Both the position numbers and the translations under genes were made by a program. DNA of 64,000 bases. Origin: Thermomicrobiales bacterium (GTDB taxonomy: Bacteria > Chloroflexota > Chloroflexia > Thermomicrobiales > CFX8). The notes beneath the pieces are model-generated. The model did no database searches and had not been told where the DNA came from. It saw nothing but the letters and a program-made list of their open reading frames with translations. Positions 1 to 64,000 of the stretch are shown here, piece by piece. Within the stretch, counting starts at the first letter, position 1. Every line of letters starts with the position of its first letter. The DNA lies in the NCBI GenBank assembly GCA_041390865.1, contig JAWKPC010000002.1:214022-278021 (forward strand), given 5' to 3'.

Positions 1-233
1 TCCGGGAACCATGCGCCAGGGATCGAGCAGGGACGGAAGCTCGACGTAGCGAATATGGAGATTCGGACGCGGATCCTGTGCCAGCTCCCGCTCGATGGAC
101 GCCCGCCCGCGCGGGTGAGTCAGGACGAACACTTCGTGATGCTTTGACAAGTATCGACCCAGTGCCAGCCGATTCCCGCTTCCGACCCTCTTCCGGGTTC
201 ACATCCGTACGCAAGCAGCAGGATCTTCGCCAT
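1..233 (-). CDS. Glycosyltransferase family 4 (GT-B fold), N-terminal part; runs off the window start; frame break near 150-165
   Basis: ATG at 233 opens MAKILLLAYGCEPGRGSEAGIGWHWV, a typical GT4 N-terminus. The sense continues in another frame as LSKHHEVFVLTHPRGRASIERELAQDPRPNLHIRYVELPS up to position 1. Confidence 0.6.
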
Positions 234-387
234 TACCGAAGCGCCTCTCTTGAAAGCCCGATCTCGGGGCGAATAGCCGTACTCCAAACGTCGCCGGCCG
301 CCCGGACGGGATCGAGGTCTGCCAACGTGGCCACATGCCGGCTGGCCTGCCACCGCTTGCTATCGGGTACCGGCATTCGGAACGCGA

Positions 388-1413
388 TCATGCAGCCCGA
401 TCGCTCCGGCGATCTTCCATTGGATCGACGTCCCCGGGTGCCGGAGCGGTCGCCTCAATGGCCTCTTCCCGGCGAACGCGGGGGCGAAAGGCTTTCCCCC
501 ATACATTGCCGATCGCATACGAGGGATACATGAGCGTCGCCAGTCCCAGGAACATCAGCATCGCGAGCAGCGATCCCCCTGTACGCTCGATCGCGGCGCG
601 CTTGTAGAGGATGCTGCCGTAGTCTTTCCGAGCTATGTTCATTCGAGCAAGCACATTCGACTCTCGCTCCTGCTTCAGGAAGGAATCGAACGAAATTTCC
701 GGACTGCCCGAGCGGCGGCGCGCCGCGCAATCTTCGAGCCATCGGAACTGCCGCGCCTGAAGCATCAGCGAGCTTCGCGTCAATGAGCTTCCATGTACTC
801 GCACCTGCATCAGCACCTCGGGCTGTACCAGCACGGAGTACCCGGCTTCGGCGATCCGGTTCCAGAGGTCGGTATCTTCGGTGACGGTGAACTCGGGCCG
901 GTATCCGCCCACGAGCTCGACAATATCGCGGCGCATGATCGCGCCGGATTGAATGAAATAGATCACCTTACCGCTATCGATCCATTGCTGCACTTCGGAA
1001 CGAGTGGTCAGTGGATTGTCGTAATACCCGACGTTGCGGCCCTCGTCGTCGATGTAGTCCGCCAGGCATGACGCAACCACAACATCCGGGTTTGCTTCCA
1101 GGAAGGCGACCTGCCGCTCGAGCCGGTCGAGGGTCATCAGATCATCGGCGTCGAATCGAGCCACCCAGTCATGCTTCGCCTCGCGTAGTGCCAGATTGGC
1201 CGAACGCGAGACGCCCATGTTCTCGTGCCGGATCACCCGGATGCGCCCGTCTCGCCGCGCCGCTTGTTCGAGAATGTCCGGCGTCCCATCGGTCGAGCCG
1301 TCATCGACGATGAGAAATTCGAAGTCGGAATAGGTCTGGTTCAGCACGCTATCGATGGCCTCACGAAGCCAGCGTTGACCGTTGAAGACTGTCATCAGCA
1401 CACTAATCGCCAT
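388..1413 (-). CDS. Family 2 glycosyltransferase (GT-A fold)
   Basis: 341-aa ORF. The N-terminus ISVLMTVFNGQRWLREAIDSVLNQTYSDFEFLIVDDGSTDGT and the later RFDADD (DxD-like) are classic GT2 signatures. Confidence 0.85.
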   Translation of the reverse strand: MAISVLMTVFNGQRWLREAIDSVLNQTYSDFEFLIVDDGSTDGTPDILEQAARRDGRIRVIRHENMGVSRSANLALREAKHDWVARFDADDLMTLDRLERQVAFLEANPDVVVASCLADYIDDEGRNVGYYDNPLTTRSEVQQWIDSGKVIYFIQSGAIMRRDIVELVGGYRPEFTVTEDTDLWNRIAEAGYSVLVQPEVLMQVRVHGSSLTRSSLMLQARQFRWLEDCAARRRSGSPEISFDSFLKQERESNVLARMNIARKDYGSILYKRAAIERTGGSLLAMLMFLGLATLMYPSYAIGNVWGKAFRPRVRREEAIEATAPAPGDVDPMEDRRSDRAA

Positions 1414-2725
1414 GAGCAGGTACCTCCAACGGCGTAAGATCGACCATCGGCGCCGGCGTATCCGTCGATTGTGGCCGGTGGATCAACTGGTGAGCGAGCG
1501 CGCCCATCAAGGTGCAACCCACGATAATGTCGGTCACGAGCGCACCACCGATTCCGAAGATCCAGATAAGCGGCACACCCGCGCTAATCGCCATGACAAG
1601 TGTTACTACCTCACCATACAGCACCGCCCTGGTGATCCTCATCGCGCTCAGCACGACGGTAAGAACCTGTCCGCCGTAGGCGAGCAGATAGACGGCGCTA
1701 AACAGCCAGACCAGCCAGGCATAACCATCGTATTGCCCGGCGTAAAGCCGATGAAGTAATGGTCTCGCAACAAGACTCACCGCGACAAGGTACAGGAGTA
1801 TGGGTATCAGCCCCAGGACGCAAATTCGGATGAGATATCGTCGCATTGCAGGCAGACCGTCCCGCGTGTGGATCGCGGCGGCACGCGGCATGGCGATGGA
1901 TTTGATCGCATTCATCATGATGTGCGTCGGCGCGACGAGGTTCTGGGTCGCCCGGTAGAGTCCGGCGGCCGTGACGCTCACGAGCCCGCCGATAAGCATC
2001 AAATGCAGCTGGATCCGGCCGCTCTGGACCAGGTTGGCGCCGAACAGCCACTTCCCGAATCGCCAGTTCTCTTCAACGACGGTGCGGTCAAATCCCAGAT
2101 CCAGCCGGTCCTGAAGGTGCCAGAGCGCAACGAGAGCGGCCAGGGCCGACGTCGCGGCAAGCACATAGATCGCGAGCGGTCCCGTCAACGCGCCTGCGAG
2201 CCAGATACCTGCGATTCCGATGATCTGTCCACCGTAGCTGATCATGTCGTTCAAGAACGCTTCCCGTACCCGCCCTTCCGTGTAATAGACACGGCGCAGG
2301 TATTCCTGAATTTGCCAGGCGATAATCGCCGGCGCGGTGGCGATCAGGAGCGGAGCTGCCGTCCAACCAAGCTCGACGGCGGCAATGAATGCCCCGACCG
2401 CCAGAATCCCGAGCAGCAGGCTGAACGCCAACTGCGTGATGAGCGTCGTCGTCGTATACCGAACGTATTCGGCTCCAGTCAGCGACGATCCGAGAACGTT
2501 GTGGGGCTGGGTAAACAGACCGCTCTGGAGCGCATTGAAGAGCAACAGCGCGCCATAGATCAGCACGAACGCGCCGAAATCATCCGGCGTCAGCACCCGG
2601 GCAAGCAGGATCATCGTCAGGAAACTGGTAAGCGAAACGATCGCCTGATCGGCGAGCCCCCAGAAGCTGCTACCGATCAGACTCAGGAGTCGATCTCTAA
2701 GCTGAGACCCCTGGAATGTGCTCAT
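1403..2725 (-). CDS. Polysaccharide/oligosaccharide flippase, Wzx-like (MOP superfamily)
   Basis: 440-aa ORF that is strongly hydrophobic and multi-pass throughout. The N-terminus resembles polysaccharide biosynthesis (Wzx) proteins. It overlaps the downstream GT2 by 11 bp, which suggests an operon. Confidence 0.75.
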   Translation of the reverse strand: MSTFQGSQLRDRLLSLIGSSFWGLADQAIVSLTSFLTMILLARVLTPDDFGAFVLIYGALLLFNALQSGLFTQPHNVLGSSLTGAEYVRYTTTTLITQLAFSLLLGILAVGAFIAAVELGWTAAPLLIATAPAIIAWQIQEYLRRVYYTEGRVREAFLNDMISYGGQIIGIAGIWLAGALTGPLAIYVLAATSALAALVALWHLQDRLDLGFDRTVVEENWRFGKWLFGANLVQSGRIQLHLMLIGGLVSVTAAGLYRATQNLVAPTHIMMNAIKSIAMPRAAAIHTRDGLPAMRRYLIRICVLGLIPILLYLVAVSLVARPLLHRLYAGQYDGYAWLVWLFSAVYLLAYGGQVLTVVLSAMRITRAVLYGEVVTLVMAISAGVPLIWIFGIGGALVTDIIVGCTLMGALAHQLIHRPQSTDTPAPMVDLTPLEVPAHGD

Positions 2726-2807
2726 CGAATCATCTGCCAGGAGTAAACCCTCGCATCGGCACCGGCAGGGGCGCTGGCCGCGCTACCCCGCCGGTGTATT
2801 AAGGAAG

Positions 2808-3809
2808 CTAGTCCCCGTCCGCGACCATCGCGATTGGCGCCGACTTCTGCCCGGTTCGTTCGAGCTCCTGCTCGATCCAGGCATAGGTCGTGCGCAGACC
2901 TTCGGATAGCGGAGTCAACGGTTCCCAGCCCAACAGCTCGCGGATGAGCGTATTGTCGCTGTTCCGTCCCCGAACGCCCTGCGGCTTGGTCAGATCGTGC
3001 CGCTTCGAGATCGACTTGCCGGCGATTCCTGCGACGATATCGACCAGCTGATTGATCGTCACCATCTCCTCAGTTCCCACATTCAGCGGAACGTGAATGT
3101 CGGAATGCATTAGGCGGTGGACGCCCTCAACACAGTCATCGACGTACATGAACGAGCGAGTCTGCTTGCCGTCGCCCCAGATCTCGATCTCATCAATGGA
3201 ATTGGCCAGGGCAATCTTGCGAGAGATCGCCGCCGGAGCCTTTTCCTTGCCACCGTCGTAGGTGCCGAGCGGGCCGTAGACATTGTGGAAACGGGCCACG
3301 CGCGTTTCCATGCCGAAATCTTCGTAGTAATACTGGCACAGCTTCTCGGTGAAGAGCTTCTCCCAGCCATACCCCTCTTCCGGGGCGGCCGGATGAGCGT
3401 ACTCCTCTTTGAGCTCGACAACGTCGGCGTCTTCCTGGCGGTAATCAGGGTAGACGCAGGCGGACGACGAGAAGAGGAAGCGCGGCACGCCGGCCTGGTG
3501 CGCGGCTTCGAGCATGTGCGTATTGATAAGGATGTCGTTCCGTGCGATCGCGGCATGAACCGAGCTGATGTAGCCGATCCCGCCCATATCGGCGGCCAGA
3601 TGATAGACCTCGTCGACGCCTTCAACTGCCTGCTGGCAATTCTCCCAGCGGCGGAGATCGACCTGGAGGAACTCATGAGCAGCACTCGGCTCAAACTCGG
3701 GGAGCTTGATATCGGCTCCGCGTACCCAATATCCCTTCTCGACCAGGTAGTTCACCAGGTGGTGACCGATAAAGCCACCGGCGCCGGTCACCAGTACACG
3801 CGTTGTCAT
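2808..3809 (-). CDS. gme: GDP-mannose 3,5-epimerase (extended SDR)
   Basis: I moved the start to ATG 3809 (MTTRVLVTGAGGFIGHHL, Rossmann GxxGxxG). The blocks LAADMGGIGYI, SSACVYPDY, RFHNVYGPLGTYDGGKEKAPAA, WGDGKQTRSF and GVRGRNSDNTLIRELLGW line up with plant and bacterial GME as I recall it. An ATGA start/stop overlap links it to the upstream GT26 gene. The 87-codon upstream extension in the ORF track looks non-coding. Confidence 0.85.
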   Translation of the reverse strand: MTTRVLVTGAGGFIGHHLVNYLVEKGYWVRGADIKLPEFEPSAAHEFLQVDLRRWENCQQAVEGVDEVYHLAADMGGIGYISSVHAAIARNDILINTHMLEAAHQAGVPRFLFSSSACVYPDYRQEDADVVELKEEYAHPAAPEEGYGWEKLFTEKLCQYYYEDFGMETRVARFHNVYGPLGTYDGGKEKAPAAISRKIALANSIDEIEIWGDGKQTRSFMYVDDCVEGVHRLMHSDIHVPLNVGTEEMVTINQLVDIVAGIAGKSISKRHDLTKPQGVRGRNSDNTLIRELLGWEPLTPLSEGLRTTYAWIEQELERTGQKSAPIAMVADGD

Positions 3810-4651
3810 GTGCGAACACTCCTCACTATGGTCCGGGCAAGCTGAGCGCTGAATAGCCCAACGAAGCGCGGGTTGTGATACAGATAACGGCGCCAGAGCC
3901 GGCGAGGCTCCGTCACCAACCGAAATAGCCATTCGAGCCCGTGTCTCTGCATGAAACCGGGCGCCTGATGTTTGGTCTTCCCCACGTAATCGAAGGCAGC
4001 TCCAACGCCGACAAGCACGGCATCGAGTCGATCGCGACGCGCATGCATCCAGCGTTCTTGCTTCGGGCACCCCAGCCCAACGAAGATGATCCGCGCCCCC
4101 GAAGCGCGAATTTCCTGGATCTCCCGCTCAACCTCCTCTTCGGTCAGCTCGCGAAACGGCGGGCTGCACTGGTAGGCGACATCCAGATCCGGATACGCCT
4201 GGCGCAAGTTCCCGACCATCGCGTCGAGCACCTCCGGCGAACTTCCATAGAAACCAACCGGCAGACCTTCGGCTGCCGCACGCTCGCAGACAAGCGGCGT
4301 CAGATCCGGGCCATAAACACGCTCCGACCTGCGTGCGCCGAGCAGGCGCAGCGCCCAGACCAGCGGCATGCCATCCGACGTGACCAGATCCGCAGCATTG
4401 ACGACCTGCTGATAGTCTCGATTGTCGTGGCCTTCCATAACCATGTGGACCGTCGACACGCAGACATACCGGGAGGCTTGCTCACGCGCCCAGCTCGTGA
4501 TCAAATCAACCGCTCCGGCGTAGTTCGTGCCATCAACCCGGGTACCGACGATCTCCCGCGACTCGACCGGTATCGGTTGAGCCCGCAACGGCGGGCTGAC
4601 GGCTATGGGCGGCGATGAGACGACGACGTTAGGTGAAGCGCTGATCGACAT
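3806..4651 (-). CDS. WecB/TagA/CpsF family (GT26) glycosyltransferase
   Basis: 281-aa ORF with TSDGMPLVWALRLLG, VGLGCPKQERWM, VGVGAAFDY and GLEWLFRLVTEPRRLWRRY, all characteristic of TagA/WecG-type enzymes. Confidence 0.8.
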   Translation of the reverse strand: MSISASPNVVVSSPPIAVSPPLRAQPIPVESREIVGTRVDGTNYAGAVDLITSWAREQASRYVCVSTVHMVMEGHDNRDYQQVVNAADLVTSDGMPLVWALRLLGARRSERVYGPDLTPLVCERAAAEGLPVGFYGSSPEVLDAMVGNLRQAYPDLDVAYQCSPPFRELTEEEVEREIQEIRASGARIIFVGLGCPKQERWMHARRDRLDAVLVGVGAAFDYVGKTKHQAPGFMQRHGLEWLFRLVTEPRRLWRRYLYHNPRFVGLFSAQLARTIVRSVRT

Positions 4652-4687
4652 GGAGACTTTCCCTCCCGCTGGGAAAACGAACGCGAT

Positions 4688-5413
4688 TTAGAAGGCGCCG
4701 CGACGCCCGATGAGTGCACCGAAGGTTCGGAAAAAGATGCGCAGGTCGAGCATGAACGAGCAGTTCTGAACGTAGTAGATATCCAGCTCGGTGTTTTCGT
4801 GCATCGGACGGTCGCTCCGTCCGGTGACCTGCCACCACCCGGATAATCCGGGCCGGACGAGATGACGTTCGTGCTGCCACGGCTCGTATCGCGCGACGAT
4901 GGACGGAAGTTCCGGACGCGGGCCAATGAAGCTCATCTCGCCCTTAAGGACATTCACGATCTGCGGAAGCTCGTCGAGGCTCGTCCGCCGCAGGAACGCA
5001 CCCGTCTTCGTGACGCGGGGATCTTTGCGCGTCTTGTGGTGCTTGCGGCGTTCCTTGCCGAGGAACGGCTTCTGGCGGGTCCGGCGATCGGGGATCATGG
5101 TGCGGAATTTGTAAATGGTAAAGATCCCGCCGTCGCGGCCGACGCGTTCCTGACGGAAGATCACGTTGCCCCTGGACTCCAGGCGAATTGCCAGGATGAT
5201 CAGGAGCAGCAACGGACTGAGAATCGCCAGGAGCATGAGCGACCCGGCAATATCCGCCGCGCGTTTGATCCACGCCACATAAATGACACGAAAGACGCTC
5301 ACCTCGCTCGCCACATCGAGATAGGTTAGCCAGGCCTCAGCATCTTCCTGCTGCGCCGGCGATGTCATCACTCGAAGGTGGCTGACCACTGAATTATGAG
5401 TAGTGCGTGACAT
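4688..5413 (-). CDS. Polyprenyl-phosphate sugar-1-phosphate transferase (small bacterial sugar transferase, priming enzyme)
   Basis: 241-aa ORF with one N-terminal TM helix. Motifs: [43 protein letters not shown] and [11 protein letters not shown]. An alternative start lies at MTSPAQQ (5368). Confidence 0.85.
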
Positions 5414-5744
5414 AGTTCCCCTGGACCGTGACTCTCAGCAATTCCCGCATCTCACCTAATTGTCCTGGTAGGGTCCTGGGTCGATAAGATTTCCGAGTCC
5501 CAATCCTCCCAGTACTCTGGTACTTCCCCGCATATGACCGAAATCTGACACATGTGCAACCCGCATCGGTGGACAGTTCTGGACATAACCAATCCATCTG
5601 CCTTCCAATACATGAAACGGATGAGACCTCCAATCGGTTGCATTTCAGTAAATAGTCCCGTTTCCCAGTGGCAAATATGGGACTCTCGTACCTGGAAGCA
5701 CCCCGGGATTGCTCGGTTATGGTTCGATTGGGGAGGCTAGAGCA

Positions 5745-7072
5745 ATGCAGAAAGATCGAGGCAACACGTTGCGCATCATTCATGTCGGAGGACATTCGTC
5801 GCCATGGAGCGTTGACGGGATTAATGCCGTAATCTGGTCCGTTGCCGCCGAGCACGCGCGCATGGGACACCAGGTCGGTCTGCTGGTCAGCGATGCACCG
5901 GATGAAGAATCCATTCAATACGCTGAGGACGCAGGCATCGAGATCATCCACGTCCCGGCAACGCGCTGGCGCTTCGCTCCTCGGTGAACCGGTCGTTCAT
6001 CATCGAGCCGGCGGCCGACCTCGTGCACTTCCATTCCGTCTTCGTACCCCGGCAGGCAACGCTCGCCCGGGAGCTCCGCCGTCTGGGCATTCCCTATGTC
6101 GTAACTCCCCACGGCGGACTCATGCCGCAGGTGCTGGAACGGGGGAAGGCCAAGAAGCTCGTCTACAGCGCATTCGTCGAACGTGAGCGAATTCGGAAGG
6201 CGTCCGGAATAGCCTACGTGACGCCGGACGGAGAAGGCGACATCCGCAAGTACATCGGGCAATTCGATGGGCCCGTCCATTGGGTGCCGAATCCGGTCAA
6301 TATCGGTCAGTTGCAAGCGCACTCCTGGCAGCCAGATGGCGCACGACCGCGACTCACGTTTCTCGGTCGCTACGACGTGTACCACAAGGGAATCGACCGG
6401 TTGGCCAATGTCGCCCAGCGGATTATTGACGCGGATTTCCAACTGTATGGCATTCGCGACCAAAAGACCAGTCGATACCTCGATGTTCTAGAGGAATTCG
6501 GGCCACCGAACTTCCACGTTAACAGCCCGATCTTCGGCGAGGAGAAACTCTCCGCCCTCAGCAGATCAACCATGTACGTACAGCTCTCGCGCTGGGAAGC
6601 GCTTTCGATTTCGATTCTGGAGGCGATGGCGATCGGTGTCCCTTGCGTCATCGGCGAAGGGATGTCGATGGCGTCGATATTCACGACGAACGACCTGGGA
6701 CTCGTCGTTTCGACGAATCCCGACCTGGCGGCACGTCAGATCCTCGCCGCGCTCGATCAGCCTGAGCAACTTCGTGCATGGTCGGAACGATCCCGCGCCT
6801 ATGTCATAGAGAATTTCCTGCCGGCGAGAGTCGCCGAACGCATCATTACCGTCTATGAGGAAGCCCTCGACTTCTATTTCTCAACGGGGCGTGGCGCGAG
6901 TTTCGTCACGCCGATCGAAGGAAACGGTGAACGATCGGATCCGTTGACAGGCTTCGGTAATCAGCACAATCAGAAGAAGCGAGATTCCAAGAATTTCGAG
7001 TATCTCTTCGATCGACGCCAACGTGGCATAGAGCAGGTTGTCGATACCTTCGCCGCCAGCGACGACGCCTGA
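5745..7072 (+). CDS. Glycosyltransferase family 4, split by a frame break at ~5960-5990; 3' end uncertain
   Basis: ATG 5745 is preceded by GGGGAGG. The N-terminal piece is MQKDRGNTLRIIHVGGHSSPWSVDGINAVIWSVAAEHARMGHQV. The continuation from 5984 in another frame is LVHFHSVFVPRQ...TPHGGLMP...SRWEALSISILEAMAIGVPCV (EX7E-type GT-B C-domain). The tail past ~6890 overlaps real TM-coding sequence of the convergent gene and is doubtful. Confidence 0.65.
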
Positions 7073-7693
7073 CGCCGTTTCCATTCCTAACGCACCAGTG
7101 AGATAGACCGCCCCAGCCAGGATCAGGCCGTTGCGTGTCCAGGGCGAGAGGCTCCGGAGGAACGGGACGAACGCGAGCCCGATCAGCCCAGCGGCTGCGG
7201 CTCCCGGTATGACCCAGGCGAAATAGAAGATGCCGTCGGTGGTGATCTTGTCGCCGATGATCTCGCCGATCGACTCGTGAGCCAGAACCTGCTCGTCAAC
7301 CGAGAGCGTGGCGAAAATCAGGCAAAGGGCGCCCCAGTGTTTCCACATCGGGTTGGCCGCGCGCCGCGTGGCCCAGGCAATGAGCCCGAAGAGCACGGAG
7401 GCAGCCATGAGCAGCATGATGCTGTACCAGGTTGGGAACGAGAACTCTCGATCGAGATCGAACATCTTGACGACCTGAACCCAGCCGGGAATGGATGGGG
7501 AGAGCGTCGCGTCGATTGTCTGCAGAACGATATCAGTCACGCCGAGGAAGACGACGGCCGAAAACAAGAACCGTGCGGCGAGGTCCGGCTGAATCACCAG
7601 CTCGGACGGCGCAATTTCGACTTCCCGCACGATTCCGTCGAACGTATCCTTGGACGCCTGATCGGCGTCCCGCGTCGCTGACGTGACGGTCAT
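6881..7693 (-). CDS. Polytopic membrane protein, unrecognised family (paralog 1 of 3 in this window)
   Basis: The start is probably ATG 7693 (MTVTSATRD). The protein is multi-pass hydrophobic. It shares the blocks FDLDREFSFPTWYS, SVDEQ, GMETASG and IEEILEILG with 42242-43027 and with the C-terminal third of 40729-42252. Confidence 0.65.
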   Translation of the reverse strand: MTVTSATRDADQASKDTFDGIVREVEIAPSELVIQPDLAARFLFSAVVFLGVTDIVLQTIDATLSPSIPGWVQVVKMFDLDREFSFPTWYSIMLLMAASVLFGLIAWATRRAANPMWKHWGALCLIFATLSVDEQVLAHESIGEIIGDKITTDGIFYFAWVIPGAAAAGLIGLAFVPFLRSLSPWTRNGLILAGAVYLTGALGMETASGVVAGGEGIDNLLYATLASIEEILEILGISLLLIVLITEACQRIRSFTVSFDRRDETRATPR

Positions 7694-7823
7694 TACACCC
7701 CTAATCCCTTCACGTCCGCTAATCATATCTTTACAAGTCGCTAACAATCAGCGGATGAAGGTCCAGGTGCGGGGAGCCGCAGGTCACAGAAGCGTCGTTG
7801 ACCGGTCGGCCAACCTCCCGCTG

Positions 7824-9413
7824 CTACTCGTGAGATTCTGGATCGAGCGGCATATCGCGCGACGCGAGAATGGACCGGGCATCGTCCGAGCTGATCAGGA
7901 TGCCGTTTTCCTCGCCGCCGGTGGCATTGAAACTGCCGAGATCGTCGAGTCCGAATCGCTCGTGCTGTCCCCAGGTAAAGGGCAGAAACGCCCCCTCCGG
8001 GGCAGCATGATAGTAGCGGTTGTTCGCGCCACGGTTGTTCGAGGATTCAGCGGTGAGCTGCCCGGACCAATCTTCGAGCCAGGCAAGCATGTACGTGTTC
8101 TGCGACCAGTCGGTCATCAGGACAATGACGTTGTCACGGACCTGATTGTTCACAACATCAGTGTAACCATCGCGCGCCTGGGAGATCATCGAGATGCCGT
8201 CCCCATTCCAGGCGACGACGTTGCCGGTTACCTCGGTATCCCGGCAATTCTGGCAGACGAATCCACCGCCAAAGCCCCAGTCGGTGAAGCCCCAGCCGTT
8301 TTCCCAGATCTGGTTGTCGACAATCCGGCCGAACCGGCTGATCTCGTAGAGGATTCCGTAGCGGCGGTTGTGATGGACGCGGTTCTGCTCGATCGAGACA
8401 TGATCGCTCTCGACATCGCACCAGATACCTGCAGCATTGTTGTCAAAGACCTCGTTCTGGTGGACGACGGAACGAGCGAGGCCGGAGAGCTTCATGCCGC
8501 CGGCTTCCCAGCCCCCCTCAAAATCCTCGGTGTTATTGGAATGGACGCGGTTGTGAGCGATCTCGACGTCCCACGCGAACCAGCTGTGAATACCCATCCG
8601 GCCGCCGTAGGCGATCTCATTGCCGAGGATCTTGAGGTTGCCGCCTTCGCGAATCGAGATGACCGCCATATGGGCATGGAGCAGGGTATTGCCCTGGACC
8701 GTCCAGTTCGAGAACCGGCCGTTGCTCAACGCACCCTCGTGAAGACGGTCCGCGGCATGACGCATCGTGAATCCCTGAATCGTGATGCCGTCGGAAGCGC
8801 TGATAATCCACGCCGTTCGCGTCGTGACTTCGACGTTGCCGGAGGCCGGATCGTCCGCCAGGACGATCTCGCCGGCGGAGTTGACGGCGAACTGCCCCTG
8901 GACCGGGAGACCTTCAACCTGGTAGAGCGGATTCCCGTCGATGAATACCTGATGCGGCCAGTTGCAGCGGCCGTTGCTTCCGTCGCGGCACCATTCACCG
9001 GTGATCTCGAACTGCGGCGCGCCACCGTGATACCAGTGTTCTCCGCGGCGTTCCCAGCCGCTGGACCAGATGTCGCTGCCGCGAATCTCGGCCCCCGGCT
9101 CTCCGATGATGGTGAGCGGCTTGTCGATGACGGCGGTTTCACGATAGATCCCGCGTGGAATGGTGAGGACAGAATCTGGCGCGGCAGCGTCGATGCGTTT
9201 CTGCAGCGCGCCAGGCGGCATCTCCTGCGGAGGAGCTTCCTCAGCCTGCGGCGACGTCGAACTGCGGTTCAACGAGCCGGCGCGTTCTTCGGCGGTCGCC
9301 TGGAATGGCAGCGCCAACAGCAAACAGAATGCGGCCAGAAACACCCGCCATGGATGAAGCCACCTGGTCATGTTCGTCCCCCGAACCCGAAGCAGCGAGC
9401 GCGCTCTGCGCAT
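7824..9413 (-). CDS. Secreted right-handed parallel beta-helix (PbH1) protein, putative polysaccharide-active enzyme (paralog A)
   Basis: Signal peptide WRVFLAAFCLLLALPFQATA. The likely start is ATG 9371, with 9413 as an alternative. The gene has repeated beta-helix turns and a conserved core GIWCDVESDHVSIEQNRVHHNRRYGILYEIS...VVAWNGDGISMISQ, shared with the two downstream paralogs. Confidence 0.8.
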   Translation of the reverse strand: MRRARSLLRVRGTNMTRWLHPWRVFLAAFCLLLALPFQATAEERAGSLNRSSTSPQAEEAPPQEMPPGALQKRIDAAAPDSVLTIPRGIYRETAVIDKPLTIIGEPGAEIRGSDIWSSGWERRGEHWYHGGAPQFEITGEWCRDGSNGRCNWPHQVFIDGNPLYQVEGLPVQGQFAVNSAGEIVLADDPASGNVEVTTRTAWIISASDGITIQGFTMRHAADRLHEGALSNGRFSNWTVQGNTLLHAHMAVISIREGGNLKILGNEIAYGGRMGIHSWFAWDVEIAHNRVHSNNTEDFEGGWEAGGMKLSGLARSVVHQNEVFDNNAAGIWCDVESDHVSIEQNRVHHNRRYGILYEISRFGRIVDNQIWENGWGFTDWGFGGGFVCQNCRDTEVTGNVVAWNGDGISMISQARDGYTDVVNNQVRDNVIVLMTDWSQNTYMLAWLEDWSGQLTAESSNNRGANNRYYHAAPEGAFLPFTWGQHERFGLDDLGSFNATGGEENGILISSDDARSILASRDMPLDPESHE

Positions 9414-9560
9414 TCAGCCTGAGCCTACGCGAACCGTAGATTGTTCTTTCCGGTTCCCCAACCGTCGAAGAAAAGCCTACTCCGGTTCCTGGAGGCTCGC
9501 AACAGGATGAGCGTACTGCTCTTCCAGGACCAGAGAGCCGTTTCCATGACCGCCGTACTT

Positions 9561-9606
9561 CCCAGAGTGAGAGAACAGCGCCCGGCCAGTGTGACCGGGC
9601 GCTGTT
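9561..9606 (-). terminator. Hairpin terminator downstream of 9637-11883
   Basis: A 12-bp GC-rich stem AACAGCGCCCGG / CCGGGCGCTGTT (9574-9606) with a 9-nt loop. It is followed on the minus strand by a pyrimidine-rich tail, CTCTCACTCTGG. The U-tract is weak. Confidence 0.5.
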
Positions 9607-9636
9607 TCGCGCAGTCGAGCTGACCGCGACCAGTCT

Positions 9637-11883
9637 CTAGAGTCCAGATTCCGCGAGAATCTGATTCTTCTGTTCCGTTGTCAGATAGCTGCTGCCGGTC
9701 CCGCCCGGTGTCCGGGCAAAATCGGCAAGCCTCCAGTACGGGGTGTCTTTCCAGCGCCAGCGCAGCTCTGAACCATCCGGCGTATCGAACCAGAAGCGGT
9801 TGTTCTGTCCCCGATTGTTCGAACCCTGAGACGTAAGCGGTCCGTTCCAGTCCTCCAGCCAGGCCATTGCATAGGTGTTCCAGCCGCTGTCATGAGACAT
9901 GATGATGACGTTGTCGTGGACGTAGTTCTCGGTGACGTCGTTCCACTGCGAGCCGCGATTCTGCGAGATGATCGAGATGCCGTCCTCATTCCAGGCGACG
10001 ACGTTGTCGTAGACCTCGGTGTCTTTCGAGTTCTGCAGCACGATCCCGGCACCGAAGCCCCAGGCATCGAAGCCGCCGCCGTTGTTGTAGATGACGTTGC
10101 CGTGGATCCGGCCTCGGAAGGAGAGTTCGAACAGGACGCCCTGACGGGCGTTGTGATGGAGCCGGTTGTTGCGAATCGTGATGTCGGTGCTCGAGACATC
10201 AGACCAGACGCCCGGGCCGTTGTTGTTGAAGATCTCATTCCCCTCGATCACGACGTTTCGAGTCTGTTGGGACGAGCTGCTCATCTTGATCCCGCCGGCT
10301 TCCCAACCGGGATCGAATCGACCTGCCTGATTGCTCCCGGAGATGCTGTTGCCGGAGACAGTGCCCGAATCCACGGCCTCGAGCCGAATACCGAGCTGCC
10401 CACTGCCACGAATGTCGTTGTCCAGGATGCGGATATTCGATCCCTGACGGATGTCGATGCTAACGGCGCCGGCATCGCGGAACGTGTTGCCTCGGATCGT
10501 CCAGTCGCTATAGCCGTTGTTCCTCAAACCACCGAACTGGCTGGAGTTCGAGGTGTTGAGGAACTCGAAGCCCTCGATCGTCACGCCGTTCGCGAAGCCG
10601 ACTATCCAGGTATTCCGGCTCTCACCGTCGATGACCGCGCCAGGTTCGCCGCGCAAGGTTATCGGCTTCGAGATGGAGATCGATTCCCGGTAGACGCCTG
10701 CCGGGACAACGACGGTCGAACCCGGAGCGGCGGAATCGACCAGCGCCTGGATGCTCGCCGGCTGTGTAGGAGTTGTCGGAGTAGCTGTTGCCGTGGCAGT
10801 GGGAGCAGGGGTCGCGGTTGCCGTCGGCGTCGGATTCGCGGACCCGCTGGTTCGGATTACCTCGAACCCGCTCAGCTTCGGATAGTCGACGGCGCCCCTC
10901 GCAATAGCAATCTGAAGAACTCCGCCGGTGACATTCACCGGAACGTGCTTGTCGAGCGCAGTCATCGGAGCGGTCTCGCTCAGGATGTCGAAATCCGTCA
11001 GGACTCTTGCGCCGTTGAGCGAGACGTTGAACATGCGCTGGCCCGGATAGGAGAACCAGATCTCGGCAAAGAGCAAACGCACGTCGTAGCTGCCATTCTC
11101 GAGCGGAATCGAGTAGCTGAATTCTCCCCAGCGTTCGGAAGCGTAGAGGCCATCGTCCGCGGTTCCGGCGATCGAACTGTTTACCGCGTACGTTCCACCG
11201 CCCGAAGATCCGCTGTCAGCCTGCCAGGCCAGGCCGCGGCTGTCCGTCAGCGCTGGACCTCCCACATTTACGCGAACGACGCTCTGCCCGGGCTGTGCCG
11301 CAGTTGCCGAAGGCGTCGGTGATGGGGTGGAAGCCGGTTGAGTCGGCGCAACCGTTGACGTCGGCGTCACGGTCGGCGCGACGGTGGCGGTAGGCGTCGG
11401 CGATGGGGTACCGGTAACCGTCGGGACCGGCGTCGAGGTGGCAGTCGGTGTTGGAGCGGGCGTAGCCGTCGATGGGCTTTCGACGACGAATGTCCCGAGC
11501 ACCGCCTGCTCGATCATCGCACCATCACTCGTTACGGACGCTGCCACGGAGTGGGACCCGACCGAGACAGCGGATGTGACCGGGATCGTGGTCTCAAAGC
11601 TTGCGCCGCGATAGCGAGAGACGCTGACATCACTCCAACGATCGACCTCGACGCCGTCGACGAGAACGGCCACGTCAAAGGCGAGAGCCTCCAGCCCGCG
11701 CCCGGACAGATCGACGCTAACCCGCACGGTATCGCCACGGGCAACCGTCGCCGGGGCAACGCCGCCGGAAACGTTGAGATTCACCCCGGCCGCCGCAGGA
11801 TCCGGCGACCACATGGCAGCAAAGAACATAGCCATCAATACTGCAACCAGCGTGAGCCGATTCCAGCGCGCAGAAAAAAGCAT
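9637..11883 (-). CDS. Secreted multidomain protein: Ig-like (CARDB-like) + PT-rich linker + malectin-like carbohydrate-binding domain + PT linker + right-handed beta-helix (paralog B)
   Basis: Signal/TM segment LTLVAVLMAMFFAAMW. The malectin-like block is VVRVNVGGPALTDSRGLAWQADSG...YASERWGEFSYSIPLENGSYDVRLLFAEIWFSYPGQRMFNVSLNG...FDI. The beta-helix core is GVWSDVSS..NRLHHNARQGVLFELS..VVAWNEDGISIISQ. Confidence 0.85.
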   Translation of the reverse strand: MLFSARWNRLTLVAVLMAMFFAAMWSPDPAAAGVNLNVSGGVAPATVARGDTVRVSVDLSGRGLEALAFDVAVLVDGVEVDRWSDVSVSRYRGASFETTIPVTSAVSVGSHSVAASVTSDGAMIEQAVLGTFVVESPSTATPAPTPTATSTPVPTVTGTPSPTPTATVAPTVTPTSTVAPTQPASTPSPTPSATAAQPGQSVVRVNVGGPALTDSRGLAWQADSGSSGGGTYAVNSSIAGTADDGLYASERWGEFSYSIPLENGSYDVRLLFAEIWFSYPGQRMFNVSLNGARVLTDFDILSETAPMTALDKHVPVNVTGGVLQIAIARGAVDYPKLSGFEVIRTSGSANPTPTATATPAPTATATATPTTPTQPASIQALVDSAAPGSTVVVPAGVYRESISISKPITLRGEPGAVIDGESRNTWIVGFANGVTIEGFEFLNTSNSSQFGGLRNNGYSDWTIRGNTFRDAGAVSIDIRQGSNIRILDNDIRGSGQLGIRLEAVDSGTVSGNSISGSNQAGRFDPGWEAGGIKMSSSSQQTRNVVIEGNEIFNNNGPGVWSDVSSTDITIRNNRLHHNARQGVLFELSFRGRIHGNVIYNNGGGFDAWGFGAGIVLQNSKDTEVYDNVVAWNEDGISIISQNRGSQWNDVTENYVHDNVIIMSHDSGWNTYAMAWLEDWNGPLTSQGSNNRGQNNRFWFDTPDGSELRWRWKDTPYWRLADFARTPGGTGSSYLTTEQKNQILAESGL

Positions 11884-12030
11884 AGAGCCCTCCTGAACAG
11901 AGAGATTTTGCGTTCATAGATTGTCAAATCTGCGGTTCCCCAACCGTCTTGTCTGGCAGGATACGCCAGGGTAAGCGAACAATCAACCATGCGTAGATAG
12001 TTCGTGACCTTGCTGCCCGGATTTCCCGAG

Positions 12031-12065
12031 CACAAAGAACCCCGCCCGGACGAATCCGGGCGGGG
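12031..12065 (-). terminator. Rho-independent terminator downstream of 12096-14450
   Basis: An 11-bp stem CCCCGCCCGGA / TCCGGGCGGGG (12040-12065) with loop CGAA, followed on the minus strand by TTCTTTGTG. Confidence 0.65.
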
Positions 12066-12095
12066 ATCTTTTCGGCTGACGCTAGCGGGCTGGCA

Positions 12096-14450
12096 CTACA
12101 GTCCAGCGCTGGCAAGCACCTGATTCTTCTGCGAGTTTGTCAGGTTCTGGCTGCCCTGGCCGCCGGGCGAGGTACTGAAGTTACTGGCGGTCCAGTAGCC
12201 TTCGTCAACCCAGCGGAAGCGCAGCTCAGAGCCTTCAGGTGTCGAGAACCAGAACTTGTTGTTATAGCCCCGATTGTTCGACCCGGAATTGTCGAGCGCG
12301 CCATTCCAGTCTTCGAGCCATGCCATCGCGTAGGTGTTCCAGCCACCATCATGGTTGGCGATGATCGTATTGTCGTGAATCGTGTTGCCGGTCACGTTGT
12401 TCCAGCGCGACTCGCCGCGATTCTGAGAGATCACTGTGATTCCATCAGGATTCCAGGCAACGATGTTGTTGTAAACCTCGGTATCGCTGGAGTTCTGGAC
12501 CATGATTCCGGCTCCAAAGCCCCAGGCGTCGAAGCCTGTCGCGTTGTTGTAGACGACGTTGCCATGAATCCGGCCACCGAAGGACAGTTCGTAGATAATT
12601 CCTGCCCGGCTATTGTGGTGGACGCGGTTGTTGCGGATCTCGATATCCTGGCCATCGACGTCGATCCAGATGCCCGGACCGTTGTTGTCGAAGGCCTCGT
12701 TGTTCTCGATCACCAGGTTGCGGACGCCGCCGTAGTTGCCGGTGATCTTCATCCCGCCGGCTTCCCAGCCCGGATCGAGGTTCTTCGTGTTGTTGCCCGA
12801 GGTCTTGTTGCCCCGGATCGTGCCGCTACCGACGCTCTCGACGCGGATGCCGACGTTGCCGGAGCGGGTCACGGTGTTGTTCTCGATCAGATGGCCGGAG
12901 CCCTGCTTGATGTCGATCGCCGCGTTTCCAGCGTCGCGGAACGTGTTATTCCGGATCGTCCAGTTGCTGTAGCCGTCATTCGACAGGCCGCCATGGTACT
13001 GCGGCTGGTTCGAGTTGATGAACGTGAAGCCTTCGATCGTGACGTTGTTGGCCTGCCCAACGATCCAGCGGTCGCGGTTCTCGCCGTCGACGATGACGCC
13101 GGGATCAGCGATAAGCGTGATCGGCTTGTTGATGTAGATCTTCTCGCGATACGTGCCGGCCGGAACTCGTACGGTCGCGTTCGGGCTCGCGGCATCGATC
13201 ATCGCCTGGATCGTCGTGCCCGGTGTTGCGGTCGACGTCGGTGAGGGGGTCGGCGAGGGCGTTGCTGTCGGAGACGGGGTAGCCGTGGGAGATGGGGACG
13301 GCTGCGGCGTTGCGGTCGGGCCGTCCGTCGGAACCTGTAGCGCGTCAGACTTCAACAGCTCGATGCCGCTCAGCTTGGGCTCATCGACCGGCGCCGATGG
13401 CATCGTAATGCGGAGCTTGCCGTCGGTCACCGTAACGGGAACGATCCGGTCAAGAGCGGACATGCGAGCGGTTTCCGACAGGATGTCGAGATTCGAGATG
13501 GCCGGCTGTCCGTTGACGTAGACGCTGAAGATACGCTCGCCGGCGTTGTGGAACCAGACCTCGGCAAAGAGCAGCCGCAGGTCGTAGGCGCCGTTCTCGA
13601 CATCGAATGTGTAATTGAACGTGCCCCAGCGCTCGCTCTGGTAGACGGTGTCGTTCACCGTCCCAGCGATCGGATCGGTGACGCTGTAGGCAGCGCCACC
13701 GGAAAAGTTGGTGTCCGCTTGCCAGGTCAGGCCGCGGCTATCAACGAACGACGGCCCACCGGCATTGACCCGGAGGATGCTCGAAGAGTTGTCCGGATGC
13801 TGCATCGGCGGTGCTTCCGGCTCGTCAGTTTCGGTCGCGGTCGCGGTAGGAGACGGTTCGGTCGTCGCCGTTGCGGTTGGCGGAACCTCGGTTGCGGTCG
13901 CAGTCGGCGGGACCTGCGTTGCAGTTGCCGTCGGCGGAACCCGGGTTGCGGTCGCGGTGGGAGGAACATCCGTCGGCGTCGGCTCTGGAGCCTCGTCGCC
14001 AACGACTTCGAGGGTCGCAGCATTCCGCGCGTAGGCTACAAGGAAGTTGCCGTAGCGGACGCTGACATTGACACGGTAATTATCGCCTTCGGCAGCATTG
14101 TCAGGAACATTGAACTTCGTCTTGAAGCTGGAGACCCGACCGTACATCGACAGCCGGACATTCTGCCAGCTACCGGTCTTCAACGTCTCATCGTTACCAT
14201 CGACGACGTCGACCTGTACGGATACGGGAGCTGAAAACCGCGTAGCGCTGAGGTTCAGCTCAACGACGGCAGTGTCGCCCGGTTCGGCCTTGTTCGGAGA
14301 GAACTCGGCTTCGATATTGATCTGTCTCGTTCGCGCTTCTGCCGGTCCTGGGAGGAGGGGAAGAATGAGCGCCGAGAGTATGATGACGATCAGCACACGC
14401 ACGACGTTGTCGATGCGCGCAATTGAGCGCACGAGTGGCATAACGACCAC
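12096..14450 (-). CDS. Secreted multidomain protein: Ig-like + PT-repeat linker + malectin-like domain + PT linker + right-handed beta-helix (paralog C)
   Basis: Same architecture as 9637-11883. Malectin block: ILRVNAGGPSFVDSRGLTWQADTN...YQSERWGTFNYTFDVENGAYDLRLLFAEVWFHNAGERIFSVYVNG. Beta-helix core: GIWIDVDGQDIEIRNNRVHHNSRAGIIYELS. The start is GTG 14450 or ATG 14441; the latter lies 10 nt after a GAGG Shine-Dalgarno sequence. Confidence 0.85.
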   Translation of the reverse strand: MVVMPLVRSIARIDNVVRVLIVIILSALILPLLPGPAEARTRQINIEAEFSPNKAEPGDTAVVELNLSATRFSAPVSVQVDVVDGNDETLKTGSWQNVRLSMYGRVSSFKTKFNVPDNAAEGDNYRVNVSVRYGNFLVAYARNAATLEVVGDEAPEPTPTDVPPTATATRVPPTATATQVPPTATATEVPPTATATTEPSPTATATETDEPEAPPMQHPDNSSSILRVNAGGPSFVDSRGLTWQADTNFSGGAAYSVTDPIAGTVNDTVYQSERWGTFNYTFDVENGAYDLRLLFAEVWFHNAGERIFSVYVNGQPAISNLDILSETARMSALDRIVPVTVTDGKLRITMPSAPVDEPKLSGIELLKSDALQVPTDGPTATPQPSPSPTATPSPTATPSPTPSPTSTATPGTTIQAMIDAASPNATVRVPAGTYREKIYINKPITLIADPGVIVDGENRDRWIVGQANNVTIEGFTFINSNQPQYHGGLSNDGYSNWTIRNNTFRDAGNAAIDIKQGSGHLIENNTVTRSGNVGIRVESVGSGTIRGNKTSGNNTKNLDPGWEAGGMKITGNYGGVRNLVIENNEAFDNNGPGIWIDVDGQDIEIRNNRVHHNSRAGIIYELSFGGRIHGNVVYNNATGFDAWGFGAGIMVQNSSDTEVYNNIVAWNPDGITVISQNRGESRWNNVTGNTIHDNTIIANHDGGWNTYAMAWLEDWNGALDNSGSNNRGYNNKFWFSTPEGSELRFRWVDEGYWTASNFSTSPGGQGSQNLTNSQKNQVLASAGL
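13863..13970 (-). repeat. About four tandem 27-bp coding repeats (VPPTATATx)
   Basis: The protein reads DVPPTATATR VPPTATATQ VPPTATATE VPPTATAT. The periodicity is visible in the DNA as ggcggaacc..gttgcggtcgc units. Confidence 0.8.
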
Positions 14451-14494
14451 ACCTCACGTCTGTCTATGCGAGGAGTCAGTGGCACTGACGTGGT

Positions 14495-14605
14495 TCCTCG
14501 CTCGGTTTCGGCAGCCCGGCTATCCCAATCGAGGGACCCGTGGCTTTGCGCCCCCGCCTCACAGCGGGTTTGCCCTTCTCGACCCGGCAAACGAGCCGTG
14601 GTCTG
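14495..14605 (-). promoter_or_regulatory. c-di-GMP-I (GEMM-I) riboswitch-like aptamer in the 5' leader of 12096-14450
   Basis: The minus strand reads GAGAAGGGCAAACCCGCUGUGAGGCGGGGGCGCAAAGCCACGGGUCCCUCGAUUGGGAUAGCCGGGCUGCCGAAACCGAGCG. This contains GGCAAAC plus a hairpin whose loop holds a GNRA-type GUGA, the CGCAAAGC core, and ACGGGUC...GAUAGCCGGGCUGCC. All are hallmark GEMM-I blocks as I recall the consensus. No covariance-model search was run. Confidence 0.75.
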
Positions 14606-15145
14606 GATTCAATTGTCAGGTAGTCACGCGCAGAAGATAATGGCCGGTAGCGCTACTCTTCTCGAACAGACGTAGTGCCCCAGTACCATGATGGATCGGA
14701 ATGTCGAAGTCATTGCCCGTTTGGCAATGATTTGGAACGCGCTGATGGTTAGCATCAAGCTATGATTCGGGGCGAAATCCGGCCCGCCCGAGAGTCACGA
14801 AGTACCCAGCCGAGCGTACCGGGGCTCTGATCTAACCCCGCTTCCTGCGCCACTATTCGTCGTAGAAACTGATGCTGGCATCACCTCTGGCCGGTCGCTT
14901 GACGCGGAGATATAACTCTCTGGCGATCCGGTTACGCAACGGCAAGGAGCGGAGAGTGCTTCGAGACACCCGCAACCGGCGTCGCGTCTGTCGTCGCGTT
15001 CGGATCGGAACCTGCCCCGGACCAGGCTACCGGGCGCCCGGAAGACGCCGTGTTGTCGCAGGAGAATGGTTCATTCCGGACATCCAACCTGAAAGATGGA
15101 GATCGCCGACAGGCGCGGGACGCCAGTTCCGGGTCAACGTCCTGA

Positions 15146-15190
15146 AGAACAAAGAAAATCCCCTTCGCCGGAGCGACCGGTAAAGGGGAT
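15146..15190 (-). terminator. Rho-independent terminator downstream of the D-aminoacylase gene
   Basis: A long hairpin ATCCCCTT..CCGG-AGCGA-CCGG..AAGGGGAT (15158-15190), followed on the minus strand by TTTCTTTGTT. Confidence 0.7.
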
Positions 15191-15220
15191 TGAGTCAGTG
15201 TTCGAGCTGTCGCCGGGCTG

Positions 15221-16846
15221 CTATGCGCGCCCGGGTCCGTCGACGATGCGCCCGGCCATCGCGCCGGTATGCTCGCCATTTTCGATGACCCGGCTGCCGT
15301 TGACCCAGACATCGCGGATGCCGGTCGACAGCTGGTGCGGATCCTCGAATGTCGCGAGATCGGCGACGGTATCGGGATCGAGGACGACGACGTCGGCATA
15401 GGCGCCGGTGCGGAGAATGCCGCGATCGCGGACGCTGAGACGGTCGGCGACCGACGAGGTCATCTTGCGGATCGCATCCTCCAGCTCCAGGACGCCTTCG
15501 TCACGGACGTACTTCCCGAGAACCCGGGTGAAGGTGCCGTAGGCCCGCGGATGCGTCGGGAGCGTCTGGCCGGCCGGATCGACGCCGCCCGCGTCGGAGC
15601 TGATCTTGATCCACGGCTGCTTGAGCTGCAGGGCAAGGTTGTCCTCGCTCATCATGAAGTAGATCGTGCTGATGCGCTGCCCCTCGCTGGTCAGCAGGTA
15701 GCGCACGGTGTCGGCCCACTCCTCGCCGCGCATCTCGGCGATCTCGGGCAGCCGCTTGGCGATGTACTGCTGGTTCTCTTCCTGCATGAAGCCGACCGGC
15801 ATGATGCCGTCGCGATTCCGCGTACGGGCCATCGCCGTCGCGCCCGACGGCGGGTTCATCATGTCCTCGCGGATCTTTGCCCAGGTCGCGTCGTCGGCCA
15901 GGTTGTCGTAGAGCTTGCCGCCTTCGTGAGCCCAGCCGGGCACGAGAACGCTCAGTCCGGTCCCACTCGCGGGATAGGGATACATATCGGCGGTGACGTC
16001 GAGTCCCTCGGCCCGCGCCTCGTCGATCATCTCGATCGCCTTCGGCATCAGCGGCCAGGCCGGCTGGCCGGACGCCTTGAGGTGATAGATCTCGATGATG
16101 CAGCCCGAGCGGCGTCCGATCTCGATCGCCTCGCCGATGCCCTCGAGCAGCTGTTCGGATTCGTTGCGGACGTGGGTAATGTAGACGCCGCCATATTCGG
16201 CGATCGCTTCAGCGACGGCGGTCAGCTCGTCGGTCGTCGAGTAGCTGCTCGGCGGGTAGATCAGCGCCGGTGCGACGCCAAAGGCGCCGTCCTCCATCGC
16301 CTCCCGAGTGACCTTCTGCATCGCGGCGATCTCGTCGTCGGTGGGGTCGCCCATGTCCCAGCCCTTGGCATACTCGCGGACCGTCCCGCCGCCGATGAAC
16401 GAGCCGATGTTGAGCGACACGCCGCGGTCCTGCATGGCTTCGAGCCAGTCCCGGAAGCTGGTCCACTCTCTTGCCTGATCGGCCCAGACCCCGGCCTCGC
16501 CGCCAAGCATCCGGCCATTGAACGGCGCCTCGATCCGGCCGCCGAACGGCGCCGGCGTCCAGAGCTCGCCCATGACCTCTGTCGTGACGCCCTGGTGGGC
16601 TTTGGACACGAGCCGGCCATCCATCAGGAGCGGCATGATCGAATGGCTCTGGATATCGATGAAACCGGGGCAGACGACGTGTCCTTCGGCATCGATTACG
16701 GTCTCGGCGCGCCCGGGATCGATCTTTCCATGCGGCTCGATCGCCTCGATCTTGTCATCGGTGATCGCGACGTCGCCGTAGAACCAGGGATTTCCTGTCC
16801 CGTCGATCACCTTGCCGCCGCGAATCAGTATGTCGAAGGTTGCCAC
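15221..16846 (-). CDS. N-acyl-D-amino-acid deacylase (D-aminoacylase), amidohydrolase superfamily
   Basis: 541-aa ORF. N-terminus FDILIRGGKVIDGTGNPWFYGDVAITDDKIEAI...DAEGHVVCPGFIDIQSHS, and the C-terminal block GAYADVVVLDP is typical of this family. Confidence 0.85.
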   Translation of the reverse strand: MATFDILIRGGKVIDGTGNPWFYGDVAITDDKIEAIEPHGKIDPGRAETVIDAEGHVVCPGFIDIQSHSIMPLLMDGRLVSKAHQGVTTEVMGELWTPAPFGGRIEAPFNGRMLGGEAGVWADQAREWTSFRDWLEAMQDRGVSLNIGSFIGGGTVREYAKGWDMGDPTDDEIAAMQKVTREAMEDGAFGVAPALIYPPSSYSTTDELTAVAEAIAEYGGVYITHVRNESEQLLEGIGEAIEIGRRSGCIIEIYHLKASGQPAWPLMPKAIEMIDEARAEGLDVTADMYPYPASGTGLSVLVPGWAHEGGKLYDNLADDATWAKIREDMMNPPSGATAMARTRNRDGIMPVGFMQEENQQYIAKRLPEIAEMRGEEWADTVRYLLTSEGQRISTIYFMMSEDNLALQLKQPWIKISSDAGGVDPAGQTLPTHPRAYGTFTRVLGKYVRDEGVLELEDAIRKMTSSVADRLSVRDRGILRTGAYADVVVLDPDTVADLATFEDPHQLSTGIRDVWVNGSRVIENGEHTGAMAGRIVDGPGRA

Positions 16847-16964
16847 TCGGCACTCCCATTTCCAGTCTCAGAGACGTATCTATCTGGCGGGGCAGTGTAG
16901 CCCAGAAGGCAACGATGGCGGGCAGTTTGCCCGCCATCGTCTCTATGCTGAGCCTGGAACCGGA

Positions 16965-19900
16965 TCAGGATGGCAACGAAACATCTCCCGGCGAGATGAT
17001 GTCAATGCTGGCGCTGCCGGAATTCAGAATGTCCGCCGCGATGAAGTCTCGTAGACCTCCGTCGATGATCTTGTTGCCATTCTCATTGAATATGTTGGCG
17101 AGATCAGCCGTGCTCGAAGTCGCTGTACCGATGAGCGTTGAGCAGGGTGCGCCATTTCCTCCGTCGCCGTCATCACGGCAGGCTATTCTAATGCGCCCGT
17201 TCCCTTGTTCGCCGATATAGACCGATTCAAACTCCGTTCCCGACCAGGTGCTCCCTCGGCCGATCTCCGAATCGACAACCAGCACGTCCAGCGTGCCGAA
17301 TGCGTCGGGATGAACAATACGCAATGGCTCGACGATGAACGCCGTTGCTGTCGGCTTCTCGAGCCGCACGTTGCGCACCGTCACGTCGACCTCCCCTGCA
17401 TTGGACGCCATATCGCCGACGTTGATCGAGAGGCCGGAGGCGAAGATATTGCTCGTCTGGGTGTTCTCGATCAGGGCCCGACCAGTTGTGTCTCCGGTAC
17501 CGATGTCGCCGTCATAGAACAGGTCGATCGCATTCCCGATTGTCGAACCCTGGATCAGGTTATTGGCCATCTGGTCGGTCGTGATGGTGACATCCATATT
17601 CGAGCCACCGTCGGCCTTGAAAAACAGTACCGTCCCGCGAGTAGCGGTATCCGACGTGAAGTCGATAACCGTTGCCGTCATCGTGCCCCTGCCGGAGGCA
17701 ACGTCAACGATATTGTCGGCGTTGCTGTTGTTCGTCGCGTTAACACGCTGGACGACGAGGCTGGAGACATTGCTATCCTGATCATTGCCGAAGTCGATGC
17801 CATCGTTGGCGACGTTATTGAAGGTCGTGTCCTCGACAACCATGTCCATCTGGGCAGACCCGCCATCCGCGCGCAGGATGAATCCATCGCCCTCACAGGG
17901 ATTGCAGCCCGCGATCGAATGATGATTGTTGCCGATGAGCGCGTTCCTGACCGTGATATTCAAGGTTCCCGCGAAGTTCTCGACTTCGAGGCCTGAATCA
18001 GCCATCCCGGCAATGACGCTGTTGAGGATGTCGACCGTCCCGAGAAGACTATGCGGGCCGGCTGGCCCGCCGATGCCAGTCTTGTAGTCCATCGCATCGT
18101 CGCCATCCGTTGATCCAGCGCCATCGTCACCTGCATTGAGGATTTCGGTATGTTGCAGCGTCAGCCCGCTGTTCGTCCCGAACCCCTGGATGCCGTGATC
18201 CGCCGTCTGGGAGATGATGACATTGTCGAGGGTCAACCCGGTGACGTTGGTCGATTCGATCCCGTTATCCGAGATCACACTCGTACCGCTCACCGCATCA
18301 CCCGGCTGGACCGAGCCATTTCCGAGGACCATGTTTCTCAGGACGACGTTGGTCGCATTGGTCAACACGACGGCATCCGTTGCATTCGTGATTGTCCCGC
18401 CTGAACCGAGCGCTATCGGTCCGAGCTGGCCGACGGTTGTCCGGCCACGCGTCGTATTCGCAGGGTTGCTCGGTCCGTCTCCACGAACCTCGAACGGGCC
18501 AGTCGCGCCAGTGTTGTTGAGTACGATGCCGTTCGTTGCCCCATTGCTGCTGACGCTGGTGAACGTCACGCCCTGGCTGCCGATAGTTGTGCTCTGGATG
18601 TTGACCGCCGTACCGATCGTGCTATCGATATCGTTGATCACCCCACCATTGAGCACCTCAACCGTGCCGCCGCCGGTCGCATTGAAGCCGGTCCCGCTCG
18701 TCGTGTCGATATCCAGTCCACCACTGAATGTCAGGGTGTGCCCGCTGTTACCAGTCAAATTCACCGCCGTCACCGCGCCTGTGCTCGTCACGACACTTCC
18801 AGTAATGCTCGTCGCTCCACCGGAGTTGCTGGCGACGTTCAACCCGGTACAGCCACTCGTGCAACTAACGGCGCTCGAAACTGTCACCGTCCCGCCTGTC
18901 CGGTTCGTGACATCAAGCACCTCGCCGGCGGTCGTCTTGGTCACCGTCGCGGCGACGCTCACATTGGCGCTTCCGCCATCGATATCGACGGCGTTGCCAC
19001 CAGGGTCGTTCGTCTGGCCGATGGCGCCGCCACTGACCGTCACACTACTCGTATTGTTGACCACGCGGAGTCCCACACTGCCGATTGTGTCCAGGTCGAT
19101 GCTGCTGAAGGTCACCACTCCATTGCTGCCGGTGAGGTCAATCCCATTGATCCCGGAATTGTCGACACTTGTCGTGCCCTGGAAGTTGACCGTCGCCGGG
19201 CTGGCATTGATGGCCACACCATCGTTGGTCGGGTTGTCGATATCAGTGATACCCGTCACCGTGAAACTGCCGCTGACGGCATTGAGGTTGACACCCTGGC
19301 TGCTCGAACCCGTCGAGGCCAGGCTACCGAAGGTGGCCGCCGCCGTCCCGGTGTCGAGGTTGACGGCTCGTCCGGTCCCGCTGACCGCCACTTCACTGAG
19401 CGTCAATGTCCCGAAGCTCGTGCCGGTGATGCCGGTCCCTGTCCCGGTGTTGCCGACATTAAAGCCCCGCAAGGTGTTGCCGCTGCCCAGTGTCAGAGCG
19501 TCGGCATTCGAGGTCGAAATCACCGGGGCGGTCCCGCCAGTCGACGGCAGGTTCGGGCTGTCGGCCGGTGGCGTCAGTCCGGTGATGGCCGTCAGGGTAG
19601 CCGTTGCTCCTTCACCGACGAACCGCTGATTACTCAGCAGGGTCAGACCGCCGGTGTATGCGCCGCTGGCCAGGAAGATCCTGTCGCCAGTCTCATCGCT
19701 CGCTACCTGGTCGAAACAGCCTGCTCCCACCAGACAGTTGAAAGGATCACTCAAGCGGCCATCGCCACCCAGCATCGGGTCGTTGACGTCGATGAACCAG
19801 AGCATCCCCGTGACGGTGAGGCTGACCGTCCCCGGCTGTGGATCGTTGAAGCCGTTGTCGACGGTGTAGGTAAAGCTGTCCGCACCTTCATAGCCGGCCG

Positions 19901-21891
19901 GTGGGTCATACTCGAAGGTGCCGTCGGCATTGAGCGTCACATTGCCACCGGAGATGCTCGTCAGACTGGTCGAGGCGAAGGTCAGCGCATCGCCGGTGTC
20001 ATTCGTCAGGACACTGAAGTCCGTACTGGTGCTCGTGTCGATGAGGACATTGCCCAGTACCGTCGGGGTATAGCTGTCGTCGATGGCGCTGGGACGGACG
20101 CCTACGGCGATGGTGACGGCGGCATCGTCGCTGCCACTGTCATTGGTTAGCCGGTACTGGAACGTGAGCGTTCCGGTAAACCCGGCCGGCGGCACGAAGA
20201 CGAAGCTGCCATCGGCGTTGACCGTCACGCTGCCGCTCGTGTCGACGATCAGCGCAGTCTCGCCGGCACTGTTGCTCGTTACCGTCCCGCCGAGGTCTCC
20301 ACCACCGAAGCTGGTGATCTCTCCTTCCGGGAACCCCGGATCGTCGTTGGAGAGCAAATTGTCATCACCCGCGGTGACGGTCGAGTCGAGCGTCGTGTTG
20401 AGCACGGTGTGGAAGAGATCACCGGGACTGCTGTCACTGGCCGGTCCATCATCGACCGCAGCCGGTGGTCCCTGGATCTCAATCGTGACGGTAGCATCAT
20501 CGGTGCCGGCGGCATTGGTCAGGCGGTAGTTGAAGGTGAAGACACCGGTCTGGTCCGGGCCGAGCAGCGTGAAGGAGCCGTCGGCATTGACGGTGAGGGT
20601 ACCGCCAGCGAAGGCGACCGCATCGGTGGGACTACTATTCGTCACATCTCCCGGTGCATCGCCGCCGCCGAACGAGTCGATGTCGGTGGCAGGAAAGCCG
20701 GGGTCGTCGTTGTCGAGCAGATCGTCGAGATCGCTCGTTAGTACGGTCAGTGTCGTGCCGACGGGCATCGTGTAGCTGTCGTCCGAGGCATCGGGGAGCC
20801 GCTGGACCTGGATCGTGACGCTGGCGTCATCGCTACCGGCCGCATTCTCAAGGAGATAATCAAAGCTGTAGTCGCCGGCAACGGTCGGGTTGGCCAGGGT
20901 CAGGGAGCCATCGGCATTGACCGTGAGCGTGCCGCCAGCCAGGGCGACCCCGGTTCCGGCGCTGGTGGTCGTTGCGTCGCCAGCGAGCGAGCCACCACCG
21001 AAGCTGACAATCTCCCCGTCGGGGAAACCCAGCGTGTCATTGTCGAGCAGATCGTCTCCGCCGGTCTCCAGCACCGTCAGCGTCTGACCTTCCAGTGTCG
21101 TGTAAAGCCCGTCGTCGGTGGCCACAGGCGATTGCTGGACCACGATCGTGACGGTGGCGTCATCGAAGCCTGCACTGTTCTCGATACGGTACTGGAAGCT
21201 GTAGATGCCGAACGACGTCGGATTGGCAAGGCTGAAGGAGCCGTCGGCGTTGACCGTCAGATCACCGCCAGCCAGCCCGTCGACGAGCGTCGTTCCGGCG
21301 GCGGTGGCCGGTGGGCTACCGAATCCAAAGGACACGATGGTCGCCTCAGGGAAGCCCGAATCATCGTTGGCGAGTAGTCCCGGGGCCGGTTCGTTGAGCG
21401 TGACATTGACCAGCGTCGTGAAGAGCCCGTCGTCGACGGCGTCGGGAGCGATCTCGCCGACGATGAGGACGGAGCGCATGCCGCCGGGACAGCTGGCGGA
21501 CCAGGTATGGCGGAGCTGGCCGGTGTAGGGGTTGAAACAGAGCGGGACGATGCCGTCGTCGGGGAGCTGGATCGTGTAGGGACCGGGAGCGGCGTAGGGG
21601 TGTAGTGGATGGCGCCGGTCCAGGGGTTGATCGAGAGGGTGATCGGGAAGCTGTCGGGGATGAGAAGCGGGTACTGGTTGCCGGTGCAGGTGGTGCCGCC
21701 GTCGGGATTGAGCGGGGCCGAGACGACGCCGGTGTAGGGGTTGACGCACACGCCCCGAGTTCCGGCACGTATGGCTGGGCCGTCACTTCCTGAGAACTAC
21801 TACTGACCAGAATCAAACCGGATACGGCAAGCACGCCGACCAGCATCAGCCCAAGACGGTTGCGAAAGCCACGCATCTGCTGTCCCGTCAT
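16965..21891 (-). CDS. Giant secreted surface protein: signal peptide + Cys/NPYTG repeats + five ~95-aa Ig-like tandem repeats + ~900-aa beta-helix-like region; N-terminus is spread over three frames
   Basis: Signal peptide MRGFRNRLGLMLVGVLAVSGLILV in the frame starting at 21891. CVNPYTG...INPWTG follows in a second frame and LCFNPYTGQL plus the rest (1,594 aa) in a third. The repeats have the form DDG.YTT..G.TL.V....LL.NDD.GFP...I.SFGGG......LTVNADGSF.....G.Y.F.Y.......DDA.VTI. Confidence 0.75.
19812..21443 (-). repeat. Five tandem ~285-bp coding repeats (the ~95-aa Ig-like 'tandem-95' type modules) inside the giant exoprotein gene
   Basis: The periodicity is seen in translation across aa ~103-646 of the 16965-21749 ORF. 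Each unit carries LTVNADGS and DDA(T/S)VTI landmarks. Confidence 0.8.
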
Positions 21892-22011
21892 CTGTCACGC
21901 AATGATCTTCAAACACTTCGTGTCCAGGGGATTCTAACCGAAACGTCCCGGCACACAGGCGGTCATGGAACATTCTCTGGAGTCGAGGGGGGGGTGAGAT
22001 TGCCGTCCGGA

Positions 22012-23478
22012 CTACTCGCCGGCAGCGGTGATCCACTCGGTTGCAAGCTCGGCGGCAGTTTCTCTGTCGTCGGGATCGAGGTCGCCGTCGATGACCATCT
22101 CCCGGAGCCGGTCCTTGATGTCGCCGATCCATCGCCCTGGCGGGCGGTCGAACATCGCCATCAGATCATTGCCGTCGAGCGGGCTCTGGAGCTGCTCCAG
22201 CGTCCGCTGCGCTTCGAGCCGGGCGAAATGCTCGCGCAGCCCCTCGATGCGTCGCGCCGCTGCCTGTCTCCTGTGCTCCCGGGCGCTGGTCACATCAGCC
22301 GCGGCGAGGTCGACCAGGTCCTCGAAGGTGTTTCCGGCCTCAAGGGCCAGACGGCGCACCGCCGAGTCTGTCCAGTCGGGATCGTAGGAGGATGGACGGA
22401 GGTGCATCGCGACGATCTTTGCGACCCGCTCCTGGAGGTGATTCTCCTGCTTGAGCCGCTTCAATAGCTTGCGGGCAAGCGCTGCTCCGGCAAGCTCGTG
22501 GCCGAAGAAGTGAACCGTCCCGTTCTCGTCAACGCTGCGCGTCCAGGGCTTGGCGGCGTCGTGGAGCAGGGCCGCCCAACGCACGATCAGCCGCGAAGGC
22601 GACTGATCGACGACCTGGATCGTGTGATCCCAGATGTCCTTATGTCGCGCTACTCCGCCATCCCGATCATCCGTCACCATCGGCACGAGCTCGGGCAGGA
22701 TGTGAGGAAAGAGGTCGGCCGCGTCGAGCATTCGCAACCCCAGTTCGACCGATGGAGCGACAAGGAGCCGGTTGAGCTCGGCCGTTACCCGCTCGACGCT
22801 GATCCGCTCCAGTTCCGGGCCGGTCTGGCGCATCGCCTGGAGCGTCTCCGGATCGATCTCGAAACCGAGCTGCGCGGCGAAGCGTGCCGCCCGGAGAATT
22901 CTCAGGGGATCCTCGTCGAAGCGAGCAGCCGGATTGCCGACGGCGCGGATCCGTTCCTGATGAAGGTCGGCGATACCACCAAAAGGATCGATCAGCTCTC
23001 CGGTCAGCGCATCCAGCGCGATGGCATTGATCGTCAAATCCCGCCGCGACAGGTCCTCGTGCAGGCTGACGCCATGGCTGACCTCCGGCCTGCGGTCACG
23101 GGTCGGATAGATCTCGCTCCGATAGGTCGTGATCTCGATCGTGAGGTCTTCAGCCTGATCGTCGGATGACTGGTAGACGAGGCCGATCGTCCCGAACGCT
23201 GCGCCAACATCGAACATCCCGTCGGCGCCGGCCCTGCGGCCGATCTGCCGCGTCTGGTCCGGCGTCGCCGACGTCGCAAAATCGAGATCCGCCCGGCCAC
23301 GCTCGAGCAGCAGATCCCGGACGACACCGCCGACGAGATACAGTTCCTCGCCAGCCCGATGAAAATCACGGGTAAGCGTCACCGCGACATCCCGTTCGAA
23401 ACAGGGAAGCCGCTCGATGAGATCGGGCATCTTGACATGCTGCGTGCCGGCACGCTCCATCACATACCTCCGGAGCAA
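22012..23478 (-). CDS. cca: CCA-adding tRNA nucleotidyltransferase / poly(A) polymerase family protein with HD domain
   Basis: Motifs LYLVGGVVRDLLL..DLDFAT (nucleotidyltransferase head), RDLTINAIA, PLRILRAARFAAQLGF and an HD-type region HDAAKP...HELAGA. The exact start is uncertain (several Met codons lie between 23478 and 23430). Confidence 0.8.
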   Translation of the reverse strand: MLRRYVMERAGTQHVKMPDLIERLPCFERDVAVTLTRDFHRAGEELYLVGGVVRDLLLERGRADLDFATSATPDQTRQIGRRAGADGMFDVGAAFGTIGLVYQSSDDQAEDLTIEITTYRSEIYPTRDRRPEVSHGVSLHEDLSRRDLTINAIALDALTGELIDPFGGIADLHQERIRAVGNPAARFDEDPLRILRAARFAAQLGFEIDPETLQAMRQTGPELERISVERVTAELNRLLVAPSVELGLRMLDAADLFPHILPELVPMVTDDRDGGVARHKDIWDHTIQVVDQSPSRLIVRWAALLHDAAKPWTRSVDENGTVHFFGHELAGAALARKLLKRLKQENHLQERVAKIVAMHLRPSSYDPDWTDSAVRRLALEAGNTFEDLVDLAAADVTSAREHRRQAAARRIEGLREHFARLEAQRTLEQLQSPLDGNDLMAMFDRPPGRWIGDIKDRLREMVIDGDLDPDDRETAAELATEWITAAGE

Positions 23479-23867
23479 GTGTATAGAGGTATGCAGCCGA
23501 GGTCATCTTGAATGTCTGGAATCCGGAACCGCCGGTCCGGCCAATCCGGTCCCTCGCAAGAGAGCACTGCCGAAATCAACGCCCATATTGTCATTCCCGG
23601 ACGCCCCTGCTGCTCTGACGTGTGAAGACACTGCCGTCTACCGGGAACTCTCCCCGAGTACGATCGCGCTACCAGATCCTTCGTGCCCCGGATTGCCAAG
23701 GGGGAATTGTCGAGCTCCATGGAGGATACCGTGTTCCCGACCGCAAGTTTGCATGGCCTGGTTTGAGCCGGGGAGGACGTGCCGATTGCATCCTGTCTGT
23801 ATCCAGCTAATCAGTCGCCAGGAGCATTTGAGCTCTGGAGCGCAGATCATGCTCGGATGTCCGGCGG

Positions 23868-25600
23868 CTAGCCCGCCACCAGCGTCAGAATCAGGAAGGT
23901 TCCGACCGCGGTCCCGAACGCAACCGCCAGCAGCGCGGCGATGAGCATCGGGGAGATCGCGATGCCGTCCTGCCAGCGCGTGCTGGCAATATCGCCGGCC
24001 GATACCGCGACCGGTAGCTCTCCAGTATCGGTGTCACCAACACGCGCCGTCGAAGCGGGGGGGATAGCCCCAACCGTGTCGCTGGAATCAAGTGCTTTGA
24101 TCTCGGCCGTATCGGCAGTCGCGCTGGCCAGATCAGCGATGGGTTCGGGAAGCGGCTTGGTTGGTCCGGGATCTCGATCCGGGCCGTATCCGGCTCATCG
24201 AGAACGGGCGTCTCGTCCACGACCTGCTGCGCACCGGCAGATTTCAGGGCCCTATCCAGGGCAGACGGCGGCGCCGATTCCTCAGCCGGAGCGGGCGGAG
24301 CTGATTCGGGCATCGATTCAGGGTCAGTCTCTTCCACCGGCTCCGGGATGGGCTCTGGCTCGGGTTCCGGCTCCGGCTCAGCCGACAACGCGGCCGGCTC
24401 TTCCGGTTCAGCGATCGGGGGCGGTGCGGGAGGGGTAACAGGCGCCGCCGACATGCCCATCTGGGCCGCAATCGTCGTCCCCAGGTTGTGCTCCGCGGCA
24501 ATCGCGGCCCCGAGCGCGATCGCATATTTCGGATGAGCGTCGAGGAAGATCTCGCTATCGGTTTCATCCCGTACCTGCTGCCGTACCAGCGGAATCCGCG
24601 ACGAGCCGCCGACCAGCAAGATCCGGTCCACCTCGCTCAGCTCGATGCCCGCACTCCGGACCGCGCGCCGCAGCGCCGCGATCGTCGCGCCGATACGCGG
24701 GCCGACCATCTCCTCGAACTCGCTGCGGGTCAGCCGGACATCGGTCTGAACGTTGGGCAGCATGACCGGGATGGTGACGTCGGTGTCGACCGACAGCGCC
24801 TCTTTAGCCAACCGGCACTCGTCCCGAAGGCGGGCGACGGCGGCCATCGCGCTCGAATCGGACGGGTCGAGATCCTGGACGAGATCGGCGATCGATTGCA
24901 TGACATGGGCGAAGACGGCCTCGTCGAAGTCGATCCCGCCGAGCCGCTCGATCCCCTCCGGATCGCCGAGCGTCTCGAAGCTCGTCTCGGTCCTCCTGAG
25001 CAGCGCGGCGTCAAACGTGCCGCCGCCGAAGTCGTAGACGGCGACGATCTCGCCCGGCTCGATTCGTTCCCGGCCAGCGTAATGGAGCGCCGCCGCAACC
25101 GGCTCGGTAATATAGCGAGCATTGCCAACATCGGCCATCCGGACCGCCTGCTCGAGCAGATCCAGCTTGTAGAGGCCCCAGTTCGCCGGATGGCTGATCA
25201 CGAGCGACGACGGCGCCTCTCCTCGCTGCTCGACGACGAGATCGAAGATCCCTCGTAACAAATAGCTCATCAACGTCTCAGCCCCATAGGGCGCACTGCC
25301 GAGCAGAATCGGCGTCGGATCGCCAAGACGTCGCTTGAACTCGCGGGCCGTCCGGAGCGGTTCGATCAGCGACCGCCGTTCGGCCGCCTCGCCGATCAGA
25401 ATCTCGCCCGTCTCGCGCGCGACGATGACCGACGGCAACGTCGGAGAGCGATATCCGAGCGACAGGATCTCGGCCTGGCCGTTGCCGGCCACCGCCGCCG
25501 CGGAGAAGGTCGTCCCCAGATCGATTCCGAGTGCGTACGCCAAACCGTTATTCCCGCCGTCTATCCCGCATCTGCATCCGATTATCGCATGAGACGCCAT
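23868..25600 (-). CDS. Hsp70/DnaK-like ATPase with an acidic Pro/Glu-rich linker and a C-terminal TM anchor; frame break at ~24150-24175
   Basis: ATG 25600 follows AAGGAGGGG. The actin-like ATPase motifs GIDLGTTFS, VYDFGGGTFD and LVGGSSRIP are present. After the break a second frame reads PTKPLPEPIADLASATADTAEIKALDSS...WQDGIAISPMLIAALLAVAFGTAVGTFLILTLVAG, then a stop at 23868-23870. Confidence 0.7.
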
Positions 25601-25674
25601 CCGGATTTGCACCCCTCCTTGACAGGCACGCGAGTCCCGTCTGATAATCCCGACCTTGGCCCTAGGAATTAAGA

Positions 25675-26412
25675 ATGAGGGACGTATTGATGGCAGAAGC
25701 GACCGGCACACGGCTCGCAGGCGACCCGGCCGCCCACGCGCTGCTCCGGGAAGCGCACGACCGGGGCTACCGCTATCCAGAGGATTTCGGCGGCTTCGAG
25801 GCAGATCTGACCTTTGCTGGACCGTCCGAGCAAACGTCCGGTTCAGTCAGGATCTCGAGCGCCCGGTCGGTGGAGCTCACCATCGTCGCGTCGGATGCCG
25901 CCCGGAGCTGGTTGCGCCGGGAACTGGGTTCGATGATCGGCCATCGCTGGCATCTTCCATATGAGGAGGCCGATGGAGCGAACACGCTCGAGCTCGGGCC
26001 AGACGACGATGACGACCCGACTGGCGTCTTCATCGACGTCAAGCAGGACAAGTACGACTCGTCATACCGTGTACTCGACGGCGAGATCAGCCAGGTCAAC
26101 CGGGCGATGGGCAAGATCCGGTTCTCGATCCAGATCCAGGACCGCGCCGAAACGCCGGACGGCCATACCCTGCCGGCGCACTTCACCGTCTTCTACTGGG
26201 ACAACGAATCTGGACGGCTCAACCGGTCCGATGTCTATCGCGACGTCTATCAGATGGTCGACGGCGTGGCATTGCCGGTCAGCCGGCAGATCATCACGGC
26301 AGACGACGACGGCATCGCGACCCGGCGGATGGATCTGAGCAACCACAAACTACTGGAATCTTCGGAAAACACGGACCCGGCCGGCGGGCAGCTCGAGTAC
26401 CGGGCGCACTGA
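25675..26412 (+). CDS. Conserved hypothetical cytosolic protein
   Basis: 245-aa ORF with protein-like composition, divergent from the Hsp70-like gene. I recognise no catalytic motif. An alternative start lies at ATG 25690. Confidence 0.6.
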   Translation: MRDVLMAEATGTRLAGDPAAHALLREAHDRGYRYPEDFGGFEADLTFAGPSEQTSGSVRISSARSVELTIVASDAARSWLRRELGSMIGHRWHLPYEEADGANTLELGPDDDDDPTGVFIDVKQDKYDSSYRVLDGEISQVNRAMGKIRFSIQIQDRAETPDGHTLPAHFTVFYWDNESGRLNRSDVYRDVYQMVDGVALPVSRQIITADDDGIATRRMDLSNHKLLESSENTDPAGGQLEYRAH

Positions 26413-26581
26413 AACAGCAGGCTAGAACGGCATGGGGCCGCCGCCGATGACGAACGGCCCCCCGCAAGAGACAGAACACGCAGTACGGGCCAGTCGTTGC
26501 AGCGATTCGCCCGGCAAGTCTCCGGAGACCGGAGGCAGGTCGCTATTGCGTCCGGGCGCGAGTGTGGCAGCGTCAGTCTTC

Positions 26582-27010
26582 ATGGCGGACCTGGAAAAGG
26601 ATCCGAGCCGTGTTTCGACGATCGCAAGTCGACGGCTCGTGGTCTACGCATTCTCTCGCTGCTAGCCGTCCTGTTGCTGTTGATCGCCCGCGGCGGGGCC
26701 AGCCAAAATAATCCAACCGCGACGACCGGTGCAGATGCAGCCGGGGAATCGACGCCGACCGCAACCGCAACCACGGCCGGCGATGGCTGAACCCACGGAT
26801 GTCCCGACCGAGCAGGAGCCAACCCGGGAAGCCACCGGGGTAGCAACCGCGACATCGGCGGCGACTGAAGCGGCGCAGGAAGTCCCGGCCCCGGAGCCGC
26901 AGCTGCCGGCAACCGTGAACGACGTCAACGGCGAAGAGGTGACGGTAACAGACATCAGCAGGATCATCCCGCTGAATGGCGGCGAGCTGGTTAGGACGCT
27001 GGCAGAGGAG
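26582..27010 (+). pseudogene. Possible remnant of a lipoprotein / ABC substrate-binding protein N-terminus (frame-broken, truncated)
   Basis: MADLEKD..., then in another frame a signal-like LRILSLLAVLLLLIARGG (lipobox-like apart from R in place of C) and a PT-rich linker. A third frame gives LPATVNDVNGEEVTVTDISRIIPLNGGEL, which resembles the start of hemin/siderophore-binding proteins. No remainder of the domain is present. Confidence 0.3.
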
Positions 27011-27140
27011 ATCGCCCGGCTTCGCGCCAGCTCCGGGCCACTATCGTCGCTGAGGCCCCTCGCACGAGTAGCGCTCGGCTTGCGGTCCGGGGATACACTT
27101 GGCTTCGATTCGGAACCGGGTCTTGCGCAGTGGAGCGACA

Positions 27141-27698
27141 ATGTCAGCGATCACGTTTGCGGACAAGCCGACCCTCACCGGGGACCGGGTTATCCTCCGT
27201 CCGATGACGGTCAAGGACGCGGAGCCGTTCTTCGCGTCGCTCGGCGATGAGGAGAGCACCCGACTGACCGGCACCCACCAGACCTTCACCTTCGAGCAGA
27301 TCAAGAACTGGACCGCGTCGCGGAACGACGCCGACGACCGGCTGGACCTGTCGATCATCGACCGCAAAACGGGCGATTGGGTTGGCGAGCTGGCGATCAC
27401 CGACTGGGACGAGGACAACCACTCCTGCGGATTCCGGATCGCCATCGGCCCGAACGGCCGCAATCGAGGTCTCGGCAGCGAAGCCACCCGGATGATCGTC
27501 GACTACGTCTTCAAGCATCTCCCGATCAACCGCATCGGCCTGGAGGCGTATGCATTCAATCCCCGGGCGATTCACGTTTACGAGCGCTGCGGTTTCACCC
27601 GCGAGGGCGTCGCCCGCTCAGCCCTCTACTGGGACGGCGACTACCACGACGCGATCCTGATGAGCATCCTGCGCGACGAGTGGCTCGCCAAAGGCTAG
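27141..27698 (+). CDS. GNAT family N-acetyltransferase (RimJ/RimL-like)
   Basis: DRVILRPMTVKDAEPFF...FRIAIGPNGRNRGLGSEATRMIVDYVF...INRIGLEAYAFNPRAIHVYERCGFTREG. The start is set at MSAITFADKP. Confidence 0.85.
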   Translation: MSAITFADKPTLTGDRVILRPMTVKDAEPFFASLGDEESTRLTGTHQTFTFEQIKNWTASRNDADDRLDLSIIDRKTGDWVGELAITDWDEDNHSCGFRIAIGPNGRNRGLGSEATRMIVDYVFKHLPINRIGLEAYAFNPRAIHVYERCGFTREGVARSALYWDGDYHDAILMSILRDEWLAKG

Positions 27699-27747
27699 CT
27701 TCCCGCCGACGCTCCCATACGCTCACCTCGCCGCTCCACGCTGCCCA

Positions 27748-28536
27748 CTACCAGAGCGACCGGATCATCCCGCCATCGACCTGAAGCGTCGCGCCGGTGA
27801 TGTAGCTGGCGGCGTCGGACGCGAGGAAAACTGCTGCGTTCGCAAACTCCTCGGCCTCGCCGTAGCGTCCCATCGGGATATTGCCAAGCTGCTGCCGGGT
27901 CACGGTATCGATGTCGACGCCCTGCCGTTCGGCGTTCGCCCGGTCAAGCTCCTCGATCCGCTGTGTCGCGATCCGGCCCGGGACCAGGTTGTTGACCCGG
28001 ATCTTGTCGCCGGTCAGCTCGTCGGCAAGCGTCTTCGCCAGCGCCGAGACGCCGGCCCGCATGACGTTCGAGAGTAGGAGATTCGGAATCGGCTGCTTGA
28101 TCGACGATGAGGTCATCGCGACGATCGATCCCCCGCCGCGTTTCTGCATCTCGGGGATCGTCCGGCGAATCAGCCGCACGGCGCTCATCAGCGTCAGCTC
28201 GAAGGCATTCTGCCAGGCGTCATCATCGAACCGGTCGAACGTCCCGGCCGGCGGCCCGCCGGCGTTCGTGACCAGCACGTCGATACCGCCAAACCGCTCC
28301 GAGGCGGACGAGATCAATCGCTCGATGTCGTCGGGCTGGGTCACATCGATCTCCAGCGCCAGCACCTCGGCTCCGGTGTCGCGGACATCAGCCGCGGCTG
28401 CCTCGATTCGCTCCTGGCTCCGGCTGCACATGACGACGTTAGCGCCTTCGCGGCCGAACGCCCTGGCGATGGCTTTCCCGAGCCCGGCGCTCGATGCGGT
28501 CACGACGGCGACTTTCCCGTTGAGTCCGGTATCCAT
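27748..28536 (-). CDS. SDR family oxidoreductase (3-oxoacyl-ACP reductase-like)
   Basis: The start is set at ATG 28536 (MDTGLNGKVAVVTASSAGLGKAIA, TGxxxGxG-type). Also present: NAGG and the C-terminal ASYITGATLQVDGG. Confidence 0.85.
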   Translation of the reverse strand: MDTGLNGKVAVVTASSAGLGKAIARAFGREGANVVMCSRSQERIEAAAADVRDTGAEVLALEIDVTQPDDIERLISSASERFGGIDVLVTNAGGPPAGTFDRFDDDAWQNAFELTLMSAVRLIRRTIPEMQKRGGGSIVAMTSSSIKQPIPNLLLSNVMRAGVSALAKTLADELTGDKIRVNNLVPGRIATQRIEELDRANAERQGVDIDTVTRQQLGNIPMGRYGEAEEFANAAVFLASDAASYITGATLQVDGGMIRSLW

Positions 28537-28667
28537 CCTGAGTCCTTTCGTTCGTGTGACACGATAGCGCGAATCCCGCGATGGTGGCCCGGTACGCTGC
28601 CTCCGAAATACAGGACGTTGGTTGATGTACTCCCGAACCGCCGCATGGAACACGCCAACCTCGCTCG

Positions 28668-28834
28668 GTCATTCTGAGCCACGCGGAGAATCCGAACTGA
28701 ACTGCGAATGGAGACTCGTCCGCTCTGACGGAGCGGGCGATGTTCTGGAGCCAGGACAACGGCATATGAGCAGCGCCGCGCCGGCGATTCCTGCGGCCGG
28801 ATCGAGTCGGATTCTTCGCGCGGCTCAGAATGAC
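28668..28834. repeat. REPIN-like element E1: two inverted copies of a hairpin-forming 26-mer separated by ~115 nt
   Basis: The left arm GTCATTCTGAGCCACGCGGAGAATCC (28668-28693) matches the reverse complement of 28809-28834 (GTCATTCTGAGCCGCGCGAAGAATCC) at 24 of 26 positions. Each arm is itself a stem-loop (ATTCT / AGAAT). Confidence 0.7.
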
Positions 28835-28944
28835 GTGGATGGTAGGGGATCGGAGTTCTTGAAGGGGATACTCGACCGAAGCGGAAATGCAAGTAATCCG
28901 GAACGCCGGCAGCCTTCAACTTCGAGATGGACCGAGATCACCGC

Positions 28945-28989
28945 TTGACACTTACAAATTTCTCTGTATGATGTACAAACAGATTTGTA
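28945..28989 (+). promoter_or_regulatory. Sigma70-like promoter and palindromic operator upstream of the ArsR-family gene
   Basis: TTGACA (28945-28950), a 16-nt spacer, then TATGAT (28967-28972). A perfect inverted repeat TACAAA-CAGA-TTTGTA lies at 28974-28989, with a direct repeat TGTATGATG x2. The patch is locally AT-rich, and a GGTGAGAGG Shine-Dalgarno sequence precedes ATG 29009. Confidence 0.55.
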
Positions 28990-29008
28990 TGATGGTGAGA
29001 GGTACGAC

Positions 29009-29623
29009 ATGCGCGAGGTGCTCTACATCGACGACGTGGAACGGGCAGGAGCGCTGCTCAAGCCGCTACGGGTCGAGTTACTGCGACGGATGACCGAACC
29101 TCGGACCTGCCCGGAACTGGGCGAGGAGCTAGGTGAGACCCCCCAGAAGATCTACTACCACGTCAAGGTGCTCGAAAAAGCCGGCCTCGTCGAAAAGGTC
29201 GCCGAGCGCCGGATGGGCGGGATCAACGAGGGGCAGTACCAGGCTTCTGCCCGGAGCTACTGGATGTCGCCCCAACTGGTGGGACAGGTCGGCGATGCGG
29301 GAACTGCCCGCGACCAGCTCAGCCTCGGCTACATCCTCGGCATCGCCGAGCAGCTCCAGTCCGACATCGGACAGCTCTCAAGGCGGGTCGGCGAGGATAC
29401 GCCGTCACTCGGACTCTCGGCCGAGATCTATCTCGAGGACGGCCAGCGCCGGGCGGACTTCCTCAATGAGGTCCGAGACGCCGTTCAGGGTATCGCCGAG
29501 AAGTACGGCCAGGTCACCGGCATCGAGTGCGATCCCCAGTCGTACCGGCTGATGATCGCCTGCTATCCGGCTCCCGATGACGCCCGAGGGGAACGCGGCG
29601 ACGATGAACCGAGAAGGAGATGA
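29009..29623 (+). CDS. ArsR-family winged-helix transcriptional regulator
   Basis: LLKPLRVELLRRMTEPRTCPELGEELGETPQKIYYHVKVLEKAGLVEKV is a typical ArsR/SmtB HTH. It is followed by a C-terminal extension of unknown function. Confidence 0.8.
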   Translation: MREVLYIDDVERAGALLKPLRVELLRRMTEPRTCPELGEELGETPQKIYYHVKVLEKAGLVEKVAERRMGGINEGQYQASARSYWMSPQLVGQVGDAGTARDQLSLGYILGIAEQLQSDIGQLSRRVGEDTPSLGLSAEIYLEDGQRRADFLNEVRDAVQGIAEKYGQVTGIECDPQSYRLMIACYPAPDDARGERGDDEPRRR

Positions 29624-29834
29624 CGACGACGTCAAACCCAGCAGCCGGAGCCAGGAATCCCGACGCAGCGGCCGCGCAAGCAGGGGGGTCGGCAGACCGA
29701 AGTGAGGCAATGACCGATGGATGAGAAGAAAGCCCCGGAAGACCGGGATCAGGACAACGCGCAACGGCGCACGAAACCATGTCTGGCGGCGCTGGCCGAA
29801 CAGCGGAGTGGGCAAGAGAAAGGAAAACCCGAGG

Positions 29835-30713
29835 GTGGCAAAGACGATTCGCGTTAGTGTGACAGTGACGGCGGACCCGTCGCAGGCGTTCGAGACCTAC
29901 ACCGACCCGGAGCAGATGATCTGCTGGCTCTGCGAGGGGGCAGCGATCGACCTGGACAACGGCGCCTTCGCCCTCTGGGGTTCAAGCATCCCCGGCGTCC
30001 CGGAAGGCAATGACGGCAACATGCATCTGGTTGACGCAGTGCCGGATCGCCGCCTGGAAGTTGCCTGGAAACTGCTCGACGACGACACGACCTTCACCGT
30101 CACCTTTGAACCGCAAGGTGACGCAACGAAAGTCGGGTTCGAGCACACCGGCATCGAGGACAACGACTGGGCCTGGACGGTCGGCAGCTTCTGGGCGACG
30201 CAGGCGGAGAACTTTCGCGCCTGGATCGAGCGCGGCGTCGCCGGCCCGCGCTTTGACTACCGCACCCTGGCGCCGGGCGACATCGAGGTCTCGGCCGAGA
30301 TCGACGCCCCGGCCGGCGAGGTGTTCAAGGCGTTGATTGACCCCGAGATGGTCGGCCAGTGGATGATGTCGGACAACGTGACGATCGAGCCGGAGGTCGG
30401 CGGCAGCTACGACCTGGCAGGCTGGGACCAGGACGGGCCAGTCAAGATCGTCGATCTGGACCCCGACGAGAAGCTCTCCTACTCCTGGCATTCGGACTGG
30501 GTCGGCCACGAAACGCTCGTTACCTGGGAGCTGGCGGAATCGGCGGGCAAAACCCGCCTGACGCTCGTCCACAGCGGCTTTGCGCCCGACGCCCGCCACG
30601 ACTCCTACCGGACCGGCTGGCTCGGTTTCCTCGTCCAGATCAAGTACCTCGTCGAGGAGGGACCGGATCGGAGCCCGGTCGATTGGGAGATCATCGACGC
30701 GGTGGCGGTGTAA
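29835..30713 (+). CDS. SRPBCC superfamily protein with two AHSA1/START-like domains
   Basis: GTG 29835 gives VAKTIRVSVTVTADPSQAFETYTDPEQMICW, and a second copy follows (IEVSAEIDAPAGEVFKALIDPEMVGQWM...TRLTLVHSGF). An ArsR gene followed by an SRPBCC gene is a common pairing. Confidence 0.75.
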   Translation: MAKTIRVSVTVTADPSQAFETYTDPEQMICWLCEGAAIDLDNGAFALWGSSIPGVPEGNDGNMHLVDAVPDRRLEVAWKLLDDDTTFTVTFEPQGDATKVGFEHTGIEDNDWAWTVGSFWATQAENFRAWIERGVAGPRFDYRTLAPGDIEVSAEIDAPAGEVFKALIDPEMVGQWMMSDNVTIEPEVGGSYDLAGWDQDGPVKIVDLDPDEKLSYSWHSDWVGHETLVTWELAESAGKTRLTLVHSGFAPDARHDSYRTGWLGFLVQIKYLVEEGPDRSPVDWEIIDAVAV

Positions 30714-30988
30714 CACCCGTTTTAGTGTCTACCCCTAGCAAGAATGCATGGAGGGCGACCGAGCTGATCGCCCTCCATGCTTCACGCTGGCGCTGGGCTA
30801 TTTCATTCCTGGCTGCTCCACCCGATTCCGGGTAGTCCTGTCGAAGTGCGCGACTTGTCCTGCCCAGCCACCAGGCGTCTTTGCGGGAGCAGTCAATCCG
30901 ACGTACTTCTCGTTTGGGGGGGGACAGGTGCGCACTTCCGGATTCGGACATTCGGCGCCTTCAGGCACACTCTAGGGTTCCTCAATTG

Positions 30989-31125
30989 GCATCCCGAGGA
31001 ACGAGGGATCCACGAGCATCACCCTTTGGCAATGAGGAAACCGAACCCTGGCTATTGCCCATGCCAGGCTTTGGCTCTACGAAACTGCACTGTCGCGCTG
31101 CTGGATCCCTCATTTCTCGAGATGC
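30989..31125. repeat. REPIN-like element E3: inverted hairpin pair
   Basis: Left arm GCATCCCGAGGAACGAGGGATCC (30989-31011). The reverse complement of 31103-31125 is GCATCTCGAGAAATGAGGGATCC. The arm stems are ATCCC / GGGAT. Nested hairpins lie in the 91-nt spacer. Confidence 0.65.
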
Positions 31126-31170
31126 AAAGACGGGGATGCGGGGTCGATCCGGGGACACGGCAGCTAGCGA

Positions 31171-31209
31171 CCCACAAAGAGAACCGGCGGCCCGCTAAGG
31201 CCGCCGGTT
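31171..31209 (-). terminator. Rho-independent terminator downstream of the MMPL gene
   Basis: An 11-bp stem AACCGGCGGCC / GGCCGCCGGTT (31182-31209) with loop CGCTAA, followed on the minus strand by CTCTTTGTGGG. Confidence 0.6.
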
Positions 31210-31234
31210 GGAACTGGGGAATGATGGAGGTTGG

Positions 31235-33538
31235 TTAGTCGGCGATTGCCGGCGACGGGGCCAGGCCCGGTTCTTCTTCGGCAAGCGGGGCCGGGGTGGC
31301 AGGAGTCGGATTGCCTTCGATGTGGATCTCGGGCAACCAGGCAAGCCACGACGGCAGATACCAGTTGCGCTCGCCCAGCAAGGCCATCGACGCCGGGACG
31401 AGCACCATCCGGACGATCGTCGCGTCGAGGATGACCGCCACCGCCAGGCCGAAGCCGAACTGCTGCATCGCCGTCAGGTCCGCCGCTGCGAAGCCGCCGA
31501 AGACACCTACCATGATCAACGCCGCGCCGGTGATCAGCCGCCCGGTCGAGCGCAGCCCGGCTGCGACCGACTGCTCGTTGTCGCCGGTGATGTCGAAGTG
31601 TTCCTTGATCCGGCTCAACATGAAGACGTGGTAGTCCATCGACAACCCGAAGACGATCGTGAAGAGCACCATCGGGACGAAGGCGTCGATCCGCTCGACC
31701 TGACGGACTCCGAAGAGGTCGGCGCCGACACCGTGCTGGAATACCAGCACCAGCAACCCATAGGAGGCGAAGACCGACAACAGGTTCATGATCATTGCCT
31801 TGACCGGGATCACGATCGAGCGGAAGGCCATCAGCAGGAGCACGAAGCTGATCGAGAGGACGAAGGCGAAGATGATCGGGAGATAGGTCCGGACCAGTCC
31901 GGTGATGTCGATGATGAAGGCGGTGTCGCCAGTAACGTGAGCGTCGGCTTCAATCGCGTCGAATTCAGCCGGGATGTACTCGCTCCGGAGCCGCTCGACC
32001 GCGTCGATCGCCTGGTTGCTCTCGCCGTCGGCAGTAAGCGCGACATCGATCCGCATCAGGTCGTTGTTCCCGGACGTCTCGTACGTTACCGCGCCGAATG
32101 CGCTGTCGTTCGCGATGCTGGCGACCAGGTTATCGACCGCCTTCCCGACCTCGGCGGTCGTGACGTCCGGAGCCTCGATGACGATCGTCGCGGGCTGGTA
32201 ATCCGCGCCGGGGAACTCGCTCTGGAAGACGTTGTACGCCTCGACGGTCTTGGAGTCTTCCGGAAGAATCGACAGGCTTCCGTAGCCCATGCTCAGGGAG
32301 AAGGCGAAGGCGCCGAGGAAGATGAGCAGGCCGGCTGAGGCCGTCAGGCTGACCACCGGGCGGCGCATGACCGTCTTCGAGATCCAGTTCCAGAACCCGG
32401 AGCTGGCCGTCGACATCCGGTCGTTAGTCGCTCGCTGGTAGCCGATGAATGGAACCTTGCCCCGATCGATCCGGTCTCCGAGCAGGCCGACAACGGCCGG
32501 GAGCAGCGTCAGCGTCATCAGGACCGAGACGACGACGACGAGGATCGCGCCGGTACCCAGGCTGGTTAGAACGTTCCAGGGCACGATCATCATGCCCATC
32601 AGCGACACGACGACGGTCATGCCGGAGAACAGCACGGCCTTGGTCGACGTCTCGCCGGCCCGGGTGATCGCGTCAATGACGTCCAGTCCGTGCTCGCGTT
32701 CCTCACGGTATCGCGAGAGGATGAAGAGGGCATAGTCGACGCCGACAGCCAGGCCGATCATGAAGATCATCGTCGCAGCAGCTTCGTTGATGCTGGTCAG
32801 GAACGAGGTCGCCATCGCGAGCCCCATCGTCACGAGAATCGCGACGAAGGTGAGCAGGATCGGCAGTCCGGCGGCAATCAGCGTCCCGAACACGACGGCC
32901 ATGACGATCAGGGCGATGACCATGCCGATCGATTCGCCTTTGAAGATGCCTTCTTCGCCGGTCGTCGTGATCGTGTCGGTAACGCTGACATCGCCGAGAT
33001 TCAGCACTTCAAAGCCGGGAGCTGGCTCCTCGAGCTCGCGAATCGTCTCGACCACCGGCAGCGCGTCGTCGATCGCCAGTGCCGGGTCGCCCGCCAGCGA
33101 CGCGACGACGACGGTGCGATGCCGGTCGAACGACACCAGGCTTTCTTCGCCCGACTCGTAGTAGGTCGTCACATCCGAGACGAGCGCTCCGTGCGCCTCG
33201 ATCTCAGCAACGACGCCTTCGACGACCGTTTGAAATGCCGGCTCGTCTACCGTGGCATCAGCCGAGCTGACGATCACGAACTCCTGGGCCGGATCCTCAA
33301 CGCCGTTGTTGAGCCGTTCGGCAATCAGGTCAACGGCGGTCATCGCTTCGAGGTCTGTCCGGATCTCGTCCTCGGCCGTGAAGCGGTTCCCGGCGATCCC
33401 GACCGTCGCCAGTCCGATGATCAGCACCGCCGCCCAGACGGCGATGATCTTCCAGGGATGCCCGGCGGACCAGCGGGCCATTCGCCCGGTAATCCCCGCC
33501 GGGGTTCCATTTCCAGTTCGCATGTTGTTCCATGCCAT
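31235..33538 (-). CDS. MMPL family (RND superfamily) membrane transporter
   Basis: ATG 33538 lies 8 nt after GGAGG. The protein has two 6-TM bundles, each preceded by a large extracytoplasmic loop. Motifs include AGLPILLTFVAILVTMG, GVDYALFILSRYREE and GLSMDYHVFMLSRIKE. Confidence 0.85.
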   Translation of the reverse strand: MAWNNMRTGNGTPAGITGRMARWSAGHPWKIIAVWAAVLIIGLATVGIAGNRFTAEDEIRTDLEAMTAVDLIAERLNNGVEDPAQEFVIVSSADATVDEPAFQTVVEGVVAEIEAHGALVSDVTTYYESGEESLVSFDRHRTVVVASLAGDPALAIDDALPVVETIRELEEPAPGFEVLNLGDVSVTDTITTTGEEGIFKGESIGMVIALIVMAVVFGTLIAAGLPILLTFVAILVTMGLAMATSFLTSINEAAATMIFMIGLAVGVDYALFILSRYREEREHGLDVIDAITRAGETSTKAVLFSGMTVVVSLMGMMIVPWNVLTSLGTGAILVVVVSVLMTLTLLPAVVGLLGDRIDRGKVPFIGYQRATNDRMSTASSGFWNWISKTVMRRPVVSLTASAGLLIFLGAFAFSLSMGYGSLSILPEDSKTVEAYNVFQSEFPGADYQPATIVIEAPDVTTAEVGKAVDNLVASIANDSAFGAVTYETSGNNDLMRIDVALTADGESNQAIDAVERLRSEYIPAEFDAIEADAHVTGDTAFIIDITGLVRTYLPIIFAFVLSISFVLLLMAFRSIVIPVKAMIMNLLSVFASYGLLVLVFQHGVGADLFGVRQVERIDAFVPMVLFTIVFGLSMDYHVFMLSRIKEHFDITGDNEQSVAAGLRSTGRLITGAALIMVGVFGGFAAADLTAMQQFGFGLAVAVILDATIVRMVLVPASMALLGERNWYLPSWLAWLPEIHIEGNPTPATPAPLAEEEPGLAPSPAIAD

Positions 33539-33871
33539 GTCGTCAACCTCCATCGGTTGTTTCCCGTCCGGCCCCCTCGCTGGAGCCTGAATACAGGATG
33601 GCGGTTCGACGGGGTTGAGACATTGGCGGAAAGTTAAGGTTGAGGGTTTATTTCTCGAGTTGAGAGCGCCGGCGAGCGGGCAACGCCTATCCGCCACCCG
33701 CCGTTGGACGGATAGCCGACGGAGAGAGTGACATCGACGGTTGAGGAGGGCGGTTCACTGTTCAGCGGACAAGGGAAGAGACGCACCGCATCGCGTGAGA
33801 GGTTCGAACGATCACATTGCTACGCCGGTTAAGCCTCGCCCCGACACTGTTTCACCCTGACGCGGATCGAT

Positions 33872-34073
33872 CATCCCCGTTGATTGAGATCGGGATGCCC
33901 GGCACTAGTGGTTTGTGACATGTGATCTGATCTACTACCCTGCGCGTCCCGGGCGACTCCACAGTAGCAAGCGTGTCATTTCGAGCGGAGCGAGAAATCT
34001 CGGTCGAACCCCAGAGACGCGCTACCCTGAGATTTCTCACCCCGCTTTCTACGGGTACCCGGGTCGAAATGAC
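33872..34073. repeat. REPIN-like element E2 plus an extra related hairpin
   Basis: Hairpin CATCCC-N14-GGGATG at 33872-33897. Left arm GTCATTTCGAGCGGAGCGAGAAATCTC (33975-34001). The right arm (34029-34073) is its inverted copy with an internal insertion. The arm stems are ATTTC / GAAAT. Confidence 0.65.
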
Positions 34074-34138
34074 AACTTGGGTGCTACTGGGCTTTCCGGG
34101 ATTGATCACGAGCTTGTCGGATGATGCGTCACGAACGA

Positions 34139-36229
34139 CTATCCGGCCGGAGCGATCGAGACCGGGCCGGCGGAGATCGTGCCCTCTTCGCAGACGATGG
34201 CGACGGCGCCGCCGGTCAGATGGTCGTCGTCCACGACGTCGAAGACTTCCCGGCCGTTGACGCTGGCACGCAACCGCATCCCGACCGCCTCAAGCGAAAG
34301 CTCGATCGGCTCCCAGAACGTCCAGTCCAGCCTGGTCTCGGCCAGAACAGTTCGCTCGCCTCTGACCCGCAGCAACTGAACGCGGTTGCCGGAAGCAAGC
34401 ATCAGGGCGTAATAGCGCCGCATGCCCTGGACCTCACGGCGAGTCCCGCACGTGCGGTCATCTCCGGGATCACCGTTGTCGTTGCGCGGTAGTCGCGCCA
34501 GTCACGAGTCCCCTGGATGAGCAGGCCGGTTCCCTGGTTCTGGATAACCCTATGCGGATGAGGGTTGTTCCACTCGACGCGATCCGCACCGTTGACCCAG
34601 GCCCGCTGCCAGGCCGTACCGGCGGACGGCGAGGCAAGCGTCACCTCGGGCGCGCCCGACCAGTCGAGCCAGTCGAGCAGAATCCTGCCGTCGACCGGCG
34701 ACCCGGATACAACCTCAAGCCCCACGTCGGCTATCGGCTGGCCGGACGTGTCGGGAATCCGCCACGCGATCTGACCGGCCGCTCCCGGCTCCAGCGTCGC
34801 CGCCTCGCTGTGCAGCGCGGTCAGACCGTTTAGCTCGTCGTAGACCCGGACGATCAGGCGGCAATCAACCGGTTGAGCGTTCGTCCCGGACGCGGAAACG
34901 CTGGCCCGGATCGTCTGGCCCGGATAGAGCGTCGGGCAGGCGAGCAGAGAGTAGCGTTCCATTGCAAGGTCCGACGGAGGTATGAAGGTCGGAGTGATCA
35001 CCCTCGCTACCCGGCCCGGCGCGACGCCCCTGAAGTCGATCGCCAGGGATCGCCCGTCGCCATGCTCGACGTTCTCCAACGTCGCGACGCCGCGTGCGTC
35101 CGGCGCCCCGTCGGATCGGAAGCCCTGAACCGCCCCGGGAAAGCCGAAGTTGAAGCGAGGTCCGGGTTCGACTTCCGGCTCGCCGGTCAGGGCGCGGGCG
35201 ATGTTGATGACCTTCGCCGCCTCGCGTACCGCATCGGTGATCGACTCTCCTCCGTCGGCGCTGGAGACGTACATCCGGTCTGCAACCGGACCGCGCCAGT
35301 CCGGGCCCTTGTCGATCCCGGCCAGTCCGTTCTTGATCCCCATCAGGCAGCCGACGTTGCCCGAGTTGCAATCGGTATCCCAGCCGCAGGTGTTCGCGAT
35401 CATCAGCGTACGCTGGAAATCGTCGTCTCCGTGCAGCAATGCCAGGATGACGATCGCATGGTTCGGGACGATGTGGCAGGAGCCGAGATACCGGTCATAG
35501 CCATAGCGCTGCTCAACTCTACGAAACGTCTCGCGCCAATCGGCACTCCGCCCGCGCCACTCCCGGAGATCGCCAATCAGCCGGGCGATGGTCGAGTCGA
35601 TCGGGATGAACGAGAGGCCGGTGTCCAGTAGACGGTCTAGATCCGGCTCGACGAAGGCAAGCGACTCCATCGCGGCGATCACCTGCGCCCCGTAGATCGC
35701 CTCGCCATCATGGCTGACGCTGGCGGCCCGCCGTGCCAGGTCGGCGGCGAGCTCAGGGTCGCCGGGTGCAACCATCGCCCATCCGTCGATGAAGATCTGG
35801 GCGCCGATCTGCTCGGCGATCACTTGCGAGTTGAGCCCGATCGAACCGCTCTCGGGGGCCTGAATGCCGGCCTTCAGGCGCAGGAACGCCGTGTGCTCGG
35901 TCGACATCCCGAGCCCGCCCCACCAGAGAATGGCCCTCTCCTCTATAAGGTAGTTGAGCCAGCTGTCGCCGATCTGGGCGGCAGTCAGATCCCGGTTGTT
36001 GCCGTTGTCCGCCAGCGCGCGGAGGAAGGTGAACGTCCCGGATATATCGTCGTCCGTGACGACCAGCGGCTGCCCGAAATGCTCGTTGGTGTAGTAGTTG
36101 ACCTCGCCAAGCTCGGCCATCACCCGCTCGTGGGGCCAACCCTCGAAGTTGCGTCCGAGATAGACCCCGATGATCTTCCCCGAGCACCCCGGCATAGACG
36201 CGCTCGGCGTAGTCAGGCGGCAACGGCAT
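34139..36229 (-). CDS. ADP-ribosylglycohydrolase family protein with C-terminal beta-sandwich (LamG/DUF1080-like) extension; two frame breaks
   Basis: The N-terminus MPLPPDYAERVYAGVLG (ATG 36229) continues after a C4 run (36178-36181) as KIIGVYLGRNFEGWP. Family blocks include GAQVIAAMES and NTCGWDTDCNSGNVGCLMG. The tail continues after ~34432 as MRRYYALMLASGNRVQLLRVRG...GAVAIVCEEG. Confidence 0.7.
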
Positions 36230-36335
36230 CGGCTTCTCCCAGTACTCCCGCAGATTGGCGCGATCGCGCTCGGCTCAGAAACCTGTCCCGCGTATCATCG
36301 CACGATGCGGGGCCTGGCCGTGACGCGCGTCGGGA

Positions 36336-39092
36336 TCAGTCGATCAGACCCAACTCCCGGCCCCGCACGACCGCCTGAGTCCGGTTCCGGACGCCGAGCT
36401 TCGAGTAGATGTTGTGAGTGTGCGCCTTGACCGTGCCGACCACGACATAGAGATCGTCGGCGATATCGGCGTTCGTCAATCCGGCCGCGATGAGCTGGAG
36501 GACTTCCAACTCGCGTTCGCTCAGCGGTTCGACCAGATCTTGCTCGGGCGCCGCGGCCTTCCTGCCACGCGCCTGCGCCTCGGTCCGGACGATTCCGAGT
36601 AGAACGTCGAGGTAGGTCGTATCCAATCCATCGCGACGCCGACGGCGCTGCGCTGACTCGATGACATCCTCGATGCCACCGCCGGCATCGAGGATCGAGC
36701 GGACGAATCCCCGCGGTTCGGCCAGCTCCAGGACGCGGTCGAACGCCTGGACGGCGGCCCCGCGATTCCCCTGTCCTGCATATGCATTCGCCAGCACGGA
36801 GCCGGTCTGAACGGCCTGCCGGGTCCAGCCGCGTTCGAGACAGATGTCGAACAGCGGCGCCGCCAGCCCAACGGCGTCGTCATGCCGGCCCAGTACGTTA
36901 AGCAGCCTGGCCCGCGTGCGAAGCACCGGGGTCCAGAGCCAGATCCGGTCGAGCAGATCGGAGACCGGCGTCAGGAGGTCCGCCTCGATCGCCGCCAGCG
37001 TGCTCCGTTCTCCCACCTCGAGATCGACGATCGCATGAAACGCTTCCGTCTCGGCTGCCACGACCAGACCCGGGCCAATGCCGGTATAGGGCGGTGACTG
37101 CCGCAACAGCGACCGGGCACGTTCGAGATTCCCCAGCGCGTAGTGAACCCGTGCCAGGTTGAGGTAGCTGACGTCGAAGGCATGCCTGGATGCCCAGTAC
37201 CCGACCAGCTCCCGGCCACGAGTCGCGATGTCGAGCGCCTCTTCGAGCCGGTTCTTCTCATAGGGCACTTCGCTCTGGAAGCTGAGGATTCTCCCGGTGT
37301 ATTGCCAGTCTGCCAGCCCGTTGGCCTCGGCGAATGCGACCGCGCTTGTGTAGAGATCCTCGGCGCGGTCGAAATGGCCCCACTCGACCTCGATCGAGCC
37401 GAGCCCGAGCTGCCCGACCAACCGGGCCATGCGAGCGTCGGCGAGGTTGCTGATCGCAATCGCGTCCCGCATGCCTGCAGCGGACTGTTCGAGGTCGCCC
37501 ATCAGCCAGAGTGCCTGAGCCCGGACGCCCATCGTTAGCCCCCTGACAGCGTATTCGTCCTCCGGCAGGTATTTGAGCGCCTCGTCCGAATGGTGGATCA
37601 TGGCCTGGAAATCGTTGTCCAGTACGGCGCTGAATGCCCTCGTCCGGGACAACGACGTCCGCAGCCGGAGCTGATCTGCCTCCGAGAGCTGACTGGCAAG
37701 CCCGGGATCGTTGTCGAGCCGGTCGAGATACCGCTCCAACTCCGCCAGGTCACGCAGCCGCCGCTCGGCTTCCCCGTTCAGGTCGTAGGCCTCGGCGCGC
37801 GTGTGGAGCATCCAGGGGCTGGCGTTGACGACGTCTTCCGGAACGGCGCTAAACATCCGGATCATGACCTTGCTCAGGCCCTGATTGAAGAGCGACCAGG
37901 CGTATTCCTTAAACAGCTTGTCAACGCGCTGCCAGTCCTCGCCGTTGATCGACTGCCAGATAGCCTCGACCGTGTCGCCCTCTTCCTCGAACCAGACCGA
38001 GGCCCTGCGGCGGAGCTCGGGGATGTCGCTTTCGAGCGTCAGCCGCAGCTTGCGGCGCAGCAGATCCGCGAAGAGGTGGTGGTATCGGAACCAGCGGCGA
38101 TCGCTGTCGAGCGCGGCGATGAACAGATTCGAACGGTCGAGGTAGTCCAGGACGGCATGGCTATCCCTCCTGCCGGTGACGGCGTCGCAGAGGCCGGCCG
38201 AGAACTGGCCGAAGAGCGAGGTCCGCAGCAGGAAATCCTGCGTCTCCGGCGACTCCCGTTCCAGCACCTCGTCGACGAGGTAGTCGAAGATGTGGTGATG
38301 CTGGCCCGAAAACGAGCGGATGAAGCCTTCGACATCATCACGCCCCCGCAGCGAGATCGCCACGAGCTGGAGGCCGGTGATCCAGCCCTCGGTGCGCTCC
38401 TCGAGCTCGTGAACGTGGTCCGCACCGATGTCCTGCCCCAGAGCGACCCGGAGAAAGCGCTCGGCTTCCTCGTCGTTGAACCGGAGGTCCTCGGCCCGGA
38501 TCTCGACCATCTCCCGCCTTCCGCGCCAGCGGGAAAGCGACAGCGGAGGATCCGCCCGGCAGGTGATGACGACGTGGATCTGCCCCGGGACGTTGTCGAT
38601 GAAGAAATCCATCAGCTCGTGGATCGCCGGGTTCTCGATCAGATGATAATCATCGAGCACGAGCACGATCTGGCCGGACACGCTCCCGATATTGTTGATC
38701 AGGCTGATGAGCAGCATTTCCGGTTGGGTGTCCACCGCTGCCCCGAGCAGTTCCTCAGCTTCGTCTCCGACGCCCGGGCTGGCAAGGCGGAGCGACTCGA
38801 TGAAATAGCTGAGGAATCGTTCAAGATCGTTGTCGCGCTCATCGAGCGAGAGCCAGGCGATGGCGTAGTCGTCGGGCGGCGCGGAGTGAATCCAGCTGCT
38901 CACCAGCGTTGTCTTCCCGAAGCCCGCCGGCGCGGAAACGAGCGTCAGTCTACGGCGCAGCCCCTCTTCAAGGCGCTCGACAACTCGCGAGCGGACGATG
39001 AGATCGGCCTGAACGTTCGGCACGAACAGTTTTGTCTTGAGAAGGAGCGACGCGGGAGCCGTTGATGCCGTCAAGAATCTCTCTCTATTCAA
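36336..39092 (-). CDS. MalT/LAL-type LuxR-family transcriptional regulator (STAND ATPase + TPR-like repeats + C-terminal LuxR HTH)
   Basis: Walker A VSAPAGFGKTTLV, Walker B LVLDDYH, and the C-terminal LSERELEVLQLIAAGLTNADIADDLYVVVGTVKAHTHNIYSKLGV. The TTG start at 39092 is uncertain. Confidence 0.85.
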   Translation of the reverse strand: MNRERFLTASTAPASLLLKTKLFVPNVQADLIVRSRVVERLEEGLRRRLTLVSAPAGFGKTTLVSSWIHSAPPDDYAIAWLSLDERDNDLERFLSYFIESLRLASPGVGDEAEELLGAAVDTQPEMLLISLINNIGSVSGQIVLVLDDYHLIENPAIHELMDFFIDNVPGQIHVVITCRADPPLSLSRWRGRREMVEIRAEDLRFNDEEAERFLRVALGQDIGADHVHELEERTEGWITGLQLVAISLRGRDDVEGFIRSFSGQHHHIFDYLVDEVLERESPETQDFLLRTSLFGQFSAGLCDAVTGRRDSHAVLDYLDRSNLFIAALDSDRRWFRYHHLFADLLRRKLRLTLESDIPELRRRASVWFEEEGDTVEAIWQSINGEDWQRVDKLFKEYAWSLFNQGLSKVMIRMFSAVPEDVVNASPWMLHTRAEAYDLNGEAERRLRDLAELERYLDRLDNDPGLASQLSEADQLRLRTSLSRTRAFSAVLDNDFQAMIHHSDEALKYLPEDEYAVRGLTMGVRAQALWLMGDLEQSAAGMRDAIAISNLADARMARLVGQLGLGSIEVEWGHFDRAEDLYTSAVAFAEANGLADWQYTGRILSFQSEVPYEKNRLEEALDIATRGRELVGYWASRHAFDVSYLNLARVHYALGNLERARSLLRQSPPYTGIGPGLVVAAETEAFHAIVDLEVGERSTLAAIEADLLTPVSDLLDRIWLWTPVLRTRARLLNVLGRHDDAVGLAAPLFDICLERGWTRQAVQTGSVLANAYAGQGNRGAAVQAFDRVLELAEPRGFVRSILDAGGGIEDVIESAQRRRRRDGLDTTYLDVLLGIVRTEAQARGRKAAAPEQDLVEPLSERELEVLQLIAAGLTNADIADDLYVVVGTVKAHTHNIYSKLGVRNRTQAVVRGRELGLID

Positions 39093-39535
39093 GACCGCGA
39101 AATCATGGAGTCGCCATAGATCGCGGCGAATTGCCAGACTGCTCGACCAAACACGTTACCGAACTGATTCTAGCCAGTCCGGCAAGCGGATCGAAGCAGA
39201 ACAGTAGAGCGGCTCCGCATACCTCTCCTCTCATTTGTGCCCGCAGTGTATCCACGGGTAGAGAAGTGTCCACGAATGAGAAATGTATGGTTCTTATGTG
39301 GGTTCATTTCCCGAAACCTCCTCTCGGCGCAGAGACTGCCGCGGAGTCACCAAGCCTTGGCGGAGACGTCCGGGTAGTTTCAGCCCATTGACGTAGCGGC
39401 GCGGCAGCCAGCCCGAACGCTCAACTTATCCTGAAGGTGCTACAGGACGATCCCCGCCCGAATCCACACCATTCAACGACCGTTGGCGCGCGCCTGCCCC
39501 AGCTCCGAGATTCCCTGCCTCATCGATAGACGATC

Positions 39536-40271
39536 GTGACGGATCGGCCCGTGGAGCCGGACGACTCCAGGAGTTCTGCTCGTCCGAAGTATCTCTGGCC
39601 GGCGCTGTTCTGTGCGGCCGGATTTATCGTCCTGCTACTGGATGGACTGCTGCGCGGCCGCAGCGAGTTTGACTATCGAATGCTGGAGAGGGCTCAAGAC
39701 ACCAGGCTCGGGGCTTTCGATCCGCTGACCTCGAGTATCGATCTGCTGACCAGCCCGGCCGCGTCGGTCGCCGTCTGGACCGCGATAGTTCTCCTGTTGG
39801 CAATCGGGCTCCGGACCTGGCTCCCGGCGCTGGCGTTCGGCGTTCTTCCGGTCGGCTGGCTCCTGGCTTCTCCGACCGGGCTCATTACCGACTGGCCGGC
39901 GCCCGTTCCGCAACATCGATGCCGCCCTCGCCGGAACGGGCACCGCAACTGTTCCCAATCTCCACGTCGTGTTGCCGGTCTTCCTCTATGGCACGGCGTT
40001 CCTGATATCGGGACGGATCGGCAATCTGCCGCTCAGAATAGTCCTCAGAACGCTCTGCGGCGGATTGATCCTGCTGGCCGGTATCGTGCAGGTCTGGCTG
40101 GGAGCTAGCTGGCTGCTCGACGTCCTGGCTTCCTATGCATTCGGTTTCGCCTTCGTTCTTTCGTTGGGGTGGCTCTATCTACGCCTCGATAGAGCCGTTG
40201 GAGGTGTCCCGTTCATCCACTCGGTCGAGATCCCGGTCAGATCGATGCCGACTCCAGCGCCCATGCCCTGA
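39536..40271 (+). CDS. Divergent PAP2-like membrane phosphatase; frame break at ~39870-39890
   Basis: N-terminal TM helices, then in a second frame TGRRPF (KX6RP-like), VPNLH where PSGH is expected, and GASWLLDVLASYAFG where the SRX5HX3D region is expected. The catalytic His residues appear to be only partly conserved. Confidence 0.55.
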
Positions 40272-40281
40272 CGAGCACGAT

Positions 40282-40740
40282 CCTCTTCAGGGACGATAAG
40301 GCGATCAAAATCTACGCCCCCGGCTTCGTCCCACGGGCCATCTACTGGCTGGCCTTCCAGGCAGAGTTTCCCTATATGAGCAACCGCGAGGCATTGGAAG
40401 CGGCGGTTCTCCGGCGAAATCCTCGGCTGTGCAGACCTGACCGAATACTGGTATGGCGAGAACCGGGTTGCGCGGCCCTCGGGATCGAGTCGGTTGACGG
40501 CCGCATGGGACTCGCCAGGCCGATACATCGAGTGAATCGGACGAAGATCCTGATCCGGAACAGGTCGATGAGTTCCTGCACAGCCTCTACGACCAGGCTT
40601 CGGACAGCTGGCATTTTCCCCGGTTCCGGTAGATCGATCCGCGGCAGCCCAGAGGCAAAGACAACGTCCTCCATGGCACCGGACGGCCGCTTCTACATCG
40701 TCGATCTGGAATCCGCCTCGTCTCGCCGATGGCCTCTCTG
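40282..40740 (+). pseudogene. Kinase-fold-like region broken by several frame shifts and one in-frame TAG (40630-40632)
   Basis: Fragments across three frames: DKAIKIYAPGFVPRAIYWLAFQAEFPY, LTEYWYGENRVAR, GIESVDGRMGLA, DPDPEQVDEFLHSLYDQASDSWHFP, and KDNVLHGTDGRFYIVDLES (catalytic-loop and DFG-like). It may once have been fused to 40729-42252. Confidence 0.4.
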
Positions 40741-42252
40741 AGATCGTGGTGGAGGGGCATCCGGCGGGCCGACTTCCCGCTCTTCGATACCGTTCTCTAT
40801 GACACGACTCGCCGGTACATGGAGTCCCACGAAGCGTCGATGCGCGAGAAGATGGGCGATGTCTGGTACGGGGAGACGCGAGATCTGGTCGATCGCGCCG
40901 AAACCGAGAAGGAAGAGTGGCACGCGACCGAGCCTCGCATCTGGAGCCGTTTCCTGGCGGCGCTCTGGTCGGGATTCGGCATCAGCGGCCTGATCGACCG
41001 GGCCAGGGAGTTCGTTGACGAGGGACGGGATCGCGCCGAAGAATGGATCAACGACGCAACCGATCGATGGCGCGAAGAGGGCCGGATTTCGGAAGACGAG
41101 GCCGGCGATCTCCGGCACGAGGTCTCGACACCGCGATTTCACCGCGTTCTGCCGCACTTCGGCGTCCATCTGACGATCGGCATCTTCACACGCTTCCCGA
41201 TCGGAACGATCCTCCGCCCCGGCTATGTGCTGCTCAACCTGCTCCTGGCTACGGCACGGCTCCTCCTACGCCGGATCGACCGCGACAAGTGGCGGCAAGA
41301 GCTATCGATCCACTCGCCATTGGTTCTGCTGCTTGCCGCGGCTCCCGGCATTGGATCGTTCTCCTACCTGGCTTCCCGCCCGATCCGCTCGAACCACCTG
41401 CTCATCAGGCTGGTGCTCGACAGCATCCTGGTCAAGATCCCCTATGATCTGTACCAGCGGCTCGGCTGGCGAGCGCTGGTAGCGCGTCCCGGAGCTGAAG
41501 ACGAAGCGACAACGCAGGATCTGCCCGACACCGTCGTCCTGGCCGGTATTCCGGTCCGTCCGCGTCAGGTTGGCCTGGTGGCGATCGTCTTCGGCGCGGC
41601 GATCGTTGTCGCTGGCGTCATCATCGAACTGCTCAGCGATCTCCTGGAGCCGTCGTCCTGGTGGTGGCCGGACCTGACCCATCTGTTTGACGCCGATACC
41701 GGCGACGCGCTCCTGAACCTCTATCAGGTCGTCGTCGTCGCGGCCTCTATCCTCGTCCTACTGTTCCTGGGATTCACGTTGCGCAGCAGTAAACGAACGA
41801 TCCTGGCATTCGCCGGCGTGGCGCTGATTATTCTCGCCCCGCTGTTTGACGAGCATACTCCTGACCGGTTCGGGATCACCTCGGTCTTCAAGTCTGCCGT
41901 CAGCCTCGACTTCGACGACGCGGACTATCTGGTATCCCTGATTGTCACGACGATACTGGTGATCCTGAGCGTCTTCGTCGCGATCTGGTTCCTCCACGAG
42001 GTCCCGGAACACATCCGGGGAATCTTCCTGGTCGGTGTGGTCTGCTACCTGGGCGGGGCGGTCGCGGTAGAGACGCTGCGGCACCTCTACGGCGCGTTCG
42101 TGTCCGATTCCAGCTTCATTCACGACGCGCTCGGCTATGTCGAGGAAGCGACCGAAATCGCCGGCGTTGTCGCATTTCTCTATGCCGTCCTGGAATACGC
42201 CCGCTGGTCCATCCATATGCGTGCAAAGGAGGCTCCCTCTCATGAATCTTGA
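40729..42252 (+). CDS. Large membrane protein; the C-terminal third (~41626-42252) belongs to the same unrecognised family as 6881-7693 and 42242-43027 (paralog 2)
   Basis: 507-aa ORF with a soluble charged N-region and then many TM helices. The C-terminal blocks LFDADTGDALLNLYQ, LFDEHT, GGAVAVETL and VEEATEIAGV align with the paralogs. The true N-terminus is unclear because of the upstream decay. Confidence 0.6.
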   Translation: MASLRSWWRGIRRADFPLFDTVLYDTTRRYMESHEASMREKMGDVWYGETRDLVDRAETEKEEWHATEPRIWSRFLAALWSGFGISGLIDRAREFVDEGRDRAEEWINDATDRWREEGRISEDEAGDLRHEVSTPRFHRVLPHFGVHLTIGIFTRFPIGTILRPGYVLLNLLLATARLLLRRIDRDKWRQELSIHSPLVLLLAAAPGIGSFSYLASRPIRSNHLLIRLVLDSILVKIPYDLYQRLGWRALVARPGAEDEATTQDLPDTVVLAGIPVRPRQVGLVAIVFGAAIVVAGVIIELLSDLLEPSSWWWPDLTHLFDADTGDALLNLYQVVVVAASILVLLFLGFTLRSSKRTILAFAGVALIILAPLFDEHTPDRFGITSVFKSAVSLDFDDADYLVSLIVTTILVILSVFVAIWFLHEVPEHIRGIFLVGVVCYLGGAVAVETLRHLYGAFVSDSSFIHDALGYVEEATEIAGVVAFLYAVLEYARWSIHMRAKEAPSHES

Positions 42253-43027
42253 TCGAGAACTTCGCCGGTCGTCGCCCATGGCGCCGGACGCCGGAGGTGA
42301 ACGCTCGTCAGTCATCCCGATCCGCCCAATCGCGCTGACGGTCCTCCTGGAAGGTATCGCGCTCCTGCTGCTCGTCGCAGACCTGGCACTCCAGACGATT
42401 GATGTGCGGACGGAGTCGAACAATCTGGTCTGGGAACAGATCGTTCGCCTGTTCGACTTGAACTCCGAGTCGTCGATCCCAACCTGGTACAGCGTCGTCC
42501 TGCTCTTCACGGCAACGATGATCACGCTGGCCATTGCGATCAACCGGCATCGAGCCGGCGACCGGTTCAGCCGGCACTGGTTCCTTTTCTCCCTCCTCAT
42601 CCTTGGTTTCTCGATCGACGAGTCGGCCCAGATCCACGACGCTCCCAGCCGCGAGCCGCTCCGGGATATCCTGGGAACAGGAGGGCTGCTCTACTATCCG
42701 TGGGTCGTCGGTGCGATTGTCGGTATCGTCGTCGTGGGATTTCTGGCATACGGATTCTTCCGCCATCTGCCCCGCAGGACGGCGGGTCTCCTGATCGCGT
42801 CGGCTGCGGTGTTCATCAGCGGAGCGATCGTCCTCGAAACCCTGAGCGGCTTCTACCTGTCCCGCCACGACGAAGCGGACCTCACGTCGATGACGATCAG
42901 CTCGTTCGAGGAGTTTCTCGAGCTCTCCGGGGCCGTCATCCTGATCTATGCCCTTCTCGATTACGGGAGCAGCCAGCTCAAGGAGTCCACGATTCTCTGG
43001 AACGGATCTGATTCAGGTAGCTCGTGA
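42242..43027 (+). CDS. Polytopic membrane protein, unrecognised family (paralog 3)
   Basis: ATG 42242 lies 9 nt after AGGAGG and overlaps the upstream stop by 11 nt. Family blocks: FDLNSESSIPTWYS, SIDESAQIHD, GAIVLETLSG and FEEFLELSG. Confidence 0.7.
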   Translation: MNLDRELRRSSPMAPDAGGERSSVIPIRPIALTVLLEGIALLLLVADLALQTIDVRTESNNLVWEQIVRLFDLNSESSIPTWYSVVLLFTATMITLAIAINRHRAGDRFSRHWFLFSLLILGFSIDESAQIHDAPSREPLRDILGTGGLLYYPWVVGAIVGIVVVGFLAYGFFRHLPRRTAGLLIASAAVFISGAIVLETLSGFYLSRHDEADLTSMTISSFEEFLELSGAVILIYALLDYGSSQLKESTILWNGSDSGSS

Positions 43028-44826
43028 GCCGTCGAACACCGCCAGGCGAGTCGAGCGGCAACCGGCCCCGGCCGGGACGGCTGCGCGTCATCGCCGGCCG
43101 TCCCAGCCCGCTCGGGATCGAACGCATCTCCGAACCCCGAGTTCGGCAGATCCGCTGGGCAGCCCGGGCCTGGTCGGGGCTGATCGTCCTTACCTTCTGG
43201 ACGCTCCTCTTTCGACTCGGCGCTCCTTTCGTCGAGGATGTCGGGAGCTGGCAGCGGCAGGTGCAGATTGGCCTGCTGGTGACCGCGACGATCGGAGCGG
43301 CAATTGCCTGGCGGATCGAGATCGCCGGCGCGACGGTGATGATCCTGAGCGGAGCCGGGCTTGGCGTGCTGGCGACGTTTTCCTACAGTCCGACCGTCGC
43401 GTTCTTGCCGTTCGCAGCGTTCCTCGTCCCGTCCGTCCTGCACTGGATCGCCTGGCAGCGGACCCAACCGGCACTCGCCATCGCCATCCTCGCGCTGTTC
43501 GTGACCGGCGTTGCGGTCGCTGGCGCCTACGCCGCCGACAACGTCTACCAGACCTACTTCGGGCCAACCCATCCCGCCTCGGCCTCGCTTCAGCCACCGG
43601 CAAACACTGTCTACTGGGCCTGGGCCGGTGGAACGACATCCCGTTCAACGGTCATCAAGGCGCGCCTGGCATCCAGCTACGAGGAGGTCCGCCTGGCGGT
43701 CAGCGACAACGACGAGATGGAAGATCCAGTCAGCATCGCCCCGGCTGCGCTCTCCCCGCAGAACGTCGCCACGTTCGAGATCGACGGCCTTGAACCGGAC
43801 CGGCGCTACTACTATGCGCTGGAGATCGACAGGACAATCGACGAGACCCGGCGGGGACAGGTACAGACCTTCCCAGATGGTGCGGCGTCGTTTTCATTCG
43901 CCTTCGGTGCCTGCGCCCGCACCGGCTCCAACGGTGCGGTCTTCGACACGATCCGCGATGCCGATCCGCTGTTCTATCTCTCGGGAGGCGATCTCCACTA
44001 CGGGGACATCAACGAGAACGACCCCGACCTGTTCCGGGCGGCGTACCAGACTGTCCTGACAACCCCGGCCCAGGCGTTGCTCTACCGCAGCACGTCGACG
44101 TCGTACATCTGGGATGACCATGACTACGGCGCGAACGACTCCGACCGCACGTCCCCGTCGCGTGACGCCGCCTTCACCGCCTATGACGAGTCCGTCCCCC
44201 ACTACGAGCTCGCGGCGAACGACGCCCCTGCCATCTATCAGGCGTTTACAGTCGGACGGGTCCGCTTCATCCTCACCGATCTGCGCTCGGCGCGAGATCC
44301 GGCCAGCCAGCCCGATACGCCGGAGAAGTCGATGATGGGCGAGAAACAGAAAGCATGGTTCAAGCAGGAACTGCTGGATGCCGACGGGAACTATCCGGTC
44401 ATCGTCTGGCTCAGCACCGTTCCCTGGATCGCCGGGGAGGCAGTCGGAGCGGATCACTGGGGCGGTTACAGCTCGGAGCGCCGCGAGATCGCCGAATTCA
44501 TCGCCGAAAACGACATCGACGGCCTCCTGATGCTCGGCGGCGACGCTCATATGGTCGCCATCGACGACGGCAGCAACAACGACTACGCGAAGGGCGATGC
44601 CGCCCACTTCCCCGTCTTCCACGCCGCCGCCCTGGACCGTTACGGGACGACGAAGGGCGGCCCGTACAGCGAGGGAGAGTATCCCGGCGGCGGGCAGTTC
44701 GGGATCGTGAGCGTTGAAGATGACGGAGGCGACGAGATCGCGATCACGCTGAGCGGCAGAAACTGGCGGGGCGACGAGATCGTCAGCTATCGCTACACGA
44801 TACCAGTCGTCTCTGATGAGACATAG
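43024..44826 (+). CDS. PhoD-like alkaline phosphatase/phosphodiesterase (metallophosphatase) with an N-terminal multi-TM domain
   Basis: GTGA start/stop overlap with the upstream gene. About 5 TM helices come first, then FAFGACARTG, YLSGGDLHYGD, YIWDDHDYGANDSD and LMLGGDAHM, which are typical of PhoD-family enzymes. Confidence 0.8.
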   Translation: MSRRTPPGESSGNRPRPGRLRVIAGRPSPLGIERISEPRVRQIRWAARAWSGLIVLTFWTLLFRLGAPFVEDVGSWQRQVQIGLLVTATIGAAIAWRIEIAGATVMILSGAGLGVLATFSYSPTVAFLPFAAFLVPSVLHWIAWQRTQPALAIAILALFVTGVAVAGAYAADNVYQTYFGPTHPASASLQPPANTVYWAWAGGTTSRSTVIKARLASSYEEVRLAVSDNDEMEDPVSIAPAALSPQNVATFEIDGLEPDRRYYYALEIDRTIDETRRGQVQTFPDGAASFSFAFGACARTGSNGAVFDTIRDADPLFYLSGGDLHYGDINENDPDLFRAAYQTVLTTPAQALLYRSTSTSYIWDDHDYGANDSDRTSPSRDAAFTAYDESVPHYELAANDAPAIYQAFTVGRVRFILTDLRSARDPASQPDTPEKSMMGEKQKAWFKQELLDADGNYPVIVWLSTVPWIAGEAVGADHWGGYSSERREIAEFIAENDIDGLLMLGGDAHMVAIDDGSNNDYAKGDAAHFPVFHAAALDRYGTTKGGPYSEGEYPGGGQFGIVSVEDDGGDEIAITLSGRNWRGDEIVSYRYTIPVVSDET

Positions 44827-45013
44827 CAGGCAAACTGGTCTGAGCCGATGGCGCCAGCATTGTCCGCCCGAATGACCGCGTAATTACCGTCCCGGCGTTC
44901 GTGAACTGGATTGTCTCCTTCGTCGACACCCTTCCTTTACAGATCAATACCCTGAAAGCAATGCGATTCCGAACGAACCGACACGGCATAACGTATACTT
45001 CAGTGTTGTCTTT

Positions 45014-45036
45014 GGCCCGTCCGAAGTGGACGGGCC
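45014..45036 (+). terminator. GC-rich hairpin between the PhoD cluster and typA (terminator-like, no U-tract)
   Basis: GGCCCGTCC-GAAGT-GGACGGGCC, a 9-bp perfect stem. The downstream sequence is not T-rich, so its function is uncertain. Confidence 0.35.
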
Positions 45037-45098
45037 GATTGCTGTCCGTCGTATTCGCAGCGCAGCATCATTCCGAAGAACGGAGCATTTCAAGTATC

Positions 45099-46948
45099 GT
45101 GACTGCCACATCCACGCCAACCCAACAGGTCGAACTCCGCAACATTGCGATCATTGCCCACGTCGATCATGGGAAGACGACCCTGGTCGACGGGTTGCTG
45201 AAGCAGGCCAACATCTTTCGCGATCCGGACGCCGCCGGCGAGCTCATCATGGACGCCAACGATCTCGAGCGCGAACGCGGCATCACGATCCTCTCGAAGA
45301 ACGCCGCGATCACCTACGGCGACGTCAAGATCAACATCATCGACACCCCCGGCCACGCCGATTTCGGCGGCGAGGTCGAGCGCGTCCTGAACATGGCCGA
45401 TGGCTGCCTGCTGCTGGTGGATGCCGTCGAGGGCCCGATGCCCCAAACGCGCACCGTCCTGGGCCAGGCGCTGGCGCTGAACCTCAAGCCGATCGTCGTC
45501 GTCAATAAGATCGACCGGCCAATCGCCCGGCCGGAGGAGGTCGTCAAGCGCACCCAGGATCTCTTCCTCGACCTTGCGACCGAAGTCGATCAGCTCGAAT
45601 TCCCGATCATCTATACGATCGCCCGAGAAGGCCGCGCCGGCCTTGCACCCGACGATCTGTCGAACGACCTGCGGCCCTTGCTGGACGCGATTCTCGACGC
45701 AGTGCCGGCGCCGGACGTTGACGCGGACGGCCCATTCCAGATGCAGATCGCCTCGCTCGGCTACGACCCGCACCGGGGCCGGATCGCGATCGGGCGCATC
45801 GAGCGTGGCGGCGTCTCGGTCGGCGACAATGTCGCCCACGTCGACGCGAAGGGCGAACCGGTCATCCAGAAGGTCACCTCGATTCACACGTTCGAGGGGC
45901 TCTCCCGGCGCTCCGTCGACAGTGCAGCCGCCGGCGACATCATCGCGATCACCGGATTCTCGGACGCCAGGATCGGCGCGACGATCACCGACCCGGAGCA
46001 CCCGGAAGCGCTACCCGACATCGCCATCCAGGAACCGACGCTCAAGCTCACCTTCGGCGTCAACACCTCCCCGCTGTCAGGCAGAGAAGGAGACTACTCG
46101 ACCTCCCGCCAGCTCGGCGAGCGCCTCTTCCGGGAGACCGAGACGAACTACGCGCTCCGCATCGAGCGCACCCAGCAGGCCGACGTCTTCTCCGTCGCCG
46201 GGCGCGGCGAACTGCACCTGTCGATTCTGATCGAGACGATGCGCCGGGAAGGCTACGAGTTCGAGGTCTCCCGGCCGGAGGTCATCACCAAGGAGGTCGA
46301 CGGTCAGACGGTCGAGCCGATCGAGCACCTCTACATCGACACGATCGAGGAGTATGTCGGAGCCGTCACCGAGCTGGTCGGCAACCGGCGAGCGCGGATG
46401 CTCGACATGGTCAATGATGGACGCGGCAATGTCCGGCTGGAATTCTCGATCCCGACTCGCGGGTTGATCGGCCTCCGGAATGCCTTCCTGACGGCCACCC
46501 GGGGCAACGGGTCGATGTCGTCGCTGCTGATCGGCTACGAGCCCTGGCAGGGCGAGATCGAGTCGAACCGCCCTGGCGCGCTGGTCGCGTCGGAGGCAGG
46601 TAGCGCCCTGACCCACGGCATCGCCAACGCCCAGGTGCGCGGCATGACCTTCGTCGAGCCGGGCACCGGGTCTACGAGGGTATGATCGTCGGACAGCATC
46701 CGCGCCAGGAGGACCTACCGATCAACGTCTGCCGCGGCAAGCTGACGAACATGCGGTCCCAGTCGGCGGACACGGCCGAGCGGCTGAGCCCGCCGGTCGT
46801 CCTGAGCCTCGAGCAGTCGCTGGACTTCCTGTCGGACGACGAGTTGTTGGAAGTGACCCCGCAGAATCTCCGCCTTCGCAAGCGCCTGCTCTCCCACCAC
46901 GACCGCAACCGCGCCCGCAAGCAGGCGGCAGCGGCGAGTCAGAGCTAG
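45099..46948 (+). CDS. typA: Translational GTPase TypA/BipA; single frame break at ~46655-46668
   Basis: GTG 45099 is the probable start. The G-domain motifs [29 protein letters not shown] and VVVNKIDR are present. The C-terminus continues in another frame as [30 protein letters not shown]...[27 protein letters not shown], the canonical BipA tail. Confidence 0.85.
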
Positions 46949-47062
46949 ACCGGCAGGGCGCTGCCGGGACGGTAGAGCTTCGCAAGATTGCAGGGGTGGA
47001 GTCTGGCTCCGCGTTCCGTCAGACTCGCGGATGGGGCTATCGAAGCGCGAATTCTTCTGCTC

Positions 47063-47170
47063 ATACGGTTTCACGGTGACCACAGCAGGAGACATCGTTG
47101 GGCGTTGAAGGTGCGGCGGCTGCTTTCCTGTGACCAGCATCCCTGCCGCTCTGCCCGGGAACCACACGTC
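47063..47170 (-). repeat. Repeat copy A (inverted partner of 55159-55304)
   Basis: The minus strand GACGTGTGGTTCCCGGGCAGAGCGGCAGGGATGCTGGTCACAGGAAAGCAGCCGCCGC matches copy B at 53 of 58 aligned positions by eye. A distal block TCTCCTG..CACCGTGAAACCGTAT matches at 25 of 30. Confidence 0.6.
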
Positions 47171-47922
47171 GTCGGTCCAGTAGAGACGTGCTGCTGGCGC
47201 GTCTCCTTGCGACACCATCGTGTTCACGGGAACGCGTTGGTGCTGGTGCGGGATTAAGCCGGCGGCGTCTCTACTGGAGTGTCAGCGGTCCACCGCCACC
47301 GACGCTTGCCTTGTGCGTTCGCGCGTGGTACACGATTCCAATCACCGGAAATGACCGAGCAGCGCACCTCTCCGGATGCGGATGCCGTCTTCACAGCTGA
47401 TCACGTGTTCGGGAGGGAAACAGTAGGAAAATGATCGTACGTGCCACCAACCATTCATTGTCAGATACTCCTCCGAATTGCCGCAGGATGATCGCGAACT
47501 GGCTGCGACCGATGGACGGGAAGACTTCGTATCCACGAGCCAGCCACCCATGATGTCTGTGGTGTTCAGGAATCTGAAAGTTGAGCGTGCCGCGTAGTTG
47601 TGACGATCGCAATTCCCTCGAGACTTTCAAAACAGTATCGCATTCCGGATGTGATGACCGCGCAGTTCCCCTGCATATCCCAGAATCCGCACGATGATGC
47701 ACTATGGATAAGCTGCAAGCATCCGATTTATCGCAAAGCCTGCGGCGGTACACCTGCAACTCAATGCGAAACGGGCTCATGGTCCCATTCGTCAATGCAA
47801 GACGCACAACGTGCTGATATCATCTCACGAACGGATATTCCCGAATTCGGGAAATCCGTTGTCCCCCTGCCCGCTGTTTCGCCCCTAAGCCGAGGTCATG
47901 GCAGATCCGGAGAACGCCCTAG

Positions 47923-48450
47923 TCAGCTGATTTCCGCGACGGCGGCTTCCAGGTGGATTTCGGCGATGGCGTCGTCGCCGCGGCCGAGGCGGATGCGGTG
48001 GGCGGCGGCGAGGACATCGCTGACGGTCTTGCCCGGCGGCGGGGTGAATTTGTAGACGGCCAGCTCGATGCGGAGACCGTTCGGATCGTGGAAGTAGAGC
48101 GAGTCCATGAAACCCCGGTCGATCGAGCCGGTGTTGGGATAGCCAAGCTCTTCGAGCCGGGCGGCTGCGCGGTCGTGCGTCTTCCGGTCGACGGCGAACG
48201 CGAGGTGGTGGACGTTCCCGACGACTTCCGGGACCGGCTCCGGGTCCGTCTCCCGGTTCTCGCGGACGAAGAAGGTCAGCAAGCGGCCATCACCCGGATC
48301 GAAGTAGAGATGGGTCTCCTCGGGCACATCCAGATTCGGCTGCTCGAAGATCAACGGCATGCCGAGGATACCTTCGTAGAAGTCGATCGTATCCTGGCGG
48401 TTCGACCCGATCAGCGTCAGGTGATGGACGCCCGTCGTCGGTATCGTCAT
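47923..48450 (-). CDS. VOC family protein (glyoxalase/bleomycin resistance/dioxygenase fold)
   Basis: GVHHLTLIGSNRQDTIDFYEGILGMPL...HLAFAV...SLYFHDPNGLRIEL. An ATGA overlap links it to the upstream GNAT gene. Confidence 0.8.
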   Translation of the reverse strand: MTIPTTGVHHLTLIGSNRQDTIDFYEGILGMPLIFEQPNLDVPEETHLYFDPGDGRLLTFFVRENRETDPEPVPEVVGNVHHLAFAVDRKTHDRAAARLEELGYPNTGSIDRGFMDSLYFHDPNGLRIELAVYKFTPPPGKTVSDVLAAAHRIRLGRGDDAIAEIHLEAAVAEIS

Positions 48451-49109
48451 GAATGGTTCTCCTCCCCTGCTCCGGGATTTCCACGCGATGTGGCTATCTT
48501 ATCGCCGGCATCCGAATCCAGAAGCGGAATGCCGAGCAGATCGGCGGCGTCGTATGCCCGATCCGGGGCGCCGCCACGGGCGACGAATACCGGGCCGACA
48601 CCTTCGACGGCATAGACCTCGCCGACGGTCTGGAAACCGGCTTTGAGGATGCCCCGGCTCGATGCGGCGTTGTCCAGATCGTGGCCAACCCAGAATCGGT
48701 CGACCGACGACTCGACACGGATGAAGGCTTGCAGGAGCGCGGGGTAGATACCCCTGCCGCGCCAGTCGGGCAAGGTGACGAAGTCCCAGACGTATCGGTT
48801 GCCGGTCGGCAAGGTGAAATCCAGCCCGAGCTCGCCGATCTCGACCCGGCCGCCCGACGACCATCCGATCGCTGCCGGAATCCCATCCATCCGCCCGACG
48901 ACAGCCCGGTTCCCTCGCCCGGCTCGCCGCTCGATCTCCCGGTCATCCAGATCGGCGACCCGGCGGATCGTCTCCGGCTCCGGGTCGAACTCGATAGCCA
49001 GGTCCGGCTGGGTCTGGAGGTCGGGGAGATAATCGCCGCGCCACCAGGCATAGAATAGGCCAACCGGTTGATCCGGCAGCATGTCCCTGCTGATCTCGAA
49101 TTCGGCCAT
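48447..49109 (-). CDS. GNAT-like N-acetyltransferase
   Basis: The start is set at ATG 49109 (MAEFEISRD). The acetyl-CoA motif-A-like segment is FVTLPDWRGRGIYPALLQAFI. Confidence 0.7.
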   Translation of the reverse strand: MAEFEISRDMLPDQPVGLFYAWWRGDYLPDLQTQPDLAIEFDPEPETIRRVADLDDREIERRAGRGNRAVVGRMDGIPAAIGWSSGGRVEIGELGLDFTLPTGNRYVWDFVTLPDWRGRGIYPALLQAFIRVESSVDRFWVGHDLDNAASSRGILKAGFQTVGEVYAVEGVGPVFVARGGAPDRAYDAADLLGIPLLDSDAGDKIATSRGNPGAGEENHS

Positions 49110-49205
49110 ATACGGTGCCTCCGGACTCGTCCAGATCCGATCCCGCTGAATCGTATCAGCGTGAACCCGGCGAGAGCGTCGAGACACTCGGGACCGACCT
49201 GGCGA

Positions 49206-49415
49206 TCAGGTGACGAAGATCGCCACCGCTGCCAGAATCAGGAAGAGCACGAAGACCGCCGCAATGACGGCGCTCATGCTGTAGCCGAGAATCGTGTAGC
49301 TGTCTCGCGGGGCCGGGGTGTCCGCCTCGTTGCCGCTGAATTCCTCTTCGATCGGGGAGTGCTCCGGCGCTTGCTGCTCGTCGCTCGGGTCGTATGCGGT
49401 GCGCTGGTCGGCCAT
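49206..49415 (-). CDS. Small tail-anchored membrane protein
   Basis: ATG 49415 lies 10 nt after GGAGAGG. The acidic N-terminal half is followed by a C-terminal TM helix, MSAVIAAVFVLFLILAAVAIFV. Confidence 0.45.
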   Translation of the reverse strand: MADQRTAYDPSDEQQAPEHSPIEEEFSGNEADTPAPRDSYTILGYSMSAVIAAVFVLFLILAAVAIFVT

Positions 49416-49612
49416 CGCCAATCATCCTCTCCGATAGCGTGATGAGTCAGCCCGGCTGAAGATCGCCGGACAGCTCGCTACTACCATCCTAAGGATTGAA
49501 GGAGACGGCCAACCCGGTTCTGGATAGACGCCATCGTCACAGATCGGAGTCCAAAACCAGCCAGGGCCCGGTGAATCGGGCCCTGTGTCTACCGGCGAGA
49601 ACGAAACGTTCC

Positions 49613-50053
49613 CTACTTGCGCGAGCGGATCGTCCGGAAGAGACCGAGGACGAAGAGGATCGCGACGACGCCTCCCATCGTGACGGCACGAATCGCGACC
49701 GCCGAGGTGTCGGTGATGTCCACGAACCGGCTGCCGTTCGACGTGATCTCGATGTAGCCGATGGGCTTGACGTCGAGCTGGCCGCCGCCGCCTCCACCGC
49801 CGCCGCCTCCTGAATCACCGTCGGACTCGCCGCTCGTTCCCTCGCCGGCACCGCCGCCGAAGCCATAGCGGGAAGAGACACGTCCGACGGGAACGATCGT
49901 GCATTCTCCCTGCGTTGTCGCCTCGCCGAAGATCGTCGAAGCTTCGGCATGGCCGAGAACGCGGCCGATCGTCCCATCGATGATCCGGTCGATCAGCTGA
50001 CCGGCGCTCTCGATCTCGTCACGGTGTCGTTCGACTGCATCGGAGGGTGTCAT
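49613..50053 (-). CDS. GerW/YtfJ-family protein with internal poly-Gly tract and C-terminal TM helix
   Basis: ATG 50053 follows AGAGAGG. The blocks STIFGEATTQGECTIVPVGRVSSRYGFGGGAG...GGGGGGGGGQLDVKPIGYIEI resemble the YtfJ/GerW fold signature. Confidence 0.7.
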   Translation of the reverse strand: MTPSDAVERHRDEIESAGQLIDRIIDGTIGRVLGHAEASTIFGEATTQGECTIVPVGRVSSRYGFGGGAGEGTSGESDGDSGGGGGGGGGGQLDVKPIGYIEITSNGSRFVDITDTSAVAIRAVTMGGVVAILFVLGLFRTIRSRK

Positions 50054-50243
50054 GGGTCCAGCCTCTCTTTCCAACTCGTGCCGGATGCGGACGGGCAGCT
50101 ATCACTATAGATAGCACGAGTCACGGCGGCGTTGAATGGCGCGCAGAAGCAGGCGCCGGGACCGCACATCGGGGAACGCGTGCCGTACTCTTAAACTATA
50201 GAACCCCGCGGAGTGCTGAGGGGGAACGGCAGGAAGGAAACTG

Positions 50244-51547
50244 ATGCGGATCACGAGTGCCGACGAGGCGGTCAAAGCAGTTCAGTCGGGCGACCGGGTC
50301 TATATCCACGAAGCGGCGATGGCGCCGGTGAGCCTGATCGAGGCGCTGGCCAGGCGGCTGCCCGAATTGCACGACGTCGAGATCGTCCATCTCCACACCG
50401 ACGCCCCGGCGCCGTACGTCGCACCCGAGATGGTCGGCCACGCGCGCCACAATGCGCTCTTCTCCGGCCCGAACGTCCGCCAGGCGATCAACGAGGGCCG
50501 GGCCGACTACACCCCGGTCTTCCTCTCGGAGATCCCGGAGCTGTTCCGCGACGGAACCCTGCCGATCGACGTCGCCCTGATCCAGCTGTCACCGCCGAAC
50601 CGGCATGGCTACGGCACGCTCGGCACGTCGATCGCGGCGGCCCGTTCGGCCGTCACCTACGCCCGTACCGTCATCGGCGAGATCAACCCTCTCGTCCCGC
50701 AGACACGCGGCAACAGCAGCATTCATGTCTCCCGGATCGAGGCCGCGATCGAGGTCGACGGCCCCTCCCGGCCCACGACGTCAACGAGCCGGGGGAGGCG
50801 GTCGAACAGCAGATCGCCAGCCTGATCGCGCCGCTGATCGACAATGGATCGACCCTGCAGCTCGGCATCGGCGGGATTCCCAATGCCCGTGCTTTGCTTG
50901 GCGCGCTGGACGCCCACGAGAACCTCGGCATCCATACCGGGAATGTTCAGCGACGGCGTCATGCTGCGGCTGGCCGAGGGGCGTCGATATCAACAATGCC
51001 CGCAAGACGCGCTACCGCCGCCGGATCGTCACCTCGTTCGTGATGGGCAGTCAGGATCTCTATGATTATGTCGACGACAACCCGTTCGTCGAGTTCCACC
51101 CATCCGATATTGTCAACAGCATGTTCGAATCGCCCAGCAGCGCACATGATGGTCGCGATCAACTCGGCGATCGAGGTCGATCTGACCGGGCGGGTCGTCG
51201 CCGATCGATTGTGACCGCATCTACAGCAGCATCGGCGGCCAGATGGATTTCGTCCAGGGGCGCCGTCCTCCTTTCGGGCGGCAAGAAAGAGGCGATCATC
51301 GCGCTGCCCTCGACCGCCCAGGGCGGCCGGTCATCGAGGATCGTGCACTCACCTGCGGCCGGGCGCCGGGGTGTTGGTGACGACCAGGGGGCATGTCGAG
51401 CACATCGCGACCGAGTACGGCATCTTCGATCTGCGGGGACGGACGTTGCGCCAGCGGGCCGACGCACTGATCAACCTGGCGCATCCCGATTTCCGGGCCG
51501 ACCTCCGCGCAGCCGCCGTCGAGCGGAAGCTGTTTCCGGTTGCCTGA
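50244..51547 (+). pseudogene. Acetyl-CoA hydrolase/transferase (4-hydroxybutyrate CoA-transferase-like) with at least five frame breaks
   Basis: Family blocks are scattered over all three plus frames: MRITSADEAVKAVQSGDRVYIHEAA...; EQQIASLIAPLIDNGSTLQLGIGGIPNA; GMFSDGVMLRLAEG; IVTSFVMGSQDLYDYVDDNPFVEFHPSDIVN; KEAIIALPSTAQGGRSSRIV; HIATEYGIFDLRGRTLRQRADALINLAHPDFRADL. Confidence 0.75.
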
Positions 51548-51575
51548 CCGGTCTCGATTGTCCATTGAAGAGGGG

Positions 51576-51987
51576 CTATGCCTCGCCAGGTATCGGCTTC
51601 CAGTCGACGTCGGCGACCAGATCCTTTGCCCGGAATGGTTTGGCGATGACGTTCTCGGATGATCCGTAGCGAGCGGAACGGCTTGCGCCTCATCGAGCAG
51701 CGATGGATCGGTTGAGGTGATCAGGATCAGGATGCATTCGTCGATGCTTCCTGAGCCAGCCGCTCGAGAAGATCCCAGCCGCTCTTTTGCCCGGCAACGA
51801 GATCGAGGATGATCAACTCGGGCTGAAGGGTTTCGATGACCTCATAGGTCTCGGGGACGAAGTTGGTCGTCGTGACGTTGTACATCTCGTGCATGAGCAA
51901 TTCCCGGAGCAGGTTAAGGAAGTCCGGCTCCGAATTGATGCAGAAGATATGCTTGCGGTTTCTCTGGTGATGCTCGGCATCACTCAT
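51576..51987 (-). pseudogene. Stand-alone response-regulator receiver (CheY-like) with two frame breaks
   Basis: MSDAEHHQRNRKHIFCINSEPDFLNLLRELL...PELIILDLVAGQKSGWDLLERL, then ILILITSTDPSLLDEAQ in a second frame and NVIAKPFRAKDLVADV in a third. Confidence 0.6.
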
Positions 51988-52289
51988 TTGATCTGCCTCT
52001 GAGATTGGGAGCTCTGAGGTTCGCTCATACAACCTTCCCCCTGACAAGCGTTGAGATCAACTCGTTCATGCTGGCGGCGTTCTTACCGTCCATCTTAACA
52101 TTTCCATTGATCTGGCATTTCCTCTGCTTTGCGCGTGGTATGGTCGATGTGGTCAGCCAGGTCGAAGCTGTGACTCGATCTGTTTCCATTCGTCCGTGCA
52201 GGTGATACGTCCTCGTAACAACCCTGTGCGACAATGGGACGACGGTCCGGCGCTGGCCCAGGCGATGCACGCAACGAGAAGCGGAAGAC

Positions 52290-52766
52290 ATGGTGTCTCG
52301 GCAACCTGACCCTTCTACAAGCAATAGTTCCGGGTCGCGCCATGAAGTCATCACCAGTCTTCAGATCCTCACCTTGACGGCGGAACTTCTGGCGATCGAC
52401 CTGCGCAACGAGGAGAAATCGCGAGAGACGGTCCAGCGGCGAGGCGCAGCCCTCGGGCAGGCGCGCAAGCGCCTCTCGGCCGCGGCCCGCCGCCTGCAGG
52501 CCCGGACGGCGACGCGGGACTCCGGAGTCTCAGCGGGCACGCCGCTCGCTTCAACTACACAGATGCAGGAAATCCTGGCCTTTGTCGGCATGATCACCGA
52601 GTACGTCACGTTGCCGAACGTCGAACGCGATGTCCTGGCCGAATACGTCGACCATCTTCACGATCGGTCCGACCAGCTTGTCGCCTTGCTCAATGCTTCC
52701 CCGGATCGAGGCAACTGGTGGTCGGCGGATGAGCTCGGTGATTTGTCATCAGGCGATTCGGGATAG
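52290..52766 (+). CDS. Hypothetical protein
   Basis: 158-aa ORF. The C-terminal half (MQEILAFVGMITEYVTLPNVERDVLAEYVDHLHDRSDQLVALL) looks protein-like. I recognise no family and the start is uncertain. Confidence 0.4.
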   Translation: MVSRQPDPSTSNSSGSRHEVITSLQILTLTAELLAIDLRNEEKSRETVQRRGAALGQARKRLSAAARRLQARTATRDSGVSAGTPLASTTQMQEILAFVGMITEYVTLPNVERDVLAEYVDHLHDRSDQLVALLNASPDRGNWWSADELGDLSSGDSG

Positions 52767-53341
52767 CCCGGGTTCCGTATCTCCACGCGCTCTTTGCCCC
52801 GTCACGAAACTGACACGATACCCGGCCCCCTGTTGTTACATCCTTAACGCCATCTCGCGATAGTTGAATCTGGGATTTATGCCGGTACGCGGCATAGCCC
52901 CGATTGCCGGCCGCAGCAGATCGTGGGAAGGACGCCAGGGTTCGCAACACCGGCAACGGATACGAAGTCAGGATGAATGCGTCCTGTTCCCTGTACCGGC
53001 AATGCGATGCATTGCCAGCGTTCGCACCCGCTAAGTTGGACAGGAAATCCAGGGAGTCTCCGACATGATTTCGCATGACGTCGTACCGCCGTTCCGGAAG
53101 GATCATGACGCCCCGGTAGCCACGACGCAACGCGCCAGCTTGCCGTCGGCCCTGCCTGCCGGCGCTACAAGACCCGGCACAGAGACGTGACCCGCCCGCA
53201 TGGGCGGGCCTCAACGAGGCACGAAAGGAGAATGATGTCGAATCAAAGACCGTTCGAGACCGAGACGGAATCGGGGAGCGGCCAACGAACAGTGGGTCGC
53301 GGACCCGATAGTTCAAAACAGCAGCAAGCAGGAGCAGAACA

Positions 53342-53848
53342 ATGCTTCGATTCATGTTCGCCGCGATGTCGCTCGCGTTGATCCTGACGCTGGCAGCCTG
53401 CGGCGATGACGACGACGACCCGACCGCTACAGCAACGACCGGCTCGAGCGCCGCTGCCACGGCGACGACCGAAAACACCGAACCGGCGACCGCTGGAACC
53501 GCCGACGATCAATCGGACGCGGTCGAAACCGCCGCCGACCGCGTCATGGACGCGATCCAGGCCCATGACCGCGACCGGCTCCACGACGCAACCGGCGATC
53601 AGGCCCGGGACCGGCTCCAGGACCAGGACTTCGAACACCTGGCCCGGTGCGTGCCGGACGGCGCGTCGATGACCCTCGTGAGCCGGACCGTCACGATCGA
53701 CGGCGACACGGCAACCGTGGTCCATACGCTTGAAATCACGACCGCCTCGGGCGAGACATCGACCGTCGAGCAAACGCTGTCGTTCGAGCGAGCGGACGAC
53801 GGAAGCTGGGTGCTGACCGATCTGCCGGAGTGCCCATTCCAGGAATAA
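53342..53848 (+). CDS. Secreted lipoprotein, unknown function
   Basis: An AGGAG Shine-Dalgarno sequence lies 8 nt upstream. Signal peptide with lipobox MSLALILTLAAC, then an acidic PT/Asp linker and a small alpha+beta-like domain ending in WVLTDLPECPF. Confidence 0.7.
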   Translation: MLRFMFAAMSLALILTLAACGDDDDDPTATATTGSSAAATATTENTEPATAGTADDQSDAVETAADRVMDAIQAHDRDRLHDATGDQARDRLQDQDFEHLARCVPDGASMTLVSRTVTIDGDTATVVHTLEITTASGETSTVEQTLSFERADDGSWVLTDLPECPFQE

Positions 53849-54048
53849 CGGCGACCACGATTTCAGCAGCGCGCGGTCATGAGAAAGACCGCGCGCTTCG
53901 TTCATTCCATCGTCGGGGAAATTGACACAACCATGCAACAAGTCCTGTGGCCGATTCCCACCTTTGCAACATCATATCGGCGACGATACGGATACCTGGC
54001 AACCCCGTTCCGGCCGTGGTGGCCAACGTCGATAGAGAGGAAAGGATC

Positions 54049-54768
54049 ATGGCTTCGCAATCCGGGTTGCATCCGGGAGTTCGCGAGACTTTCGATGTCC
54101 GGCACCTGCAGCTGTCTCAGTTCGCCTGGCTCGGCGCCGGAGTGACCGGCAGCTTTCTGGTTCCCTTCCTGTTCAGTAGCTTGCTGGATCTCCAGCACGA
54201 TCTGTACTACCTGATCTACTTCGCGCTTGCCGGTGGATTCCTCGGCGCCTACGTCCGCTGGAACGATGTCGACCTGCCGCAGTTCCTGCGCGCGAATATC
54301 TGGCCAAGCATCCTCGTCGGCGCGCCGATCGCGTTGTTCCTCATCTTCAACGTCTTGAGCCGCGACAGCACGCCGCACCCCGACGGCGCCTATTTTGCCT
54401 TCGAGATCGGCTGGCGCGGACTGCTCTACGGCATCGTCGACGGCCTGCTGCTGACGGCGTTCCCGGCGCTGGTCGCCTTCAGGCTCGTCGGTGGCGCGCT
54501 GAAGGGCATGAGAGACCGTCTGCGCTTCGCCGGGCTGGTGCTCATCTTCACGATCGTCATCACCGGCACGTACCACCTGGGATACGACCAGTTCCGCGAG
54601 GATGGCATCGCCCAGCCCGAGCTCGGCAACGTCATCATCTCGATTCCGGCGATGGCGACCGGCAACCCGGTCGGATCAATCGTCGCCCACAGCGCGATGC
54701 ACGTCACGGCCGTCGCGTATAGCTACGAAACCGACGTATTCCTGCCGCCGCAGACGGATTCGAACTGA
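54049..54768 (+). CDS. Multi-pass membrane protein, unknown function
   Basis: ATG 54049 follows GAGAGGAAAGG. About 6 hydrophobic segments. No family recognised. Confidence 0.6.
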   Translation: MASQSGLHPGVRETFDVRHLQLSQFAWLGAGVTGSFLVPFLFSSLLDLQHDLYYLIYFALAGGFLGAYVRWNDVDLPQFLRANIWPSILVGAPIALFLIFNVLSRDSTPHPDGAYFAFEIGWRGLLYGIVDGLLLTAFPALVAFRLVGGALKGMRDRLRFAGLVLIFTIVITGTYHLGYDQFREDGIAQPELGNVIISIPAMATGNPVGSIVAHSAMHVTAVAYSYETDVFLPPQTDSN

Positions 54769-54788
54769 CCGTGAAAGGAGCGGTGAAG

Positions 54789-55067
54789 ATGCAGCAACGA
54801 ATAACCGCCGATGAAGCACGCGGCGTCGGAGCGCAAATCGGGATCGACTGGGAGACGTCTCCCTTCGATGTCGAACAGTTCCGGGCCGGGATGGACGTCG
54901 AACTCGAACATGGAGCGCACGACCCGCAAACGGACGTGACCGGCGACGATCCGATCCTGACCGGCAAGATCGCCTGGGCGCACCTCAAAGAGTTCCCGGA
55001 CTACTACACCCGCCTGGAGGAAATGGAAAAGACCGCCGAACGCTACTGGGAACAAGCCGGATGCTGA
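54789..55067 (+). CDS. Small conserved soluble protein (ELEHG / HLxEFPDYY motif family)
   Basis: ATG 54789 follows AAAGGAG. The blocks FRAGMDVELEHG...KIAWAHLKEFPDYYTRLEEME resemble a small DUF family found in bacteria and phages. I do not recall the accession. Confidence 0.6.
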   Translation: MQQRITADEARGVGAQIGIDWETSPFDVEQFRAGMDVELEHGAHDPQTDVTGDDPILTGKIAWAHLKEFPDYYTRLEEMEKTAERYWEQAGC

Positions 55068-55158
55068 ACCGATGACATGAGCGGGCGTACGGCCGGGGTT
55101 GGTCGTGCGCCCGCTCGCATGCATCAGGTGAAGCGTTCATCGATGGCAGTGCGGTAGA

Positions 55159-55304
55159 GACGTGTGGTTCCCGGGCAGATCGGCGGGGATGCTGGTCGCA
55201 GAAAGCAGCCGCTGCTCTCTGCAACGTCCCTTAACTTGATGCATGAAGGGCGTGACGAGTTACGCCCCTACCAATCTCCTGTTAAGGCCACCGTGAAACT
55301 GTAT
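55159..55304 (+). repeat. Repeat copy B (inverted partner of 47063-47170), with a ~42-nt insertion bearing a hairpin
   Basis: GACGTGTGGTTCCCGGGCAGATCGGCGGGGATGCTGGTCGCAGAAAGCAGCCGCTGC ... the inserted hairpin GGGCGT-GACGAGTT-ACGCCC ... TCTCCTGTTAAGGCCACCGTGAAACTGTAT. It abuts the stop codon of 55304-56071. Confidence 0.6.
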
Positions 55305-56071
55305 TAGACGATTGCGATGTTGGTGCCGCCGGTGTCGGCGGGGTCGAAGGTTCGGGGTTCCGGGCCGAGCAGTTCGAGGGCATAGGGGCCGTCGCCGAGA
55401 ATTCTGATCCGGTCCTGAAGCGGTCCGAAATCGAGCGGTTGCCGGAGGATGAGCCGGTGATAACCGGCCAGGAACGTTGCCTCGACAAACTCACTCGTGA
55501 GCCGGGCCGTATCGGCGTCCGAATCGAGCAGGCGCTGGTAGAACAGCGTGGCGTTGTCAATGCTGGCGACGCCGATGATCAGCGATCCGATCCCTTCCGC
55601 TCCGTTGGGATGCCGGCGTGCTTCGCCGGATGGCACACGCGAACTGCGGGAAGTGACGTCCTGGATCAGCAATGGCAGGCTGGAACCGATGTCCGTCACC
55701 GGTCCATCGAGCCAGGCGACCTCGACGCCATCCGGCCGGACGCGCGAACCCGGTACGGGCTTGCCGTAGGGAAGTCGCCGCTGGCGGGCTTGCGCCAGGT
55801 CCAGCTCGATCGCGTTGCTGGTGAGCATATATTCGATCATCCCGCCGCCTCTGGCGAGGAGTTCGGCACGCCGTCCGCGGCGCTCCTCGCTGTGGAACGC
55901 GATCAATTCGATGTAGCTGCCGTCCTGGAAGGGCACGAGTGCGTTGTGGGTCATCGCGCCGGGATGTGTCCCGCCGGGGGTTACCCGGAACCCCAGGGAA
56001 CGGAATTGATCGACCAAGGCGTCCAGATCGTCGCCGATGACGACAACGTGATCGATTCCAAGTATTGCCAT
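55304..56071 (-). CDS. Glyoxalase-like (VOC-fold) domain protein
   Basis: MAILGIDHVVVIGDDLDALVDQFRSLGFRVTPGGTHPGAMTHNALVPFQDGSYIELIAF is typical of the glyoxalase-like domain family. Confidence 0.75.
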   Translation of the reverse strand: MAILGIDHVVVIGDDLDALVDQFRSLGFRVTPGGTHPGAMTHNALVPFQDGSYIELIAFHSEERRGRRAELLARGGGMIEYMLTSNAIELDLAQARQRRLPYGKPVPGSRVRPDGVEVAWLDGPVTDIGSSLPLLIQDVTSRSSRVPSGEARRHPNGAEGIGSLIIGVASIDNATLFYQRLLDSDADTARLTSEFVEATFLAGYHRLILRQPLDFGPLQDRIRILGDGPYALELLGPEPRTFDPADTGGTNIAIV

Positions 56072-56226
56072 CGAATAGCTTCCCTTTCCCCACCGGATTG
56101 TCGCATCATAGACGGCATCGACTCAGTTCAGAAGACCGGATTTCGTCACAATGACTGATAACCCATTCGGGCTATCCGGCGTACCGGGGCTCGTTCTGCC
56201 GCATAACCTGACCGGGAAGGGTCACA

Positions 56227-57024
56227 ATGCCGGAACGTCTACCACGAGATGTAGTTCGCCAGTATGCATCATCGAACCCGCTCCAGGTGAGGATGCGGAC
56301 CCATCAGCTCTACGGAGAGCGAAAGGTCGATCTCAACCAGATCTGCTACGAAGCGCTCGCACTGGCCGGCGATGAGGCCGTACTGGATGCGGGTTGCGGG
56401 CCGGGCCAGTTTCTCGAGGTTATTCGAGGAAAGGGCCATCGCGGCAAGCTGGTCGGTCTCGATCAGTCGGCCGCGATGGTCGCCGACGTGCGGCAACTCG
56501 GGTTCGACGCCGTCGAGGGCGATGTCCAGGCTCTGCCATTTGCCAGCGGGTCGTTCGACCGCGTCGTCGCGCGGCATATGCTCTATCACGTCCCGGATAT
56601 CGGGCTGGCCCTGCGGGAGTTCTCACGGGTGCTCGAACCGGACGGTTGCCTGCTCGTGACGACCAATTCGAATAGCTCGATGCCGGGAATCCTGGGATTG
56701 CTTCAGGATCTCCTTGCCGCTTTCGATCAGCCTGAATGGGACCGCCCGGACGCCCGTTTCTGCATCGAGAACGCGGAGGGTTTCTTCGAGGAGGCAGGCT
56801 ACACGGTTGAAGCGCGGGTCATCGAGAACGCTCTGGTCTTTCACTCACCGGACCCGGTCGTCGATTACTGCGTCAGCACGTTGCCGTCGCTCGATGTGAA
56901 TGTCTCTCTCCATGCGGAGATGGAGTCCTGGCTCGTCGACGAAGCCGGGCGGCGCTTCGAGGCGATCGGCCGCGAGTGGCGGGACCCGACCTATGCCGGA
57001 GTGTATGTGGGGAAGAGTTTGTAG
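56227..57024 (+). CDS. Class I SAM-dependent methyltransferase
   Basis: Motif I VLDAGCGPGQF, the post-I segment LVGLDQS, and FDRVVARHMLYHV. Confidence 0.85.
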   Translation: MPERLPRDVVRQYASSNPLQVRMRTHQLYGERKVDLNQICYEALALAGDEAVLDAGCGPGQFLEVIRGKGHRGKLVGLDQSAAMVADVRQLGFDAVEGDVQALPFASGSFDRVVARHMLYHVPDIGLALREFSRVLEPDGCLLVTTNSNSSMPGILGLLQDLLAAFDQPEWDRPDARFCIENAEGFFEEAGYTVEARVIENALVFHSPDPVVDYCVSTLPSLDVNVSLHAEMESWLVDEAGRRFEAIGREWRDPTYAGVYVGKSL

Positions 57025-57075
57025 TGGGTAGTTCGTAGGTTGTCGTGAACAGCCGCCCCCTCCCCACCGCCCGCC

Positions 57076-57639
57076 CTAAATCACCGCCTGCAATCCCGCA
57101 AACGTCACCGCGACGAGCAAGATAACGAGGATCAGCGCGACCGTGATGGCGAAGAAGGTGCCGAGGAGCTGGCGGATTGCTTTTCCATAGCTTGATTTCT
57201 GGACCGGTGTCGTTGTTGTGGCCGGGCGTTGACGGGTTGCCGAACGTTGCTGGGTGTAGGTCGGGCGTCGGCGCGCGTTCGTCGAGCGAGGCGTGGCATA
57301 CCGGCTGCGCATCGTCTGGGCCGCCATGCTGTTGCGGGCGGCGCGGTCGTAGTCTTCGCGGAGCTCCGTCCGCGACAGGACGGCGTAAGCGGCATTGAGG
57401 TCCTTGGCGCGCTCTTCGGCCGCTCGTTGCTCGGCAGGATCGGAGAAGCGGTCCGGATGGGACTGGCGCATGAGCCGGCGATAGCTGCGGGTAATCTCTT
57501 CCCGGGTTGCCGTCGGTTCGATCTGGAGGATGGCGTAGTAGTCGATGGCGGGGTCGAACCGGCGGCTGGACACGGTGTGGGCGAGCTTTCCTTCGAGGGT
57601 GTCGGACAGGCGGCAACGGGCTCGATTGTACTTGAGCAT
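57076..57639 (-). CDS. J-domain (DnaJ-like) protein with C-terminal TM anchor
   Basis: IDYYAILQIEPTATREEITRSYRRLMRQSHPDRF (HPD motif) ... the C-terminal LLGTFFAITVALILVILLVAVTFAGL. Confidence 0.8.
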   Translation of the reverse strand: MLKYNRARCRLSDTLEGKLAHTVSSRRFDPAIDYYAILQIEPTATREEITRSYRRLMRQSHPDRFSDPAEQRAAEERAKDLNAAYAVLSRTELREDYDRAARNSMAAQTMRSRYATPRSTNARRRPTYTQQRSATRQRPATTTTPVQKSSYGKAIRQLLGTFFAITVALILVILLVAVTFAGLQAVI

Positions 57640-57714
57640 CTTCTCTCCATTAGAAGAACACATGATCTACTATGTGTCTACGAAGACGCTCGATCACGAA
57701 CCGGGGAGAGACTG

Positions 57715-58212
57715 ATGCACGTTGCCGATCTGCGGGCACTCTACGACTACAGCTGTTGGATGAACGACCGGATTCTCGATACTGCCGGCCAGGTCACCCC
57801 GGAGCAGTACACCGCGCCCACCGACTTGACGCCACGCAACCTTCAGGACAATCTCGTCCATATCCTCGATGTCGAATGGAGCTGGCGGGAGACGGTTCGG
57901 ACGCGAGGCGAGAAGGGCGTTGGCCATGGTGAGATCCTTGAACCGGCCGACTTCCCCGATGTCGCCAGCCTCAGAGCACGCTGGGCGGTGGAGTCGGAGA
58001 TCATGCGGGAGTATCTCGCCGGTCTATCCGACGAGGATCTTGATGCTCCAGCCCGGCCGGGGGACGACAGGTTTTCGATTGGCGACATTCTCTTCCATGC
58101 GATCAATCATGGCTTGCTGGCGCGGGTGGAAGCGGCCGTGCTGTTGACCAGCTACGGTCATTCTCCAGGCGACCTGGACTACCTTGATTTCATCGCCCCG
58201 GTATCCTCATAG
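57715..58212 (+). CDS. DinB-family (DinB_2-like) four-helix-bundle protein
   Basis: ATG 57715 follows GGGGAGAG. The sequence LYDYSCWMNDRILDTAGQVTPEQY...LVHILDVEWSW...ILFHAINHG shows the His-triad pattern typical of DinB proteins. The upstream part of the 57229 ORF is antisense to the J-domain gene. Confidence 0.8.
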   Translation: MHVADLRALYDYSCWMNDRILDTAGQVTPEQYTAPTDLTPRNLQDNLVHILDVEWSWRETVRTRGEKGVGHGEILEPADFPDVASLRARWAVESEIMREYLAGLSDEDLDAPARPGDDRFSIGDILFHAINHGLLARVEAAVLLTSYGHSPGDLDYLDFIAPVSS

Positions 58213-58236
58213 TATGGATATTGGAAAGGAACAGCC

Positions 58237-59049
58237 ATGTCATTAGAGAACACACCCGTCACGCTGGCTGCCACAGGCGTCACACTCAATGCCGAAATCC
58301 GTCCCGGCGACGATGATTCACCGGTTATCTGCCTGCACGGGATCTGGGACGACAGCAAGTACTTCGTCGAGCTTGCTCTGGAAGGCGCCTTCCCGGGTCA
58401 GAAGATGTACCTGCTCGATCTGCGCGGACACGGGGAGTCGGACAAGCCCGAGGTCGGCTACGGCCTGAACAACTATGCCGACGACATCATCGCGTTCATT
58501 ACCGAGCGGCGGATGGACAACGTCGTCCTGGTCGGGCACTCCCTCGGGGCGCTGACCAGCCTGCTTGTTGCTGCCGAGATGCCGGACCGGATCCGGGCGA
58601 TGGTGCTGGAAGACCCGCCGATCCCCTTGCGTTCGGAAAACATGGAGACGTTCGCCACGCTGGTCGATCTAAAGCAGAAATCGTTCGAGACCGTTGTCGA
58701 CGAGATCAAGGCCTGGCGGCCATTCATCACCCAGGAGCAGGCCGAAGATACGGCGCGACGCCTGCAACAGACGGCCGATGGCGTGCTGGCCGAGGCGGCG
58801 AAAGATCTCTCGATTACCGCCGAAGTGCCCGCGCCCGGCGTGATGATTCCCGCTCCGACGCTGGTGATCCAGGCTGGTAACGAGGACCAGCGAGCATTCG
58901 GCTCCGAAGGTTCCGGGATCCTCGGCGCGGTGTTGCCGAATCTGACGATCGAGACGATTCCCGATACCAGCCACAACGTGCTGCGCGAGAAGCCGGAACA
59001 ATATCGCGATCTGGTTCAGGAATGGTGGAACGGTGTCCAGCCCGCCTGA
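58237..59049 (+). CDS. Alpha/beta hydrolase
   Basis: HG oxyanion motif ICLHGIWDD, nucleophile elbow LVGHSLGA, and a C-terminal His (TSHNVLREKPEQ). Confidence 0.85.
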   Translation: MSLENTPVTLAATGVTLNAEIRPGDDDSPVICLHGIWDDSKYFVELALEGAFPGQKMYLLDLRGHGESDKPEVGYGLNNYADDIIAFITERRMDNVVLVGHSLGALTSLLVAAEMPDRIRAMVLEDPPIPLRSENMETFATLVDLKQKSFETVVDEIKAWRPFITQEQAEDTARRLQQTADGVLAEAAKDLSITAEVPAPGVMIPAPTLVIQAGNEDQRAFGSEGSGILGAVLPNLTIETIPDTSHNVLREKPEQYRDLVQEWWNGVQPA

Positions 59050-59452
59050 TTGGGCGGTCGACTTCGTCCGAGAAGCCCGCGTCGCCCGTCTAGCGACCGC
59101 CAATGCCGGCGCGGAACCGCACGTCATTCCCTGCGTCTACGTCCTGCACGACGGCGCGATCTACTCAGTTATCGATGAGAAGCCGAAGTCCGGCCGCCGT
59201 CTGCTCCGCCTCCGCAACATCGATGCGACGGGCAGGGCCGCCCTTGTCGTCGACCACTACGACGACGACTGGACCCAGCTCGCCTTCGTCCTGATTCGCG
59301 GGCCGGCCGCGACGATCACTGCCGACGATCCACGCTATCCACCGGCGCTGGATGCGCTACGGGAGAAGTATCCCCAGTACCGCGAGATGGAACTGGAAAA
59401 TTCGGAGATGGTCGTGCTGGAGACGGACCGCTGGACGGCCTGGCGAGGATAG
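59033..59452 (+). CDS. PPOX-class (pyridoxamine 5'-phosphate oxidase-like) probable F420-dependent enzyme
   Basis: FVREARVARLATANAGAEPHVIPCVYVLHDGAIYSVIDEKPK...ALVVDHYDDDWTQLAFVLIRG. The GTG start overlaps the end of the hydrolase gene. Confidence 0.75.
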   Translation: MSSPPDWAVDFVREARVARLATANAGAEPHVIPCVYVLHDGAIYSVIDEKPKSGRRLLRLRNIDATGRAALVVDHYDDDWTQLAFVLIRGPAATITADDPRYPPALDALREKYPQYREMELENSEMVVLETDRWTAWRG

Positions 59453-59655
59453 CCTCACCATGGTGGAAATACGGGGTCGAGACGGGGATGGCTGGATTTA
59501 CTGGATACTGCACCGCAGGCGTTGCTGATCGATGTCATCCGAAACGGTTTCCTGATTACCTCTAGCGGCGCAATTCTCTGGATTTCCTCGAGCGACAGCC
59601 CGCCGCAAGATTCTACGACGGGCTGTACCTCCATCCCCGATGAGTTTTCATAAGG

Positions 59656-60165
59656 CTAGAATGTTTCGGTCCTCCGGCCGTAGTACGACTGGCGAATCCA
59701 GCGGCTGAGCCGGTCGATGCTCCCGTTCCCAATGTCGTCTGTGCGATGGAGCGCCCACGACAGCAGGTAGAGAGCGCCAACGAACGGCGCTGTGAAGATG
59801 AACAGTAGCGATAGTCCGATGGTAGCGAGGACCAGGAGCGCCGAGCCGGCGAAGATGAGCAGCGCCCCGATACCTTCCCTCCACCAGGCTAATAGCAGTC
59901 CCAGAGCAAGCGTTGCACTGGCAATGCCAATGAGCGACATGAGCACGTAGTCAAAGAGGGTAGGGTTGTTGGTTCCGCTTCCGTCGACAAGGTTGAGGGC
60001 CGTTCCCAACAGGATCACCAGCGCAAAGGGAGCGACCAGGACGAACCCGACCGTGCCGACGATGCGGGCGACGAGTCGCGGCCACCTCGGCGGCTCAGGT
60101 GCTCCAAACATTGCTCGACCGTACGACGTCCTGTAGGGCTCGTGTGCCTGTAGCATGACGTTCAC
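59656..60165 (-). CDS. Small 4-TM membrane protein, unknown function
   Basis: 169-aa ORF with four clear hydrophobic helices, immediately downstream of and co-directional with the DUF2339-like gene. Confidence 0.5.
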   Translation of the reverse strand: MNVMLQAHEPYRTSYGRAMFGAPEPPRWPRLVARIVGTVGFVLVAPFALVILLGTALNLVDGSGTNNPTLFDYVLMSLIGIASATLALGLLLAWWREGIGALLIFAGSALLVLATIGLSLLFIFTAPFVGALYLLSWALHRTDDIGNGSIDRLSRWIRQSYYGRRTETF

Positions 60166-60201
60166 CTACCTTCTTCCCTAGCGAGCCGCCGCAGCCGGCC
60201 A

Positions 60202-63200
60202 TCACGCATGCTGGCCGGCCGGCATTTGCGGCGTCGTCCCGCTCCCTCCGTGGCCCTTATCGAAGCGGTCCTTGTAGTGCTGGTAGATGTAGGAGCTAAC
60301 CAGCAGCAGGATGCCAAGGCCGATGAAGGACAGCACCCGGTACGAGGTGTCGAGGGACGCCAGATCGACGATAAAGACTTTGATCGTTGCGAGTGCCAGC
60401 AGCGCGAGTCCGAAGATCCGCACGGGTGGGCCAAACCGCAGGATACCGGCAGCAAACGCCGTACCACCAAGGGTGGCCCAGAGGATCGACAGGGCGACCT
60501 GTGCCTGCTTCTGGAGCGTTGCGAGGGTGATGGCAGCGTCCCCGACCCGGCTCTGGAATTCATCGACGACGGCGACGGAGAGGAGGTAGACCACCAGGGC
60601 TCCAGCCAGAGCCATGATCCAGCGGACTGTCTCCGATCGTTGACGGTAGAGCCAGGCCGTCAGACCGAGAGCGATGATCATCGCGCCGATGGCCGCAGTC
60701 GCTCCACTCCAGAGCAGCGGGTGATCGATCGCAACCGAGTCGCGAACAACCAGGCGCGTCAGGGGTGCGATGGAGTAGACGATGAATAGCAGTCCGCCGC
60801 CGAGCAACGTACCTGCTGATGCCAGGTAGGCTTTCTGTCCCGCTGGCTCCCGCTGGCTCAGGAGTACCAGACCGATGGCCAGGGCGGACCACATGACGAC
60901 CACTCCCGCGTGCGAGAGTTCGAAGATCATCAGATAGGCGGCGATGGCGAATGCCGCCACCCGCGTACCCGTGCCAAACTGCCAGTGGCGGGTGATGGTC
61001 GAAACTACTCCGGCGGCAGCAATCAGGAACATGGCTGCCAGCGTGCGTTCGTCGGTGAAGGGAATATCCGGCAACGCGTTCGGGTCGATCTCGGACAGCG
61101 GCATCTCGAAGGTGAAGGCATGGAGGATCGACAGCACTGCCGCGCCGATTGCGGGGATATAGAGGCCGTTGCTGAAGGTAGTGACGGCTTCGTCGACCAG
61201 CACCGGCCAGCGCTGAAGCGCGATTGCCAGGACGAAGATCGCCGACCAGGTTCCGAGCACAGCCACTCCCGACAGCTCGAAGGGGATTGCGTACATCGCC
61301 AGCGACATGGCGGCGATTGCGAGCGCCACCCGGACAATACGCCTGGTTATCCAGTATCCGGATATCGCGGCCGCAGCCAGCAGCATTGCCAGGCCCAACC
61401 CATCGAGGTTGAGGAACGGCCAGGTGCTCTGAAGGTCATCGCCGACCTGCAGCGCCTCGAGTGGATACTCGAAAAGCGCAAGGTGGCCGATCGCAAGGGC
61501 AGCCGGAATCACCGCGTAGAGACCCACGTGAAGGTGCTGGCGATGGCCATAGATCCAGGCGAGGGCGACTGCTACCGCGGTCCAGGCCGCGACGACGGCG
61601 ACTCCCGATAGTTCGTAGGGGACCGCGTACACGATCAGTGAGAGTCCGACGAAGGCAAGCGCGGTTCGGACCTGTGGCATAGCAATGAAGTAGCCGGACA
61701 CGGCCAGGGCCGCCAGGAGGAAGGCTAGAGTGGAGCCATTCGCGTTCAGGAAGGGCCAGCTGCTCTGGAGATCCTCACTTGCGATCAGACCGAACGGATA
61801 TTCGAACATCAGGAGGTGAGTGATAGCCAGGATGCCGAGGACGGTTGCGTAGACGCCGGCGAAGCGGTGCTTGCGCAGTCCGAAGATCCAGGCAAGCGCG
61901 GCTGCTTCGGCTGCCCAGCCAACCGGCACGACCGGCCCGCCGAACTGGACGGGAATGGCCATAGTGAATGCGGCAACGCCGGTGCCGGCCGCCAGCATAC
62001 CGAAGGGGTGATACTCACCGCGGTCACGGAGGAAGTAGAGGCCGATCAGGCCGTGACCAAGAGCTGCGCCAACCAGGAAGAGCCCGCGCCACGGTTCGAG
62101 ATCACCATCGAGAATGACGAATCCCATGCCGACCAGGTAGACGGCATTGATCATCAGTAAGGTGGCCGAGGTCACCCTGATGCGCTGGCTCGGAACGCGG
62201 AATTCTTCGCCACCAGCCGCGATGGCGTTGAGCGACCAGAAGCCGGTCAGGACGAGCAGGGCGATAGCCGCGTTAATGTCACTGACCAGGAGATCGCTCA
62301 CTTGAGGAACTGCAAGGAAGTAGGCGAGCGGTGGCAGCCAGCGCCAGGTCTGGAAGAGGGCGATGCTCGTCGTGCCGATCAGGATAGTGCCAACGAAGAA
62401 GGCTGTCGGTAAATCGGATTGCGCTCCGAGGAGCGGCGGTGCAACCAGCGCGGCGATCAGACCGTAGCCTGCGACAATCTGGGAGCTCGCCCGGACTGCG
62501 ATTACCGCTGCGGCCATCGCGCTGACCAGGATGGCCAGCAGGCCAATAGGCACCGAGACAAGGTCGTAGAGACGCGTCGCCGCCAGCAACGCGATGTTCA
62601 TCACGCCAAGGCCGGTTGCCACCATCACATGACCGAAGATGCGTTCGCGCCGCTCGAAGAACCAGGCACCGGTCGACAGCATGACGGTAGCGGCAGTCAT
62701 GCCGATGACGATCCGAGCGGATGGCCCGATCCAGCCGCGGCTGAAGGCGAGACTCAGGAAGAAGATAGAGCCGACCAGGATGGCGAGGCCGCCGGTCCAG
62801 GCCAGCACCCGACCGCTGAGGAGATCTTCGAGATCGAACTCCGTGCGCTCTCGTTCAGGGAGCGGCGGGAAGAGCGGTTCGACCGGTTGCCAAACCTGTT
62901 CGGGGACGGCAATGATCTCGGGAACGATTGGCTCTTCTACGGAAGCAGGCTCAGGGATGCTGACGCCCAGGGGAATCAGCACCGGCTCCACCGGTGCAGG
63001 CGGTTCAGCGATGATCGGGGTAACGGGAACGGCGACCGGTTCGGGGGTTTCTGATACGGACGGTGCGGTTTCGATCCCGGGAACGCGTTCTTCGACCAGC
63101 CGCAGGCGCTGATCGAGATCGCTTACTGTATTTTCGATGTACTGCAACTGCGTCTGGATCTGACCAATTGTCCGGGCAGACAATACTGAGATACCGGCCC

Positions 63201-63369
63201 GCGCTCGTTCCTGTTCGAGAAGTCTCTGATAGGGGATCCCGGTGCTCTGCGATCGTCGCTCCAGTTCTTGCTGGAGAGCGGTGCGAGGCCGTCCGCAGTT
63301 CGCACAGAAGTCGGCTGTGGACGGAACTTGATGACCGCAGGTGGGACAGATAACGGTGTTCATGGCCAT
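60202..63369 (-). CDS. Very large polytopic membrane protein, DUF2339-like, with N-terminal zinc-ribbon and coiled-coil
   Basis: ATG 63369 opens MAMNTVICPTCGHQVPSTADFCANCGRP (CxxC..CxxC). A coiled-coil (QLQYIENTVSDLDQRLRLVEERV) and a Pro-rich spacer follow, then about 30 TM helices in repeated units. This is the layout I associate with DUF2339. Confidence 0.8.
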   Translation of the reverse strand: MAMNTVICPTCGHQVPSTADFCANCGRPRTALQQELERRSQSTGIPYQRLLEQERARAGISVLSARTIGQIQTQLQYIENTVSDLDQRLRLVEERVPGIETAPSVSETPEPVAVPVTPIIAEPPAPVEPVLIPLGVSIPEPASVEEPIVPEIIAVPEQVWQPVEPLFPPLPERERTEFDLEDLLSGRVLAWTGGLAILVGSIFFLSLAFSRGWIGPSARIVIGMTAATVMLSTGAWFFERRERIFGHVMVATGLGVMNIALLAATRLYDLVSVPIGLLAILVSAMAAAVIAVRASSQIVAGYGLIAALVAPPLLGAQSDLPTAFFVGTILIGTTSIALFQTWRWLPPLAYFLAVPQVSDLLVSDINAAIALLVLTGFWSLNAIAAGGEEFRVPSQRIRVTSATLLMINAVYLVGMGFVILDGDLEPWRGLFLVGAALGHGLIGLYFLRDRGEYHPFGMLAAGTGVAAFTMAIPVQFGGPVVPVGWAAEAAALAWIFGLRKHRFAGVYATVLGILAITHLLMFEYPFGLIASEDLQSSWPFLNANGSTLAFLLAALAVSGYFIAMPQVRTALAFVGLSLIVYAVPYELSGVAVVAAWTAVAVALAWIYGHRQHLHVGLYAVIPAALAIGHLALFEYPLEALQVGDDLQSTWPFLNLDGLGLAMLLAAAAISGYWITRRIVRVALAIAAMSLAMYAIPFELSGVAVLGTWSAIFVLAIALQRWPVLVDEAVTTFSNGLYIPAIGAAVLSILHAFTFEMPLSEIDPNALPDIPFTDERTLAAMFLIAAAGVVSTITRHWQFGTGTRVAAFAIAAYLMIFELSHAGVVVMWSALAIGLVLLSQREPAGQKAYLASAGTLLGGGLLFIVYSIAPLTRLVVRDSVAIDHPLLWSGATAAIGAMIIALGLTAWLYRQRSETVRWIMALAGALVVYLLSVAVVDEFQSRVGDAAITLATLQKQAQVALSILWATLGGTAFAAGILRFGPPVRIFGLALLALATIKVFIVDLASLDTSYRVLSFIGLGILLLVSSYIYQHYKDRFDKGHGGSGTTPQMPAGQHA

Positions 63370-63574
63370 GCTCGCGATCGATTGGAAGAATGTGCCGAAA
63401 AGCTCGCTAGCGTTTACTTGCCGTGAGACCACACAGGTGTCAAATCGTGCTTGAATCATCCTCCAGGTTCGGCGACAATCGCATTGAATTCAGTCTCAAT
63501 TCGTTACAGCATCGCTACAATCGACGCCGCAAGCGGCATCGGGTAGAAAGCCAGTAGAAGCGGGATGCCTCGCA

Positions 63575-64000
63575 TTGTCTCAATCGAAGGCTCTTGATCT
63601 CGATAATTCTTCATTCAACGCGGCAGCAAACCTGGCTGCATCGCTGGCAGCCATGGCCCGGTCGATCGGGGGACGCGACGAGCGATGGGATGACGCCTGG
63701 GCCGTTGATGCTCGCTCTCCTCACCCGTTACCCAACAGCGTCGCATTGCTGAAGCCACTCTCGAATGAGCACATCGGCGACCTGGCCGGGCGGATCCGGA
63801 GCTTCTTTACGGCCGGTTCCGGCGGCCCGTCGCTTATCTGGAGCTTCTGGCCGGCGAGCGATGAAGACGCCAACGCGTTTGCATCCTATGGCTTCATGAG
63901 CGTACCCGGGCCGCCGCTGATGTACAGGCCGGCCGGAGCGCCCGAGATCAGCTACCCGCCGGAACTCGATATCGTCGAAGTGCACGATGACGCGACGGTT
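63575..64000 (+). CDS. Partial ORF running off the window end; GNAT-like N-terminal region (tentative)
   Basis: The frame is open from 63488 to the window end. It reads NAAANLAASLAAMARSIGGRDERWDDAWAVDARSPHPLPNSVALLKPL...SLIWSFWPASDEDANAFASYGFMSVPGPPLMYRPAG. The start is TTG 63575 or ATG 63653. This ORF is not in the supplied track because no stop falls inside the window. Confidence 0.45.
   Translation, partial: MSQSKALDLDNSSFNAAANLAASLAAMARSIGGRDERWDDAWAVDARSPHPLPNSVALLKPLSNEHIGDLAGRIRSFFTAGSGGPSLIWSFWPASDEDANAFASYGFMSVPGPPLMYRPAGAPEISYPPELDIVEVHDDATV

Follow-up and report, generated by a model that had tools for sequence, protein, structure and literature searches.

A predicted canonical c-di-GMP class I riboswitch with a candidate translational expression platform precedes a malectin/beta-helix exoprotein gene in an uncultured Chloroflexia genome

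The 64-kb window (the whole stretch of DNA that was analyzed) contains three tandem paralogous genes on its minus strand, at 14441..12096, 11883..9637, and 9413..7824, the first of which encodes a product composed of a signal/anchor peptide, an N-terminal domain, PT-rich linkers, a malectin domain, and a C-terminal right-handed beta-helix. Pfam recognizes Malectin (8e-30), Beta_helix (9e-24), and NosD in this product; a sequence search of the PDB matched the malectin domain only, the NosD/beta-helix matches from NCBIfam were all sub-threshold, and no database record of an identical copy of the 781-aa sequence was found. Residues 400-781 were modeled with AlphaFold (mean pLDDT of 84, pTM of 0.88), and the solved folds nearest to the beta-helix model, as ranked by Foldseek, are those of the mannuronan C5-epimerases AlgE4 and AlgE6 (TM ~0.6, 15% identity), with the Vibrio polysaccharide lyase RbmB, PL6 alginate lyases, chondroitinase B, and AlgG also close by. 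Because these are its nearest folds, the product is most likely an enzyme or a binder that would act on an acidic exopolysaccharide, and a lyase, an epimerase, and an adhesin all appear equally compatible with comparison at the level of the fold. The PT-rich linker at 13800-13960 (minus strand, residues ~160-215) contains near-perfect repeats of (R/Q/E)VPPTATAT in three copies, and a second PT/PS linker precedes the beta-helix; linkers of this sort are typical of secreted multidomain glycan-active proteins.

The untranslated leader of this first gene carries the element that is the subject of this report, whose parts are collected in Table 1. A search with Rfam cmscan matched the minus strand at 14583..14506 to RF03167 (c-di-GMP-I-GGC, clan CL00126) with 71.9 bits, an E value of 4.6e-15, and model positions 1-80 of 80 covered. 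The same match was recovered by a separate 300-base Rfam search, and it is the sole gathering-threshold match from the Rfam scan of the whole 64-kb window; at the aptamer site, one further model of clan CL00126 reached its own gathering score in cmscan (the gathering scores are 59 bits for RF03167 and 35 bits for RF01051). A preliminary description of this DNA had recognized the blocks of a GEMM-I aptamer in the leader, and every block that it quoted lies on the minus strand with the sequence exactly as transcribed; the covariance-model check that it called for was positive, with a best model from the same clan as RF01051. No second match to the c-di-GMP-I clan occurs in the 64 kb, even at an E value of <=1, and therefore only one of the three paralogs carries the aptamer, as had already been stated. 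A block pattern built from the aptamer sequence likewise gave one match in the window and none in 100 shuffles. The aptamer sits on the gene's own strand, 64 nt 5' of the ATG (14441), a position common to the eight orthologs.

Table 1. Coordinates of the riboswitch leader, the gene that it precedes, and associated elements (window positions unless a locus is named)
Feature	Position	Strand	Remarks
GACAAT, -10-like box	14612..14617	-	ACAAT core invariant in 8/8 leaders
P0 hairpin, GACC-A-CGGC / GCCG-GGUC	14581..14603	-	Anti-P1; GGUC of the P1 5' strand lies within its 3' side
c-di-GMP-I aptamer	14504..14585	-	Rfam match and covariation over 128 aptamers
P1	GGGUCG 14585..14580 with CGAAACC 14510..14504	-	Closing stem of the aptamer
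GGCAAAC	14574..14568	-	Aptamer block
Hairpin CCCGCU/GGCGGG	14568..14563 with 14558..14553	-	P1b; GNRA loop GUGA at 14562..14559
CGCAAAGCC	14550..14542	-	Aptamer block
P2	14545..14513	-	Short
P2 distal stem, GUCCC/GGGAU		-	Aptamer block
AUAGCCGGGCUGCC	Ends at 14510	-	Aptamer block
Ligand-contact equivalents	G20 = g14574, A47 = a14547, C92 = c14511	-	From alignment to the Rfam model
Interhelical pair equivalents	C44 = c14550, G83 = g14520	-	Both columns invariant in 128 aptamers
G-A-GCGAG	14497..14503	-	5' arm of H (anti-anti-SD) and 3' strand of the P1 extension
Hairpin H, GCGAGGA / UCCUCGC, inner GUCAG/CUGAC	14468..14501	-	No U-tract after it
CCUCGC, anti-Shine-Dalgarno (3' arm of H)	14468..14473	-	Complementary to GUGAGG; conserved in 8/8
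GUGAGGUG, Shine-Dalgarno region	14450..14457	-	GAGGUG (14455..14450) invariant in 8/8 leaders
Regulated gene	12096..14441	-	781 aa; Pfam and structure model
Terminator-like hairpin 3' of regulated gene	12040..12065	-	11 bp, 10 of them G-C, then UUCUUUG
Core GGTTGGGGAACC in orthologous loci	L001 4093-4104, L002 4301-4312, L125 8469-8480, L126 8578-8589, L127 2674-2685		

A full-length alignment to the clan structure places the P1, P1a-P1b, and P2 helices in register, with a GUGA loop on the first hairpin and a P2 that is without the 11-nt receptor. In the Vc2 aptamer, G20, A47, and C92 are the three nucleotides that contact c-di-GMP, and the interhelical C-G pair is universally conserved (PMC4744006). 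Since this binding triad is present in the leader, c-di-GMP is the expected and most likely ligand. Judged by sequence and predicted structure, the element is a canonical c-di-GMP class I (GEMM-I) riboswitch, a further example of a well-known class, here in an uncultured Chloroflexia genome.

The best-scoring model could nevertheless be taken to mean that the element belongs to the c-di-GMP-I-GGC variant (RF03167) and has an altered ligand specificity, since its 71.9 bits clear the gathering score of 59. We read the meaning of "GGC" from the RF03167 consensus as printed by cmscan, in which ...GGGACGCGAAgCc... is aligned with ...GGGGCGCAAAGCC... of the window and the match line is blank at the consensus G. 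This variant-defining G is position 47 in Vc2 numbering, where the window carries A (CGCAAA versus CGCGAA in the model). Metagenome contigs were then scanned for the blocks in common, with either A or G (R) allowed at position 47, which yielded at least 120 stretches; among the matches listed, all 124 pattern-matched aptamers (121 metagenomic ones together with those of the window and of two related genomes, L001 and L002) have A at this position. When 20 of the A47 metagenome loci were submitted to Rfam, 18 scored best on RF03167, just as the window does, and the other 2 on RF01051; a related short-P2 aptamer (L038) reaches 62 bits on RF01051. Among 128 aligned aptamers, GAAA loops accompany UAAG-type receptors and GYGA loops accompany a short P2, and evidently what RF03167 rewards is the short-P2, GYGA-loop architecture, not the variant nucleotide. 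Because the variant's defining G47 is A here, we file the aptamer as ordinary c-di-GMP-I and consider the GGC identity hardly credible; the plain GEMM-I label first given to the leader was thus right, the GGC-defining G being absent and the contact nucleotides canonical. The assignment is an annotation trap: ordinary A47 aptamers whose P2 is short score higher on RF03167 than on RF01051, so that automated annotation will probably over-call the GGC variant and mislabel many canonical c-di-GMP-I riboswitches as belonging to it, with an altered pocket that they do not have.

A second specificity variant can be addressed in the same manner. The c-AMP-GMP (GEMM-Ib) riboswitches of Geobacter have the same fold and belong to the same clan, and in work of Kellenberger and of Nelson from 2015 they are said to carry A at position 20. 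The window instead has G (g14574), as do all of the 128 aptamers, and we rejected a c-AMP-GMP identity on this ground.

The 128 distinct aptamers were aligned, and base pairs were counted on the structure implied by the window sequence. Standard pairs occupy 90.6% of cells, compared with 25-45% after the 3' partners have been shifted by 1-3 columns, and cells with double changes number 394 versus 132 in shuffles; a score as high as the observed one was attained in none of 500 shuffles. These double changes are located in P1, P1b, and distal P2 (proximal P2 and P1a, being fixed by the search pattern, are uninformative), and the aptamer fold covaries strongly over these sequences. For 111 of the related aptamers, the first downstream open reading frames (ORFs) encode N-terminal-methylation (type IV pilin-like) proteins (n = 15), flagellar rod proteins (n = 3), sigma-70 factors (n = 3), peptidases, PKD/Big_9 surface proteins, beta-helix proteins (n = 2), one GGDEF protein, and one HD-type protein, which is the usual c-di-GMP-I (GEMM) gene set.

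Three of the metagenomic loci carry more than one aptamer: two c-di-GMP-I aptamers lie back to back in L013 (871-1008, minus strand; 80 and 37 bits) and in L026 (1514-1651, plus strand; 79 and 37 bits), and in L082 two aptamers are ~750 nt apart (1450-1521 and 2204-2269).

In the window itself, a motif search combined with Pfam analysis of the candidate and largest of the 51 ORFs found no GGDEF, EAL, HD-GYP, or PilZ genes, and the initial statement that the window has no GGDEF, EAL, or PilZ gene is not contradicted. One ORF with a GG[DE]EF motif and two with EALxR motifs were set aside, since Pfam identifies them as DUF2339, a MalT/LuxR-type regulator, and an EF-G-like GTPase; the DUF2339 case is a 1085-aa ORF (60202-63459, minus strand) with a GG[DE]EF-like motif that encodes a membrane protein with a zinc ribbon and no diguanylate cyclase.

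Orthologs of the regulated gene were sought in two ways. When one genome per species was scanned with the protein as guide, the gene turned up in two Chloroflexia metagenome-assembled genomes (MAGs), L001 and L002, both of which have the aptamer at the same place and with A47. A protein search returned seven orthologs, five of them with full query coverage, and the aptamer is present on the contigs of all five orthologs from this search that were followed up. Full-length orthologs are 59-66% identical to the window protein (six scored). The aptamer is kept in 8/8 known orthologous leaders, from Chloroflexia MAGs and metagenomes, and across these eight loci the blocks of the aptamer and of the expression platform described below are near-invariant, while the upstream noncoding DNA and the hairpin loops have diverged. 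The gene order is conserved as well, running from a giant cadherin/Big_9 protein and an amidohydrolase through the riboswitch and the malectin/beta-helix gene to a beta-helix-only paralog, an unknown gene, a GT4 glycosyltransferase, a Bac_transf priming transferase, WecG, and an epimerase, such that the riboswitch gene stands at the edge or head of an exopolysaccharide locus. The ortholog in L002 (MAG CAVUYM010000034, 1653-4120) is broken into pieces in different frames, with an ORF that stops at 2630 and a riboswitch that is intact; it represents either a frameshifted assembly or a pseudogene.

On both sides of the aptamer, from P0 to the start codon, the eight leaders share a candidate expression platform. 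The RNAalifold consensus combines the aptamer, an extended P1 (UUYGCC with G-GCGAG), and a helix between the anti-Shine-Dalgarno sequence (anti-SD) and the Shine-Dalgarno sequence (SD), the latter consisting of CCUCGC and GUGAGG (pairs 181-186 with 201-206). The GAGGUG lies 8 nt before the start codon (7 nt in L127), which is ATG in the window (14441..14439) and in L126 and TTG in the other six. The conserved helices fall into two mutually exclusive sets, as follows.

(i) The first set consists of the 5' hairpin P0 and hairpin H and leaves the SD free. P0 folds in 8/8 leaders, with energies of -9.7 to -14.6 kcal/mol, and H forms in 8/8 orthologs if the RNA ends ahead of the SD (-12.7 to -18.1 kcal/mol).

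(ii) The second set consists of P1, the P1 extension, and the anti-SD:SD helix and leaves the SD masked. In the extension, G-A-GCGAG pairs with C14586 and CGUUU at 14587..14591, as indicated by RNAalifold and duplex energies, and the 3' strand of P0 (UUUGCC) doubles as the partner for this extension.

In every ortholog, the energies of the three competing duplexes are similar (-9.6 to -16.2, -10.3 to -14.7, and -8.6 to -20.2 kcal/mol). Sequence changes within the platform include a single compensatory one in H (where the A-U of the window is G-C in the seven others), one-sided changes in the P1 extension that preserve its pairing (U-G to U-A in L125; C-G to U-G in the window and in L002), and a one-sided change of A-U to G-U in P0 of L002. 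Because the eight leaders are close relatives, with 75% mean column identity, the platform helices are supported mostly by conservation.

Parts of this platform had been noted in the preliminary description, which placed a GCGAGGA..UCCUCGC hairpin without a U-tract at 14471-14502. The hairpin is real, but it spans 14501..14468, and a terminator scan agrees with the lack of a U-tract in finding no intrinsic terminator site in 14300-15000. The accompanying proposal of a pairing between ACCACGUC and GACGUG holds to the extent that CACGUC (14492..14487) is complementary to GACGUG (14460..14455), but this pairing is absent from the orthologs; it is window-specific, and we dropped it as the conserved switch, the conserved anti-SD being CCUCGC, the 3' arm of H. 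P0 and the P1 extension are conserved switch elements beyond those first described. A pairing of CCCUCG in the P2 loop with the 5' arm of H was also discarded as specific to the window and absent from the orthologs.

How the two sets respond to formation of the aptamer was followed by constrained folding. With only the six core pairs of P1 forced, the minimum free energy (MFE) structures of most orthologs acquire the extension and the anti-SD:SD helix, most clearly in L001, L124, L125, L126, and L128, partially in L002, and not in the window. The switch is least clear-cut in the window itself because there the P1 core together with H is 4.6 kcal/mol more stable than P1 with its extension. The unconstrained MFE structures already mask the SD in 7/8 orthologs, with the 5' arm of H paired with codons 3-5 (CUCGUGC) and the anti-SD:SD helix formed inside this closure. 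In equilibrium folding, SD accessibility is ~0.17 with and without forced P1, and no consistent change in SD or AUG accessibility was seen between the two conditions, for which reason we dropped a purely thermodynamic model of the switch.

We judge it reasonably probable that this canonical c-di-GMP-I riboswitch controls translation by strand exchange and is OFF at high c-di-GMP. Of the two parts of this proposal, the level of control is most likely translation initiation: the leader lacks an intrinsic terminator, which favors a translational mechanism, as was originally suggested. The direction is probably OFF, although close to an even call. Without ligand, P0 would hold the 5' strand of P1, and H would close once its 3' arm had been transcribed, ~20 nt ahead of the SD, sequestering the anti-SD CCUCGC; the SD would then emerge free and the ribosome-binding site would be open. 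With c-di-GMP, P1 would form and zip into its extension before the 3' arm of H exists, pairing the 3' strand of P0 (UUYGCC) with the 5' arm of H (G-GCGAG) and thereby blocking H, so that CCUCGC would pair with GUGAGG, mask the SD, and turn the gene OFF. Because equilibrium folding gives no ligand-dependent opening of the SD, the OFF model depends on co-transcriptional kinetics.

The same aptamer and ligand could instead operate as an ON switch, in which the free 5' arm of H (GNGCGAG) would pair with codons 3-5 and bury both the SD and the start codon until, with c-di-GMP, the P1 extension takes this arm, the closing helix weakens, and ribosomes enter. This long-range closed structure is the unconstrained MFE structure in the 7/8 orthologs mentioned above (-28.8 to -34.4 kcal/mol for the platform alone), and activation would fit with the facts that c-di-GMP commonly induces matrix and adhesin genes and that this gene heads an exopolysaccharide locus. 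However, the anti-SD:SD helix persists in the model of the bound state, with the same SD accessibility of ~0.17 in both states, so that the ON model does not account for an opening of the SD; the window, L124, and L128 have mismatches in the closing helix; and the 5' arm would need a partner ~70 nt downstream, whereas H can form first. The coding-side strand, moreover, encodes conserved N-terminal residues, and its conservation could equally be at the level of the protein. We regard the ON direction as fairly unlikely.

That the leader is long and G+C-rich and has no intrinsic terminator speaks for another possibility, in which Rho-dependent termination or mRNA decay would be the main route of action of the aptamer and not direct masking of the SD. 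Secondary recruitment of Rho is common among translational riboswitches. The conserved anti-SD/SD pair and the invariant GAGGUG nevertheless point to the ribosome-binding site as the target, making Rho or decay as the principal route distinctly improbable. The little ligand dependence of the thermodynamic models could be what one would see in a decaying or non-switching relic, but the near-invariance of the aptamer and platform blocks in the eight loci, despite diverged upstream DNA and loops, renders such a relic very improbable.

With translational control in the OFF direction as the preferred reading, the limits of the regulated unit remain to be set out. At its 5' side, the GACAAT could serve as a -10 box, which would put the transcription start at ~14605-14603, at the foot of P0; a sigma-70 scan found no full promoter near the leader on the minus strand. 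Just 5' of P0 lies a conserved block, GTGACT-N4-CTGACAATTGA (14609-14627, minus strand), in which TGAC is repeated 10 nt apart. This block is possibly a -10 box combined with a regulator site, and no canonical -35 was found in its region.

At the 3' side, the riboswitch unit is probably monocistronic and ended by the terminator-like hairpin listed in Table 1; comparable GC-rich hairpins lie 3' of the orthologs in L001, L125, L127 (with a U7 tail), and L128. The regions upstream of both downstream paralogs have no similarity to the riboswitch leader, which rules out a riboswitch remnant there. They share an exact 16-mer, GACGGTTGGGGAACCG, at 11933-11948 and 9451-9466 (minus strand), ~65-70 nt from the start of the second gene and ~55 nt from that of the third, followed by (G)ACAATCTA. 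In five orthologous loci, the second beta-helix paralog likewise has the core of this 16-mer, GGTTGGGGAACC, on its 5' side (Table 1). The GACGGTTGGGGAACCG/GGTTGGGGAACC element looks like a separate conserved promoter or operator, and its GGAAC recalls ECF-sigma -35 boxes. Given the terminator-like hairpin and the different element upstream of the paralogs, control by the riboswitch is most likely confined to the first gene.

One full-length malectin/beta-helix paralog in the window (9637-11883, minus strand), 49% identical to the regulated gene, is an extra copy. L125 and L126 are without this paralog, and in them the regulated gene directly precedes the beta-helix-only paralog; the extra copy looks like a lineage-specific duplication without a copy of the riboswitch.

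Among known systems, the element most directly invites comparison with RF01051 and its type examples Vc2 and Vc1 of Vibrio cholerae. It resembles these in having a two-hairpin aptamer closed by P1 that contains GGCAAACC and CGCAAAGCC, the G20/A47/C92 triad, the interhelical C44-G83 pair, and a GNRA tetraloop on the first hairpin, as well as in its location in a 5' untranslated region and its association with a surface/exoprotein gene. It differs from them in its short P2 without the 11-nt GAAA receptor, in its GUGA loop (a GYRA-type sub-architecture that is common in metagenomes), in its Chloroflexia host, and in a translational-type platform with a 5' anti-P1 hairpin and a P1 extension. With the RF03167 variant it shares the best-scoring model, the short-P2 architecture, and the blocks GCCACGG and AGCCGGGCUGCC, but A in place of G at position 47 gives it a canonical binding pocket. 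Ligand-dependent masking of the ribosome-binding site, as proposed here, in place of sole reliance on a terminator is found in the translational c-di-GMP-I switches Vc2/tfoY (repression) and Vc1/gbpA (activation), and in Bc1 of B. thuringiensis the ribosome-binding site and AUG enter a stem upon addition of ligand (PMC11218506). None of Vc2/tfoY, Vc1/gbpA, and Bc1 has been described with the P0/P1-extension/hairpin-H arrangement.

A full-text search of the literature on c-di-GMP riboswitches in Chloroflexi returned incidental mentions only, and we know of no such riboswitch that has been experimentally characterized in this phylum. The element would offer a direct, testable c-di-GMP target in Chloroflexia, and one that connects the c-di-GMP signal with a malectin/beta-helix exoprotein whose gene lies next to an exopolysaccharide cluster. 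What takes it beyond an ordinary member of its class is the misleading RF03167 assignment, the conserved P0/P1-extension/hairpin-H arrangement, and the split regulation of adjacent paralogs. We tentatively advance a more specific scenario, which we consider possible but doubtful as a whole, in which the OFF switch acts on a secreted lyase- or epimerase-like beta-helix enzyme of exopolysaccharide while the paralogs are under separate input from the GGTTGGGGAACC promoter or operator. If this is true, two regulatory inputs would converge on a single family of enzymes that heads the exopolysaccharide locus, and matrix remodeling or dispersal would be wired directly to c-di-GMP at the RNA level in these Chloroflexia.
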